A stretch of 64,000 nucleotides of DNA from Selaginella moellendorffii (lineage: Eukaryota; Plantae; Lycopodiophyta): NCBI RefSeq assembly GCF_000143415.4, contig NW_003314327.1, forward strand, positions 388,851-452,850, in the 5' to 3' direction. Below, one piece after another: positions 1 to 64,000 of the stretch (positions are counted from its first letter, which is position 1; each line of letters begins with the position of its first letter). Position numbers and translations under genes: made by a program. Under the pieces are notes generated by a model that saw only the letters and a program-made list of their open reading frames with translations, was not told where the DNA came from and ran no database searches.

Positions 1-390
1 TGGATTCTTACTACTTCGATGGCTATCAAGCGAAGCGAAGCCGCTCGACAATTTATATACAAGTATGGTGGTCTTCTTCGGGATTGTGGGGTTATACTGG
101 AGGGAGACGAGTTCATGAGAAGCGGGTCAGGTTTCTGGGGAACTTTTTGGTAGAAGTGTGATCGCTTGGAGGAGTTTTGGACAGGATGCGAACGAAAAGA
201 TAATGGCTTCTGTCTGGCTCCGGCTCTTGGGAAGTGTCACTCCATCAATCTCGGCTCTTTAGAAGCGGTCTTTGGGAAAGCTTGGGCCAGAGATGCCAAC
301 AGGTTCGTGGACGACGAGCAGGAACAGGTTCTTGTAGACGCGTGTGGAAGCCTTGGATGACTAGCAGCAGAGGCGAGAGCTGTGCATGGT
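1..390 (+). pseudogene. Decayed, internally deleted copy of the adjacent PPR gene
   Basis: Colinear similarity to 947-1672: TGGATTCTTACTACTTCGATGGCTATCAAGCGAAGCGAAGCCGCT vs TGGATTCTTGCTTCTTCGGTGGCTGTCAAGCGAAGCGAGGCCGCT; GGTTTCTGGGGAACTTTTTGGTAGA vs GATTTCTGGGGAATCTCTTGGTGGA; GCGAGAGCTGTGCATGG vs GCGAGAGCTTTGCATGG. Contains stops and frameshifts. Confidence 0.8.
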
Positions 391-869
391 GTGGATCATA
401 GCTCCGTGCGTCACTTCGGCACCATGTCACGAGCTCTATGACGCGTTCTACGTTACACAGGCTATCGGTGAGATCGACCGAGAAGCTCTCGAGCTTCATG
501 GATAAAGTTTTATGCAAGCTAAAGCCATGGGATCGTCGTTAACGCTGGTGGCCTTCAGATGATCGCTTTTGGAAATAAGCTTTCAATTAATTTATTGGAT
601 AAAACCAAATTTGGAAATATACCCGTTTGAAAGACCTTTAAACCCTAATCTCTTAGGGCTCTTCTCCTCTTCGCGATGGACGAAGAGGAGGTAGAGGCGA
701 GCAGGAAGGGGTGGATTCTGGCGCTGGACGCGGCGGAATCACGGCTTTCTGAGGTGCGTCCGGCAATGCAGCGAAATCGCTGTACGCGGCCTTTGCGTCT
801 TGGATCCGTCCAAGCTGAAATGGATGGAGCTTCCGCGACTATTCAAGGATCTTCGTGCTGGGCTTGGCC

Positions 870-2579
870 ATGACTCTCAGACGCTGCCAAGGCATTGAGC
901 TCTACTACAGAGAACTATGTCTCACTCACCACGGGAAGGAAAGGCGTGGATTCTTGCTTCTTCGGTGGCTGTCAAGCGAAGCGAGGCCGCTGGACAACTT
1001 GGACAAGTACGCCATTCTTCTTCGCGAGTGTGGCACACTCGGGGACTACGCCAGAGGCAGGCGGCTTCACGAGAAGCTGGTGCAAGAGGGGCTTTTCGGA
1101 AGATTTCTGGGGAATCTCTTGGTGGAGATGTATGGCAAGTGTGGCAGCCTGGAGGAGGCGCGAGCGGTCTTCAACAGGATACGCACGAAGAACGTCTTTA
1201 CGTGGAATCTCATGGCCGGTGTCTACACGCAAAATGGCCGCGACAGGGAAGCCCTCCGGCTCTACAGGGAGATGTGCGTGGAAGGAGTCGCAGCCGACGA
1301 CTTCACCATCTTGGCCGTGCTCGCGGCCTGCGCGAATCTCCGCTGCTTGAAAGCTGGAAGAGCGGTTCTTGAGAGCATCAGAGGAAGCCGGATGATCCTG
1401 GAGAACTCGCTGGTGGGAAGCTCGATCGTTAGCATGCTTGGGAAGTGCGGCAGCGTCGCGGATGCCAAGAGTTTCTTCGACGACGAGCTCTCCAGCAAGA
1501 GCACGAGCTCCTGGAACGCGATGCTTGCAGCGTACTCGCAGAACAGTTTCGGAGCCGAGGCCATTCTTGTCTTCCGATCCATGCTGCTCGAGGGCGCGAA
1601 AGCGGACAGTGTGACTTTCGTGAGCGCCTGTGGAAGCATTGGAAGTCTAGCGATGGCGAGAGCTTTGCATGGAGTTGCCCGTAGCGGCGGCCTGGAGAGC
1701 GATTCTATCGTCGGGAACGCGCTGGTGAGCATGTATGGGAGATGCAAGAGCTGCGAGGATTCGAGGAACGTCTTCGACCGGCTAGCGGTGAGGAACATCG
1801 TCTCCTGGACTGCGATGATCTCGGCCTATGGACAGTGCGGCCATCACCGAGAAGCGCTGGAACTCTTCGAGGCGATGGACTGCGAGCCGGACAGGGTAGT
1901 GCTTGCCAGCATCCTGGATTCCTGCGGCAGCCTCTGCGATCTGGATTCCGGGAGGAGGATTCACGAGCGCTACTGCAAGGCACTGGAGGAGAAGTCCGTC
2001 CAGGTTGGAAACGCGCTGGTGGAGTTCTACGCTAAGTGTGGAGCTGTGGAAGACGCTGTGAGATCCTTCGAGAGGATGGCTTGCAGGGACGTCCAGTCGT
2101 GGAGCTCGATGATCGCAGTGTACTCCCAGAGCGATCGCAGCGATCCATCATCGTCATCGCCATCGGCAGTGAGCTTGTTCTTCCGGATGGCGCTCGAGGG
2201 AGTGAGCCCAAACGAGTTCGTACTCACGCACGTCCTCGACGCTTGCAGCCATCTGGGACTGGAGTCGCGAGCTCGCGGCTTGCTGGGTTCCATGGCCGAG
2301 GATCACAGCATCGCCGCGAGCGTGGAGCACTACGGCTGTTTCGTCGATCTGCTAGGACGATTGGGCGAGCTGGATCGAGCGCAGGAGGCGATCGAGCTCT
2401 TACCTTTCCAGGCCGACGCCGTGATGTGGATCATTCTTCTCAGCGCTTGCATCGTCCATGGCGATGTGGAGCGAGGAGCTCTAGTCGCTGCTCAAATCGC
2501 TGGGCTGGATGATGACGGCGCTAGCGCGAGCGCGTGCTTCGTTTTGGCGGCAAATTCCTTCTCCATTAATTGTGATTAA
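870..2579 (+). CDS. PLS-class pentatricopeptide repeat protein with E-like C-terminus and no DYW domain (intronless)
   Basis: Repeated PLS motifs (GNLLVEMYGKCGSLEEARAVF, NVFTWN, GNALVSMYGRC, NIVSWTAMISAYGQ) and terminal HYGCFVDLLGRLG...WIILLSACIVHGDVERG. First ATG at 870. Confidence 0.93.
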   Translation: MTLRRCQGIELYYRELCLTHHGKERRGFLLLRWLSSEARPLDNLDKYAILLRECGTLGDYARGRRLHEKLVQEGLFGRFLGNLLVEMYGKCGSLEEARAVFNRIRTKNVFTWNLMAGVYTQNGRDREALRLYREMCVEGVAADDFTILAVLAACANLRCLKAGRAVLESIRGSRMILENSLVGSSIVSMLGKCGSVADAKSFFDDELSSKSTSSWNAMLAAYSQNSFGAEAILVFRSMLLEGAKADSVTFVSACGSIGSLAMARALHGVARSGGLESDSIVGNALVSMYGRCKSCEDSRNVFDRLAVRNIVSWTAMISAYGQCGHHREALELFEAMDCEPDRVVLASILDSCGSLCDLDSGRRIHERYCKALEEKSVQVGNALVEFYAKCGAVEDAVRSFERMACRDVQSWSSMIAVYSQSDRSDPSSSSPSAVSLFFRMALEGVSPNEFVLTHVLDACSHLGLESRARGLLGSMAEDHSIAASVEHYGCFVDLLGRLGELDRAQEAIELLPFQADAVMWIILLSACIVHGDVERGALVAAQIAGLDDDGASASACFVLAANSFSINCD

Positions 2580-2706
2580 TTAGAAACGTAACTCAACCGC
2601 GGCAAAAAAAAATTTAGGGCTAGATTAATTTGGAGAACATTTAGATTTAGCGCCCGAATTATCCAACATTTTAAGTAAATGCAAGTTTAGGGCACACTTT
2701 GCAAAG

Positions 2707-4863
2707 ATGCCCCCCGTCCTCTTGGGCGGCTCCAAGAAATCTTTGAGCGCCATGGAGCAGAGCTCCCGGAGGAGCAAAGCTGTGGCATCCTACTGCTTCG
2801 GCGGCCTCCTCTCGCTCTTCCTCGTCGTCCAGATCATCACCGGCGGCTTCCGGCTCATCGAGAATCCGCTCAAGGTACGATGATCCGATCTTTCTCGCGC
2901 GCAATCGCTCCCCCTCTCGATATTCTCCCTCCGCGGCGGATTTTCTTGATCGATCCATCGCTTGATCACGGCGGCAGTTTGAACAGGTCGCGCGCGCGCG
3001 CAAGAGCACGGCGCGGATAATCTCCGGCGAACTGGATCATCTCCGATGCATCGAGGGCAGCTTGCGGCAGCTCGGGGACACTGGCATTCTCGTGGATGTG
3101 TGCCAAAAGGCTGGATCTCGCGCAGCGGCTACTCCTCCCAGGGGATCAAAGGCATGATCTTTATCTTCTCTTTTCTTCCAGATCGCTGATCTCTTGGCTG
3201 TGTAGAGGGATTGCAATGTGGAGAGCTTGTGGAGTCAGCCGAATTCCAGATTCTATCAGTGTGTCGACCGCACGAATTACCAGAAAAGTAACTTCCGATT
3301 GTTCTCTCTGTGCTTGGATCTCTAAGATTGTTCCCCCCTTTCTTCTTTCTTGCAGGAAGTTCTAGCGGTGAGACAAATGGATACTTGATGACCTTTGCAA
3401 ATGGTGGGCTCAACCAAATGAGAACTGCCGTACGTCTTCTTTAGTGTTTCTTGCTCCGTGTCCATGAATTCTATAGACTGATTTGCAGTTTATGTACGGG
3501 CATTGTTTAGATCTGCGATATGGTGGCAGTGGCGCGTGTGATGAACGCTACATTGGTGATTCCAGATCTCGATCATACTTCTTACTGGGATGACCCGAGG
3601 TATTTCCTTTCACTTTTCTCGCCATTTGAACTGGTTTTTTTTTCTCTTTGCAGTAACTTCGAAGACATTTTTGACGTAAATCAATTCATAAAACAGCTGC
3701 AACATGACATCAGGATCGTTAAAACACTTCCAAACGACTTTAATTCATCTGACATTTTCCAACTTGCACCAAAATCTTGGTCACAAGTAAGAACTATTAA
3801 TTCTGCAGTGTTCGCTGAAATTTTTATTTGTTTGCAGGTATCATACTACCAGGAAGAAATATTGCCTCTTCTTTTGAAACACAAGGTTTTGCGTTTTTCA
3901 CTGACTGACTCGAGGCTGGCGAACCAAATCTCTGACGAGTTCCAAAGATTACGTTGTAGAGCCAACTACAAGGCGTTGCGGTTTGAGCCGAGCCTTCGAT
4001 CTTTAGGGAACAGGATAGTCAAACGACTGCAAAAGGGAGGCTCGTATATCGCTCTACATTTGAGGTTCACCTTTACAGACCTTTTCTCCTTTTTCTAACT
4101 TTGCTTTTTCTTGGATAGATACGAGAAGGACATGCTAGCGTTTTCGGGTTGTACAGCAGGCCTCTCGTACGCAGAAGCATCCGAGCTTAGAAGAATCCGC
4201 TACAACACAAGTCGCTGGAAAGAGAAGGAGATCAACGCCGAGACTCGAAGAGCTTCTGGTGGCTGCCCTCTAACTCCACTGGAGATTGGCCTCTTACTGA
4301 GAGCCTTGGGATATCCACAGAACACGACGGTATACATCGCCGCGGGCGAGATCTATGGCGGAAGACAAAGAATGCAGTCCTTCACGGCGCTATATCCCAA
4401 CGTCGTCACGAAAGAGACGCTCACGTCCCCCGAGGAGCTGAAGCCATTTCGGAGGTTCCAAAACAGGCTTGCAGCGCTCGACTACATGGTGGCAGTGGAG
4501 AGCGACGTTTTCATTCCAACGTTTGATGGAAACATGGCGAGAGCAGTGCAGGGACACCGAAGATTTCTCGGCCACCGCAAGACTTTGATCCCGGACAGGT
4601 AAGGCTAGTGTTTACGAGTTCTTACGAGTGATGTTCTTCGATTCTTGTGTTCCAGGACTCGTCTCGTGAGGATCTTTGATGAGTTTGAGAGGCGGGCAAT
4701 CGGCTGGGACAGTGTCAAGCTCCAAGTCCAAAAGACTCATAGAAACAGGCAGGGAGAACCCCACTTTAGGAAATCGGGCTCGTCAAACGCAAAGCTCGAG
4801 GAGAGCTTTTACGCAAACCCTCTACCGGGGTGTATATGTGAGAATACAACCACGATTTGCTAG
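2707..4863 (+). CDS. O-fucosyltransferase-family (PF10250; plant GT106-type) glycosyltransferase, multi-exon
   Basis: N-terminal TM segment; motifs [92 protein letters not shown]; short GT-AG introns. Confidence 0.92.
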
Positions 4864-4883
4864 CAGGGAGGAAGACGGTTGCT

Positions 4884-4977
4884 GGTAGACGGCTGAGATT
4901 GATCCTCGTAGACGGCTTGGATTGATCCTGGTGGACGGCTTGGACTGGTTTCGGACGGATGGCTTGGATTCATCCTT
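4884..4977 (+). repeat. Short degenerate tandem repeat (~23 bp, about 4 copies, core GACGGCTTGGATTGATCCT)
   Basis: Visible in the intergenic spacer between 4863 and 5015. Confidence 0.6.
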
Positions 4978-5014
4978 ACGGAAACGGTCACATTTTCTAG
5001 GGCTTGAGAGGGCG

Positions 5015-5978
5015 ATGGTGTGTCGGAAGAAGAATGTGAGCCATGGAAGTGGCGATGGCGAGGATTGGACCGAGGAGCAGGAGGCTAGGCTCCACAATGC
5101 GCACCTCGCCGTTCGAGCGACGCCGAATTTCTGGCGCGACATCGCGAAGCTTGTGAGTTCTCGCGAAATTCTGGGGATTTGATCGATCGCGTGGTTGCCA
5201 GGTTCCAGGGAAGACCGCGGACGAGTGCTTCCACAGATTCTACTCGGCCCATCCCACGCCGCCGTTGGCGCCCCAGCAGCACGGGAGGAGGGTGTGCTTG
5301 AGCTCGCCAATTCGGCCGCTTGAAGGAAAGCTTCTGTCCCCGACTAGATTGCTACACCAGAAGCAGGCGGCGAAGATTAGAAAGGTCGGCGGGAGGAGCA
5401 CGAAGGCGATCTTCCAATCGCACAAGGCTGTCCGCGAGATCCTTCGGAAGCAGCAGATCGATGACCAGGGATACGAAGAAGACGCCTTTGCTGCCCTGGA
5501 GAGCACGGACATTCCTTGCTGGGACAAAGCCGCTGCCTTGGTTTCCATCGCCACCCCTGCCGCTACCAAGAGAAAGAAATCAGCCAAGAAGAAAGAGGTG
5601 ATCAAAGCGGTGGTGGATTCTTCCAGTGAGAGGCCCAGTTCTTCGGAGGTTCTAAGGCCAGCGTCTACCGATGGGAGGAAGCACGAGAGGTATCTGGATC
5701 TCCTCATTCGCAGGAACAAACTACCGGCAGCGTCACAGAGGAAAAATGCGAAGAAAGACGATCCAAGCAGCAGTGGTGGTGGCTTTGGTTCAAAGCTCAA
5801 GGCGCGGCTTGGATCGAGCAAGAACTTGTCCACTGCCAAGTCCGCGGTGATTGCCAGCGCAAGGGACGTACTGGAACAGATACGTGAGAGAAGATCATCG
5901 TCCTCCACGGCCACAAAATTAGACAGCGATAGAGACTCGGGATCATGCTCTGACGCGAGCGACTTGGACGATTTCTAG
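5015..5978 (+). CDS. SANT/Myb-like domain protein with basic, disordered C-terminus (2 exons; intron 5153-5201)
   Basis: WTEEQEARLHNAHLAVRATPNFWRDIAKL|VPGKTADECFHRF fits the SANT pattern W...FW..IA..VPGKT..EC. A 49-nt GT-AG intron joins it in frame to ORF 5265-5978. Confidence 0.8.
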
Positions 5979-6135
5979 AGATCCATGCGTACAGGTTCGT
6001 CACCATTCTTTTTGCTTGAGCTCTTCACCAGTGATTCTCTTCTTTCAGACTTGTGATCGTTAGTAGGGGAAGTTTTTGCGACAAAGATTTTGGGACGAAA
6101 CGAATCCCATCCAAACAAAAGTGGCCGCTCTCTTT

Positions 6136-7798
6136 CTACTCGGCGGCTTTAGGAAGAACTATATCCTCCGGGCCCAGCTCCAAGTCCGTGTCGATCGTCG
6201 GCCCATACGAGTGGATCCTCTTGAAGTTCCAGTGGTCAGTCGGGAGTGGCTCCGAGAACCACGACTGGAATTCCTCGTCCCACCGCTGCTCGACCTGTCC
6301 AACCGCGAAGTAATTTATGGGAAACGTGAGCGGCGACCGAACTCCATCCGTGTGCCGTGGGATTTTCTTATCCTGCGCGCGCGAAGTTGGAACAAATCAG
6401 TCGCAACAAAGGAAAGAGACAAGAAGAAACAACGAGAGCTATACATACCAGTAAGAACGCCATCACGGTTTCTAGGAAACGATCCTCGTCCATCTTTGCG
6501 GCCTCGGGATAAATCCGTCCCATAATCACGCGGTGCCTATGCACAGGGATGCTAGAAATGTCAATAAAACAACAAGTCACAGTACCTCGTTTCCTTGTTG
6601 TCGTGAGTTACGAGTATGTCGTACATCCATCCGCCGTTTGTGACGAACTTGCTCTCGTAGTACACGTCGAATGTTATCTCTCGATCGTCGGGCGTCTTGA
6701 CGGAACAAGCCACTCGTTTCGATGATTCCTCCTCGCGGGCTTTGGCAGCAGCGGCCAGTTCCTCGGGTGTTTGATCTTTCGACTAGAGTGACTTCACAAC
6801 GTAAGCTTCTTTTTTTTTCTATGTAGAAAAGGAGAAACTTACTGGCAGGATGTCACACTTTCCCTCTGCGAGCAAGTCCGGGTTGTAGACCATCTGTTTT
6901 GCCGAATACCAACGAAAGATGAGAGAAGCTTTAAGGCGAACGCTTCTGGAGAAACTCTACCTCTTCCAGGACGCCTTTGTCGAACAAAATTTGTTTGAGC
7001 GTCTTGGCTCTATCAGCCGCCGCCGCCGCCTTCCCTCTGTCGGAAATGGATCCAGCGTCGACGGGCTGCTCCCACAGGTTTCTCTGTGTAATATCGGCGT
7101 TTCCCCTTGGAATGCTCCCAAGCTCGTTCACCCACTAGAAAAATGAAAAAAAGCGACCATCATGCATCAATCTTGTTATAGCAACTTCTAGCATACGTAC
7201 CTGTTGTCTCACAGCGAGCATTTTCTGCTGATCAAGCACCGGCAAGTGGAACACCTTGTAAAAGTGGCAAAGCTCCGGACGCCTTCCGATGAGAGTTCTA
7301 AGAGAGTTCCTGATATCCTTGGAGAAACCAATGTACTGAACCCTGTTGTTGTTGTCAATTACGGCAAAAATGGTAGCGGCAGTGTCGGGATCCACTGGTG
7401 GCTGAATTCTTCCATCCTTGTTGACATAGGGGCAGAGCGGCAGGTCTTTGAGAGGAGTGACGGCTTCCGTTGTAGCAGCCGTTGTAGAAGCTGAGAGTGC
7501 TACTACAGCAGCAATGCAGCTTGATCTGGCTCGAGACAGACCCCGCCGTGGCGCATAAATCTGCCATTTGCAAAGTGAATGGCTGGCGTTGCTACCTTGC
7601 TTCAGAAATCCCAGATGAGCAATTCTTGCCGAATCTGGAAACGATTGGAGCTGAGCTGACGTTTGCGACACAGCACCATTTTGCAGGGAGACTGAAGCCT
7701 GGTACAAGGAACAGATTAAACAGCTCCTTAAGAGAGTCTGGAAAGCTAGAGATTTTTTAGATCGAAGAACTCACCGTTGTTGCGGCAACAGCAGCCAT
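6136..7798 (-). CDS. Putative plastid-targeted GIY-YIG-like domain protein (GRXS16 N-terminal/cyanobacterial type) with unknown C-terminal domain
   Basis: ATG at 7798 (MAAVAAT|), Ser/Ala-rich transit-like region, then TIFAVIDNNNRVQYIGFSKDIRNSLRTLIGRRPELC, WVNELGSIPRGN, LWEQPVD, KGVLEE|MVYNPDLLAEGKCDIL. Further exons run to ...VLPKAAE* (stop 6136-6138). No glutaredoxin CGFS domain. Confidence 0.78.
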
Positions 7799-8702
7799 GA
7801 GCTGAGGGACAGTCGCTTTGGCCTTTTACTCATATCTTCCGGTGGAAATATCTACTTGACTTCCCTTATCAGGATAGAATAGATCTTCACCATCCACGGA
7901 TTCCGAATCAGGTATCCAGGCCGTCCAAACTAAACGTCTGTCACTCGTAGGAATCGTTCTGGAGAAAAGAGGTGAATTAGATGAATTTCTAACAAAGCTT
8001 ACTTCCAGAAGAGAAGTTTCTCAAACTCGAACCAGATAAAACGAAGGCGTGGCAATGAGAACGGGAGAACCAATCTGCAAAGCACAAAAAAGACTTTCAC
8101 CTTGACCCGAACACAAGAGCGGAGGAACGACGGTTGACACGGTCTGGCGCTCATCCTCGAGCTTAATCGTCAAGTCGGGGACAGATCATTCTAAACAAAA
8201 GCACAGTCAACCCAACGCCAAAGACATGAGCCTTGACAGCGTCAAAGCACGAGCTTGCTTTCGTTTTAAAGTACCTGGAGTGGTATAAAAAGATCGCTCG
8301 TTGTAAGAAAAGTTTCCCGTCCTCTCCTCTCCCAGCTTTGACATTTTCCTCCTGTTTCAATCAGCGGAAAATCGGATAAGTCTCGAGGAAGAAGAAAAAA
8401 ACAGACGCAGCATCGATCAACTCAGGCAAAGCGCAGCTCAAAAGTTTCGAGAGGCAATGATAGTCAACCCCACAGCCCACAAAGTACAAACAAAGGAGAA
8501 CAGTCTTGCTCCAGCGTGTTTGACAATTTTTAACGCGCGGTCTTCCGCTTAAAATTCTCCTCGACGTGTTCAAAGAGGTGTCTTGAGTGGAGTCGAGTAT
8601 CACAGCTACTATAAGTACGAGGAGAAGAAGAAAAGCTTCTCCTTGATCGTAAAGATTGGACCAGCCAAGAGCCAGCCAGCCCAATCCACGAAAAAATTCT
8701 GC

Positions 8703-8723
8703 GAGAGAGAGAGAGAGAGAGAG
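8703..8723 (+). repeat. (GA)n microsatellite
   Basis: Direct read. Confidence 0.85.
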
Positions 8724-9296
8724 AAGCAAGCGAGAGCGCCAAAAAGAAAAGAAAAAATACATGATGTCAGGAGGGAGTCACGAAGAATAAACAAATAGCA
8801 AAGAAGGAACCGCTGCTTACCTATTTTTTCTCTCCAAAATCCATATTTCTATCCTGCGAGCGAGGCACGAGAGATTCCACTGCACGACTCGCCAAATTGG
8901 AGTGGGGGAGGAGCCGCCAGCTTGAATCGGCTGTGATCTCTGTCACATTGGCGAGATTATCGATTCTTCTAGCTCCGCCGCGCCGTCGCCAGCGTGATCC
9001 ATCCCTGCATTCGCTCGTCCCAGGCGCCATCGAGAGGAAAAGGCCCCAAAATTTGTGCTCGCATAGCTAGGGTTAGGGTTTTGGAGGAGGGGGATGGAGA
9101 ATGTGAAGCACCAGCGGCATCGCCATCGCCAGTCGCCATTCCCGGGAGCTGGCGATTTGCGGGTAAATTCCTCGTGAGAGCGAGCGAGCGAGCGAGGTAG
9201 CGCGCTAGCGATAGATGATTCTCTTCACTGTCGGGAAGCGCCAGCGGTAGATTCGTGGCGTAGCTACAGGGAAAAAAAGTAAGAAATTCTCGCGCA

Positions 9297-11174
9297 ATGA
9301 CGGATGAATCCTTGCTGCCGGAGATTTCCAGCCTCGCCATCCGCGACTCTCCGGCCCGGGCCGGCGATTCCGCCTCCTCCCCACCAGATCTCGACGTGTC
9401 GGTGGCCCTGGATCACGCCGAGGCCGTGGTGCGCAAATGGGAGAATGGCACTGGCGAGCAGATGGTCTGGGAGATCTCCTCCGAGGACGCGCAGGATTAT
9501 CTCCTCGCCGTGGATAGCCTCCAAGCTCTCCTTGGCGATGGCGATGGCGGCCCCGATGCTGCCAGGATCCAGGAGGTGCTGCGAATCGCCCAGGGGCGAT
9601 TGAAGAGCGAGTTCAAGCACTTGCTCGCGATCCACACCGAGTGCGTCGACCCGAGCTGGCTGCCCGAGAGCTTCTCGGCGCCATCTTTCAGCTCCAACCC
9701 GGATCCATCCGACGAAGATGGCTCGTCAACGAATCCAGATGGTGTCTCCACCGAGCAGCAGTCGATGCGAGAGCAGAGCTTCATCATAGATCTCCTCCCG
9801 CCCGCCATCGTCGCGGACTTGAGCGACATAGCCCGGAGGATGGCCAACATGGATCACTCCCGGGACTGCATCGACGCTTACATCCTCGTCCGCAAGGGCG
9901 TCCTCGAGGACAGTATGTTCTTGCTGGGAGTGGAGAGGCTCTCGTCCGAGGACGTCCAGAAGATGGAGTGGAAGGTTTTGGAGCCGCGCATGAAGAAGTG
10001 CCTCAAGGCCATGAAGGTTTCGTTCAAGGTGCTGTTTGCGAGTGAGAGGTTTCTCTCCGACGAGGTTTTCGCCGTGGACCTCGAGGAGAGCGATACGTGC
10101 TTTGCCGAGATGGCCAACGACGCGGCGCTCGAGGTGCTCGACATGATCAGAGTGTTTGCGACGCCGGACAAGCCCGAGAAGCTGTTCCGGCTGCTGGACA
10201 TGTACGAGACGCTCAAGGAGCTGCTGCCCGAGATCGAGTTGGCGTTCCAAGGACAGGTTTGCAGTCGAGTGCGCCAAGAGGCTGCTGATGTTCTCGATAT
10301 ACTCAGTGGTGCTGCCAGGGAGACCTTCGTCGGGGTGAAGAACGCCATCGAGACGAGCTTGTCGACGCAGCCGGTTGTTAACGGAGCCGTGCATCCCCTC
10401 ACGCGGTACCTGATGAACTACCTCTCGTTTCTGTCCGAGTACATGGACACGATGAAGGAGCTCTTTGGTCACCAGGAGTCCGCGAACGGGGAGGCTGGTG
10501 TGGCTGGCGGCGACGAGACGAGCGAAGCCGCGGGTGCCGGTGAGGACGAGAACGAAGTTGGAGCTCTCCGATCGCCGCTGGTGCCGGTCTTGATGGAGAT
10601 ACTAGAGGCGCTGATGAGGCACACGGACGAGAACGCGAGGCTGTACAAGGACACGGTGCTGAGCACCATCTTCCTGATGAACAACACACACTACATCGTC
10701 CAAAAGGCCAAGCACGCTGGGATCCAGTTCGTTATCGGGGACTCTTGGCTGCGGAGGCACAGCTCGCTGGTGCGGTACCACGCCATGAACTACCAGAGGG
10801 TGGCGTGGGGGAAGATCTTCTCCTATCTCCGGGACGAGGGAATCCGGGGACCGGGATACAACATCTCCAAGGAGATACTCAAGGAGAGATTCAAGAACTT
10901 CAACGCTGCGTTTGAGGAGATCCACAGGACGCAGGCGGGATGGGTGGTGTCCGACGGCCTCCGGGACGAGCTACGCGTTCTCATCAGTGACAAGCTCATC
11001 CCGGCCTACCGATCCTTCCTCGGGAGATACAGGGTCCACCTCGAAGGCATGAGACACTCGGAGAGATATCTCAAGTACTCGGTGGAGGACTTGGAGAACC
11101 TCATCAACAATCTGTTCGTGGGAGCAGCGCATGGTTCGATGAGCAGGCGACGATCCATCACCGGTGGAGGGTGA
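9297..11174 (+). CDS. EXO70: Exocyst subunit EXO70 family protein (intronless)
   Basis: Motifs PEKLFRLLDMYE, GAVHPLTRYLMNYL, LSTIFLMNNTHYIVQK, KERFKNFNAAFEEIHRTQAGWVVSD, YLKYSVEDLENLINNLF. Confidence 0.96.
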   Translation: MTDESLLPEISSLAIRDSPARAGDSASSPPDLDVSVALDHAEAVVRKWENGTGEQMVWEISSEDAQDYLLAVDSLQALLGDGDGGPDAARIQEVLRIAQGRLKSEFKHLLAIHTECVDPSWLPESFSAPSFSSNPDPSDEDGSSTNPDGVSTEQQSMREQSFIIDLLPPAIVADLSDIARRMANMDHSRDCIDAYILVRKGVLEDSMFLLGVERLSSEDVQKMEWKVLEPRMKKCLKAMKVSFKVLFASERFLSDEVFAVDLEESDTCFAEMANDAALEVLDMIRVFATPDKPEKLFRLLDMYETLKELLPEIELAFQGQVCSRVRQEAADVLDILSGAARETFVGVKNAIETSLSTQPVVNGAVHPLTRYLMNYLSFLSEYMDTMKELFGHQESANGEAGVAGGDETSEAAGAGEDENEVGALRSPLVPVLMEILEALMRHTDENARLYKDTVLSTIFLMNNTHYIVQKAKHAGIQFVIGDSWLRRHSSLVRYHAMNYQRVAWGKIFSYLRDEGIRGPGYNISKEILKERFKNFNAAFEEIHRTQAGWVVSDGLRDELRVLISDKLIPAYRSFLGRYRVHLEGMRHSERYLKYSVEDLENLINNLFVGAAHGSMSRRRSITGGG

Positions 11175-11806
11175 GCTTGAGTACGCGCTACGATCGAAGG
11201 AAACGAGAAAGCTAAAGTACCATCGGTGCGCGAGAAAAAAGTTCCAAGAGTTGAGGGACGAAGTGGTGAGGAGGAGGATATCAAGTGGAGCGATAACGGA
11301 ACATGGATGGATTGACCAGGTTGCTTGCTACTCTCTCTCAGCTCTTTCTCTCTTTTTTTCTTACTAAGCAACGTTTTTGAGGAGCGGGGATTTGTGGCTC
11401 TTTTCTTTTTCTTTTTTTTTTCTCTCCTCTTTTTGCTCCTGTACAGATTAGCGAGCCTCCAGTGGGAAGAAGAAATTTTCTCCACCTCTGGCAGCTGGCT
11501 GCTGTTGTGCTGTTGTCTGGGACTCTTGATTTCATAATGTAATAAAGCGCTGAAAATCAAAAACATCGTTTAAGATTATTCTAAAATTTTGTCCCCTTTT
11601 TCACCTTTTGTTCAAATGTTCATGGCAACAGAGTCTAAACATTTGTGGCTCTTGGATGGATTCTTCCTCTAAAAATGGATCCACCAGTCTTTGTGAAACA
11701 TGTGGAGAGGATGATATAGCACCATGGTTTCATCAACATTACTCTCCATACTATACCTTTTGAAAATGGATGGCAGAATATATTGCTTATCTGGTATTTA
11801 AGAATG

Positions 11807-11965
11807 TTGCCAAGATGGCCAACGACGCAGCGCTCGAGGTGCTCGACATGATCAGCGTGTTTGCGACCCAGACAAGGGCCGAGAAGCTATTCCGGCTACT
11901 GGCCGAGATCGAGTTGGCGTTCCAAGGACAGGTTTGCAGTCGAGTGCGCCAAGAGGTAGCTGATG
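11807..11965 (+). pseudogene. Short duplicated fragment of the neighbouring EXO70 (source 10102-10290)
   Basis: Near-identical sequence (ATGGCCAACGACGC.GCGCTCGAGGTGCTCGACATGATCAG...GGACAGGTTTGCAGTCGAGTGCGCCAAGAG) with a ~30-bp internal deletion. Confidence 0.92.
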
Positions 11966-12127
11966 CTGTGGATCGATCTTGCCTTCGAGAGGGGACAGAG
12001 AATCGAAATATTTTACCTGGGGATGGAGGAAATGGACCCGACGCTAGATGGCAAGTTTTAAAATTGCGAGGTAGCAAAGAAAAATGTGAAGGAAAAAAAA
12101 AAAAAAAAAACTATCAAACAAATTGCC

Positions 12128-13850
12128 TCAAGGGAGTTCCTTGCAAACGGAACACAAGAAAATGCCAATATATAGCAGCACACACTGCATGAAACCAGTT
12201 GTTGCAATAATCGCAAGCTATCCAGTGACCTCTCTCAGCTGTAACTTCAGAATCCTCCTTCCGGTGACATACTCCGCAGATGTCGATCGGCCGGTAGTTC
12301 CCGCGCTTGAATTCTTCAAAAGCGTTCTAAATTCTTCAATTGGACTCGTCAACCACTATTGTGCACTTTGCTGAGCTAACTCCGTTCTGGTTACCTTCGG
12401 AAGCGTTCCCCTTGAAGCTGGATACACGATTAGAAAGGCCATGATATATCAAGTATATACTGGAGTCCCAGTGCTGCTGCGTAAGCTGAGGTTTTGGAGC
12501 TGCCTTCCTTAGTGGATAGACTTGCGTGGCTTTCGTTGACCAGTGAACAGAACAATGGTCTCAGATGCAAAGTGAAAGCGCCACATCAAGTCCGAACCAG
12601 CACCATTGTCTGCTACGAAGAGTGTACACCTGTCACAGATGTAATCCAGGCTCGTGTACTGGCTCTCAGCAATGTACACAACCACCGCCTTGTTATCCAG
12701 GTGGAGCCTTTCACAATTTCACTTGTTTCCGTCTTAAGCCTCTCCATCGTTTCCGTCAGCGTCAGTCCATCAAACAGCGCCGTGCCATCACTCCATTCTC
12801 TGCATCCCACCAGCCCCAGGGGAAGAAGAATCCTTGAGGCTGCTTAGCGCGCTATAGATCTTATGTTTAATGTCGTCCACGCTTTGCAAGTAGTTGTGCA
12901 TCGCCAAAAGCGACTGGGGCTTATCTAAAACAACCCCATCACGGCCCATGATCTCTGCCTGCAATATGTTTGTACCAAATGACAGAGCATAACACCATCC
13001 AAAGTAGAAATACTGAATCGTGGCTTGCAGAAAAACATATCGAAGCTTGTAGGGTGTTCGGCCTGCAAGCCTGTTTCACCGTCTGATAGAATGACACCCC
13101 TGGCATGCCCTCTTTTGTTGTGAGCTGACGCATCACATCCCATAGTATATCATTGGTGATGATCTTCTCCGCACGCTCGTTAACCTGTAGAATGCCACGA
13201 TTTGTGTAGCATCTGACCAACCCCCACACATGTCGTACAAAGTAAAACCTGTTCGCAGCAAATAACCTGATGCTCCCTGTTAAAGACACCTGTAAGAACC
13301 GGCTTAGCCAGTGGATAGACGCCCCCCTCTGACATGTAATCCCCCTGGGCCGGATCTGGAGATGCCCTGTGCCTAACGGGAGGGATCTCAGCCTCCCGTA
13401 AAAGCAGCTCCTCACTCAAATCGTCTAGCCGTTTAATTTCCTGTCGAAGTTGATGTTGAGAACCATCCCGTTTCCAGTGTCGTTCAAAGATACTGACAGC
13501 AAGCTTGGATGAGTAGCCAGCGATAAGGCGTTACCCCTCTGTTCTTGCAGTAGAAGAAAATCTCCAGCCGAGTCAAAAGCAGCACCGCTTTGCTACGTCT
13601 TCCACCAAGTCCTTTGAGCCCCATTCGCCACGAAAAAGAGTCCAAAGTTCCATGCATAGAGTGTCCTCGTTTTGCCTCGTCCCAATCACCATTGCAAACC
13701 GGGTGGTAGAAAGCCAAGAACTTGTCAAACGCATCGGTCCTTTGCTCATGCAAACGATGCAGGGGTCTCCTCCCAAACAATGGAACGCCATTACTGGAAT
13801 AAATCCCCCCGTAAATCGTCTAAAAATATGGATTTCTAACTTCAACTTCA
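12128..13850 (-). pseudogene. Decayed multi-exon gene ending in a PHD finger, with possible Ulp1/C48 peptidase-like remnants
   Basis: Minus strand ICGVCHRKEDSEVTAERGHWIACDYCNNWFHAVC and, after a frameshift, FLCSVCKELP*. Upstream RILLP..GLV....ALFDGL and DNGAGSD/CGAF resemble Ulp1 motifs. Several stops and frameshifts. Confidence 0.55.
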
Positions 13851-14744
13851 TAAAACACAGGAAAGGAGAACTGCAGAAACCAAGTACAGTTTCCCAGCAG
13901 ACAGAGAGAGAAAAGTAAGGTGGCAAGAAAAAGTAAACCTCCAAGGACACAGAGGGCAGAGTCTACCTATGGTGTAGTTCTGGGCGAGGTGAGATTCAAG
14001 CGTCCTCCGCAGCCAAGGTCAGGGCTGCTAGGTTTTTTGCGGGACGCCTACGGGCATGGGCTTCTGGTAGATGTAGTTATGGACCAGAGTGTGGAGGGCG
14101 GCCAATACATCTACAAACGAGGTTTGTTCGTGAAAGCATGGTGCATTTGGGATTTTATTGGCGTGAGGATGTATGGGTGTGTGCCTGCACTTCCTGTTTT
14201 CGCAGTCAGCGTGGCTGTAAATCTGTTGGTGCTGGTTGTGCTATGCCGTCCTTCTCGCACCTTGATTTGAGTGACTAATTTGTTTCTGTCACAGTGGCTT
14301 CTCGACTGCACCACTTTCGTTGTTTGTGGAAGTGGTGTTGATGATTGATAATGATCTTTTCAGAATGCTTGAATTCTTCAGCGTTTGCCTGCTCTCTGTC
14401 CCGGTGTCTAGCTCATATAGCTTGTCCGAACAATGGAGTGTGTGTGTATGATGGGCCTGGTTTTTGTTGCTAAGTGTGTGGTGGTGGGTGACTGTTTTTT
14501 GTGGGTATTTTATTTTTCTTTTGGCAAGCATGGATTCGACTGCTTGTTGGTTAGGGATGCTTCAGATGTGTTGTTTAGTTTTGTTTCGGTTCTGATGCAC
14601 TGTTGCGGGCTTTATGTGACAAGTCTTCAGGCTGCGTCAGGTAGCAGCGGTTGTTTGAGTTGCGTACGGTTTAGGGTTTATGGACTTATAAACCCTAATA
14701 TCTTGTTCAAAATGAAAGAATATGCGTTATAGGATCTTAGCTTT

Positions 14745-15678
14745 ATGCCCTTATCTTTTATGGAGGTGGGAGTGGAATTCAGCGTCAGGGCGAAAGGCTT
14801 GAGTCAATACTCATGTTCAAATCCACGCCATAGTACGCTGGGATTTGGAGCTCTCAAAGCGGACAGGCGAGTTATAAGTACCAGAAGTAGAAATTTTCAT
14901 GCCAGGGTTGCGACTGGAGAATCTCAAGGTAAATTTTCACTCGTATAGAAATTCTGGAAAGCTTTCTTTCACAATCGTTCAGTGGGGGAAGTGGACAGCA
15001 AAGTCGAGGAGAGCGTTCTGGTGCTAAAGGCCGCTGCCAAGAGCAAGAAAATCCCAGCTCCAGAGGTGTTTGCGGCATTTAGAGTTTTGGAGAAAGCCCG
15101 CGTGGATCCATCCAATTTTCTAGAGACTTTGGGAGGAAGTAGTGGAGCTGAGCCCAGGTGCTGGATGCTTGTCTTCACTTCTGGAGCCAAAGTGGTAAGA
15201 AAACTTGTCATAAATCTAGAACTTTGCTCTTAGTTTTTGCTTTCGATTTGAAGGTGCGAGAAGCTTTGAAAGGTGGTGCTGGAGGTGGCACATACTTCCC
15301 ATTTACCGCTGTGCAGCAATACAATGCCACTGTAAGTTTCCAAAAGTTTTCACAAAGATTCGTCGTTAACAATGTGGATCACCGCAGACAAAGAGCATAC
15401 AAAACGGGCTCTACCTCGGCCCTCTTGGTGTGCTGGAATTCATGGGACGCTTCTCATGGTCCAAGAACAAGCTCTTCTTCATCTTCGATTCCCTGAGCTT
15501 CAAGGTTGGGCGTCTCGGCCCCTTCCAATTCGCGATCAGCAAGAAAGAAGAGCTGGATCGAGAGCCCGGGAACAAAGATCCCTTCTTCATCTGGTTCTAC
15601 GCGGACGAAGAAATCGTCGTTGGAAAGGGGCGAGGAGGAGGCATTGCTCTATGGGTGCGTTGCAATCGAAGAGTTTGA
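14745..15678 (+). CDS. Plastid fibrillin-like/PAP-fold protein (recalled similarity to Arabidopsis AT1G18060), 4 exons
   Basis: Transit-like exon 1; LEKARVDPSNFLETLGG, WMLVFT, YFPFTAVQQY, IQNGLYLGPLG, KDPFFIWFYADEEIVVGKGRGGGIALW. Confidence 0.75.
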
Positions 15679-16102
15679 ACCTCAGCCGCTAGATCAGAAA
15701 CTGCAAATCTCAGGCGTTGGTTTTAATCGCATCGTGGCCGTCTGTTCTGAACCTGGCATCGACGGCCATGATGGGCGGGAGACGGACGGCCAAGATATGC
15801 GGAGGAAGGGAGTGAAAGTAGATGTGTTTGTTGTTTTATTTAGGGTCTTCGCCGCCATAGCCAGTGTGGGGGGAAGAAGATTTGTGGCGGAAGAGTAGTA
15901 GCAGCTTCAGATCTCTCGCAGAAGAAGGCCTCGCATCTCCGGTAAAGATCGTCCAATCCTCTCCTAGGGCTAGGGTTTTGTGGGCCGCGGCAAATCGGTT
16001 CCATGCGCGGCGCTGCCCTTCTCGTCCTGCTCTCTCCACCGCCAAGCCGCCGCCGGAGCGCGCCGTAACACTTTTCTTTGATTCTTTGTAGCCGCGCTGG
16101 AA

Positions 16103-18337
<2,235 letters not shown>

Positions 18338-19214
18338 TTTCAAGGAGGAACTGAAAAGAAGGATTTACTTTTTAAGGACTTCCATTTCTAAAGCTGTACA
18401 ATGTTGAAGTTTTGTTGTAACGATGATTAAGAGTACTTATGATGATATGCACTGGAGAAAATATTTCTAAAATGATGGACATATCCCTGCAAAGGTGACG
18501 GCGGGCCCGCGACACAACACAGGAGCATGTGTTATGTTGAGAGGCTGGGAATTTACACTGGGGCCTTGTCAGGGACACTGTCCCTGGCAAAGCTACAGTA
18601 GCCAGCGAAGCACTAAGAAAGAAAGAAAGAAAGCGTTGCCACACCAACAAAAGTGGTGTGTGAGTGTGTGTGTAAGAGGGGAGGAAAGAAGCGAGGAAGA
18701 AGAAGAGAAGAGAGAGCTTGTCTGATTGCTCTCTGTGTGGCTGGCGCTGCGCAAAGAATTGATAGATGGTGTGAGAAATTCGTAGGGAATTTGGTGAAAT
18801 CGATTGGGTTTTCTTCCCGTAAGATCGTTGCTGGGCGTGATTGCGACGGCCTCGATCGGCATTTTGCCGGATCTGGATCTACATTCCTTCGTCGCGTCCT
18901 TTCCCTTCATTGGATCTCCTGGCGATGAATTGATGAAGATCCAATCAATATGTCCCTTGGCTTTTGGGTAGATCTTGGCGATTCGGGAGGAGATTGGCGA
19001 ATTGGATGAGAGGTAATGTGTCTAGTAGAGGATGGCTTGATGGAATTGGAGATCTACCCGTACTGTAGCGTTCTAGACAGAGTCAAGCCTTGATCTATCT
19101 ATTTGTCGCTTTTCCTTCGTCCACTCTATCTAAATCTTTTGCCTTTGGCATGGGTTTGCAGGTTTTTTGCTTCGTCGCCTTCTTTCTTCTCTTCTGCCGC
19201 TCTGATTGATTGAC

Positions 19215-21562
19215 ATGGGGAAGTCTACGCGGTGGCTGCTGGCCTTGATTGGACTCAAGAAATCCTCGAAAAAATCCTCTGTGGAAGAACAAGATGTGGT
19301 AAGCTCCAGATAGTTTACTATGATAGGTAATAGAATGTTTTCCACACTTTAGAGGAAGAGCAGCAAAGACAAGAGGCGATGGAGCTTTGGAAAATCAGCA
19401 GCGGCCCCGGCAGACTTCGCGAAACCCAGCTCCAGTTCCGCGAGAGAGATGGATCACAGCCAAAACGAGCAGGCCAAGCACGCGATTGCGATCGCGGCTG
19501 CGTCCGCTGCCGCCGCCGAGGCCGCCGTCGCTGCTGCTCATGCCGCTGCTGCGGTGGTCCGCCTCACTGGCGCTGCAAACTACGCTAGTCCAGTTTTCGA
19601 GCTCATCAGTCGCGAGGAATGGGCCGCTATCAAAATCCAGACTGCCTTTCGTGGCTACTTAGTAAGTTGTTCTTCGAGCTCGCCACCTTGCTTCTTATCG
19701 AGAGCTTGATTGTTTCTCTAGGCTCGGCGAGCTTTGCGTGCGCTGAAGGCAGTGGTGAGGATCCAGGCATTGTTTCGAGGCCACCGAGTTCGAAAGCAGG
19801 CCGCCATAACTTTACGATGCATGCAAGCTCTTGTCCGAGTCCAGGCCCGAGTCCGAGCTCGCCGGGTCCGGATGTCCAAGGAAGGTCAGGCTGTCCAGCA
19901 GCAGCTCCTGGAGCGCAGGGGACGCTATCGAAAATCCATGGTTTGTTCATTGCTTTTTCTTTCGATAGTCCATTTTTTCATTCTTTTTGTTTTCTTCGAT
20001 CGTAGGATGGATGGATTGCAAGCACTGGCACTGTGGAGGATTTCCATGCCAAGAACGAGCGAAAGCACCTGGGAGCGATGAAACGGGAGCGAGCTCTGGC
20101 CTATGCATTCTCCCAATCAAACCAGGTCTGTGTAGAGATTTTGTTCATGTTGAGAGAAAATCGTGCTTGTTTGTCATGTCTCAAAACAAATTTCTCTTTT
20201 TCTATCTCTGGAGTCCAATGTTTCTTTTTGCATGTATAGATTGCGAGTGATGGTTCTGTGCTCTCAAAGTCGTCAAAATTCTATCTTTTCCATCCCTGGA
20301 GAGTTTCTTTCTTTCTTTTTGCATGTATGGATTGCTCAAAGTCTCTTTTATTATTTCGTATGTTTCTCTAGCTGGCTTTCTCGCTATTCTCAAAACTCTT
20401 CTGCAAGTTCGTCCAGATCACGATGTGTGTTTATTATAGCCACATTTTCATGGTCAATTACTTTGGTTCTGTTTCTGTGATATAGCTGACGAAGTTTCTG
20501 GCCGAGTTGCAGAGCCGAACAGCATCACCCATGGTGATCGACTGCGAGCCCGACACCCCACACTGGGGCTGGAGCTGGCTCGAGCGATGGATGGCGGCGC
20601 GGCCCTGGGAGAATCCTTTCGAGGCCACCAGTCCGGTCGATTCCGGCTGCACCAAGATCGTCGAAGTCGACTATAACAACCAGTCCACCAACAAGCTAAA
20701 TCCAGCCAAAGCTCCGCCGCCACCACCTTTGTCATCAACACCACCGAGCAGCAACACAGCCATAGCAAAACCCGCCAAGAAACGATCCGGCTCCGCCTCG
20801 GAATCCATCCCGGACGCGCACAAGATCGTGATTCCAAGCCCCACGAATCCAGCGCCTCCAATCTCCACTGATCGCCACGGACTTTCCCCCAATGCGCAAA
20901 ACTTGCTCTCTCACCCGAGTCCAGTGATCGACCACCACCACCACGCCGATCAATCCTCCAGCGCTGCCGCCATTGCCGCTTCTCCAAAAGATCTCCTGGC
21001 TCTGGACGACTGTTTCGCCAAGAACACCCTCAAGCCTCTCAAGAACGCTGCTGCTGCTGGTGCGGGTACCAGCGCGGAAAACCAGAGCTTTGTCCAGGAT
21101 TTCCAGCAGGGGATCATCCGGGACATGGATCTCACCCTCGCCGGATCCTCGTCCGAGCTCCCGGCGGCGGCGGTGCCGAGCTACATGGCCACCACGCAGT
21201 CGTCCAAGGCCAAAGTTCGCTCCCACAGCACGCCCAAGCAAAGGCCGGAGCAGCTCTTGGGCTTGACGATGCCCGACACTCCCAGGAAGAGCATGAGAAA
21301 CTCCATGAATGGCGGCCACCTCCTCCTCGCCGCCACCACCGCCAGTGGAAGTTTCTCCTCCGCCACCGCTGCCGCCAATAATGCTGGCTCCATCGCTGGA
21401 GCCCTGCTGAGAAGAGGTGGCAGCGCTTCCTCCTCGCAGCACGGCAATGGCAGAGGCTTCTCCACTGGATCCATGGCGCTGGATAGATCCTTGATCTCTT
21501 TCAAGGATGGCCACGCGAGCTTGTCCATCAATGGCGACATGAGAAAGCCCTTTAGATTCTAG
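19215..21562 (+). CDS. IQD: IQ67-domain calmodulin-binding protein with DUF4005
   Basis: [60 protein letters not shown]|[49 protein letters not shown]. Confidence 0.96.
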
Positions 21563-22319
21563 TCTTCTCCCAAAAGAACTGGAGGACAACGAAGTGTAAG
21601 TATACGTAGTTCGTGTGTGAATAATACATTCCATACTCGTGTCTTCGCGGGAAATTTCAAATTTTAAAAAAGATACTTTTCAAATATACCAATTTCGATT
21701 TTCTTCTCGAAGGAGAATATCCTTAGGAGTAGCTTGAGGGCCATTGTAGGAAATTTAAATGTCGGGAGTGGAAAAACAGCGTTCACTGGCCCTCCGTACA
21801 CCGGGCGGTCAAACCTGTGGCATATTCTCCTAGCCGTGCATACGGATTGCTGGAATTGGCGCCAAACGCCACAGGCCGTTGGATGGGCATATTCCAGATA
21901 GGGTAAGCTCTCTGTTAGGTGCATTTATGATCCTTAGTAGGGGTTTTTATTGGCCGGTGGCTTTGGAGCGCCGGTGGCAGTGGCGATCGATTAGTTCCTT
22001 CGATCTTCTCTATTTTTTTAGCAGGGTTTCTCCTTCCAGGGCATTGACAAGCGAAGCATTGATCAGTGTTGCAGTGGGATCCAGGGCGTGGCACACAGCG
22101 CTTCTTCCACTTCTTTCTTTTCTCTTCTTTACTCTCCCGGCAAGGGTTGCTTTCTTCGAGGCGCTGGGCTTGCATTTGACAGTTCCGTGACAGGAATCCC
22201 TGGAAAGCTCCCATTTCTCGCGGCAATGAGGAAGGTGAAGTGAAATATCGGGAGCATTGCTGGGATCTTCAGTGATTTCGCATGGCTTGGCGATCTAGCT
22301 AGCGATATTTCGGGGAGCG

Positions 22320-25300
22320 ATGGAGGAATCGGGGGAATTTCGCATGGATGTGAGCAGGGAAGTTGCGAGCACTAGCGGCAGGCGATCCAATTCGCTCCAT
22401 TTGCAGCTCGGCGATGTGTTGCATAGCGGCAGCAGCAGCAGCAGTAGCCAGATCGTGCTCGAGGTCACGCTTGACGTTCACAGGGATTCGATCTCGCTCA
22501 AGAGCGTCGCCCCGGCTGGAAATCCCGAAAATATTCTCCGCTTGCATTCGTGGGATAAAATGTTGCATCATGGCAAATCGGAGATGGAGCTCAAGAAGGT
22601 GGGGCGCAATGGGAGCTCCGCGCGGATCTTGCCGCTGAATTTCTCCCCGGATGGCGAGGGCGGCCAGCTCTCGAGATCGATGTCCGGCACGGAGTATGCG
22701 ATCGAGGGCTTGCGCTTCATCGAGAAGACAATTGCCAGCAAGAACGCAAAGTCTCAGTGGGAGGCTGTGGAGCTTAGATTTCACAAGCTCGCCAACGAGG
22801 AGTGTCGGCTTTCACGCTCGGACTTTGGGGAATGCATTGGTAAGCCAACAAGAAAGAGTTTGATGGAAAAGCTGACGATCGTTAACTACTCAGGAATGAG
22901 CGATTCCAAGGAATTTGCGGAGTTGCTGTTTGATGCTCTAGCCCGGCGGAAAGGCCATGACGAGCTGTGGACCGCTTCGAAGGAAGAACTCCGGGACTTT
23001 TGGCTTCAAATCACAGACAAGAGATTTAGCTCTCGATTGCAAACATTTTTTGACTTGTAAGTTGTCCAGTCTTTTCTTTGATTGTTCTAAATTTTATCCA
23101 TAGGTGTGACACGGATCTGGACGGTCGCATATCAGAAAACGAAGTGAAAGAGGTACATATGGAGTTGATTTTACTCCCTCTGCTTTTGCTCGAGCTAAAC
23201 TAAAGGAACAAGCCCCGGATTGCAGATAATTCTACTCAGTGCGTCGGCGAACAAGCTCTCGTTTCTGCAAGAGCAAGCTGAAGAATACGCAGCTCTCATC
23301 ATGGGAGAACTCGATCAGAATAAACAAGGATACATTGAGGTAAGAAGCTTCCTACCACGCAACCTTTCAACGTTCAACTTATTTCAGGTGAAACAACTTG
23401 AACGGTTGATGCGAGAGCCGATCGCACTCGCTGAGGATCCGTCCTATGGGTACGCGTGTGCTCCAACTTTACACTCTCGAAGAAGAAACCGATTGCATTT
23501 ACTCCAGAGAACGATCAAGTACTTCGCTCTGGACAACTGGCAGCGGATATGGGTGCTGTGCGTGTGGTTTCTCGCCATGACCGGTCTTTTCACCTGGAAG
23601 TTCATAGAGTACAAGAACAGAGCCGCTTTTAAGATCATGGGATACTGTGTGTGCACGGCCAAGGGCGCTGCGGAGACTTTGAAACTCAACATGGCATTGG
23701 TCCTGCTGCCAGTTTGCAGGATCACAATCACGTCCTTACGCTCCACTGTTTTCGGATCCATACTACCTTTCAACGACAACATCAACTTTCACAAGGTATG
23801 ACTTCGTTTGTTCCTGTGTTTGTACGCATGCTTACTTACGATGGCCTGTTTTCCAGCTTATTGCTGCAGCGATTTTGTTCGGCGTTTTGCTTCACGGAGG
23901 AACTCATATTGCTTGTGACTTCCCCAAGATGGCCAACGCAAACAGTCGTATATTTCTTGATACTATTGGGCATGGTTTCCACGGCCGGCAACCATCTTTC
24001 CTTGGCATATTGGCTTCGATTGAGGGGATTACGGGGATTATCATGGTGGTCCTGATGTCAATAGCTTTTCTTCTTGCAACGCACTGGTCCCGCAAGAACA
24101 TCGTCAGGCTCCCTTGGCCCCTCCACAGGTTAACAGGATTCAACGCATTTTGGTACTCGCATCATCTTTTTATTTTGGTCTACGCCTTGCTGATCATACA
24201 CTCGGTGTTTCTCTTCCTGACCCCAGACTGGCTGCAAAAGACGGTACCTACATTATGATCTGATTGACTTCTGATATTTTTTGTACTGCAGACGTGGATA
24301 TATCTATCCTGTCCATTGCTGCTGTACGTTGGCGAGAGGTTCCTGCGCGTTTTAAGATCGAGGCAGCATCGAGTCAACATAGTAAAGGTAACTTTCCGCA
24401 GCAAATTGTCTCTCGCGCTGAAACTTTGTTTCACAGGCAGCAATTCATCCTGGCAACGTTCTTGCCTTGGACATGACGAAACCTCCAGGCTTCAAGTATC
24501 GGAGTGGCATGTACATGTTTCTGCAGTGTCCAGCGATCTCGCCATTCGAGTGGTAAAAATCTTTGTGACCCTAGCAAGCAGATTGAAACACTTTTTCTTC
24601 TTCTTTTGTATGGCCAGGCATCCCTTCTCGATCACGTCTGCGCCCGACGACGAGTTTTTAAATGTGCACATACGGACAGTGGGGGACTGGACCAAGGAAA
24701 TGAGGAAAATGTTTGCAAAGGTTTGTTTGCTTCCCCTTCAATGCCTGTCCTGATCCACAGTTGTGCGTAGGCAGTTGACACTAGCTCTTCCATCGACGAT
24801 TCACGGTCAGTGATTCCAACAACCAAACGTTTCCGTTAGTCCGCGGCTGGCTGGCTTACATCTCCTGACAGGTTTCCAAAGCTCTACATTGATGGACCTT
24901 ATGGCGCTCCTGCTCAGGACTACCGGAAGTATGACGTGATGCTCCTCGTTGGCTTGGGAATCGGAGCTACACCTTTTATCAGCATCTTAAAGGACATGCT
25001 CAACAACATCAAATCCACGGAGCAACAGTCGGTAAGCTTCTCTCTTTTGTTTTCTAGTTCTTTTCTTAGCACAAGTTGTGTTGCTTGCTTGCTCGCAGGA
25101 CATAGACTTTAGCAAGCCGTTTGATAGCCCGAGAAGAAAGAGCCGCAAGTCTCGTGGCCCAACAAACGCCTACTTCTACTGGGTCACCAGAGAGCAAGGC
25201 TCGTTCGAGTGGTTCAAAGGCGTCATGAATGAGGTGGCCGAAATAGATCACAAGGTCAGCCACTCGTCACCAATCTTAAGTCAGCCCCGCAACCACGATA

Positions 25301-25810
25301 GAAGCTCTTGGTTGATTGCAATGCTCAAAAGAAAAGATTTATTGCTGACGTATAAAGTTTTTGCTTCCGCAGGCAGTAATTGAGATGCACAACTACCTCA
25401 CAAGCGTGTACGAGGAAGGTGACGCGCGCTCGGCTCTCATTGCAATGGTACAAGCTCTACACCACACCAAAAACGGCGTGGATATCGTCTCGGGCACCCG
25501 GGTAAAAAACTTTCATCCCCAGAGCTTTCGCTAAGATCTTCTTTTCTTCTTCTTTGTGCCCAGGCACGCACTCACTTCGCAAGGCCAAACTGGGACAAGG
25601 TGTTTGCACGTCTCACTGCTACACACGACAATTCAAGGATAGGTAAGAAGAAGAGAAGAAAATGATGAGAGCAAACTCCACTTACTTTGGTTGTTGTTAG
25701 GAGTGTTCTACTGCGGGCCTTCGCAAGTCGCCAAAGAGTTAGATGTGCTGTCCCGGAAGTATTCCCAAGAGTCCAACACCAAATTTATATTCCATAAGGA
25801 GAACTTTTAG
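22320..25810 (+). CDS. RBOH: Respiratory burst oxidase homolog (NADPH oxidase), multi-exon
   Basis: GLRFI, FGECIG|[10 protein letters not shown]-hand region, [87 protein letters not shown]. Confidence 0.97.
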
Positions 25811-26325
25811 GCCGCGCGAAAAGAGCAGTGGAAAAAGAGGAAGAACCTCTCTTTCTCTTAGCTGCAACAGTGGGAGCCTTTTATGCAAGAGCACGACGCT
25901 CTACCTCATCCCAGTAGACGTTTGGTGGCCATTGTCAGCGGGCCTGGACCACGTCACCACTGGATATATTATGTATAGCTATCGCAACACGAAAATAAAT
26001 TACAAATCCACATTGTACCTGCCATGTCGGTGCTCCAAAATCTTTCCAAAGGTTTGGCTGGCCACCAAAATCTATCGTCATCCACCGCAAGAAGAATCCA
26101 TGGCTATGTTATGCTAAAACAACCAGCAATATAAAATTGTGAGCATCTCAGCTCTTGATAACAATACTTATTGTGGTGCGAGGATCGCTTTAATGCTGCA
26201 GTTTGTTGGTTGGAAAGAAAACCTAAACCCCGCCGATGGTTGATTCTATCGTCCATGCCAACTTGCTTGAACAACCCCGCTCTGTTGCTTCCGTTGTGGG
26301 GAGCTGTCAAGATGGACGCACTCTC

Positions 26326-28049
26326 TCACTGACGATCCACTTCAACCATTTGGATGTCATTAGGCGAGAGTAGCACGCCTGGAGTTTGTTCGTCCAGGCT
26401 GTCCGGGAACAAACTCGTAGATATACCACCTCCAAGCGACGAGTTCCCGTTTAACAGCAGGCTTTGCCCGTGCGCGAACGTCCCATCCACAGCTCCCAAT
26501 GAATCGGCCTAGCAGGAGGTACACGAACAAAGTTTAATGCAAAAACAAGTTTTCCACTGCAATGAAGAATCGCTCACCCAATACAGGTCCAAAGCCGATG
26601 AGCGGAGCACGTCCGCGTTTGACGATGAGCGGAGCAAATCAGAGCTGGATGTGCCTTGTGACGTCCCGAGTAGCGAACAAGCGGCGGACATAAAACGCTG
26701 GAGTAAATAAAACACAGAGAGACGCTGGAAGCATGCATACCCGAGCACGACCCAAATGTGCTCCTTCGTTTTGAAAGAAAACGCATCGCATGTTTCTTCG
26801 CCTCCCCACACCGAAGGCGTTAGAGAATATCGATCGGCGTCGTGCTTGGAGGCGTCATTCAATACAATGAAGCGATCAACTGAAGAAGCTCCCAGTAAAT
26901 CCTGCAAAAGCCCGCAAGATTTGGAATAAAGATGTACGTCGAACTGTTAGCTTACCTCATCTCGCCAAAGCCGCTGGCCAAAGCCGTCCGTACTTGAGAA
27001 TTGTAGTTGGTCATACAACCAACTACAGCCAGGTACTTGAGAATCCAGTTGAGAATGATCTTCGTGTCTCTCGATAGCTCCGCACCAGATTTTGAGCTCT
27101 TTCCACAAACATTTTGGCACCAGCCAAACCTGTCCAGCATAGCATGGTGGCAGTGAAGTTAGCAACTCCAAACGAAAGAACACGAAAGAATAAACAAGCA
27201 TTACCTCAAGCGAAATACTTGACGTCTTCCTACGGTATCGTAAACGTCTGCAGCGCACATCACATCTTTTGAGTTCCAGCTTGTAGAGGAATGCTCGAAT
27301 GAAAGGATAGAGACGAATGTCTCCAGTAGCCACAGAGCAGCGACCCAATTTCTGAGACAAGTGCTGTAGAACAGAGCTTATGCTTTTTGAGGCCTTTAGC
27401 GTCAGCTCAAGGTGCGGATGTTTTAGTCTTGTCGTCAATTGGAAAAAGGTGCTGCTAAACCGAGCGTCTGCTTTTCAAAAACAGACTTGCCAAAATTCCA
27501 GTCATTTTTGCTTGTCCATATTATATTCTTCCAGTTCTCCACCTCCAATGATCGATTTCGCTCGGATTCAGGAACCGTTTTGGGGCTATCTGCAGACATT
27601 TTAACACACACACACACACGCAAAACTGCAAAAAATAACAGACCTTCAAGTTGAGGCACTAGTACTAGAGTTCGTATCTACGATATTTTCTTGACGTCAC
27701 CAGTAGCAATACTGGCAGGTTTGTCCGTGCTTGCTTTAACCTTCTTTTCATCTTTCTTCCGATCCTTCAGACGATGTTGCTCCTAAATTAGACATAAAAA
27801 TGCATCAGGAGAGTCCACAGTAATGAGCATACATACCAAAGCAGTCGTAAATGTCGAGGCTTCAAAATGGAGCTTAAAAGACGAACACTTGAACTTTTCC
27901 AGAGCGACCACCTGAAACAAAAGATTTAAATGTCTAAGACAAATGAGATCCACCTCACCAGCATAACATCGCTGAATGTACATCTTTGGAGTCCCTCGCA
28001 TCGAACTTGTTCATGCGCTTAATCAAGCGGTAGTAGTAATGGCGGACCT
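26326..28049 (-). pseudogene. TKI1: TSL-kinase interacting protein 1-like, 5'-truncated and frameshifted
   Basis: VRHYYYRLIKRMNK, KDVHSAML.WW, LKDRKK, PHLELTLKASKSISSVLQHL, VWGGEETCDAFSF, DLYW|ADSLG. Compensating frameshifts near 27860-27910; the N-terminal SANT exons were not found upstream. Confidence 0.75.
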
Positions 28050-28101
28050 CCAGGCTACGCACCAATTAAAACAGGATCTTTAGAACAAGACAACTAAACC
28101 T

Positions 28102-29567
28102 TTAAAACATCGATTGGCTACCGTAAGGGAATCTAATCCTTCCCTCACACCTTCACGGCTGTTGTACCCTTCGAGTATGGTATGGACTAGCAGGTTTTCA
28201 ACCTGGAAAACAATAAATTATTCACAAAAGCCACCACTAGCTTGTCCTGTTACTGGGTAGTCTTTAAGTAGCCATATCCTCCATGAAGTTGTAATGCATC
28301 GTTTAAAATGTTAGGAGCAAACATGTTTAGCGCCAACAACAACCTTTTCGCCATTGCAGCTTTTCAGCAGTGGCATTTGATACCATCAACCATGAGATCC
28401 GCTGATGATACAAGCACCTAGAATATTCTGAAAATAGGTTGGCACAAGTTTCGAGAGTTCAATGCTAAAGAACGATGTGGCTTTAAAAAAAAACAAGCAC
28501 TGTTTAACCATAGGATGCATTAGGATATTCAGTTACTTGTTTGGGAGTAGACGTGAACAGTATCGAGGCTGTCCAACACTAATATAAGATGAAACAAGTT
28601 ATGATAGCAAAACAAAACAGTCGTCAAACCCGACCTCCATCAAGGCTGATGCCAAATCCTTGTCCCCGATGCCCAAGCATATTGGCAGGAGGTACATGCA
28701 TCTCTTCCATGACAGCCAATCAAAACGAGTATCCAACAAGCTTTAAAAGAAGTGGTAAGTTGATCGAGACATCCCCTTTCAGCGATCTTGTTCAAGCCAT
28801 CACCAGGTATAAGTCCTTAGCACTTCCTCCGCTGATGAAAGCCTGAAAGATGAGAGACAATTCTGGGTCTTGGAGTCGTACTAGACCTTTGATCCATTGA
28901 GAATGTAGTCAGACCGTGCTGCTGTGTGAGTTCGAGAAAAGTGTCAACACTTGAAAGTTGAAAGAAGTAATTTTTTGCCTGTAAGGATGCAGCAACTCCC
29001 CAAGTTTTGGAAGCCAGTGATCGTTCCCAAACCTACACACCACAGAGTTAGAAAAAAGCAAGGAACGAAACTGGAAAGACTACGAAGATATCCTGCAGAG
29101 CAGCACTTCGGTTGAAAAATTGCTTCACTCACCAACGATGGAAGAATACAATCGCCTCAACACCAAAGATGTGGCTATTGCCTAACACACAAAGCTTCCT
29201 GGACGCAATAAACAACAACGCCAGCTAGTTCATCCCCCAAAATATTTTTCAATCTAAGTGATTAGATTTTTTAAGCCTTAGTTGCATTAAAACTTGATTA
29301 AGACTTGAAGAACAACTGCATGAAAATTCTTTGAGAACGTTTTCTTTTCCGAGAGAAAGAAAGAAAATCACTTACCGAAATCTCAGTTGACGTCGATCCA
29401 CCAATGGATCGATTTAATCGCACCCGCAATCACTCACCCTTGCACGTAATGAACTCCCAGAACTCCAGTTCCTCCACATATCCTTCGCATATCCCCCTGT
29501 CCCAGATCGATGGAATCCAACGGAAAAGACGTTGGAGAGGCATAGCCGCGTTTGATGAAGCATCCCT
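28102..29567 (-). pseudogene. Acyl-CoA dehydrogenase (isobutyryl-CoA dehydrogenase/ACAD8-like) pseudogene
   Basis: Exon remnants DYILNGSK|AFISGGSAKDLYLVMA*, EEMHVPPANMLGHRGQGFGISLDGG, AMAKR, NDALQLHGGYGYLK(D)YP, LLVHTILEG; stops and frameshifts. Confidence 0.78.
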
Positions 29568-30199
29568 GCGGAAAACACAAACAAAAAAGCGGTCAATCGA
29601 GCTCAAAGATGTGGTACCTCACTGAGAAAAAAGAGACGAGAGGTGCCATGCAGTCCTTTTTAAAGCGTTGTTTTAGCTCTCTGGTACATAACATGCCAAG
29701 CTTGCGAGCCTCTGAATCCTTTCTCTGTCTGCGTGGATTCTCGACGACAGCAGCTGCGCAAAGAAAATGCCACTGGAGGAAAGACATGTATGACACGAAA
29801 TAATTCAATAGATAAATTTGAACAAATAGCATGGAGCACTGGAAAAGGAAAACATGGATAGTCTGATACGACAGTATAAACCCCACCTAGTTTTCAAAAT
29901 AGTTGTGGCTCAAGCTGCAACAGGAGAATCCAGTGCAGTTGGTCCTGCATCTTTTCTTCAGAACCATTTAATCTTTCGACCAGGTATTAAACAACCCTCA
30001 GTCGACGCTTTTCTTTTTCTTTTCTTTCTCTCGTCGCAGCAAGATATATTCTTCTAAGTATTGCAAGTACGAAAATCAGAGCCGTCTACGAAAATCGCTT
30101 ACGTACCCCGTTGTATAAGAAATTACTGCGTTTGGACTTTAACGATTCAGGAAGAGCTGCAAACGAGCTTGAGAAAACAAAAGTAAAAAAAATCTAAGG

Positions 30200-33046
30200 A
30201 TGCTCTTGTGGTCATAACTTGTACTTGATCTGCTGGTGGAGTGGGAGAAAGAGCAAGGCTAGACGCTTTGGCCATTTGCTTGGTTCTTGGAGCTGCTCAC
30301 AAAAGATTGCCAAGACTTACATGTCGAACAAATGCTGGACGGCAGCTTGCATGCCATAAGTGTCACTAGAATAGAATCCTTGATATTTGTTTCTACCTTT
30401 CTGTCTAATTCCTGGGCAGCTATTGCCTGGGCATGAGTTGCTATTGCAAGCTGCTACTTCTATGCCTCTTCCTCATAAGTTTTGATCAGGCTAGAGAATC
30501 TCATGGTAATTTCCAGATGAAGATGATGCCAAGGTAGAAAATGCTGCCTCTGGATAAGCTGTTGTCAAGGAGAATGCAGCTTCAGGTGGAGATGCCAATA
30601 ACATGCTGTATCATGAGTGTTCAAGCAGCATTTGTCACACCAGCGTGGACAACAAAGAGGACATGTCTCAACTAAGAGTCTTATAGCTCGAATCTCCTCA
30701 ACCACTTTGAGCTGTTGCTCCTATTCCTGTTAGAGAAGCACTTTGTCTTCCTTGAATTCAGCTAATGCTGATTCTATGGCTGAAGCCATTTGCTCGGCTG
30801 CTAGCTAGATGCGAGGCTGGGCTGTGACAATGCAATTGGCAGAAAATGATGCTCTGCCAGAGGGCCTTGGATGAGCTCTTTAGTGAAGAAGCCCTAAGCT
30901 CTAGAAACAAGCTCGGTGGCATCTTGGCATTTTTGGTGTCATCTCTTTGCCACCTTTTGTTGCAACTTAGGCTTGAGGCCTTGGATGTAAGTTGAGACAT
31001 CAGTAGCCTTCTTCTGTGTAGCCTTGCAATCTAGGTAGAGCTTCCAAAAGGCCTTCAATCAAATGGTGTAATCGAAGATTAATTCATTTGCACTTTATTG
31101 GAACTAGAAAAGATATTGCACAAGCTGCTGCAATGGGATCTTATAAGAGAACGTGCTTTAGAAGGATGTAAGTAGTGCCTTAAAGTCTTGTTTCTCTTCT
31201 AGCTCTAACATAAGCACCTAACATCATGCTTGGCCATGCATAGACTGCGAGAAGGCTTCACACTTCATGGCATTGTCAGTCATGTGATTGCTAGAGCAAT
31301 ACAATGAGAACATCATAATATGATCATTCACTAATATCCCCAGGCCTGGCTCAAAGCAGCTCCATCCCTCCTTGCAAAATGAGCACAGCTAATGCTAGAA
31401 GTGGAGGGGGTGTGGGTTCTTGTGCTAGTGGGATAGGAACTTGATGAACTCTTTCTGGTTGCTAGGGAAAGGATCACCTCTAGCTAAGTTGAAATGAGTC
31501 ATTCGACTCAAATCCCTTGTCTTAACATCTGTGTCAAAGCTAGAAGACTTGCTTGCCAGAAGTGATGTGTGATAATCAACTTCTTGGTGAAACTAAGAAA
31601 ACTTTCCACATTACTAAAGAATAGTATGAAATCCAATGATAATGCCTTTGTGAAAATGCCAAGTCAAAACTAGCATGAAGAACTTCTAAATGTTTAGTCA
31701 TGAAATGAATAGGAAGAACTGCTGTTGGGATTTAGATGAAGAACTCTTACTGTAGACATTGAATTGGCCCTTGACTCTCAACTCTCACAGAAGGAAAATT
31801 GATTAAAAATATCTCTCCAACTATGTGGAAATGCCATTCAACTTGGTTTGACACACAAGACAAAGAGAAAAAACTTCTATGTATGAAAATCATACATACA
31901 TGAATTTGTATGTATGTTCATGTATGTATATATGTATGTATGTATAAAATTCATACATATGTGAATTTGTATGTATGTTCAAAACTAACCCATTTAACCA
32001 AATGGGCTAATTTTGAACTCAAAAGAAAGCTAAGACAAAATTATCCATATCTACACAAAGAAAAGCTGAAAAAGCCTTGCACTTTGCCCTCAAAACCATA
32101 AAAAACACTCACTCACAACAAAGGGTGATATGAAATGCTTCTTTCTCGCTCAAATCAAAACCAAATCAAACTTGCCATAATTTAGTGGAAATTAAAGATA
32201 ATATCTAATATCAAGATTTTTGGACTCCAAGAATGTGAATAGAAAATGCGACAAGGAAGAATAAGAATTCTCTCAAACAAATCTATGATCAAAGATCACT
32301 CCAACCATGACAAAACCTACAAAAGTGAGAGAAAATGAGGCTAAATTCTCACCATATTTGCTAAAAGAAGAGCGTGATGGAGTTTTTTTTGTCACCATTC
32401 ATCTCTCTCATGATTCCTCCAATTTCCATGAACTTAGTGTGCACTAGGCTTAGACCTGATTGCCCAAGAAGTCAGAATGCAAGAAAGGTTGTTGCATTAT
32501 ACACACCAATATTTACTCTTTCCTCACAACAAAATAGGGTAGTGAGTGTGAAGAGCTTACATATCACACCTCTGTGCACATCTTTGGCACACCATTGAAA
32601 AGCCCTGGTCCAGATCTATGTGCCCATGCTCTCAAATTCAAAGAAAGATCCCTAACATAGTCGTGATTCACACACAGTGAAAACTGACTAAGAACACAAA
32701 TGAACTAAATTTTATGTGAAGGCCAGGACATATCATGCTCCTAATAGACCATTAAGGATTGCAGAAAACCAATCTAAAGCAAGAATCAATGAGAACAAGA
32801 TAAAAACTAAGCCATGAACCAAGATCCTGGGGTTAGGAATCCCCTTAATCCTTAGTGGAGTTGCAACTTTTTAGGGCTCTAGCCTCAACCCTCTCTCACA
32901 CTCACTCTCGTATATTTGTATAAATGAAAATCCCCCTTTCTCTCATGCTCAAGCATGCTTTTTATTGAAGGAGAAGGAATATTTAGAGGATTAGAATATT
33001 CCTTGTATCTAACTATTGTCTGATGGATTTGTTAGGATAGAGGAAG
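30200..33046. repeat. Highly decayed, CpG-poor repeat-like DNA of unassigned class (includes a (TATG)n tract ~31880-31980)
   Basis: No long ORFs, few CpG, adjacent to the LTR stack; no diagnostic motif recognised. Confidence 0.35.
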
Positions 33047-33271
33047 TCAAGATCAAGCACACTGCACTTGTAGACAGAACAAGAAGCCCTAATGTATATG
33101 TGGCAAGTGTCTTGTAACACTCACCCCCATACCAAAGCCATAGACCAAACCAAATTTATTATATAGGAGCTGAAATTGATGTGGTCCCAATGGCTTGGTG
33201 AGAAGGTCAACTAGCATGTCCTTTATCTCGAGGTGTTAGACTGCTAGGGTGTAGTGAAATTAGATTTTAAT

Positions 33272-34508
33272 TATAGCACTTGCTTAATGAGAAAGCCCTT
33301 AATGGCTATTTTATCCCTATTTAGTGACCATGTAAACAACTTTAACTACTTATTTATAGTAGTCTATGTAAACCTTACCTATGGGTTTGGTTTCTTTGCT
33401 CATGAGGGTTAGGGCCTCTAGCTTCTCTCTCTATATCACCTATAGGTAGGGGTATATCACTTTTTTGTGAGCTGGGTGACATTCAGAGTAGCAAGGGTGG
33501 TTAACTCTATTAATTATTTCCTTGTCGGTGATGGCTAGAAGGTGTTTAAGTTGTAGTGCAATTGTGTTAGATAGAGAGGTTGCCTCTTAACTCATTTAAA
33601 TTTGTGCATTTCTCATAAAGTGTGAATATTATAAACTTTTTCTAGAATTATTTCTTTGGCGGTGATCTAGACTAGAGTATACATTAACAAGGACGTCAAT
33701 CTTCCCTAAGGGGGGAGAGTGTTGCAAATATAGCTATGGGTATCCATATAATGCATTTTATTTTTCTCCTTTAGTGACTATTTTATCCCCATTTATTCTC
33801 TAAAGATTCATAGTGACAAATATCCAAATCTTATCCCATAATCATATATGTTACACTCCCCCCCCCCGCCCTTCTGAAATGTTAATATCCTCATTGATTA
33901 TTGAATAATGACCCTTATTAAGCCAAGGGGAACCAACAAATCTATTTTTACACTAGATTTACTAATCCTTTTATAGTGTAGGCTAGTTATTTTATGTGAG
34001 GCAACTAGTTATTCACCCGTACTACAGTCCCATATTAAATACCTTCATTTGTGGATACTCCACAAACAGAAGGATGTACATATGGATGCTTAATATATAT
34101 GATTTCAAATTTAAGGGTAGGAATATATCTAGTATCTACAGATGAAGGATGTATATATTGATGCCCAATATGTATGATTTCAAATTTAAGGGTAGGAATA
34201 TACTTTACTCCGCAATAAATATGGATACCCAATATGTATGATTTTAAATTTAGGGATAGGAATATATCTTATTCAAGGGTATATTATATTTTAAGTAGCC
34301 ACTAATCAATGGGAATCAAACCCATGCTCTTTTCTCTGATACCACATGTAATATATTCTATCTCTCTCCCCTTAAGCCAACTAGAAAAGAGGTAATTGTT
34401 TGATAAAAAAGCTCTTAGTGATTATTTTATCCCCATTTATCCTCCAAAGTTCTAAAGATGTATAATAACAATATATTTAAATCTCATCTCATGATTATAT
34501 ACACTACA
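33272..34508 (-). mobile_element. Small non-autonomous LTR element(s), TRIM-like, inserted in the RNase H region of outer Copia-A
   Basis: TSD TTAAT/TCAAT; related terminal repeats ~33720-33856 and ~34346-34508; minus-strand TGGTATCAGAG PBS at 34333-34343 and G-rich PPT at 33857-33868; internal ~60-70 bp tandem repeat x3 at 34070-34270; no coding capacity. Confidence 0.6.
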
Positions 34509-37500
34509 TCAATGTGCTTCAAGTAAGCACACTAGATAAGGTTCTTGAACATGACAATACTACTTAAGTGGTCACACTAAGGAGTAAGGCCATCTTGTGC
34601 ATTGACAGTAGCATCTAAGCCCAAATCACTTCCCTGTTACCAATAGTGAGCGTGATGTACTTAACTTCTATACTAAAAAGCACCACTTCAATTATCACTT
34701 GGAGGCTCACACAATGAGACCTTCTAAGAAGCGAAGGCAAATGTTAGAAGTCAAACAATAACCTTTATTGTTGGCAAAGCTAGGATTCATGTAGCATGTC
34801 AATAATGTATTGCCTTTTGATTAAGAAATGCCATAGTCTATAGTGCCCCAAAAGCATTTGATAATATGCTTAGATTAACAATGCATAGTGGTTTGTGATA
34901 TGCTGTACTCCATAGTTATATACATAATGTTAAGGTGAGTTATCAATGTTAAATACATGAGGCAACCAATAAGATGGCAATAGAGAGTCCTAACATGTAG
35001 AGGCACACTTAATTGCTCAATTGTGAGATCGATGGCATTGACAACCATCGGCATTTTAATGGGGTGGCAATCATGTATACCAAACCAATTAAACAAGACT
35101 TTGACCTTATGTTGCTAGTTGAGCATGTAGCCATAGGACATGGGATTGTGTGTGACTTCATAGCTAAAAAAATAATAAACTTGGCCAAGGTCCTTTAGAA
35201 TTACTAGTAATGGCATTGGGGTCATCACCAATGATTAACAATCATCATCATAGGGGGCTATGATGAGTATGCTCCTGGCATAACCTTTCATATACACGTT
35301 GTGATTAGCATGGGAATAACAAATGAACATATAAGGTATCATCAAATTTTTTATACCAAATATGAAAGCTTTATTTCAAGCCATACAAAGTTTTTCACAA
35401 TTACTATACAACTCCACTATTGAATTTACTTGAACATAGACATTGTTAACTTGAATGGAAGCAATGTTTTCCACAAAGGCTTCCATCCAAAATGGAGTTT
35501 TAGATTGAGACAGCTTGATTATAGGTCATGGGAATGTTAGTATACCTAAAGCCTTAAAAGACATTAAACTTTATAGCATCTATTTTAGCATTTTCTTGAA
35601 CTTTCAATTAGAGTTGATATTCTCAGGAGAATTGGCATCGAATCAATATTGACAAAGTGGCAAGGTGTTAGAGGTTTATTCTTGATTAGACAAGAATTTG
35701 TAGTTCAAGCATGTTTAAAAGTGGAAGATTCCCTAGGGGAAGCTTTGGTGGTAATGCATAAATAAGATCTAGAGGCAAAGGTAAGAGTGGACCATTTTGC
35801 ATGAGTGAGATTAAAGGATAAAGTTGAGCCTCATCAATGAAAAAGGATTTTGAAGAGGTTATCTTTATTGAATATGACATTCATATTTACAAGGGCCTTG
35901 TGAGATGCAAGATCCCATAATTTGTAAATGTTTCTTTTAATGGCATTGTCTTATGTATAAGTTATAAAGATTAATTTCTTACTTTTGGGATCTAGCTTTT
36001 TTCGAAGTTGATCAAAGGTATGCACATATGCTACACAATTAAAAGCCCAAAAATGGGATATATAAGGAATAGAGTCTATCTAAAATGTCTTGCCATTTGC
36101 TATAGCTATGGTCTCTTATAAAATGTTTTATTGAGATATGCATCAATTAACAAAAGGTGGGCAACATTGACAAGAGTATGATTCTTTCTTTTCACAACAC
36201 TATTTTACTGAGGAGTGTAATAGGCTATAACTTGAAATTGTACGCGTATATCATAATAATTACCCAAATCTCATTGTTGAGGTGTTCACCACCACTGTCA
36301 AGCCAAAGAGCTTTTATCTTGTAGTAAAAAAAATTTCAACAATTGTGTCACTCTTGCCCATCAAAAAGTGGATGCATGTTTAACAGATATAATTATTAAT
36401 GAATGTGATTAAGTTTTTTTGCACTATCATGGCTTAGTATGTTTATGGGGCTGCAAAAATTAGAATGGACCAAGTTTAGAAATCTAGTCACTCAATATTT
36501 GTTTAGTGAGAAATTTTTATGGTGATGCTTGCTAGAACACAAGCTTCACAAATTTAGATGGAATACACTGGAAATTCAATTTAGTAACAATGTTTTGGGA
36601 TTTCATCTGATAAAGAAATTAGTAATGTAAATGACCAAGTCTCTTGTGCCAAAGCTCAACATGAAAATCTACTTCCACAATTTGGAAGACTTGAATTGAG
36701 TTAACAACAGTAATCTCATACAAATCCTTTATGCATTTCCCACAAGGAAACCATGTATTAAGTATGGACAAGTTGCTAGAGCCAACCAAAGAAACTCTCT
36801 TTGCATTAAATACTACCATTATACTTTAATTGCATATCTTAGTGACAAACATTAAATTTCATTGTAAGGTGGAAATATGTATGGCATCATAAAATGCCAT
36901 AATCCTCCCATGATCAAGTGAGACTTGAGATTGCCCGATGCCTTTCACAAGGATAGTGGTATCCTTATTTAAATGAACACCATATTTTTCAATGTTTAGC
37001 TAGTGATACTCAAAAAGACTTTTCTTTATTGCCCATAAGATTAGTACAACTAGAGTTTAGGAGCCACCTACTAGATGCCACTGCTTCCTCTGGAGCTCCT
37101 TGTCAACCTCATTCCTCAACTCCATCACTCTTGAGTAGACTGGCTTTTGCCATAGTAGCTAATTGCTTGACAAGCTTTAGAGTTGCAATCTCAAGCCTAG
37201 TGGCCCATCTCCGAGCAGTAAGTCCTGATTCTTGATAAATGTTTGGTTAGATTTGCCCTTTCTAGGCACATGGTTTTTGCCACTTTGGCATCACCAAAAA
37301 CCTACACAGAATACATAACCTATAGCATTTCAGCTCTTTTGCTCAGCACAGCCTCAATATTGCAAAGACCTCATGGCATTTGCCGAAGTCATCCCTAAGT
37401 GGAGAAGCAAGCTCTCAACTATGTTTTTTTTTAGCAAATCAGGATCAAAGCGCACTGCGCTAGTGGACAGAACAAGAAAACCCTAATGTACATGTGGCGA

Positions 37501-40054
37501 GGTGTGTCGTGTAACACTCCCCCCCAAACCAAAGCCACTCACCAAACCAAATCTATCATGTAGGAACTGAAACTGGTGTGACCCCAAGGGCTTGGTGAGA
37601 AGATCGGCTGGCATGTCCTGTGTCCCGAGATGTTGGACAGCCAGGGTGCCACCGTCAACCAACTCACGCACGTAGTGAAATTGGACTTCAATGTGCTTCG
37701 AGCGGGCATGGTGGATGGGGTTTTTGGACATGGCAATGCTGCTTCGGTTGTCACACCAAGAAGTAGTGGGGCCAGCGTGTGCACATCCTAGCTCAGCAAG
37801 TAACCCTTGAGCTCAGACCACGTCCCTGCTACCAATAGTGAGTGCGATGCACTCCGCTTCTGCACTAGAAAGGGCCACCACGGATTGTCGCTTGGAGGCC
37901 CATGTGATGGCATCTCCTGAGAAGGAAAGGCAAATGCCAGAAGTTGAGCGATGACCTTTGTTGTTGACAAAACTAGCATCCGTGTAGCATGCCAATGATG
38001 CATCGCCCCTTGAATAAGCAATGCCATAGTCCATAGTGCCCTGGAGGTATCTCACGATACGCTTGGCAGCTTGCCAATGTATGGTGGTTGGTGATGTGTT
38101 GTACTGACTCAAGGCAATAGTCACATATGTGATGTCGGGGCAAGTCATCAGGGCCAAATATGTGAGGCAACCAATGAGATGCCGATAGGGAGTCCCAGTG
38201 GGTAGAGGCTCACCAGATTGCTCAACTGTGAAGTCGATAGCACCAACGACCATCGGGGTCTTGACGGGGTGGCAATCACGCATACCAAACCGATCCAGCA
38301 AGACTTCGACTTTACGTCATTGGCTAAGCATGTAGCCACCAGACTCAAGATCACGTGTGACTTCAAAGCCAAGAAAGTAGGAGACTTGGCCAAGGTCCTT
38401 CATCTAGAATTGCTGGCTGAGAGCAGCTTTCAGAGCAGCAATGGCATCAGTGTCATCACCCATGATGAGCAAATCATCAACGTAGAGGGCCACAATAAGC
38501 ATGTGCTCAGCATGACCATTCACATACACATTGTGATCAGCATGATAGCGACAAAAGCCTTGAGCACGTAGGGTGGCATCAAATTTTTGATACCAAATAG
38601 GGGAGCTATGTTTTAGGCCATACAAAGCTTTCTGCAATTGCCATATAGGGCTACCAGGGGCAACATCGTCCTCAAAACCAAGAGGTATATGCATATAGAT
38701 GTCCTCTTGCAAATCCCCATTCAAAAATGCAGTTTTGATGTCCATATGGTGGACTTGCCATTTGCAAGTAGCCGCAAGTGCAAAAAGAGTATGGAGGCTG
38801 GCCATTTTTACAACCAGTGAGAATGTTTCATCATAGTCAAGGCCATGGACTTGGCAAAAACCGCGAACAACCAACCATGCCTTATAATGTACAACTTGAC
38901 CATCTTTCCCATACTTTTTGGAAAAAATCCATTTTGGATCCAAAACACGTCATCCTAGTGGCACTGAATCAACTGGAACATAAGTTCCATTAACCCGAAT
39001 GGAAGAAACTTCTTTCGCAATAGCTTCCATCCAAGATGAAGCCTCTCAAGTCTTGAGACGGCCTCATCATAGGTCATGGGAATGCTGACGTCAACAAGGC
39101 CACAAAAGTCATCAAGTTTAGCAGCATCTGCTTCAGCATTTTCCCGGACTTTCAACAAGGGCCGACGTTCCCGGGGGTGATCGAAAACTAGCATTGGATC
39201 AGGCATGCCACGATGTCAACAAGGTGGTGGAGGTGTCGGAGGCCTGTCCTCGACTAGAGGAGCATCAGCTGGTTCAAGCATGTCCAGAAGTGGAGGATTC
39301 CTCAATGGAATCTCTGGTGGCAACTCATGAATAGGATCTTGAGGTGGAGGCAAGAGTGGACAATCTTCTATAAGTGGGATCAAAGGAACAAGTCGAGTCT
39401 CAACAATAAAAGAAGGATCTTGAAGAGCCTTTATATGCATGGGAAAGTCGTCTTCGTTGAACATGACGTCTGTGCTTACAAGAGCCTTGTGAGATGCAAG
39501 ATCCCACAACTTGTAAGTTTTTCTCCCGATGGTGTCGTCCTATGCATATCCCACGAAGATGAATTTTTTACTTTTGGGATCTAGCTTTTGCCGAAATTGA
39601 TCAGGGGTATGTGCGTATGCTGCACAACCGAAGACCCAAAAGTGGGACACATCAGGAGTAGAACCTATTCAAAATGCCTCATGGGTTTTTCCATCCAAAG
39701 CAGCTGTGGCAAGGTGATTTTGTACATGCATTGCTGTGGCTATGGCCTCTTGCCAAAACATCTTGTCATGATGTGCATCAACTAATAAAGCGCGAGCAGC
39801 ATTGACAAGAGTGTGATTCCTCCTTTCTGTAACACCATTTTGCTGAGGGGTGTAGTGGGCTGTGGCTTGCAGTCGTATGCCTACATCACGACAGATGCCC
39901 CAAAGCTCATTGTTGAGGTATTCACCACCACCATCAACTTGAGCAATTTTTATCTTTTGACCAAGGAGGTTTTCAACGTAGGATTTGTACGTTTGAAAGG
40001 CAGCAACTGCATCACTCTTACGCATCAAGAAGTGGATGCATGTTCGACGGCTAT

Positions 40055-41202
40055 TGTCGCGCATGTGACTTCGGGTATCGAAAGTTACCTGTCGACTAGT
40101 TCTTACGGACACTCTTACCTTACTGCCACGATGGCAGGAGGTCGGTATTGCTGGACCCTTTATCAGCCCCTCTTGTTCAAGTGTTAGTAAACTGGACTTT
40201 GCATCTGTACTTGGCCGGATGAGCATAAGGACGGAATTTCTAAGTGTCTATTCAGCCAAGCATACTTGGCCTGGCTTTTTAGTTCTCTTTTGCTCTGTCT
40301 TGCACTGGCTTGACAAGAACCCTCGCGTATTGAGATTGGTCCCTCAATATCGCTACATGATAGCTTACCGTGTCTGCCAAACACCCTCGCTATCATGCCC
40401 TTTGTGTTAGTCTCAATTCGGTCCCAAATGCTATTTATGGAAAGTGTCCAGATTTGCTCATTTGGCATATCTACGGAATGTAGAGATTGTCCTGAACACA
40501 ATGGTGTTCGTCCCGTGTCCAAATTCGCAATCTAAGGACATTCCATATTTAGTAAGTTTCAAGTTTGTCCCGGAGACTAACTCCTGATACTAAGGGAGGC
40601 TTGGGGTGAAAGCCCAAAGCGTGTGTTCCTCAAGGGGGGGGGGGGCTGTGGGGGGTTCCAAATGTATAGTAGGGATAGTGGGTAGGTCGGGCATGGCCGA
40701 CCAACCTGAGGCATAGTCTAGCTCCCGCTTGCGTGCCTGTCCTTGTTCTGCGTCCGGCTTGGGTCTAAGCCCAAGTTCCATTCCATGCTAGTTGGTGGAG
40801 TACCCATGTCCTCGCGTTAGGCCACCGGCATGCCAAAATAGCGCCAGAGTCCGTTTGGCTCTGTTTTGCGTGTTGGTCCTGGCATTGGGATGCTGGTTAC
40901 TCTAGGACTGTTCCAAGTCGCTCCGGGTTCCTGTCCCTTCGCTCCTTGGGCTTTATGCTCGGGAGTTGCTCCGTGGTTCGGTTCCGTCACTCCTTGGCTC
41001 CATGCTTGGGAGTTTGGCACTGTTCCTTCGTTCAGTGGCCCAAGGCCCTGAACTTCGGGTTCCTATGGACACGTGGCATGGACACGTGGCATGTGACACG
41101 TGGCATCTGTCACGTGGCACAAAGAGGGTTTAGGTTCCGCTTCATGGTGTTATCCTATGGTAAATCACCATAGGATAAAGGGTCAAAACCACGTGCGCTA
41201 CA
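40055..41202. mobile_element. Solo LTR (1148 bp) inserted in the integrase of inner Copia-A
   Basis: TGTCGCGCA...TGCGCTACA termini; TSD GCTAT at 40050-40054 and 41203-41207; removing it restores the integrase motif TFIDDYSRRT. Confidence 0.92.
41070..41118 (+). promoter_or_regulatory. Cluster of four G-box/ABRE elements (CACGTGGC) in the solo LTR
   Basis: CACGTGGC at 41070, 41083, 41097 and 41111. Confidence 0.7.
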
Positions 41203-43608
41203 GCTATAGTCATCAATGAATGTGATGAAGTATTTTGCGCCATCGTGACTTGGGATGTCCATGGGGCCACAAAGATCAGAATGGACCAAGTCCAAAAGTC
41301 CAAGTGCTCGATGCTTACTCGACTAGAAATTCTAGCAGTGATGCTTGCCTAAAATGCAAGCTTCACAAAATGTAGATGGGATACATCAGAAATCCAATCC
41401 AATAATAATATCTTGGGATTTCATTTGTTGAAGAGATTAGTAATGAACATGACCAAGTCTTTTATGCTAAAGCTTCACACGAGAATTTGCCTCCACAGTC
41501 TGAAAGGCCTGAACCGGGTCGGCAGCAGTAATCTCATACAAGTCCCCAATGCGTTACCTATGAAGCAACTGTGTACCAAGCATATGAAAGTTGCTAGAGT
41601 CAACCAAAGAGACTCCTTTTGCATCAAAGACTACCACTGCATTTTGATCACATATCTTGGCGATAGACATTAAGTTTCGTTGGAAGGTGGAAATGTGCAT
41701 GGCACCATAAAAGGCCATGGTCCTCCCATGATCAAGTGAGAGCCAAAATTGCCTGATGCCTTCCACGGGGATAGTGGTATTGTCACCTAAATGAACACCA
41801 TGTTTTCCAATGCTCATCTGATAACACTCAAAAAGACTCTTCTTATTGCTCATAAGATTAGTACAACCAGAGTCTAAGAGCCACTAGCTTGATGCTGCAA
41901 TTGCCTCTGTGTTGTAGAGCTCCTCAGTAGCAATTCCATCACACTCGAGCAGATTGGCTTTCACTGGCATAGTTAGTTGCTTGACAGGCTTGGGAGCAGG
42001 GCAATCTCAAGCCCAGTGGCCCATCTCCAAGTAGCGAGCACACTAATTCTTAGCAAGTTTGGGCTTGGCACGCCCAGATGCCATGGAATTTTGCCCTTTC
42101 TGGGCATTTGCAGCTGCATGCAGTTTTGCCACCTTAGCATCACCAAAAGCTTGCGAAGCATACATAGCCCGTGGCATTTCAGCTCTCTTGCTTTGCATGG
42201 CCTCAATGTTGCGAAGACTCCTCACAACATCTGCCCAAGTCATCCCTGGTTGGAGAAGCAGGCTCTCAACTGCATTCTTCTAGCTAGCTGGCAAGGACCT
42301 ATAGAGCCGTAGCCTCTGCTGCTCATCCGTGAGACAGTGCTTCGCCCCAGCAGCCGCAAGTTGTGTGAAGAAGCCATGGAGCTTGGCAATGTGAGTCTGG
42401 ATACTGCCATTTTCCTCTAGCCTCAAGGAATCCATTTATGAATGGATGTTAAAGACATCCATTTCACTCTTGGTGCCGTAGGTGTCATTCAGCCACTTCC
42501 AGAGCTCTGCTGCATTGGACTTTGGAATCGATGGGGCAGCAAAGAGAACATTCGAGGACAAGCACATCGCAATACTCCCTCTAGCCTTGGAATCCCAAAG
42601 GTTCCAATCACGCACCTCAGTAGTGCTAGAGATTGGAGCCGGTGATGACTCTGTCCCATCTACAATCCCCAATAAACCATGAAACAAGAGATAGGATTCA
42701 AGATGGATCTTGAATCCCTCAAACCCTTCTCCATCAAACTCGCAGATGGATGGCTTTCCTTCCATAGTGCTATCCCAGCTCTGATACCATGAGACAAATT
42801 GGGATCAAAGCACACTGCGCTAGTGGACAGAACAGGAAAACCCTAATGTACACGTGGCAAGGTGTGTTGTATAACATTTTTAACTAGCCGGTAGGGACTT
42901 GTAGAGCCACAGCCTCTACTACTCATCTATGAAACAATATTTTGCCACAAGTTGTGTGAAAAAGACCTAGAGTTTGGCAGTGTGAGTCTAGATACTACCA
43001 TTTTCCTCTAGCTTGAGGAGTCCATTTGTGAATGTATGGATGTTAAAGACATTGATCCCACTCTTGACATTACAAGTGTTGCTCAACCACTTCCAAAGTG
43101 CTGCTACAGTGAACTTGGGAATCGATGGAGTAGCAAAGAGAACATTCAAGGACAAGCATATCACAATGCTCTCTATAACCTTGGAATCCTAGAGGTTCCA
43201 GTCATACACTTCAATAGCACTAAAGCTTGGGACACAAACTATAAAACAAGAGGTAAGATTCAAGATGAATCTTGAATCCCTCAAAACCTTCTCCATCAAA
43301 CTCACAGATGGATAGCTTTCCTTCCATAGTGCTATTCCAGCTCCTATACCATGAAAAAAATCAGGATCAAGCACACTACAAACCTAATGTATATGGGGTG
43401 AGATGTGTCTTGTAACAGGAAGCTGTGGAGACAAGTGATGACAAGTCTCCACATCAACAAAGAAGACAAGTCATTCATCCAAGACACCAACCGCCAAGCG
43501 TCACACCCATACCATTATGTACATAACCATACCAAAGAAATGAAGTCGACAGAGCATTCCACACACAAAATCACACATCTACATGGTATCGGGTTTGTTT
43601 CGATCCTG

Positions 43609-43821
43609 ATGGCAAAACACTGGCAAACACAGCAATGCGACAAGCAGGACCGCACTAGGGCTCTCACAGTCTTTGCTAGGATGGAACGACAGATTCAAGA
43701 ACTCAAGCGAGTGCAATGTGATGTCCATCCGTGCCTGTGCCCTAATTGTTGCTCTGTGTGCACGGCGTGTGGGCATCCCTTCCAGCAATTCCCACCGCCC
43801 CCTCCCCCTCCTCACTTCTAG
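43609..43821 (+). CDS. Small Cys-rich, Pro-tailed ORF (70 aa) between PBS and gag of Copia-B; function unknown
   Basis: MAKHWQ...CDVHPCLCPNCCSVCTACGHPFQQFPPPPPPPHF*; open while the downstream gag-pol is disrupted. Confidence 0.4.
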   Translation: MAKHWQTQQCDKQDRTRALTVFARMERQIQELKRVQCDVHPCLCPNCCSVCTACGHPFQQFPPPPPPPHF

Positions 43822-46309
43822 CTTACTCCGCTGTTTTGTCCTTTCTTCTAGAAACTAATGGCTACTAGTACTCCACCTTGCATTACATCTAGAACCACCC
43901 TAGCAAGCACCATGGCCATCCCGGCTGGCAACTCGGATGCAGGATGGGAGAAGTTACTCTAGAAGTTCACGAGTGAGAACATCACGACTTGGAAGACCAA
44001 AGTCCAATTAATCTTAATGGCAAAAGATTGTTGGGATTTGGTGGAGAACCGAAGTGAAACCTCAAGATACAGAAGTAGCCTTACAGGCTACTTGGGACTC
44101 CAAGAACCGCAAAGCACTTGGACTGGGTCTTGGAGATGATTGGACTGGGTCTTGGAGATGAATCCTTGATCTAGAAAAATCTGCCAAGGCCAATTACGAC
44201 CCTTTTTCCCAAGTCTTTGCAGCCAAAGTTGCTAATGCTAAATTGGTTCTGACCTAGAAATTTTTCTCCCTACAGATGCAACCTGGTGAGACAATGGCAA
44301 CATACATCGGGAAGCTCAAGGGCTTAATGCAGCAGCTAAAGGAAGTAGGTGCTACAGTTTTCGATGACTATGCAAAAGCCTTCCTACTCTACTCTATATC
44401 CCCAGAGTTGCAACAATTGTCTTCCATGCTCTCTTTTGTCCCAGGCAAAACCATAGAGGAGCTCTACTCTGATCTGCTCGAGGAAGAGCGCAAGATTGTT
44501 GAGTGTCAAGCTGGCCATCAAGGATCCCCTCAGGTTGCTCGTGAGCAAGCCTTGTTTCTTGGTAAGAAACAATCGAGTGGGGAGCAGAGGAAAGGAGGCA
44601 CTAACTATGGGCCTTGTATCTCTTTTGCTACAACTCCCAACTTTGGATCTAACTTCTCCAAGAAGAAAAAGGGTCTTTGCAACTATTGTGGAAAGATGGG
44701 GCATGTCGAGCATGAGTGTCATGCAAAGAAGGTTGCCACCCAGTGCATGCTTACCCAGAGCAACTCGTTGTTGATGATGGTTCTTTACGTATCATTGGTG
44801 TCTACTCTTGAGGTTCTATAGCTGGATAGTGGTGCCTCCTTTCACATGACTCCCTTAAAGTCTGCATTTCACACTTATAAGGCTCTTCAAGCTCCACAAC
44901 AGGTTTATGTCAGCGACAAGCGACCATTCCAGGTGGAAGGTTGTGGCATGGTGGTGATTAGACTACCCAATGGACTTCTTAAGGAGGTTCATCACGTGCA
45001 CTTTGTATTTGAAGTAACGCAGACAATTCTTTCTATAAGTGCAGCCTCATATCAAGGCTTTACTACCACCTTCTTCCCAAAAGGGTGCACCATTTATGGT
45101 CGTGATGGTACTCTTGTAGCCAGTGGCATGAGGTATGAAACACTCCACTATTTAAATGTAGAATTGGTTTTTCCAGCTCAAGTGCTTGCTTTCCGAGCAC
45201 AAGACACCATTGAGCTCTAGCATGCTCGTCTAGGGCATGTCAATGAATGAGACTAACACGCCTTAACTCGTAACCAGCATGCTAAAGGCATCATACTCCT
45301 AGCTGGCCATTTGGGCGTGTGTGAAACTTGCCATCTTGGGAAGCAAGTTTGCCTTCTTTTTCCATCAAGAACCATGGAGGACCAAGTTACAGGCTTACTG
45401 GATCTAGTTCACAATGACATGTGTTACTTGCCCATGGAAACACTCAGTTGCAAGAGTTTATCAATGACCATTCCAAATACACTATAGTGATGTAAGCTAC
45501 AAATTTTTCCTTTCCAATTTGCCAGTTTACCTCGTCTATCCGACCAACACTGCCTTGGCTTTAGCTAAGTTCCCTTGCCAAGGTTCTCACCTATGGTACT
45601 AACTCCTACTTGGTCCTACTTGGTATCAACTACTCACTGCACAAGCAATAGAGCATTAGCCATCCATCCACAGATTCCTAAATCTCTCCCAATCCTCCTC
45701 CCCGTGTTAGACTGGACTTAAAGTTTGGTTACACTCCTTGCAGGCAGAAGCAGCCAAGCACACCAAGCCTCTAGGTTCTTAATATCCCTTGGTACCACAA
45801 GACTTGATCATGGGACCCTCTAAATCCCAAATTTTGGGGCCAACCCATTTTTGGGGCCCCCGGGGGGAAACCCTGGGCCCTAATGCCCTAGTAGGGGTAC
45901 TTTTACCCCCCCCCCCCCCCCCCCCCCCCTCTTCCATCCCGAAGGGAAGGCCCAAACCCCTAGGAAGGGCGAGGACCAATGAGCCACAAGGTACTCAAAT
46001 GGGGCCCCCCCCCCCATGAGCTAGGAGCCCCGCAATCGGTTTCCCTTTTGGGAGGGGGAGATGCTCTTGAGCACTTCCTGGGGGGGCCCCTCCAGCACCA
46101 CCTCAGTCCATGCTCACTCCCACCCAAGGCCCCTGGGCCCTAGTTTCAACCTCAAGTTAGTTTGGAAGCCCCCCTGGAAAGTTCTTTCAAGACTAATTCT
46201 TAGACCCCACTATCCCTACTATACTTTGGGAACCTCCGGAAGCCCTCCCCCCCCCCCCCCCCCCGAGAGATGCACGCTTTGGGCTTTCACCCCTTGACCT
46301 GTATTAGTA

Positions 46310-46630
46310 CTCGGACTCGGTCTCGGACTCGGACTCGATCTCGGACTCAGTCTCGGACTCGATCTCAGACTCGATCTTGGACCCGACCTCGGACCCGGTC
46401 TCGGACCCGACCTCGAACTCGGTCTCAGACTTGATCTCGGACTCGACCTCGGACCCGATCTCAGACTTGACTTCGGACTCGAACTTGGACTCGAACTCGG
46501 ACTCGGTCTCGGACTCTGTCTCAAACTCGGTTTCGAACTCGGTCTCAAACTCGGAGTCAGCCTCGGACTCGATCCCAAACTCTGTCTCGAACTTGGTCTC
46601 AAAGTCGGTCTGGACTCAATCTGGACTCGT
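46310..46630 (+). repeat. Hexamer-based (CTCGGA/CTCGAT) tandem array within the Gypsy LTR; sister array at 53170-53430
   Basis: Direct read; gives rise to spurious Ser/Pro/Asp-rich ORFs. Confidence 0.9.
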
Positions 46631-49600
46631 CCCATCCGATGAACTCTTTATCATTTTGGTCATGCTTTCAAGGATCCTTTAGCCTACGACACCTCGGGCA
46701 GTTGGTTCCTTAGAACTCCACCAGCCATAGAAGAAGTTTGATACCCACATCGAATGTCCCTTTTTAAATCTTACGACTTGTTGACCATATCTCCGAGGGC
46801 ATCCCCCCACTTAGTTAAGTTAGCCTCCTTGGCCAAAAGCCCATGACAACGGAATATAAGTGTCCCTATACCCCTCACCTCACCATACCCTAGTATGGGG
46901 TCGGGACTTGAACCCAGCCTTGCTTTACTAGGGGGTTGGGACTCGAACCCAACCTCTGTAAAATACGTCTATGGATTCAACATCCCCACGGGGAGTCGAG
47001 TGTAGTGCCTTACGCTTGGTCGACTTAGCTAACCCATGCTAATTAGCTTACCTTCGGCGCACCTTCGGGTCCCAACATATACCATTGCTCAACTTCACAA
47101 ATTGATACTTTTTAATTGAACTTTGCATAAGTACACAGAGTTCTACCATGCAGAAATTCCTCCACTAGATCTCGCGTGTTTGCTAGGTTCTCCGGTTCCT
47201 ATATTGCTTCACAGTGTGGAAATCCTTTCCACTTTACATGAAACTTTCTCACCTCGTGTCCTTGTCGCTTGCTCTTGCATGCATTGAGGATGCCCTTGAC
47301 TTCGTATTCCTCTTCCCCTTGGATAACCTCAGGTAAAAGTTTCACTTGGTCCTTGCAAAGCGGATCCTCAAAGTACGGCTTGAGTAGGTTCACATGGAAT
47401 ACTAGGTGCATCTTCCCCATCTCTCGAGGAAGTCGGAGGCGGTAAGCCACTTTACTGATTCATGCCTCAATCTTGTAAGGCCCCGCGAACCTGCTTAAGG
47501 AACTCAAGATCAGTTCATTTCTAGGAATACATGCATCATTACCTTTGGGTCAACTTCTGGCTGATCCCACTTGGTAGCCTTAGGTTCTTGGTGTTTAGCC
47601 ACACCTTCTCCCTAGGTTGGAACTCTACGTCCCGACGCTTCTAGTTTGCGATACTTGGTTTGCCTTTGTTGAGCCCATTCCAAGGAATCCCTCACTAGAT
47701 TCCAAATGTTGAGCCTTTCTGCTGTGAATGCCTCCACTACGGGTAACTCTCCATGATACTTAGCCACGTTGAGTTCCACAAGATCTTCAATAGCTCGCCC
47801 ATTAATGACTTCCCATGGACTCACCCCGATACTCGAGTGTGGTCAGTTGTTATAACACATTTCTGCAAGTCCCAAATGACTTACCCAATTAGTCTGGTCT
47901 CCCGAGACATAGCATCGCAAATAATCCTCCAGCTGCCTATTCACCCTTTCCGTTTGTCCGTCTGTCAAGAAGTGTTAGTGCCATTGAAATTTACTTAATA
48001 CCCAATACCTGTTTGTGGGTGATAGGCTATGCTGAATTTCAACTTAGTGCGATACTATTTCAAGAGAGTTCTTCAGAACCTATTGGTGAAGATTTTATCT
48101 TGATCTGAGATGATCTCTTTTGGCCTTCCCCGCACTCGAACCACTTGTTCGAAGAACAGCTTCGCCACACCTTCCACATTCACTTCCATTGTGGTGGGTA
48201 TGAAATATGCCATCTTTAAAAATCAGTCCACCACCACGAATATTGCATCGAACCCCTCACTTGGGGGGAGTCCCATGATGAAGTCCATTGTAAGACTCCA
48301 CGAGCGGTCTGGAATTGGGATGCTTTGTAACAAGCCCCTATTAGCCTTAGTCACGGCTTTGACCTGTTGACATGTTAGACATGTCTTTACATAGTCTTTG
48401 ACGTCCTTAGCTATATCAGGCCAGTGATACTTCCTTTTGAGTAAGCCCATCATCTTGGGCACTGCACCGTGTCCCGTAAGAGGTCTGTCATAACACTCTT
48501 TTAAGGCTATCTTCCTTAGTTCCTCTTCTGAAACATACACCCTCGTTTGTTTATAATAAATGAGTCCATTGTGTTCCACATAGCCTATTTTCTCTTCCGT
48601 TAGCAGCTCACCTCTCTGGTGAGCTTCCCGTGCCTCCTGGTTCCTTAGCAACACTTCTTGTGCTAGACCATGGTTCTCATATGCTATCCGCACATCATCC
48701 CAAAAGGTTGCTATCGCGCTGGATATCGCCAACTTTATGCTCGCTTTTCGACTTAGAGCATCTGCCACAATGTTGCTCTTCCTAGGCTTGTACAAAATCT
48801 TGCAATCAAGCTCGGCCAAAGCATTGGCCCACCGACTTTGTTTCCCTCTTAGGTTGGGTTGCAACAAAAAGTGTTTCGTTGCCACATTGTTCATGTAAAC
48901 TTTGAAGTGCCTTCCAAGGTAGTGTCGCCACTCCTTGAGTGCCTTGACCACTGCAAATAATTCCTTTTCGTGGGCAGGCCATTTTTGCTGAGTCTTGTCC
49001 AACTTCTTCGAAAAAAATGCCACTGGGTGGTTATCTTGCTTCAAAATTGTGCCTAATGCAAAATCCAAAGCATCCGTTTCTACCTCAAAGTCCTTACCAA
49101 AGTCGGGTAACACCAACACAGAGGTCTTCCTCAACTTCCCTTTGAAGTGGAAAAATACCACCTCACATTCTGCTGTCCATACCATCTTTCTTTTACCCGT
49201 TTGGTCCGTTAATAGCAGGGCTACTTTCGAATAGTGTTTAATAAACTTTCGGTAGTAGTTGCATAGCCCCAAGAACGCCCTTAACTCATGTACATTCAAT
49301 GGTCACTCCCATTCCTGGATTGCTTGGACCTTCTTAGAGTCCACCTTGAGCCCATATTTGCCCACCACATGCCTGAGAAACTTTACCTTTTGTTGAGCAA
49401 AGTCACATTTGCTCTCTTTAGCATACAGCTTGTGTTTCTTTAGTTTCTCAAACACCTTCGTCAAGTGTTTGACATGCTCCTTTAGCGTTTCGCTATAGAT
49501 TAGGATATCATCAATATAGACGACCACAAAGTGATCCAAATAAGGTACAAAGATGTGGTTCATCAGCACCAAAAACGTTGTCGGCACATTGCACAGCCCA

Positions 49601-52600
49601 AAGAGCATCACCAGAAACTCGAAGCTCCCATACCTTGTTCGACAGGTTGTCTTCTCGACATCTTCCTCTGCTACCCTGATTTGGTAGTATTCTGACCTTA
49701 GGTCAATCCTCGAGAAGTATTTTGCTTTTCCCAACCTATCGAACAAGTCATCAATCCTTGGCAAAGGGTACTTGTTTTTCTTTGTATACTTATTGAGCAA
49801 CCGGTAGTCTATGCATATACGCATAAATCCATCTTTCTTTTTCACAAATAACACCAGTGCCCTATATGGTGACTTGCTCAACCTAACATACCTTTTGTCC
49901 ACCAACTCTTCTAGTTGGTGCTTGAGCTCCTCGAGTTCCTTTTTGTTCAAACGATAGGGGGGACGAACCATCGCCTTAGCACCCTTGACCAGCTCAATCT
50001 TGTGTTCTATCAATCACGTGGGAGGTAGCCCCGCTAGTAGCTCCTCCAGCATGGTATCTTGGAATTGGTCCAACACCCGCTGGATCACTAAAGGTATTTC
50101 TTCCATTCTTGTCTTTTTATCACTCTTCACTAAGAATAAGCATAAAAATGCTACTTTGGTTCCTTTAGTGAGTTGTCCTCTTGTGGACACCAGGTTTAAG
50201 CAAGAGTCTTTGACCTTACATTGCCTTACTTTTAGATCCTGAGCCTCCACCTTGGATCGTTCTCCCCAGGCATTCGCTAGTACCATAAGGTTCCTCCCTT
50301 GTCTATGCAAGGCTACTATGAACCGATTGAACCAATCCATCCCGAAGATTATGTCAAATCCCGCCATGTCCAACACGGTGAAATCCATGTCTACTTTCTA
50401 TGTCCCTACTTCGACTCTCGCTTGTCGAAGTATCTCATCGGTGCTTTGGCTACCTTGAACAAACTCTATCGTCCTTGGTTCACTCAGCCGCTGCACCGTT
50501 AGTCCGGCTTGCCAAACTATGTCTGTAGCCACAAAATTATCCGAAGCACCCATGTCAATAAGGATCTTAACAAAGCTACCTTTGAGCTTCCCTCGAAGGG
50601 CTAGTAGATGTCGCAAACGACTTTTTACCAAAGTTGCTCGTGTAATGAGTAACTTTGAGCTAGGGACTGGATCACATACCTCAGTTTGGATTTCACCCGA
50701 CTTAATGGCCATATTGGCTCTAGCCTTCTTCGGGTAGGGACATTCCCTTGAAAAGTGTCTCGCTTCACCACAGTTGTAGCATATGTTGTTTCCCACACTG
50801 CTAACCAGCTTGACCTTCTTATCCGTGGGTTTGTCTCTTTTTGCTTGACTCCCCCACATACTTGCTCGTTGGCCACCAAATCTGCCATTCCAAAACCCCG
50901 AGGACTCATTCTTAGAGAAATTCTTCTTGAATTTCCCTTTGCTACATGTTCCCCTTGGTTTGGCCCTTTTGCTAAACATGGACCCTAACCCCGTCGTGTT
51001 CCCTTTTCGTAGGTTATCATTGAAATGCACCTTGATGGCCGCATCCAACGCTTCCTTGTGGTTAGTCAGGTTTCAACGCATCACTTCACCACGAGCCTAG
51101 GTTTGCAAGCCTGATATGAAGGCATGGAACGCATCCATATCCCCCATGTTTGTGACAAGTATCCTCTTTACCATAAACCCATTCACATACTCCTGAATGG
51201 TTCCAGTTTGCTTTAGCCTACTCAACTTGTCCCTTAGATGCAGAGTAGCATTTGGAGGAACGTAAGTCGCGCGAATCCTCGCCTTCATCATTTCCCAAGT
51301 GGCCACTGGTCCTTTGTTGCCCTCTGTCGTTCTCCACCAAGACTTGGCATTATCTGCCAAGTATGGTTTTGCACATGGGACCTTCTCTGAGCTCGGTAAC
51401 TACAACGCTTGGAAGTAGTCCTTCATATCGTAAAACTAATCCTCCACCACCTTATAGTCATTCACTCCCTTGAAGACCGGTGGGGGCTTTGGTTTGTACT
51501 TGGGAACTGTCTGAGGGACTGATTCCACTTCAGTCTGTTCGACCTTGTTTGGTTCTGCCTCAGCCCCTACCGAAGGGTCCACAACTTCTGCGCTGCCAAC
51601 ATTCACAGTCTTTTGCTTTTTCTTCCGCTTCTCGTCACGCTTTAACTTGCGTATGAGAGTCTCCAGCAAGGCATTAGTCTGTGCCAATTGTCCTTCTAGA
51701 ACATCCAATCGAGCCTTGGATGACCGAACCTCACCACTAGACTCTTATTTGAAAGTTTCCTCACTGGAGTCCTCCTCATGCAAGGATTCCTCATCCATAG
51801 CCTCTTGTTCGACCGGAGGCTCCAGCTCTAGAGGAGGTTCCGTCTCTGCCTTGGTTCGTTTTCGCCCTGCTTTTGCCATCTCCTAGTAATCCGCCTCTAT
51901 CCTTCGCTAGAACTGAGAAAAAAGCTCTAATACTAAATTGTAAGCCACAAATTTTTCCTTTCCAATTTGCCAGCTTACCTCGTCTATCCGACCAACACTA
52001 TCTTGGCTTTAGCTAAGTTCCCTTGCCAAGGTTCTCGCCTATGGTACCAGCTCCTACTTGGTCCTACTTAGTATTAGCTACTCACTGCACGAGCAATGGA
52101 GTGTTAGCCATCCATTCACGGATTCCCAAATCTCTCCCAATCCCCCTCCCCATGTTAGACTGGACTTAAGGTTTGGCTACACTCCCTGCAGGCACAAGCA
52201 GCCAAGCACACCAAGCCTCCAAGTTCCTAACACCCCTTGGTACCACAAGACTTTATCATGGGACCCTCTAAATCCCAAATCTTGGGTGCAACACTTGCTT
52301 CGGGACGCCGAGGTGAAACACCGTGGCCTAACGACCTGGTATGGGTACCTCTACCCCCCCTCTTCCATCCCGAAGGGAAGGCCCAAGCCCCTAGGCAGGG
52401 TGAGGACCAATGAGCTGCAAGGTACTCAAGTGGGACACCACTCCACATGAGCCGGGAGCACCGCAGTCGGTTTCCCTTTTGGGAGTGGGAGCTGCTCTTG
52501 AGCACTTCCTTGGGTGGCCCCTCCGGCACCACCCGAGTCCATGTTCACTCCCACCCAAGGCCCCTTGGCCCCAGTCTCAACCTCAAGTCAGTTTGGAAGC

Positions 52601-52654
52601 ACTACTAGAGAGTTCCTTCAAGACTGGTTCCTAGACCTCACTATCCCTACTATA

Positions 52655-52755
52655 CNNNNNNNNNNNNNNNNNNNNNNNNNNNNNNNNNNNNNNNNNNNNN
52701 NNNNNNNNNNNNNNNNNNNNNNNNNNNNNNNNNNNNNNNNNNNNNNNNNNNNNNN
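52655..52755. other. Assembly gap (N run) inside the Gypsy 5' LTR
   Basis: About 100 N; the sequence after the gap repeats ~52320-52654 in homopolymer-noisy form. Confidence 0.95.
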
Positions 52756-55700
52756 AACCCGGGGGCCTAACGCCCGGGTAGGGGTACTTTTACCCCCCTT
52801 TTTCCTTCCGGAGGGGAGGGCCCAAGCCCTTGGGCGGGGGGGGGCCCAATGAGCTCCAGGGTTTTAAAGGGGGCCCCCCCTCCCCAGGAGCGGGGGGCCC
52901 CCCAGTGGGTTTCCCTTTGGGGAGGGGGAGCTGTTTTGGAGCCTTTCCTGGGGGGGCCCTTCGGGCCCCCCCGGGGTCCATTTTCTTTCCCCCCAAAGGC
53001 CCTTGGGCCCCATTTTAAACCTAAAGTCAGTTGGGAACCCTTTTTAGAGAGTTCCTTAAAGAGGGGTTCTTAGCCCCCCTTTTCCCTATTATATTTTGGG
53101 AACCCCCTACAGCCCCCCCCCCCCCCCGGGAAACGCACACTTTGGGCACACCCTTAACCCATATTAGTACTCGGACTTGATCTCGGACTCGATCTCGGAC
53201 TCGATCTCGGACCCGACTTCGGACTGGGTCTCGGACTCGATCTCAGACCCGATCTTGGACTCGACTTTGGACTCGACCTCGGACTCAGTCTTGGACCTGA
53301 TTTGGATCTCGGACTCTGTCTCGAACTCGGTCTCGAACTCGGTCTCCGATTCAGCCTCAGACTCGATCCCGAACTCTATCTCGAACTCGGTCTCAGAGTC
53401 CGTCTTGGACTCGATCTTCGACTCGGTCCCATCCGATGAACTCTTTGTCATTTTGGTCATGCTTTCGGGGATCCTTTAGCGTACGACACCTTGGAGAGTT
53501 GGTTCCTCACACTATTGAGTAGAATGTTGCTGCCACTGTGGATGAGCTATTCGTTGGTGAAGAAACAATTGGAGGATCTTCCCGCTCACCTCCTCTAGAT
53601 TCTCTCATGACACCACCACCTCGTCAAGAGATTGGAGCTGTTACCCGTTCAAGACGAGTGAGCAAGCCAACAGTCAAACCTCTAGAATCTCTTGCTCAAC
53701 CTCCATGCAAGAAGGGGTTCTACTGGGCCATGAGCTCCATTGCTGAACCTCATGGCTACCAGTCCTAATGCCTCACAGTGGCAAGCGGCCATGCAAGACA
53801 AGTATGACTCACTGATCAAGAATGGAATCTGGACATTGGTTCCCCTCCTTCCTGGTAGGAAGGTAGTCACAGCCAAGTGGCTGTTCAAGAAGAAATATCG
53901 AGCTGATAGCAGCATTGAGCACTACAAGGCACGCTTTGTAGCTCGTGGTTTCTCTCAGATCCAAGGAGTTGATTACTCTGAAACTTATAGCCCTGTTATA
54001 AAACTGACAACAATTCATGTTTTGATGAGCCTTGAAGCTAAGCTTGACCTAAAGCTCCATCAACTTGATGTGAAAATTGCTTTCCTGAACGGTGATCGTG
54101 AGGAGGAGGTGTACGTTGCCTAGCCTCCTGGGTTTATATGTCCTGGACAAGAGCATCTTGTTTGCCGCTTGCACAAGGCTCTCTACGGGTTGAATCATGG
54201 TACACTAAAATTAACAGCTTTCTAACCTTGTTGGGCTTTACTTGCAGCACAATTGATAATAATCTCTACATATATCAAGATGGCCAAGGATTTCTATTCT
54301 TAGCCTTATATATGGTATTAGCCTCCAACCAAATGTGACTCATCCACCACATCAAGGCCTCAATCTGGGAAACTTGCACTACTATCTAGGAATTCAAGTC
54401 TGCCGGGATAGGCAACGTGGAGTACTTGAGCTGTCCCAGGAGAAATACATCCATGACATTCTCTAGAGGTACTCTATGCTTAATGCTAACCCGGTGGCTA
54501 CTCCTATGGAAGCAGGCTCAAAGTTGTCCAAGGCTTTTAGTTTGACATCAACCTTAGATGACAATCCCGAGGAGGAGACCACAACACTGTACCGTTCAGT
54601 GGTCGGGGGCCTCATCTACTTGATGGTCTCAACTAGGCCTAACCTCGCATTCAGTGTGGGAGCAGTCTCAAAGTTCTTGGACAATCCATCACCCTCACAT
54701 TGGGCTGCTGTGAAGTGGATCATGAGGTATATGAGTGGCACAAGGAAATTCACACTGAAATATGCAAGAGGAGATGGAGACAACAGCCTGGTGGGATTCA
54801 CAAATGCAGACTGGGCAGGAGATCTAGATGACAGAAGATCCACCTCAGGGTATGTCTTCATGTATAACCATAACATGGTTAGCTGGTGTTCCAGGAGGCA
54901 GCAGATCACTGCGATGTCCTCATGCGAATCTGAATACATTGCAGCTGCAGCAGCAGCGAAAGAGGCCATCTGGCTTAAGACGTTGCTGCAGGACCTCGGG
55001 ATTCAAATTCCAGCAGTCAAACTCTACTGTGACAATATGTCTGCAATAGCATTGACTCGGGATGCGAGATTTCACTCACACACCAAGCACATTGAGTTGA
55101 GGTTTCATTTCATTTGGGATCAAGTCAACAATGGAACAATCAACCTGGAATTCTGTCTGACCAGCTCAATGGTCACTGATATCCTGACGAAGTCCTTGCC
55201 TCGAGTGAAGCATGAACTCTTCCTCAAATCACTCCGTTTGACTGACGGTGAGAGCCTTGAGGAGGAGTATGGAGACAAATGATGACAAGTCTCCACGTCA
55301 GCAAAGAAAACAAGTCATTCATCCAAGACACTAATCGCCAAGCATCACACCCATACTGTTATGTACATAACCATACCAAAGCAATGAAGTCGACAGAGCA
55401 TTCCACACACAAAATCACACATCTACAGAAGCAGTGAGCGTGGTGAAAGGAATGCTGCTCCTGAGTGTCATGGTGGAAGACAGTGCCCCTCAGCCTGGAA
55501 GTGGCAGAAGGTGAAGATTGGAAAGATGGCATTTCAAGCACTGGGAGCACTAGAGGTGGAGGTAGAGAAGGATGAAGTTGGATATGCTGGAGCTGAGATG
55601 TGGGAAGAACATGCACAAGAAATAAGAAGAGCTTGTTCTTGGCAAGTTAGTATCTCCTTCCAATTTTTCCAAAACGCTGAAGGCAGCAGCACAGGAGAAG

Positions 55701-56609
55701 CTACAAGCCGAGTGCTGTGATTCTGGGAGCGCTCAAGGCATGTTGTAGCGCCAGCAATCCAGTTTAGAACGGTCACCAACCTTTACGTGGTGAGTGGTCT
55801 GGTTCATAAGGCAGCATGGCGGGTTTGCATGATCCAAGTGACGTGGAACTTGCCGATTCAAGGCTATACCAACAATGGGGAAATTCTGAGAACTTTGGGC
55901 ATCTTATCAATGGTTCTTCTATGATCCCGGTCGTTTGTGCTCAAGGGGTGTAGCAAGTTGGCGGTGGAACAAGATGGAAGGCTGATCGATGGAAAGCTTG
56001 TTAAGGTTGTTTCTTGCTGGTGGAGAGGATTTCGATCAGATTTATCATTGAATATAGTATAGACTTTGATCGAGTCATGTCCATTGCTCCACATGTCTCT
56101 TCGACTCTCTTGCTACTCCACAGGCCCTTCCACTCTCTTGCTAGTAGTACATGCGGAACCTGTAGAAAACCTCCTGCTGTTACAAATGTCACAGGACGGT
56201 GTTGGCTTCCATAAACTACACTGTTTACCAGAATTATGACGACACGGAGGCATGTCAGAAGTGTCAGGAGCGTCATCGCTTCAAGGCCCTGGTGGTTGTA
56301 GGAGGATTCAGCTGGAGAAAGAAGAAGATTGGCATTAGAACTCGAATTCTTATCTACAGATAGGGATAGTTGATGTAGGGAACCTGGAAGATCGTGACAA
56401 CAGTTGTCGATTCCCGCTACTCCTATTTTGTCTTGGGTTGAGATGATGGATGTTACAAGCAACTAGCCTTAGTGGCGCTCGAAGAGAAAAAGGCTGTCGT
56501 GCCAAAAACAGTTAATAAGAAACAACATAAAGACAACACTCACTGTTACGAAGAAAGACCCGCGGAATTGCAGTCTACTCTAAGTTCTGTTCTATAGCTC
56601 GTTCAAATT

Positions 56610-58102
56610 CTACACAGGAAGTAAGAAGATTAGAAAAGGAAGAACATACATTACAAAACCACAACACTTACCAGCTATTGTCGAGGTGACCCTGAGCTCC
56701 CAAGTTGCAAATATCTCTCGCAGCTGTTCAATTGCTTGGGTGGTGACAAGAGTTCGCGGCTTTATCCACGTGATGGTAACAGTGGCATCCACGCCATCCA
56801 TGATTCCTTCAAGAATGTGTTCAGAGAACATGTGCATGAGCAAGAATTCCACGTCACGGTTCACTTCTTTCTGTAACAAAGTCAATTAATATGTTCCACA
56901 GCTAGGAACAAACACAAAGTTTTAAGACTTGAACATCATACTTCGTGATTAGACACCTCAGTTTCATTACTTCAAACTTGAATCGTGGAAAACTTTCAAA
57001 GTAAACGGCTGGAAAGATCTTTTCCGTGTAAAGCTTGACATTGGCAGTGTTGAACGTGGTGAGTTGACAACGTCGTTTTTCTCCCTGAATAATTCATGAT
57101 AAATGGTACTGTTCAAAACCAACTTAAACCTTACCAGATCCGCTTGGCAGGTTAGGAGGTCACCAAAGTCACAGCAAGTGAAAATAGCAGCGAATACCAT
57201 TTCATCCAAGATAAGCTCACTACAAGATATGAACTTCATTACGGAGATGCTGGCTGGAGAATTACTGATGGTGCTGTACTTCGTACATGACTCACACACA
57301 GAGTAACAATATGTAGTCGTAGGTAGATACCTCTCTGGTGTCTTTATAAGCTGCTCGCAAACATGCCAGGATTGATAACCCGTGGTGGTAGAGAACTTTC
57401 ATGTCCTCGGTATACCTGAAGTATTCGTAGAGCTGTTACTGTAGAGCGTCTCTGAATGACGGATGCAACGATGTTCTGTCCAACGTGTTTTCAATGTCTT
57501 CCAGATGCATTCGACACTCGCTTTTGCGCAGCCACGAATAGTTTTCCCAACAGAACGGCTTCTATAGGAAGACCAAGCTTTTGCAGTGCTTCCGTGTAGT
57601 CTAGATGCCACTCTCGAATGAGTGGATTCACCACCAGCGTCTGCCATTTCTGAACAAAAAAAAAAGTGAAATGAACCTTTCCTGGGATGATCTTAATCCA
57701 CGGTTGAAGAAGACCATGCCTCTTCTTCCAATCTCGAAGAAGTACAATAAACATTCCACTACCCTTCAGAGCAGAAAGTTTTTTGCAATAGCTTGTCGGG
57801 TCCTTGGGAAGGCCATAGGAAATAACAGCATTTACACCATCTGGAATGGTGTCTAATTTGCACCCGTCCGCCAATATGATGAACCTGGCTGTTGGCTGTT
57901 GGTAGCTGAGCCAAACCTGAGCTGGCTGCCCTGTTTTTGCTTCCACAATATCTCCCACGGTTTTGAGCTGCGACGAAGTATCAGACCAATAAATCAGGCA
58001 CCTTGTGAGACCCGGAAACAGAACACCAATGTTCTCTACAACGCGTCCGAAGTTTCGAAGCTTTCCGACCAGCACGTACTGAATGACATTCTTGGGAAAC
58101 AT
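56610..58102 (-). pseudogene. Diverged chimeric gene or relic: helicase C-terminal-like segment followed by RPN9/PSMD13-like PCI segment
   Basis: GVNAVISYGLPKDPTSY resembles the DEAD-box V..VINYDLP....Y motif. DFGDLL and DVEFLLMHMFSEHILEGIMDGVDATVTITWIKPRTL resemble RPN9 NFGELL and DVEHLLMKSLSVHLIEGIIDQV..TV.VSWVQPRVL. Confidence 0.55.
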
Positions 58103-58199
58103 ATACTGTAACGTACGAGGTTTAAATGACGCGCTACAATAACTTTTTTAAATAGTAAGCCATATACTTTGTCACCATTCTCTTCGAGAGTATCACCGA

Positions 58200-58720
58200 G
58201 AGAATTGCACTGCGGCTGGCCTGAACGCTCACACCCTTGCATCGCCTGTGCCAACTAACGGGGTTACAACGACATATCTTGGTTGATGGAAGTACACTTA
58301 CGTCGTGGTCCGTGTTTGCTTCATTATGAACTTGACAAACTCCAGTAACGATTTGGTTATCATGCGTACTTGTGCTTTTGTCGCAGGACTGAAAGATGGA
58401 GCTTGCGAGCAGCGTCGGATGTCCTTGTAGCTACCAGAAGCCAAACAAGTATGTAATGTCACAGAACACTCCCATGTAGCTCTTGGTGTGGCGCCTCATT
58501 GTTGGAAGCTTTGCAAGAATTGCACTGCGGCTGGCTTGAAAGTCCAGATCCTTGCATCACCTGTGCCAACGAACAGGGTCACCACGACATATCTAACTTG
58601 ATGGAACTACCTGTACTGCAGGACTGAAAGAGCGGCGTCGGATGTCCTGGACACTACCAGAAGCAAAAGAATATATATACAAAGCTATCTCACAGAAAAA
58701 TTTCACGTGCCTCTTGGCTT
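58200..58720. repeat. Degenerate tandem duplication (~315-bp unit)
   Basis: AGAATTGCACTGCGGCTGGC...CGACATATCT at 58201 and 58517; GCAGGACTGAAAGA...CGTCGGATGTCCT...CTACCAGAAGC at 58383 and 58618. Confidence 0.85.
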
Positions 58721-59589
58721 GGCGCCTCGTTGTTGATCTTCTGATCCTAGAAACAGTGGCAATGGCCCATAATATCGTGTCTCGATCATCGCACAGCACA
58801 GCTTTACCTTGTTATCCATCGCAAGATCTGCTATGTGTCTCTCCGGCTGCAAAGCCACACTGAGGCTCGAGAATCATCGCAGAAACGAAGTCCTACATTT
58901 CAATCCGATGCACAGCGCCAGCGGCAACCTGCGATCTAGCAGCGGGCCGCAAGCGGCAATGCGCAAACAGCAGCGGTCGCAGGCGGCAAGGCGCAATCCA
59001 CCAGCAGCGACGAACCCTAGCTCCTGGCAAATGAAATGTGGCTACAAGTAGTCGCTCCTTACTCCTTGCCGCGAGCTCCATTTGAATGTATCCGACGTGG
59101 CGGAACCAAGGTTTTAGCTTTGAGCTCGGGCGAGATTCGAACCGGGGATGGCTGTGAGCACGCTCGCTCACGACCCCTTCCCCACAAGCCCTAGGGCTGA
59201 CAGAATATCTGTTTGTGCGGCAAGTCAGAATATGCTCGTTTCGTTTCTCGGTGGAGAAGGAGCTCGCAAATTTGAGGCAAAATTTCCATCGAGCGATGTC
59301 TGGAATGGAACTGGATGCATGAATTTCTTGCGATTGCTTTCCTTGTTCCTGGAGCTCTTTGCTGCCTTTGTTCTCACAGATGTGTGGAGATGTGGTGGTG
59401 GACATGGGGCAAGGCAATGCTCACAGAAGAAACCAAGCCTTACTATTTCTCCTCCAAGAGGTAGCGGTAGCTTCCGCTCCCTCGAATTTTTTCTTCTTGC
59501 TTTCTTGTGTGGTTATTCCTTCTCTAAGCGGCTGGCTGGCTGGCTGGCTGGCTGGCCATCTTTTTGATCCTCTTGTTGGATTGCTGGTT

Positions 59590-60560
59590 TCTTCCAGGGG
59601 GCCATTTCGAAAGCGATGGAGGCGACGGCGGACCCAGCAGCAATGGGAGGAATGTTTCGGGGATGAAGGCCGCATCTCGAATAACAGCACCGAAAAGCTC
59701 ATTCACAAAGTTCGCTGGGGGGTGAGTTCTTTCTTTGTTTTACCAGTTTTTCCAGTGTTCTAGACTTGTCTCAAGGATGAACTGTGATGTGCGTCGTGAC
59801 AGTGCATAGAGCGGAATTCGAGCTCAAGTGTGGCCATTATGTGAGTGTTAGAAAACCTTTCATACGTTCAAACTTTCAAACTTTTTCATACCTTCTATCA
59901 GATACGAGGTTGAGAGGTTGATAGCACCGAGGCAGAAAGAAAGGTAACGAGCAAGTTTCCGAAGGTCCCATACGCACTAAAAACTAAACTTTGCTTGGAA
60001 ACTCGCCTGCAGGAAGGAATACGAAAATCACTCACGTCCAGAAGAGAAGGAGAGCATGGCATGGAAGAACAAGCAGAAGAAGAAGAACACAAACTCATGC
60101 CATTCTCCGAGAGCCAGATCGAAGCATTCAGCAGCATCGACGACAGCAGCGCGTTCTGGAAGAAAGGACCCTAGGCAGTGGGCGACATAGTTACCTGGCA
60201 GAGGATCATCCGCCTGGACGCCGTCCGGATGAACGCCGAGTGGGTTCCATAGACTAACGTGAGCGACGAGGAGACGTTCCAAAGTAGCCCGCAACGCCGC
60301 CAGGCTCGTCTCCATCCTCGAGGCCTACGCGCTCTACGATCCGGACACGGGCTACTGCCAGGGATGAGTGACTTGCTCTCGCCGTTCGTGGCGTTCATGG
60401 ACAACGGCGCGGCACAGCTTCCGGCTGGGCATCCTGCGGCAGCTAAACGGGACCTCGGATATCATCAAGGTGGCGGGCCTGAGCACCTGGTGCCTCCGTG
60501 CTGTTCCGGTGACGTTCGAGCAGACGATATACCTGTGGGAGGTGATATCGGCCGAGTCCC
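59590..60560 (+). pseudogene. TBC-domain Rab GTPase-activating protein pseudogene
   Basis: QQWEECFGDEGRI...KVRWG, TWQRIIRLDAVRMNAEWVP*, LVSILEAYALYDPDTGYCQG/MSDLLSP (frameshift), TFEQTIYLWEVI. Confidence 0.82.
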
Positions 60561-60757
60561 GGAAGAAGAAGAAGAATTTCTCGGGCTGCTGGCTCACAGA
60601 CGAAGTAGCTATGAGTTTTGGAGAGACGCGGCTACGCCTGTCGCCGACGCTGCCGGGGCGCTTGTCCGGGGCGACCTCGGCGTTTGGTCACGTAAAGCTC
60701 ATTTCTTGGGGGGTAATGCTATATAAAAAGAACTACGTAGGGCAAGGTTTTGTGGGC

Positions 60758-61213
60758 ATGGCACCAAAGGGCTCAGGAAAGCGAGACAAGGTTCGTGTCA
60801 TGGCGCCAACGTGGGCACCGGTAAAAGGCGCAGGCGGGCGATGTGGACAAGCCATATGGGCAGTTGCTCGGGACTGGCCACTGCTACTGCCAAAGGGATC
60901 AGTGGCAGAGGCTAGAGGGAATAAGGTTGAAAAGGCCATGGATTTGGGTAATATGGGTGTGAAGCTCAAGAACGAGAGTGAAGAGAGTGAGAGCGAGAGT
61001 GAACAGAGTGAGAGCGAGAGTTCTAGCGACGAGGACATTGACGAGGATGCCAAACTCCTCAAGGAGCTTGACAGATTGCATGCCGAAAAGGAGCACACAG
61101 AGGAGCACAAAGAGGAGAAAACAGAGGAGCAATCAGTGCCAAGTATCCCTTTGATACTTATGCCCAAACACTGTGGCAAAGATTTAGCCACAGGGTATAA
61201 ATTGTGTAAATAA
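60758..61213 (+). CDS. Diverged, C-terminally truncated CWC15-like acidic protein (possibly a pseudogene)
   Basis: PTWAPVKG, ARD, acidic tract then DEDAKLLKELDRLHAEK resembles CWC15 (RPTWAPAKG, SRDL, DDTEALMAELEQIKKE). TATA-like CTATATAAAA at 60719-60728. Confidence 0.5.
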   Translation: MAPKGSGKRDKVRVMAPTWAPVKGAGGRCGQAIWAVARDWPLLLPKGSVAEARGNKVEKAMDLGNMGVKLKNESEESESESEQSESESSSDEDIDEDAKLLKELDRLHAEKEHTEEHKEEKTEEQSVPSIPLILMPKHCGKDLATGYKLCK

Positions 61214-61249
61214 ATAGCCTTTTCGAACCTAATGGGAACACTGCTGGTT

Positions 61250-64000
61250 TACGACTATTCACTAAAATTCTCCAACCCAACTCACTTAACAATGTGACAA
61301 CTTTTTTTTTATACTAGGACTTGCTCCAGGTCACTCTAGCTCACTAAAGACTTCCTCAAGACTTCCAGCACACTTTTGGATCATTGTGTTTTTACAGTTC
61401 ATCAAGAACAACTCCAAGATTCCATTTGTTGGTCTCATGATAAAGTTGTCATTGTCAATATCACTAGCCAAGTGTTGGGCATTCAACAATATTGAGGGTT
61501 ATATGTTAGTGAAGAGGCATTTCTTTTGAATTGGGATGAAGTCAAACATTGAGAAATATATACAACATATATGTGGTTGTTTGACTTATTAGGCAATTGA
61601 AGTATCATTTGCATCTTCTTTTGCCTCTATAACAATAGTTTTTGTATAGTGATGTTATCTCATTTTCGTATTATTTTAACGTAGTCATCCAACTTTGTCA
61701 AATACTAGTTTTTGTTAACTTTGGACTAACATTGGGTGTTAAAGTAAATTTACAACATGATTTGCTTATAACTGATTACAAGGTATATTATGGATGAATT
61801 TCTGTGTGCTAAAGCTCTTTTTTGGTACCACACGAAAACAAGTAAAAGAAGAATAAAAAAAGGAAGAAAAAAGTAAATGCAACTAAATTAATTAAACCTA
61901 AGCACCCTACCTAACAACTTAGTTACTGTAGTGCAAGGTGCTACCTTAAAAACATCTCAGTCATTGGTGCCTTCAAGGTTGTAAAAGACCTTGACTAGCT
62001 TTTGTCGTTTAAACCATTGTGATTTGATTTTATCATAGACAAAAGACATATTTGTTGGAATTTGAATCTATGCATTATAATTGTTAGTGGAGGTGAAAGT
62101 TCTAAACATGTTTGAAATCATTAGCGACATATAATATTTTATGCTTTGTTCATTTAAGTCAACTAAAGAAATAATTGCAGCAACACTACAAAATGAGGCC
62201 TCAGTGGTGGGAACTCACAAACCAAGGAAGAGGTGATTAACATATCTATGAGACCTTCTATAGAACTTTGGGTTTTTCATTTAACATTGAAATGTTACAC
62301 ATAAAACCACTTACTACGTAAGAATAAATTGCCAAGAAATCTATAGTATGTTGGGAGAGAAAATTAGTGGGAGAGAGAAGTGGTTCCAAAGTGAACATCA
62401 CCAATGTCTGTAAAGTCAATGTTAAGGAAAGATAAGGATCCAATCTTAAATGGTTTGTTGCGAAACTTGTAATAAGTTTCATAGTAGAAGTTGTTGACTA
62501 CTACATAAAAACTATAAGTCCACAATACAATCCATCAAGCAATGGCCACTAGATTCAAAGAGGCCATCGGTAATCACACTCCATAAATTATTTTGTAAGA
62601 TATCACAAATTTAATGTTTAGCTGTGAAAAAACTAATGAGAAATGAGAATATAAAGTAAATCAAGATTGACTACCTATGAGTAGCTGTAGAAGTAGATGT
62701 ACTTGGAGTGGCAGATGTTTAGCTAAGTTGAATAAAAGGAAAGTTTGTTTTACTCCCATACAATTCTTGTGCTACAGAATGCCATCCTATTATATGGTAA
62801 GTATGTAAACAAATTTAACATACCTATGAAAACATATAATAGGTGTTTATAGTTAAAAGAAGCATTAAAAGGCAAATAAAATGATAGAACATACCACTAA
62901 TGTTATATGCACTACTAATATTTACATCTACTGCAGTTTTATGTTTTTTATAAAATAAATTATATGATAGATAAAAACTATTAGATACCAACAATGTCGT
63001 CCATCATTGGCTGGTGATACAAGGAAGACACTCTCAAGCCAAGGTTATTCTTGTTGACTTTGTTCTCAACCAAGGCTTTTAGAAGTAAATTTGATCCTAT
63101 TGGATATATAGTAAGGCAAAGCAAGTATCTATAAAAACTTTGTAACATTGTGTTAACAGTACATCAAAAGATATTAAGCAAGTGTTTAAACATCTTATAA
63201 TGTAGTTGAAGATATAGTAATTTAATGGGGAGCACAATAGCATTCCTAGTATTTAATATGTCCTTTGTTTGCTTCTATTATAACAATGTAATGGTAGAGA
63301 TGCAAACTCTAATAGCACACTTGACAATAGTGGTATACACTATTATTATGTTTATTTTGATAATTTTTGACTGTCTATGACTAACATTGATATTATTTTC
63401 AATAAATCCTTCTTCAAGATGAGCAAGTGTGTTTAGAAGCTGTGTAATTACTATAATATTATGTAGAATTAGATAAAGCTTTTATTTTAAAAGATCAAGA
63501 ACATATTAGTTGTAGATTTAAAAACTTACTATAGACATTCCTGATATGACATATAGGATTGTCTATTTTTTGAATGTGTGACAAAGTAGAGAGATAGTTA
63601 ATTGTATTGCTGCTTGAGGACAAAAGTGTGCAATCAATTCTTGGAGCATGAATAAAAAGACAAGGAATATTTAATGCACACACAATCAACTTATAATGTG
63701 GAGCCAATACATGTGTAAATTGTGACACATTGCATGGAAGTACCAGAATAAATTATATAGCTTGTCTATAGGGTATAAAATGGTATTTGTAGAAATATAA
63801 TATTATAAAAATACAACTAATAAATCTATATTTTACACTAAAACAATGATGTTAAAAAAAAAAACACACGACACCACTACATAAAATATGCAATGCTATA
63901 TTTGAAAGTGTGAAAACCTTTCACCCTTTCAATTGTGTTTTTGTTTTTGCCAACCACTTCTTCATGGAATGAAGTCCACCTTATATACCTTGTGGCAATC
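61250..64000. repeat. AT-rich, CpG-depleted decayed DNA, probably ancient TE
   Basis: Composition and absence of long ORFs only. Confidence 0.3.

What the first reader, a model, noticed from the sequence alone, without database searches (positions are those of the whole stretch)
6136..7798. Stand-alone cyanobacterial-type GIY-YIG protein with plastid-like leader and an unnamed C-terminal domain
Seen: the spliced protein has a transit-like N-terminus, a GIY-YIG-like core (TIFAV...VQYIGFSKDI...LIGRRPELC; WVNELGSIPRGN; KGVLEEMVYNPDLLAEG), then ~170 aa (FDVYYESKFVTNGGWMYDILV; HRVIMGRIYPE; FPINYFAVGQVEQRW; DHWNFKRIHSYGP) that I cannot assign. Known: in angiosperms this domain type is fused to a CGFS glutaredoxin in plastid GRXS16, while cyanobacteria have it as a stand-alone protein. 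Inference: an endosymbiont-derived nuclease-fold protein with a different partner domain, possibly limited to algae and non-seed plants and largely uncharacterised. The canonical GIY motif is degenerate (TIF), so it may bind rather than cut.
Basis: partly seen in the sequence, partly recalled or inferred. Interest (0 to 1): 0.7.

Follow-up and report, generated by a model that had tools for sequence, protein, structure and literature searches.

The report
Plastid GIY-YIG-like protein, unknown partner domain
This is a real, expressed Selaginella gene for a probably chloroplast-targeted protein that joins a nuclease-like domain (the type found on the glutaredoxin GRXS16) to a conserved domain with no known relatives, in an uncharacterised family found from green algae to conifers but in no flowering plant among the hits.

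Summary
A seven-exon gene on the minus strand (ATG 7798, TAG 6136-6138) encodes about 422 aa. Transcript contigs from four studies show all six introns exactly as modelled. It is Selaginella moellendorffii SELMODRAFT_410819; RNA does not support the N-terminal extension in the public annotation.

Orthologues follow the species tree: chlorophytes, charophytes, bryophytes, lycophytes, ferns, gymnosperms and one haptophyte. No hit is from an angiosperm or a prokaryote, so "cyanobacterial-type" is unsupported and "non-seed plants only" is wrong.

I found no paper that characterises the family. It is best described as a third architecture of the plastid GRXS16-type module, after the GRX and NFU fusions. 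Function is inferred, not shown. The scan had not noted this family before.

The parts
7775..7798 (-). Exon 1: start codon (7798-7796) and the first 8 codons, MAAVAATT. The donor GT is at 7774-7773.
   Evidence: Sequence. The 7697/7774 junction is present in contigs of 4 runs. An in-frame TAA at 7828-7826 lies upstream of the ATG within the same RNA-supported exon.
7459..7698 (-). Exon 2, first 80 codons: transit-peptide-like leader.
   Evidence: Composition is S+T 19, A 15, D+E 2, K+R 7 in 80 aa. Orthologues have poorly conserved presequences of 32-166 aa (median 87) with 3.4% D+E. No targeting predictor was run.
6780..7464 (-). N-terminal folded domain (P0001 aa 164-327): GIY-YIG-fold core plus helical extension. 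It is encoded by the rest of exon 2 (to 7201), exon 3 (7134-6961), exon 4 (6893-6843) and the first codon of exon 5.
7366..7368 (-). Codon TTT (Phe, P0001 F196) at the position of the GIY tyrosine.
   Evidence: HMMER aligns it with the Tyr of GRXS16 'GVYAV'. hhalign aligns it with the Tyr of E. coli UvrC 'GVY'. The column is F43 V4 L1 Y1 in 49 orthologues.
6720..6767 (-). Charged, Ala-rich linker helix between the two domains (model residues 173-188).
   Evidence: DSSP on the AF2 model. The alignment is variable here.
6193..6728 (-). C-terminal family-specific domain (P0001 aa 345-481): four long antiparallel strands, two helices, a short strand and a helix. It is encoded by exon 5 (to 6586), exon 6 (6536-6449) and exon 7 (from 6372).
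6136..6192 (-). Low-confidence C-terminal tail and the TAG stop (6138-6136).
   Evidence: pLDDT is below 50 for model residues 313-340. Stop codon read.
7799..8500 (-). Long spliced 5' leader: exon to 7958, intron 7959-8032, exon 8033-8190, intron 8191-8274, exon from 8275 onward. It contains an out-of-frame upstream ATG at 7833.
   Evidence: Joints 7958/8033 and 8190/8275 have CT..AC ends. The first intron is retained in run X2. Sequence.

Best explanation
Identity (about 0.95 confidence): this is an expressed nuclear gene of Selaginella moellendorffii. It encodes an organelle-targeted, most likely plastid, two-domain protein of an orthologous family that runs from green algae to gymnosperms.

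Mechanism (inferred; the confidence given refers to this part):
- The N-terminal domain is a GRXS16-N-type GIY-YIG fold. It keeps the phosphate- and metal-contacting set (YIG Tyr, Lys/Arg on helix 1, Glu, Asn) but has lost the GIY tyrosine that canonical enzymes of this superfamily need for catalysis.
- It therefore most likely acts as a binding or docking module for a plastid nucleic acid or another phosphate-bearing partner, not as an efficient endonuclease.
- The same module carries a glutaredoxin in GRXS16 and an NFU domain in algal and non-dicot NFU1. Here, through a helical linker, it carries an acidic, Cys-free domain without known relatives. That domain's invariant His, Arg, Thr, Asp and Asn residues suggest a specific ligand or protein-partner site, so it would be the family-specific effector.
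- The gene is dispensable in, and appears to have been lost from, angiosperms.
For: - Gene and splicing.
- Residue pattern: the GIY Tyr column is F43/V4/L1/Y1; the other columns are Y48 43/49, K53 42/49, R56 41 plus 5 K, R60 47/49, E96 45/49 and N104 43/49. hhalign places F37 and Y48 on the two UvrC tyrosines.
- Relaxed tyrosines in the clade: the N-domain-only paralogues keep the first Tyr but vary the second (H/F/Y), and GRXS16 has FVG for YIG. The clade as a whole has therefore relaxed the two tyrosines.
- Same module on Fe-S carriers: PMC8003979.
- In vitro nuclease activity of the GRXS16 domain has been reported, but its physiological role is still called unclear in a 2026 review, PMC13621322.
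- C-domain: a confident model, strong conservation, acidic with no conserved Cys, and no relatives found.
- Leader.
- Distribution.
Against: - No experiment of any kind exists for this family.
- The related GRXS16 domain, which also has one degenerate tyrosine, was reported to cut DNA in vitro, so loss of one Tyr may not abolish activity.
- The conserved Glu, Arg and Asn could equally indicate retained catalysis.
- Targeting rests on composition only.
- The acidic C-domain gives no positive clue to its partner.
- Pfam GIY-YIG is below threshold (best E 0.021, 4 of 29 members). hhalign to UvrC gives only 35% probability over 32 columns, so the residue equivalences beyond GRXS16 are partly inferred from motif spacing.
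Confidence: 0.4

Rival explanations
1. It is an active plastid endonuclease. The GIY-YIG domain cuts plastid DNA (repair, recombination or degradation), as reported in vitro for the GRXS16 N-terminal domain, and the C-terminal domain provides substrate choice or regulation, as in modular GIY-YIG enzymes.
For: - GIY-YIG fold.
- Glu, Asn, Arg/Lys and the YIG Tyr are conserved.
- The catalytic-domain, linker, second-domain layout is typical of I-TevI and UvrC (established knowledge).
- GRXS16 NTD nuclease activity is cited in PMC5890173.
[quoted passage not shown] Its identity with this family was not verified.
Against: - The GIY tyrosine is Phe, Val or Leu in 48 of 49 orthologues.
- The C-domain is acidic (median pI 5.4), which is unlike a DNA-binding domain.
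- The physiological relevance of the GRXS16 nuclease activity is unresolved (PMC13621322).
Confidence: 0.25
2. It is an accessory of plastid Fe-S cluster trafficking. The GRXS16-type module is a protein-docking handle shared by GRXS16, NFU1 and this family, and the C-terminal domain is a third cargo or adaptor (for example a client-specific or metal-handling factor). No nucleic acid is involved.
For: - The two characterised fusion partners of this module are both Fe-S carriers of the SUF pathway (PMC8003979; PMC5890173).
- The catalytic Tyr is relaxed across the clade.
- The C-domain is acidic with conserved His, Asp and Glu.
- Lineage-specific loss resembles that of the NFU1-type fusion, which is lost in dicots.
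Against: - This is guilt by domain association only.
- There is no conserved Cys in either domain, so it cannot itself ligate a cluster in the usual way.
- Conservation of the Glu, Arg and Asn of the nuclease site is not explained by this reading.
- The co-distribution with DPOR that I tried as a candidate client fails in Pavlova/Diacronema lutheri.
Confidence: 0.25
3. The two-domain protein is a gene-model artefact that fuses two neighbouring genes, or the locus is a pseudogene.
For: The public model of this very gene has a wrong N-terminus, which shows that annotation in this region is imperfect.
Against: - Single spliced contigs join all exons from the N-domain to the C-domain in four runs.
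- The frame is open throughout.
- About 50 orthologues from algae to conifers, many from transcriptomes, have the same architecture, and their tree follows the species tree.
Confidence: 0.02

Closest known systems
N-terminal domain of Arabidopsis glutaredoxin GRXS16 (PDB 2LWF)
   Different: - GRXS16 continues into a CGFS glutaredoxin. This protein continues into a helical extension, a linker and an unrelated domain of about 137 aa.
- GRXS16 keeps the GIY Tyr and has lost the YIG Tyr and the helix-1 arginines. This family does the reverse.
- GRXS16 is present in angiosperms. This family was not found there.
Algal and non-dicot NFU1 (CrNFU1, Cre17.g710800): GIY-YIG domain fused to an NFU domain (PMC8003979)
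   Same: [quoted passage not shown] It also has a patchy distribution with loss in a large angiosperm group.
   Different: Its partner domain is a Cys-bearing NFU Fe-S carrier. I did not retrieve an NFU1 sequence, so its similarity to this N-domain was not measured here.
N-domain-only paralogues (for example Vitrella brassicaformis A0A0G4GGJ4, Gloeochaete wittrockiana, Pyramimonas obovata; 240-300 aa)
   Same: They have the same extended N-domain, including the 'WE.P.D ... RG.KE..(R)FDP.L..G.LD' extension (E 1e-8 to 1e-6).
   Different: They have no C-terminal domain and keep the GIY Tyr as invariant. They occur in a glaucophyte, a chromerid and a prasinophyte.
Canonical GIY-YIG nucleases (UvrC N-terminal domain, I-TevI, R.Eco29kI, T4 EndoII; Pfam PF01541)
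   Different: Pfam is below threshold. The GIY Tyr is replaced by Phe. The Glu-to-Asn spacing is 4 residues shorter than in GRXS16. The second domain is acidic and unrelated to known DNA-binding modules.

Membership tests
GIY-YIG nuclease superfamily | Core alpha/beta fold (beta-beta-alpha-beta-alpha) | tested here: met
GIY-YIG nuclease superfamily | Match to Pfam PF01541 at the gathering score | tested here: not met
   The exons give no hit. Only 4 of 29 orthologues match at all, with best E 0.021.
GIY-YIG nuclease superfamily | First signature tyrosine (GIY) | tested here: not met
   The column is F43 V4 L1 Y1. It is aligned to the Tyr of GRXS16 GVY and of UvrC GVY.
GIY-YIG nuclease superfamily | Second signature tyrosine (YIG) | tested here: met
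   The column is Y43 F5 L1 within 'QYIGFSKD'. It is aligned to UvrC 'IYVGKAKD'.
GIY-YIG nuclease superfamily | Catalytic arginine on helix 1 | tested here: inconclusive
   hhalign places UvrC R42 opposite Ser58, flanked by near-invariant R56 and R60. Which of the two, if either, is equivalent cannot be decided without a structure-based superposition.
GIY-YIG nuclease superfamily | Metal-binding glutamate and the downstream asparagine | tested here: inconclusive
   E96 is present in 45/49 and N104 in 43/49, within 'W.SELG..P.GN'. These align to 'WIEE....PPGN' of GRXS16. Equivalence to UvrC Glu and Asn is by motif only, because hhalign did not extend that far.
GIY-YIG nuclease superfamily | Divalent-metal-dependent nuclease activity | not testable with these tools
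   This needs a biochemical assay.
GRXS16 (class II plastid glutaredoxin with N-terminal domain) | N-terminal GRXS16-type domain | tested here: met
   2LWF matches at E 0.0046 (single exon), 1.5e-8 and 2.8e-9 (profiles).
GRXS16 (class II plastid glutaredoxin with N-terminal domain) | C-terminal CGFS glutaredoxin domain | tested here: not met
   No glutaredoxin Pfam hit in the exons or in any of the 29 orthologues scanned, and no CGFS motif appears in the alignment.
Plastid-targeted nuclear-encoded proteins | Cleavable N-terminal transit peptide and plastid localisation | not testable with these tools
   Composition is consistent (S/T/A-rich, 2 acidic residues in 80 aa; orthologues have variable presequences with a median of 87 aa). 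No predictor or localisation data were available.
   None of the listed or named hits is prokaryotic. The scan of prokaryote genomes with the N-domain found none.

The most novel reading that the evidence does not exclude
The GRXS16-type GIY-YIG-like module is not a nuclease at all. It is a common docking handle of the plastid Fe-S (SUF) delivery network, and this family's acidic His/Asp/Glu-bearing C-terminal domain is a new fold that serves a specific client or metal-handling step. That step was lost together with its client at the base of the angiosperms. Dark-operative protochlorophyllide reductase was my first candidate client. The family's presence in Diacronema/Pavlova lutheri, which lacks chlL/N/B, argues against that particular client.
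Probability: 0.1. Interest if true: 0.75.

Novelty: new variant of a known kind. Interest (0 to 1): 0.45.

Why it matters
The GRXS16-type GIY-YIG domain is a known puzzle. It sits on two plastid Fe-S carriers, GRXS16 and NFU1, and a 2026 review still calls its physiological role unclear. This family adds a third, widely conserved architecture, and N-domain-only paralogues add a fourth. Here the same module carries a well-folded domain with no relatives.

This gives independent handles on what the module does:
- The family is single-copy in genetically tractable organisms (Marchantia, Chlamydomonas relatives).
- Its natural absence from flowering plants explains why Arabidopsis genetics never met it.
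- It carries a natural Tyr-to-Phe substitution that tests whether catalysis matters.

The work also corrects the public gene model of SELMODRAFT_410819 at its N-terminus.

Tried and rejected
- Pfam and NCBIfam on single exons gave nothing. Exons are too short and the family is not modelled.
- Searching for the C-domain on its own returned only fragments of the same family, so no free-standing C-domain was found.
- A weak sequence match of the C-domain to 'Bacterial Ig-like domain protein C0362' (E 0.09-0.26) was not backed by any fold search. I treat it as chance.
- The ESM Atlas feature searches were blank. The Atlas shape search returned the family itself plus two unnamed bacterial clusters of about 93 aa (TM 0.74-0.75 by target). 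That is a lead only, because the fold is small.
- I recalled that Pavlova keeps DPOR and tried co-distribution with DPOR. The literature says the opposite (PMC4337275), so the idea was downgraded.
- The alternative in-frame acceptor at 6551 is not used in any of the four runs.
- The metagenomic member P0235 could not be assigned to an organism from its contigs.
- PMC3677505, the GRXS16 structure paper, is not held.
Whole-protein work used the public protein P0001 and its orthologues.

Full report
**1. What is in the sequence**

Reading the minus strand between 7798 and 6136 gives a clean seven-exon gene with GT..AG introns.
- Exon 1: 7798-7775.
- Exon 2: 7698-7201.
- Exon 3: 7134-6961.
- Exon 4: 6893-6843.
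- Exon 5: 6782-6586.
- Exon 6: 6536-6449.
- Exon 7: 6372-6136, ending in TAG.

I laid contigs of four public runs from four studies on 5900-8500. They are spliced and transcript-like and come from the same coded organism. They show all six junctions at exactly these positions with minus-strand GT..AG ends. An alternative in-frame acceptor at 6551 is not used.

A library-wide HMMER search with the conserved part of exon 2 returned a 100% identical public protein, P0001 (499 aa). The word-index search names it SELMODRAFT_410819 of Selaginella moellendorffii, and UniRef calls it 'GIY-YIG domain-containing protein'. Exons 3-7 are identical to P0001, and exon 2 differs at one residue.

The first 85 or so residues of P0001 come from upstream exons whose junction into exon 2 is not seen in RNA. 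The RNA-supported exon 7774-7958 carries an in-frame TAA (7828-7826) just upstream of the ATG at 7798. It resembles orthologue starts such as MAATTSLSL in Diphasiastrum.

Exon-level queries were made by reference. Whole-protein work used P0001 and its orthologues.

**2. The N-terminal domain**

No exon hits Pfam or NCBIfam. Exon 2 alone finds the solved N-terminal domain of Arabidopsis GRXS16 (2LWF) at E 0.0046. Profiles of the family raise this to 1.5e-8 and 2.8e-9 over about 75 positions, running from the GIY strand to the 'PPGN' motif.

An AlphaFold2 model built on 49 orthologues has mean pLDDT 88.3. Its N-domain matches as follows.

| Target | Score |
|---|---|
| 2LWF (Foldseek) | E 1.2e-4, TM 0.66 by target |

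The core is therefore a GIY-YIG fold of the GRXS16 type. It is followed by a helical extension, about 164 aa in all.

Pfam's GIY-YIG model stays below threshold (4 of 29 members, best E 0.021).

Column counts over the 49 orthologues:
- The GIY tyrosine position is F43, V4, L1, Y1.
- The YIG tyrosine is kept in 43.
- K53 is kept in 42, R56 in 41 (plus 5 Lys) and R60 in 47.
- The Glu of 'W.SELG' is kept in 45 and the Asn of 'P.GN' in 43.

hhalign against the E. coli UvrC N-terminus puts the Phe and the Tyr on the two UvrC tyrosines, and UvrC R42 between R56 and R60. The probability is only 35% over 32 columns.

GRXS16 shows the complementary pattern, GVY but FVG, with no helix-1 arginines. The N-domain-only paralogues keep the first Tyr and vary the second. 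From established knowledge of GIY-YIG enzymes (UvrC, I-TevI, Eco29kI/Hpy188I), both tyrosines are normally required. The clade therefore looks catalytically relaxed, and this family in particular lacks the first one.

**3. The C-terminal domain**

After a charged linker helix comes a domain of about 137 aa. It consists of four long antiparallel strands, a short and a long helix, a loop bearing 'PR.TEG', a short strand in 'FPINYF' and a further helix. The domain folded alone gives pLDDT 86.5 and pTM 0.80.

It is strongly conserved. Gly (TNGG), His (HRV) and Thr (R.TEG) are invariant. Asp, Arg, Arg, Glu, Gly, Phe, Asn, Tyr, Phe, Trp and Tyr are near-invariant. It is acidic, with median pI 5.4 and net charge -4, and has no conserved cysteine. 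The GIY-YIG core is mildly basic.

I found no relative for it:
- No Pfam or NCBIfam hit.
- No PDB sequence hit better than E 0.09.
- Foldseek against the PDB gave nothing.
- The ESM Atlas feature searches were blank.
- The Atlas shape search returned the family's own chlorophyte cluster plus two unnamed bacterial clusters of about 93 aa (TM 0.74-0.75 by target over 87-89 residues). That is a lead without functional content.
- No free-standing C-domain protein turned up in the 78-271 aa range.

**4. Relatives and distribution**

Full-length orthologues (400-490 aa, 41-60% identity) carry names from the following groups:
- Liverworts: Marchantia, Riccia, Calypogeia.
- Moss: Sphagnum.
- Lycophyte: Diphasiastrum.
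- Ferns: Adiantum, Ceratopteris.
- Gymnosperms: Ginkgo, Taxus, Cryptomeria.
- Charophytes: Closterium, Spirogloea, Mesotaenium, Chara, Mesostigma, Chlorokybus.
- Chlorophytes: Coccomyxa, Micractinium, Pleodorina, Neomeris, Pterosperma.
- Haptophyte: Diacronema (Pavlova) lutheri, from a genome scaffold.

A quick maximum-likelihood tree of 50 members follows the species phylogeny. Seed-plant sequences form one clade with Ginkgo outermost. No unnamed clade sits where angiosperms would be (the careful search did not finish).

None of the 57 hits is an angiosperm, although the collection holds NCBI and UniRef proteomes and orthologues at 50% identity were found easily. I therefore read the family as lost in, or before, the angiosperm stem. 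This rests on protein databases, not on genome-level searches.

No hit is recognisably prokaryotic. A pattern scan of one genome per prokaryotic species found nothing, but that tool sees close relatives only. The many 55-160 aa hits are exon fragments of chlorophyte genes.

A separate, shorter family (240-300 aa) consists of the N-domain with its extension only. It occurs in the glaucophyte Gloeochaete, the chromerid Vitrella and the prasinophyte Pyramimonas.

**5. Literature**

GRXS16's N-terminal domain was reported to have endonuclease activity in vitro, negatively coupled to the GRX domain (reviewed in PMC5890173). [quoted passage not shown]

PMC8003979 notes that Chlamydomonas NFU1 and its orthologues in algae and all land plants except dicots carry a similar GIY-YIG domain fused to an NFU domain.

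I found no paper on the present architecture. [quoted passage not shown] It is chloroplast-predicted and was recovered with the chloroplast small heat-shock proteins HSP22E/F (PMC5700999). I could not check whether it is the orthologue, although the related alga Pleodorina has one.

**6. How it most likely works**

Shown:
- The gene is real, spliced and transcribed.
- Its product has a GRXS16-type GIY-YIG fold and a second, unrelated, well-conserved domain.
- The family is old, orthologous, and missing from angiosperm hits.

Inferred:
- The S/T/A-rich, acid-poor leader, with variable presequences of 32-166 aa in the orthologues, points to organelle targeting. The plastid is most likely, as for GRXS16.
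- The N-domain lacks the GIY tyrosine but keeps the basic helix, Glu and Asn. I think it binds a phosphate-bearing partner, most simply plastid nucleic acid, without efficient cleavage. It would serve as the common handle of a small group of plastid proteins whose second domains differ: GRX, NFU and this domain.
- The acidic, Cys-free C-domain is then the specific effector, with a ligand or partner-protein site formed by the invariant polar residues.

I give this 0.4. The rivals are a genuine endonuclease (0.25) and an Fe-S-trafficking accessory in which the module is a protein-docking handle (0.25). A gene-model artefact is excluded for practical purposes (0.02).

**7. A hypothesis tried and weakened**

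The distribution, present up to gymnosperms and absent in angiosperms, recalled that of the Fe-S enzyme DPOR (chlL/N/B). However, Hunsperger et al. list Pavlova lutheri, like all sequenced haptophyte plastomes, as lacking these genes (PMC4337275). A family member comes from that species. The specific DPOR link is therefore unlikely. A looser link to the Fe-S network remains as the low-probability novel reading.

**8. Verdict**

It is partly wrong or unsupported on cyanobacterial origin, on 'stand-alone' and on restriction to non-seed plants.

This is a new variant of a known kind. It is of moderate interest as an untouched and genetically tractable entry point to the unresolved role of the GRXS16-type module, and for its C-terminal domain, which has no detectable relatives.

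Noticed in passing
window 7799-8154 (minus strand): The public model SELMODRAFT_410819 (P0001) begins with about 85 residues from upstream exons (for example the ORF 7999-8154). Transcript contigs instead show exon 7774-7958 continuous into the ATG at 7798, with an in-frame TAA at 7828-7826. The annotated N-terminus is therefore probably wrong.
   Followed up: yes
window 7799-8500 (minus strand): The 5' leader is long and has two introns (7959-8032, retained in one run, and 8191-8274). An out-of-frame upstream ATG at 7833 overlaps the main start. One 4.6-kb contig runs on for a further 2.6 kb beyond 8500, towards the plus-strand EXO70-like gene at 9297-11174. This may mean overlapping divergent transcripts or an assembly merge.
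   Followed up: partly
window 6537-6551 (minus strand): A second AG acceptor lies 15 nt upstream of the one used (exon start 6551 instead of 6536). It would keep the frame and add five residues. It is not used in the four runs examined or in any orthologue.
   Followed up: yes
window 5265-6046 (plus strand): The neighbouring convergent gene ends at 5978 (…DASDLDDF*). One run shows a GT..AG joint at 5991/6046 in what would be its 3' UTR, so the two genes' 3' ends abut or overlap near 6046-6136.
   Followed up: no
window 11770-12192 (plus strand) versus 9297-11174: A short ORF repeats a stretch of the 625-aa EXO70-like ORF just upstream (…MANDAALEVLDMI.VFAT…EIELAFQGQVCSRVRQE…) with an internal gap. 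It looks like a partial duplicate or pseudogene fragment.
   Followed up: no
proteins P0117, P0122, P0124, P0126, P0129, P0147 (alignment A5): A distinct family of 240-300 aa consists of only the extended GRXS16-type N-domain. The GIY tyrosine is invariant and there is a 'SLRLHLGR.P' helix. It occurs in a glaucophyte, a chromerid and a prasinophyte, has no Pfam hit, and is uncharacterised as far as I could see.
   Followed up: partly
loci L002-L004 (metagenome contigs carrying P0235): A divergent, intronless member (447 aa) sits in gene-dense eukaryotic metagenome contigs next to a DUF6737 gene and an AAA_11/AAA_12 helicase-like gene. The organism was not identified.
   Followed up: no
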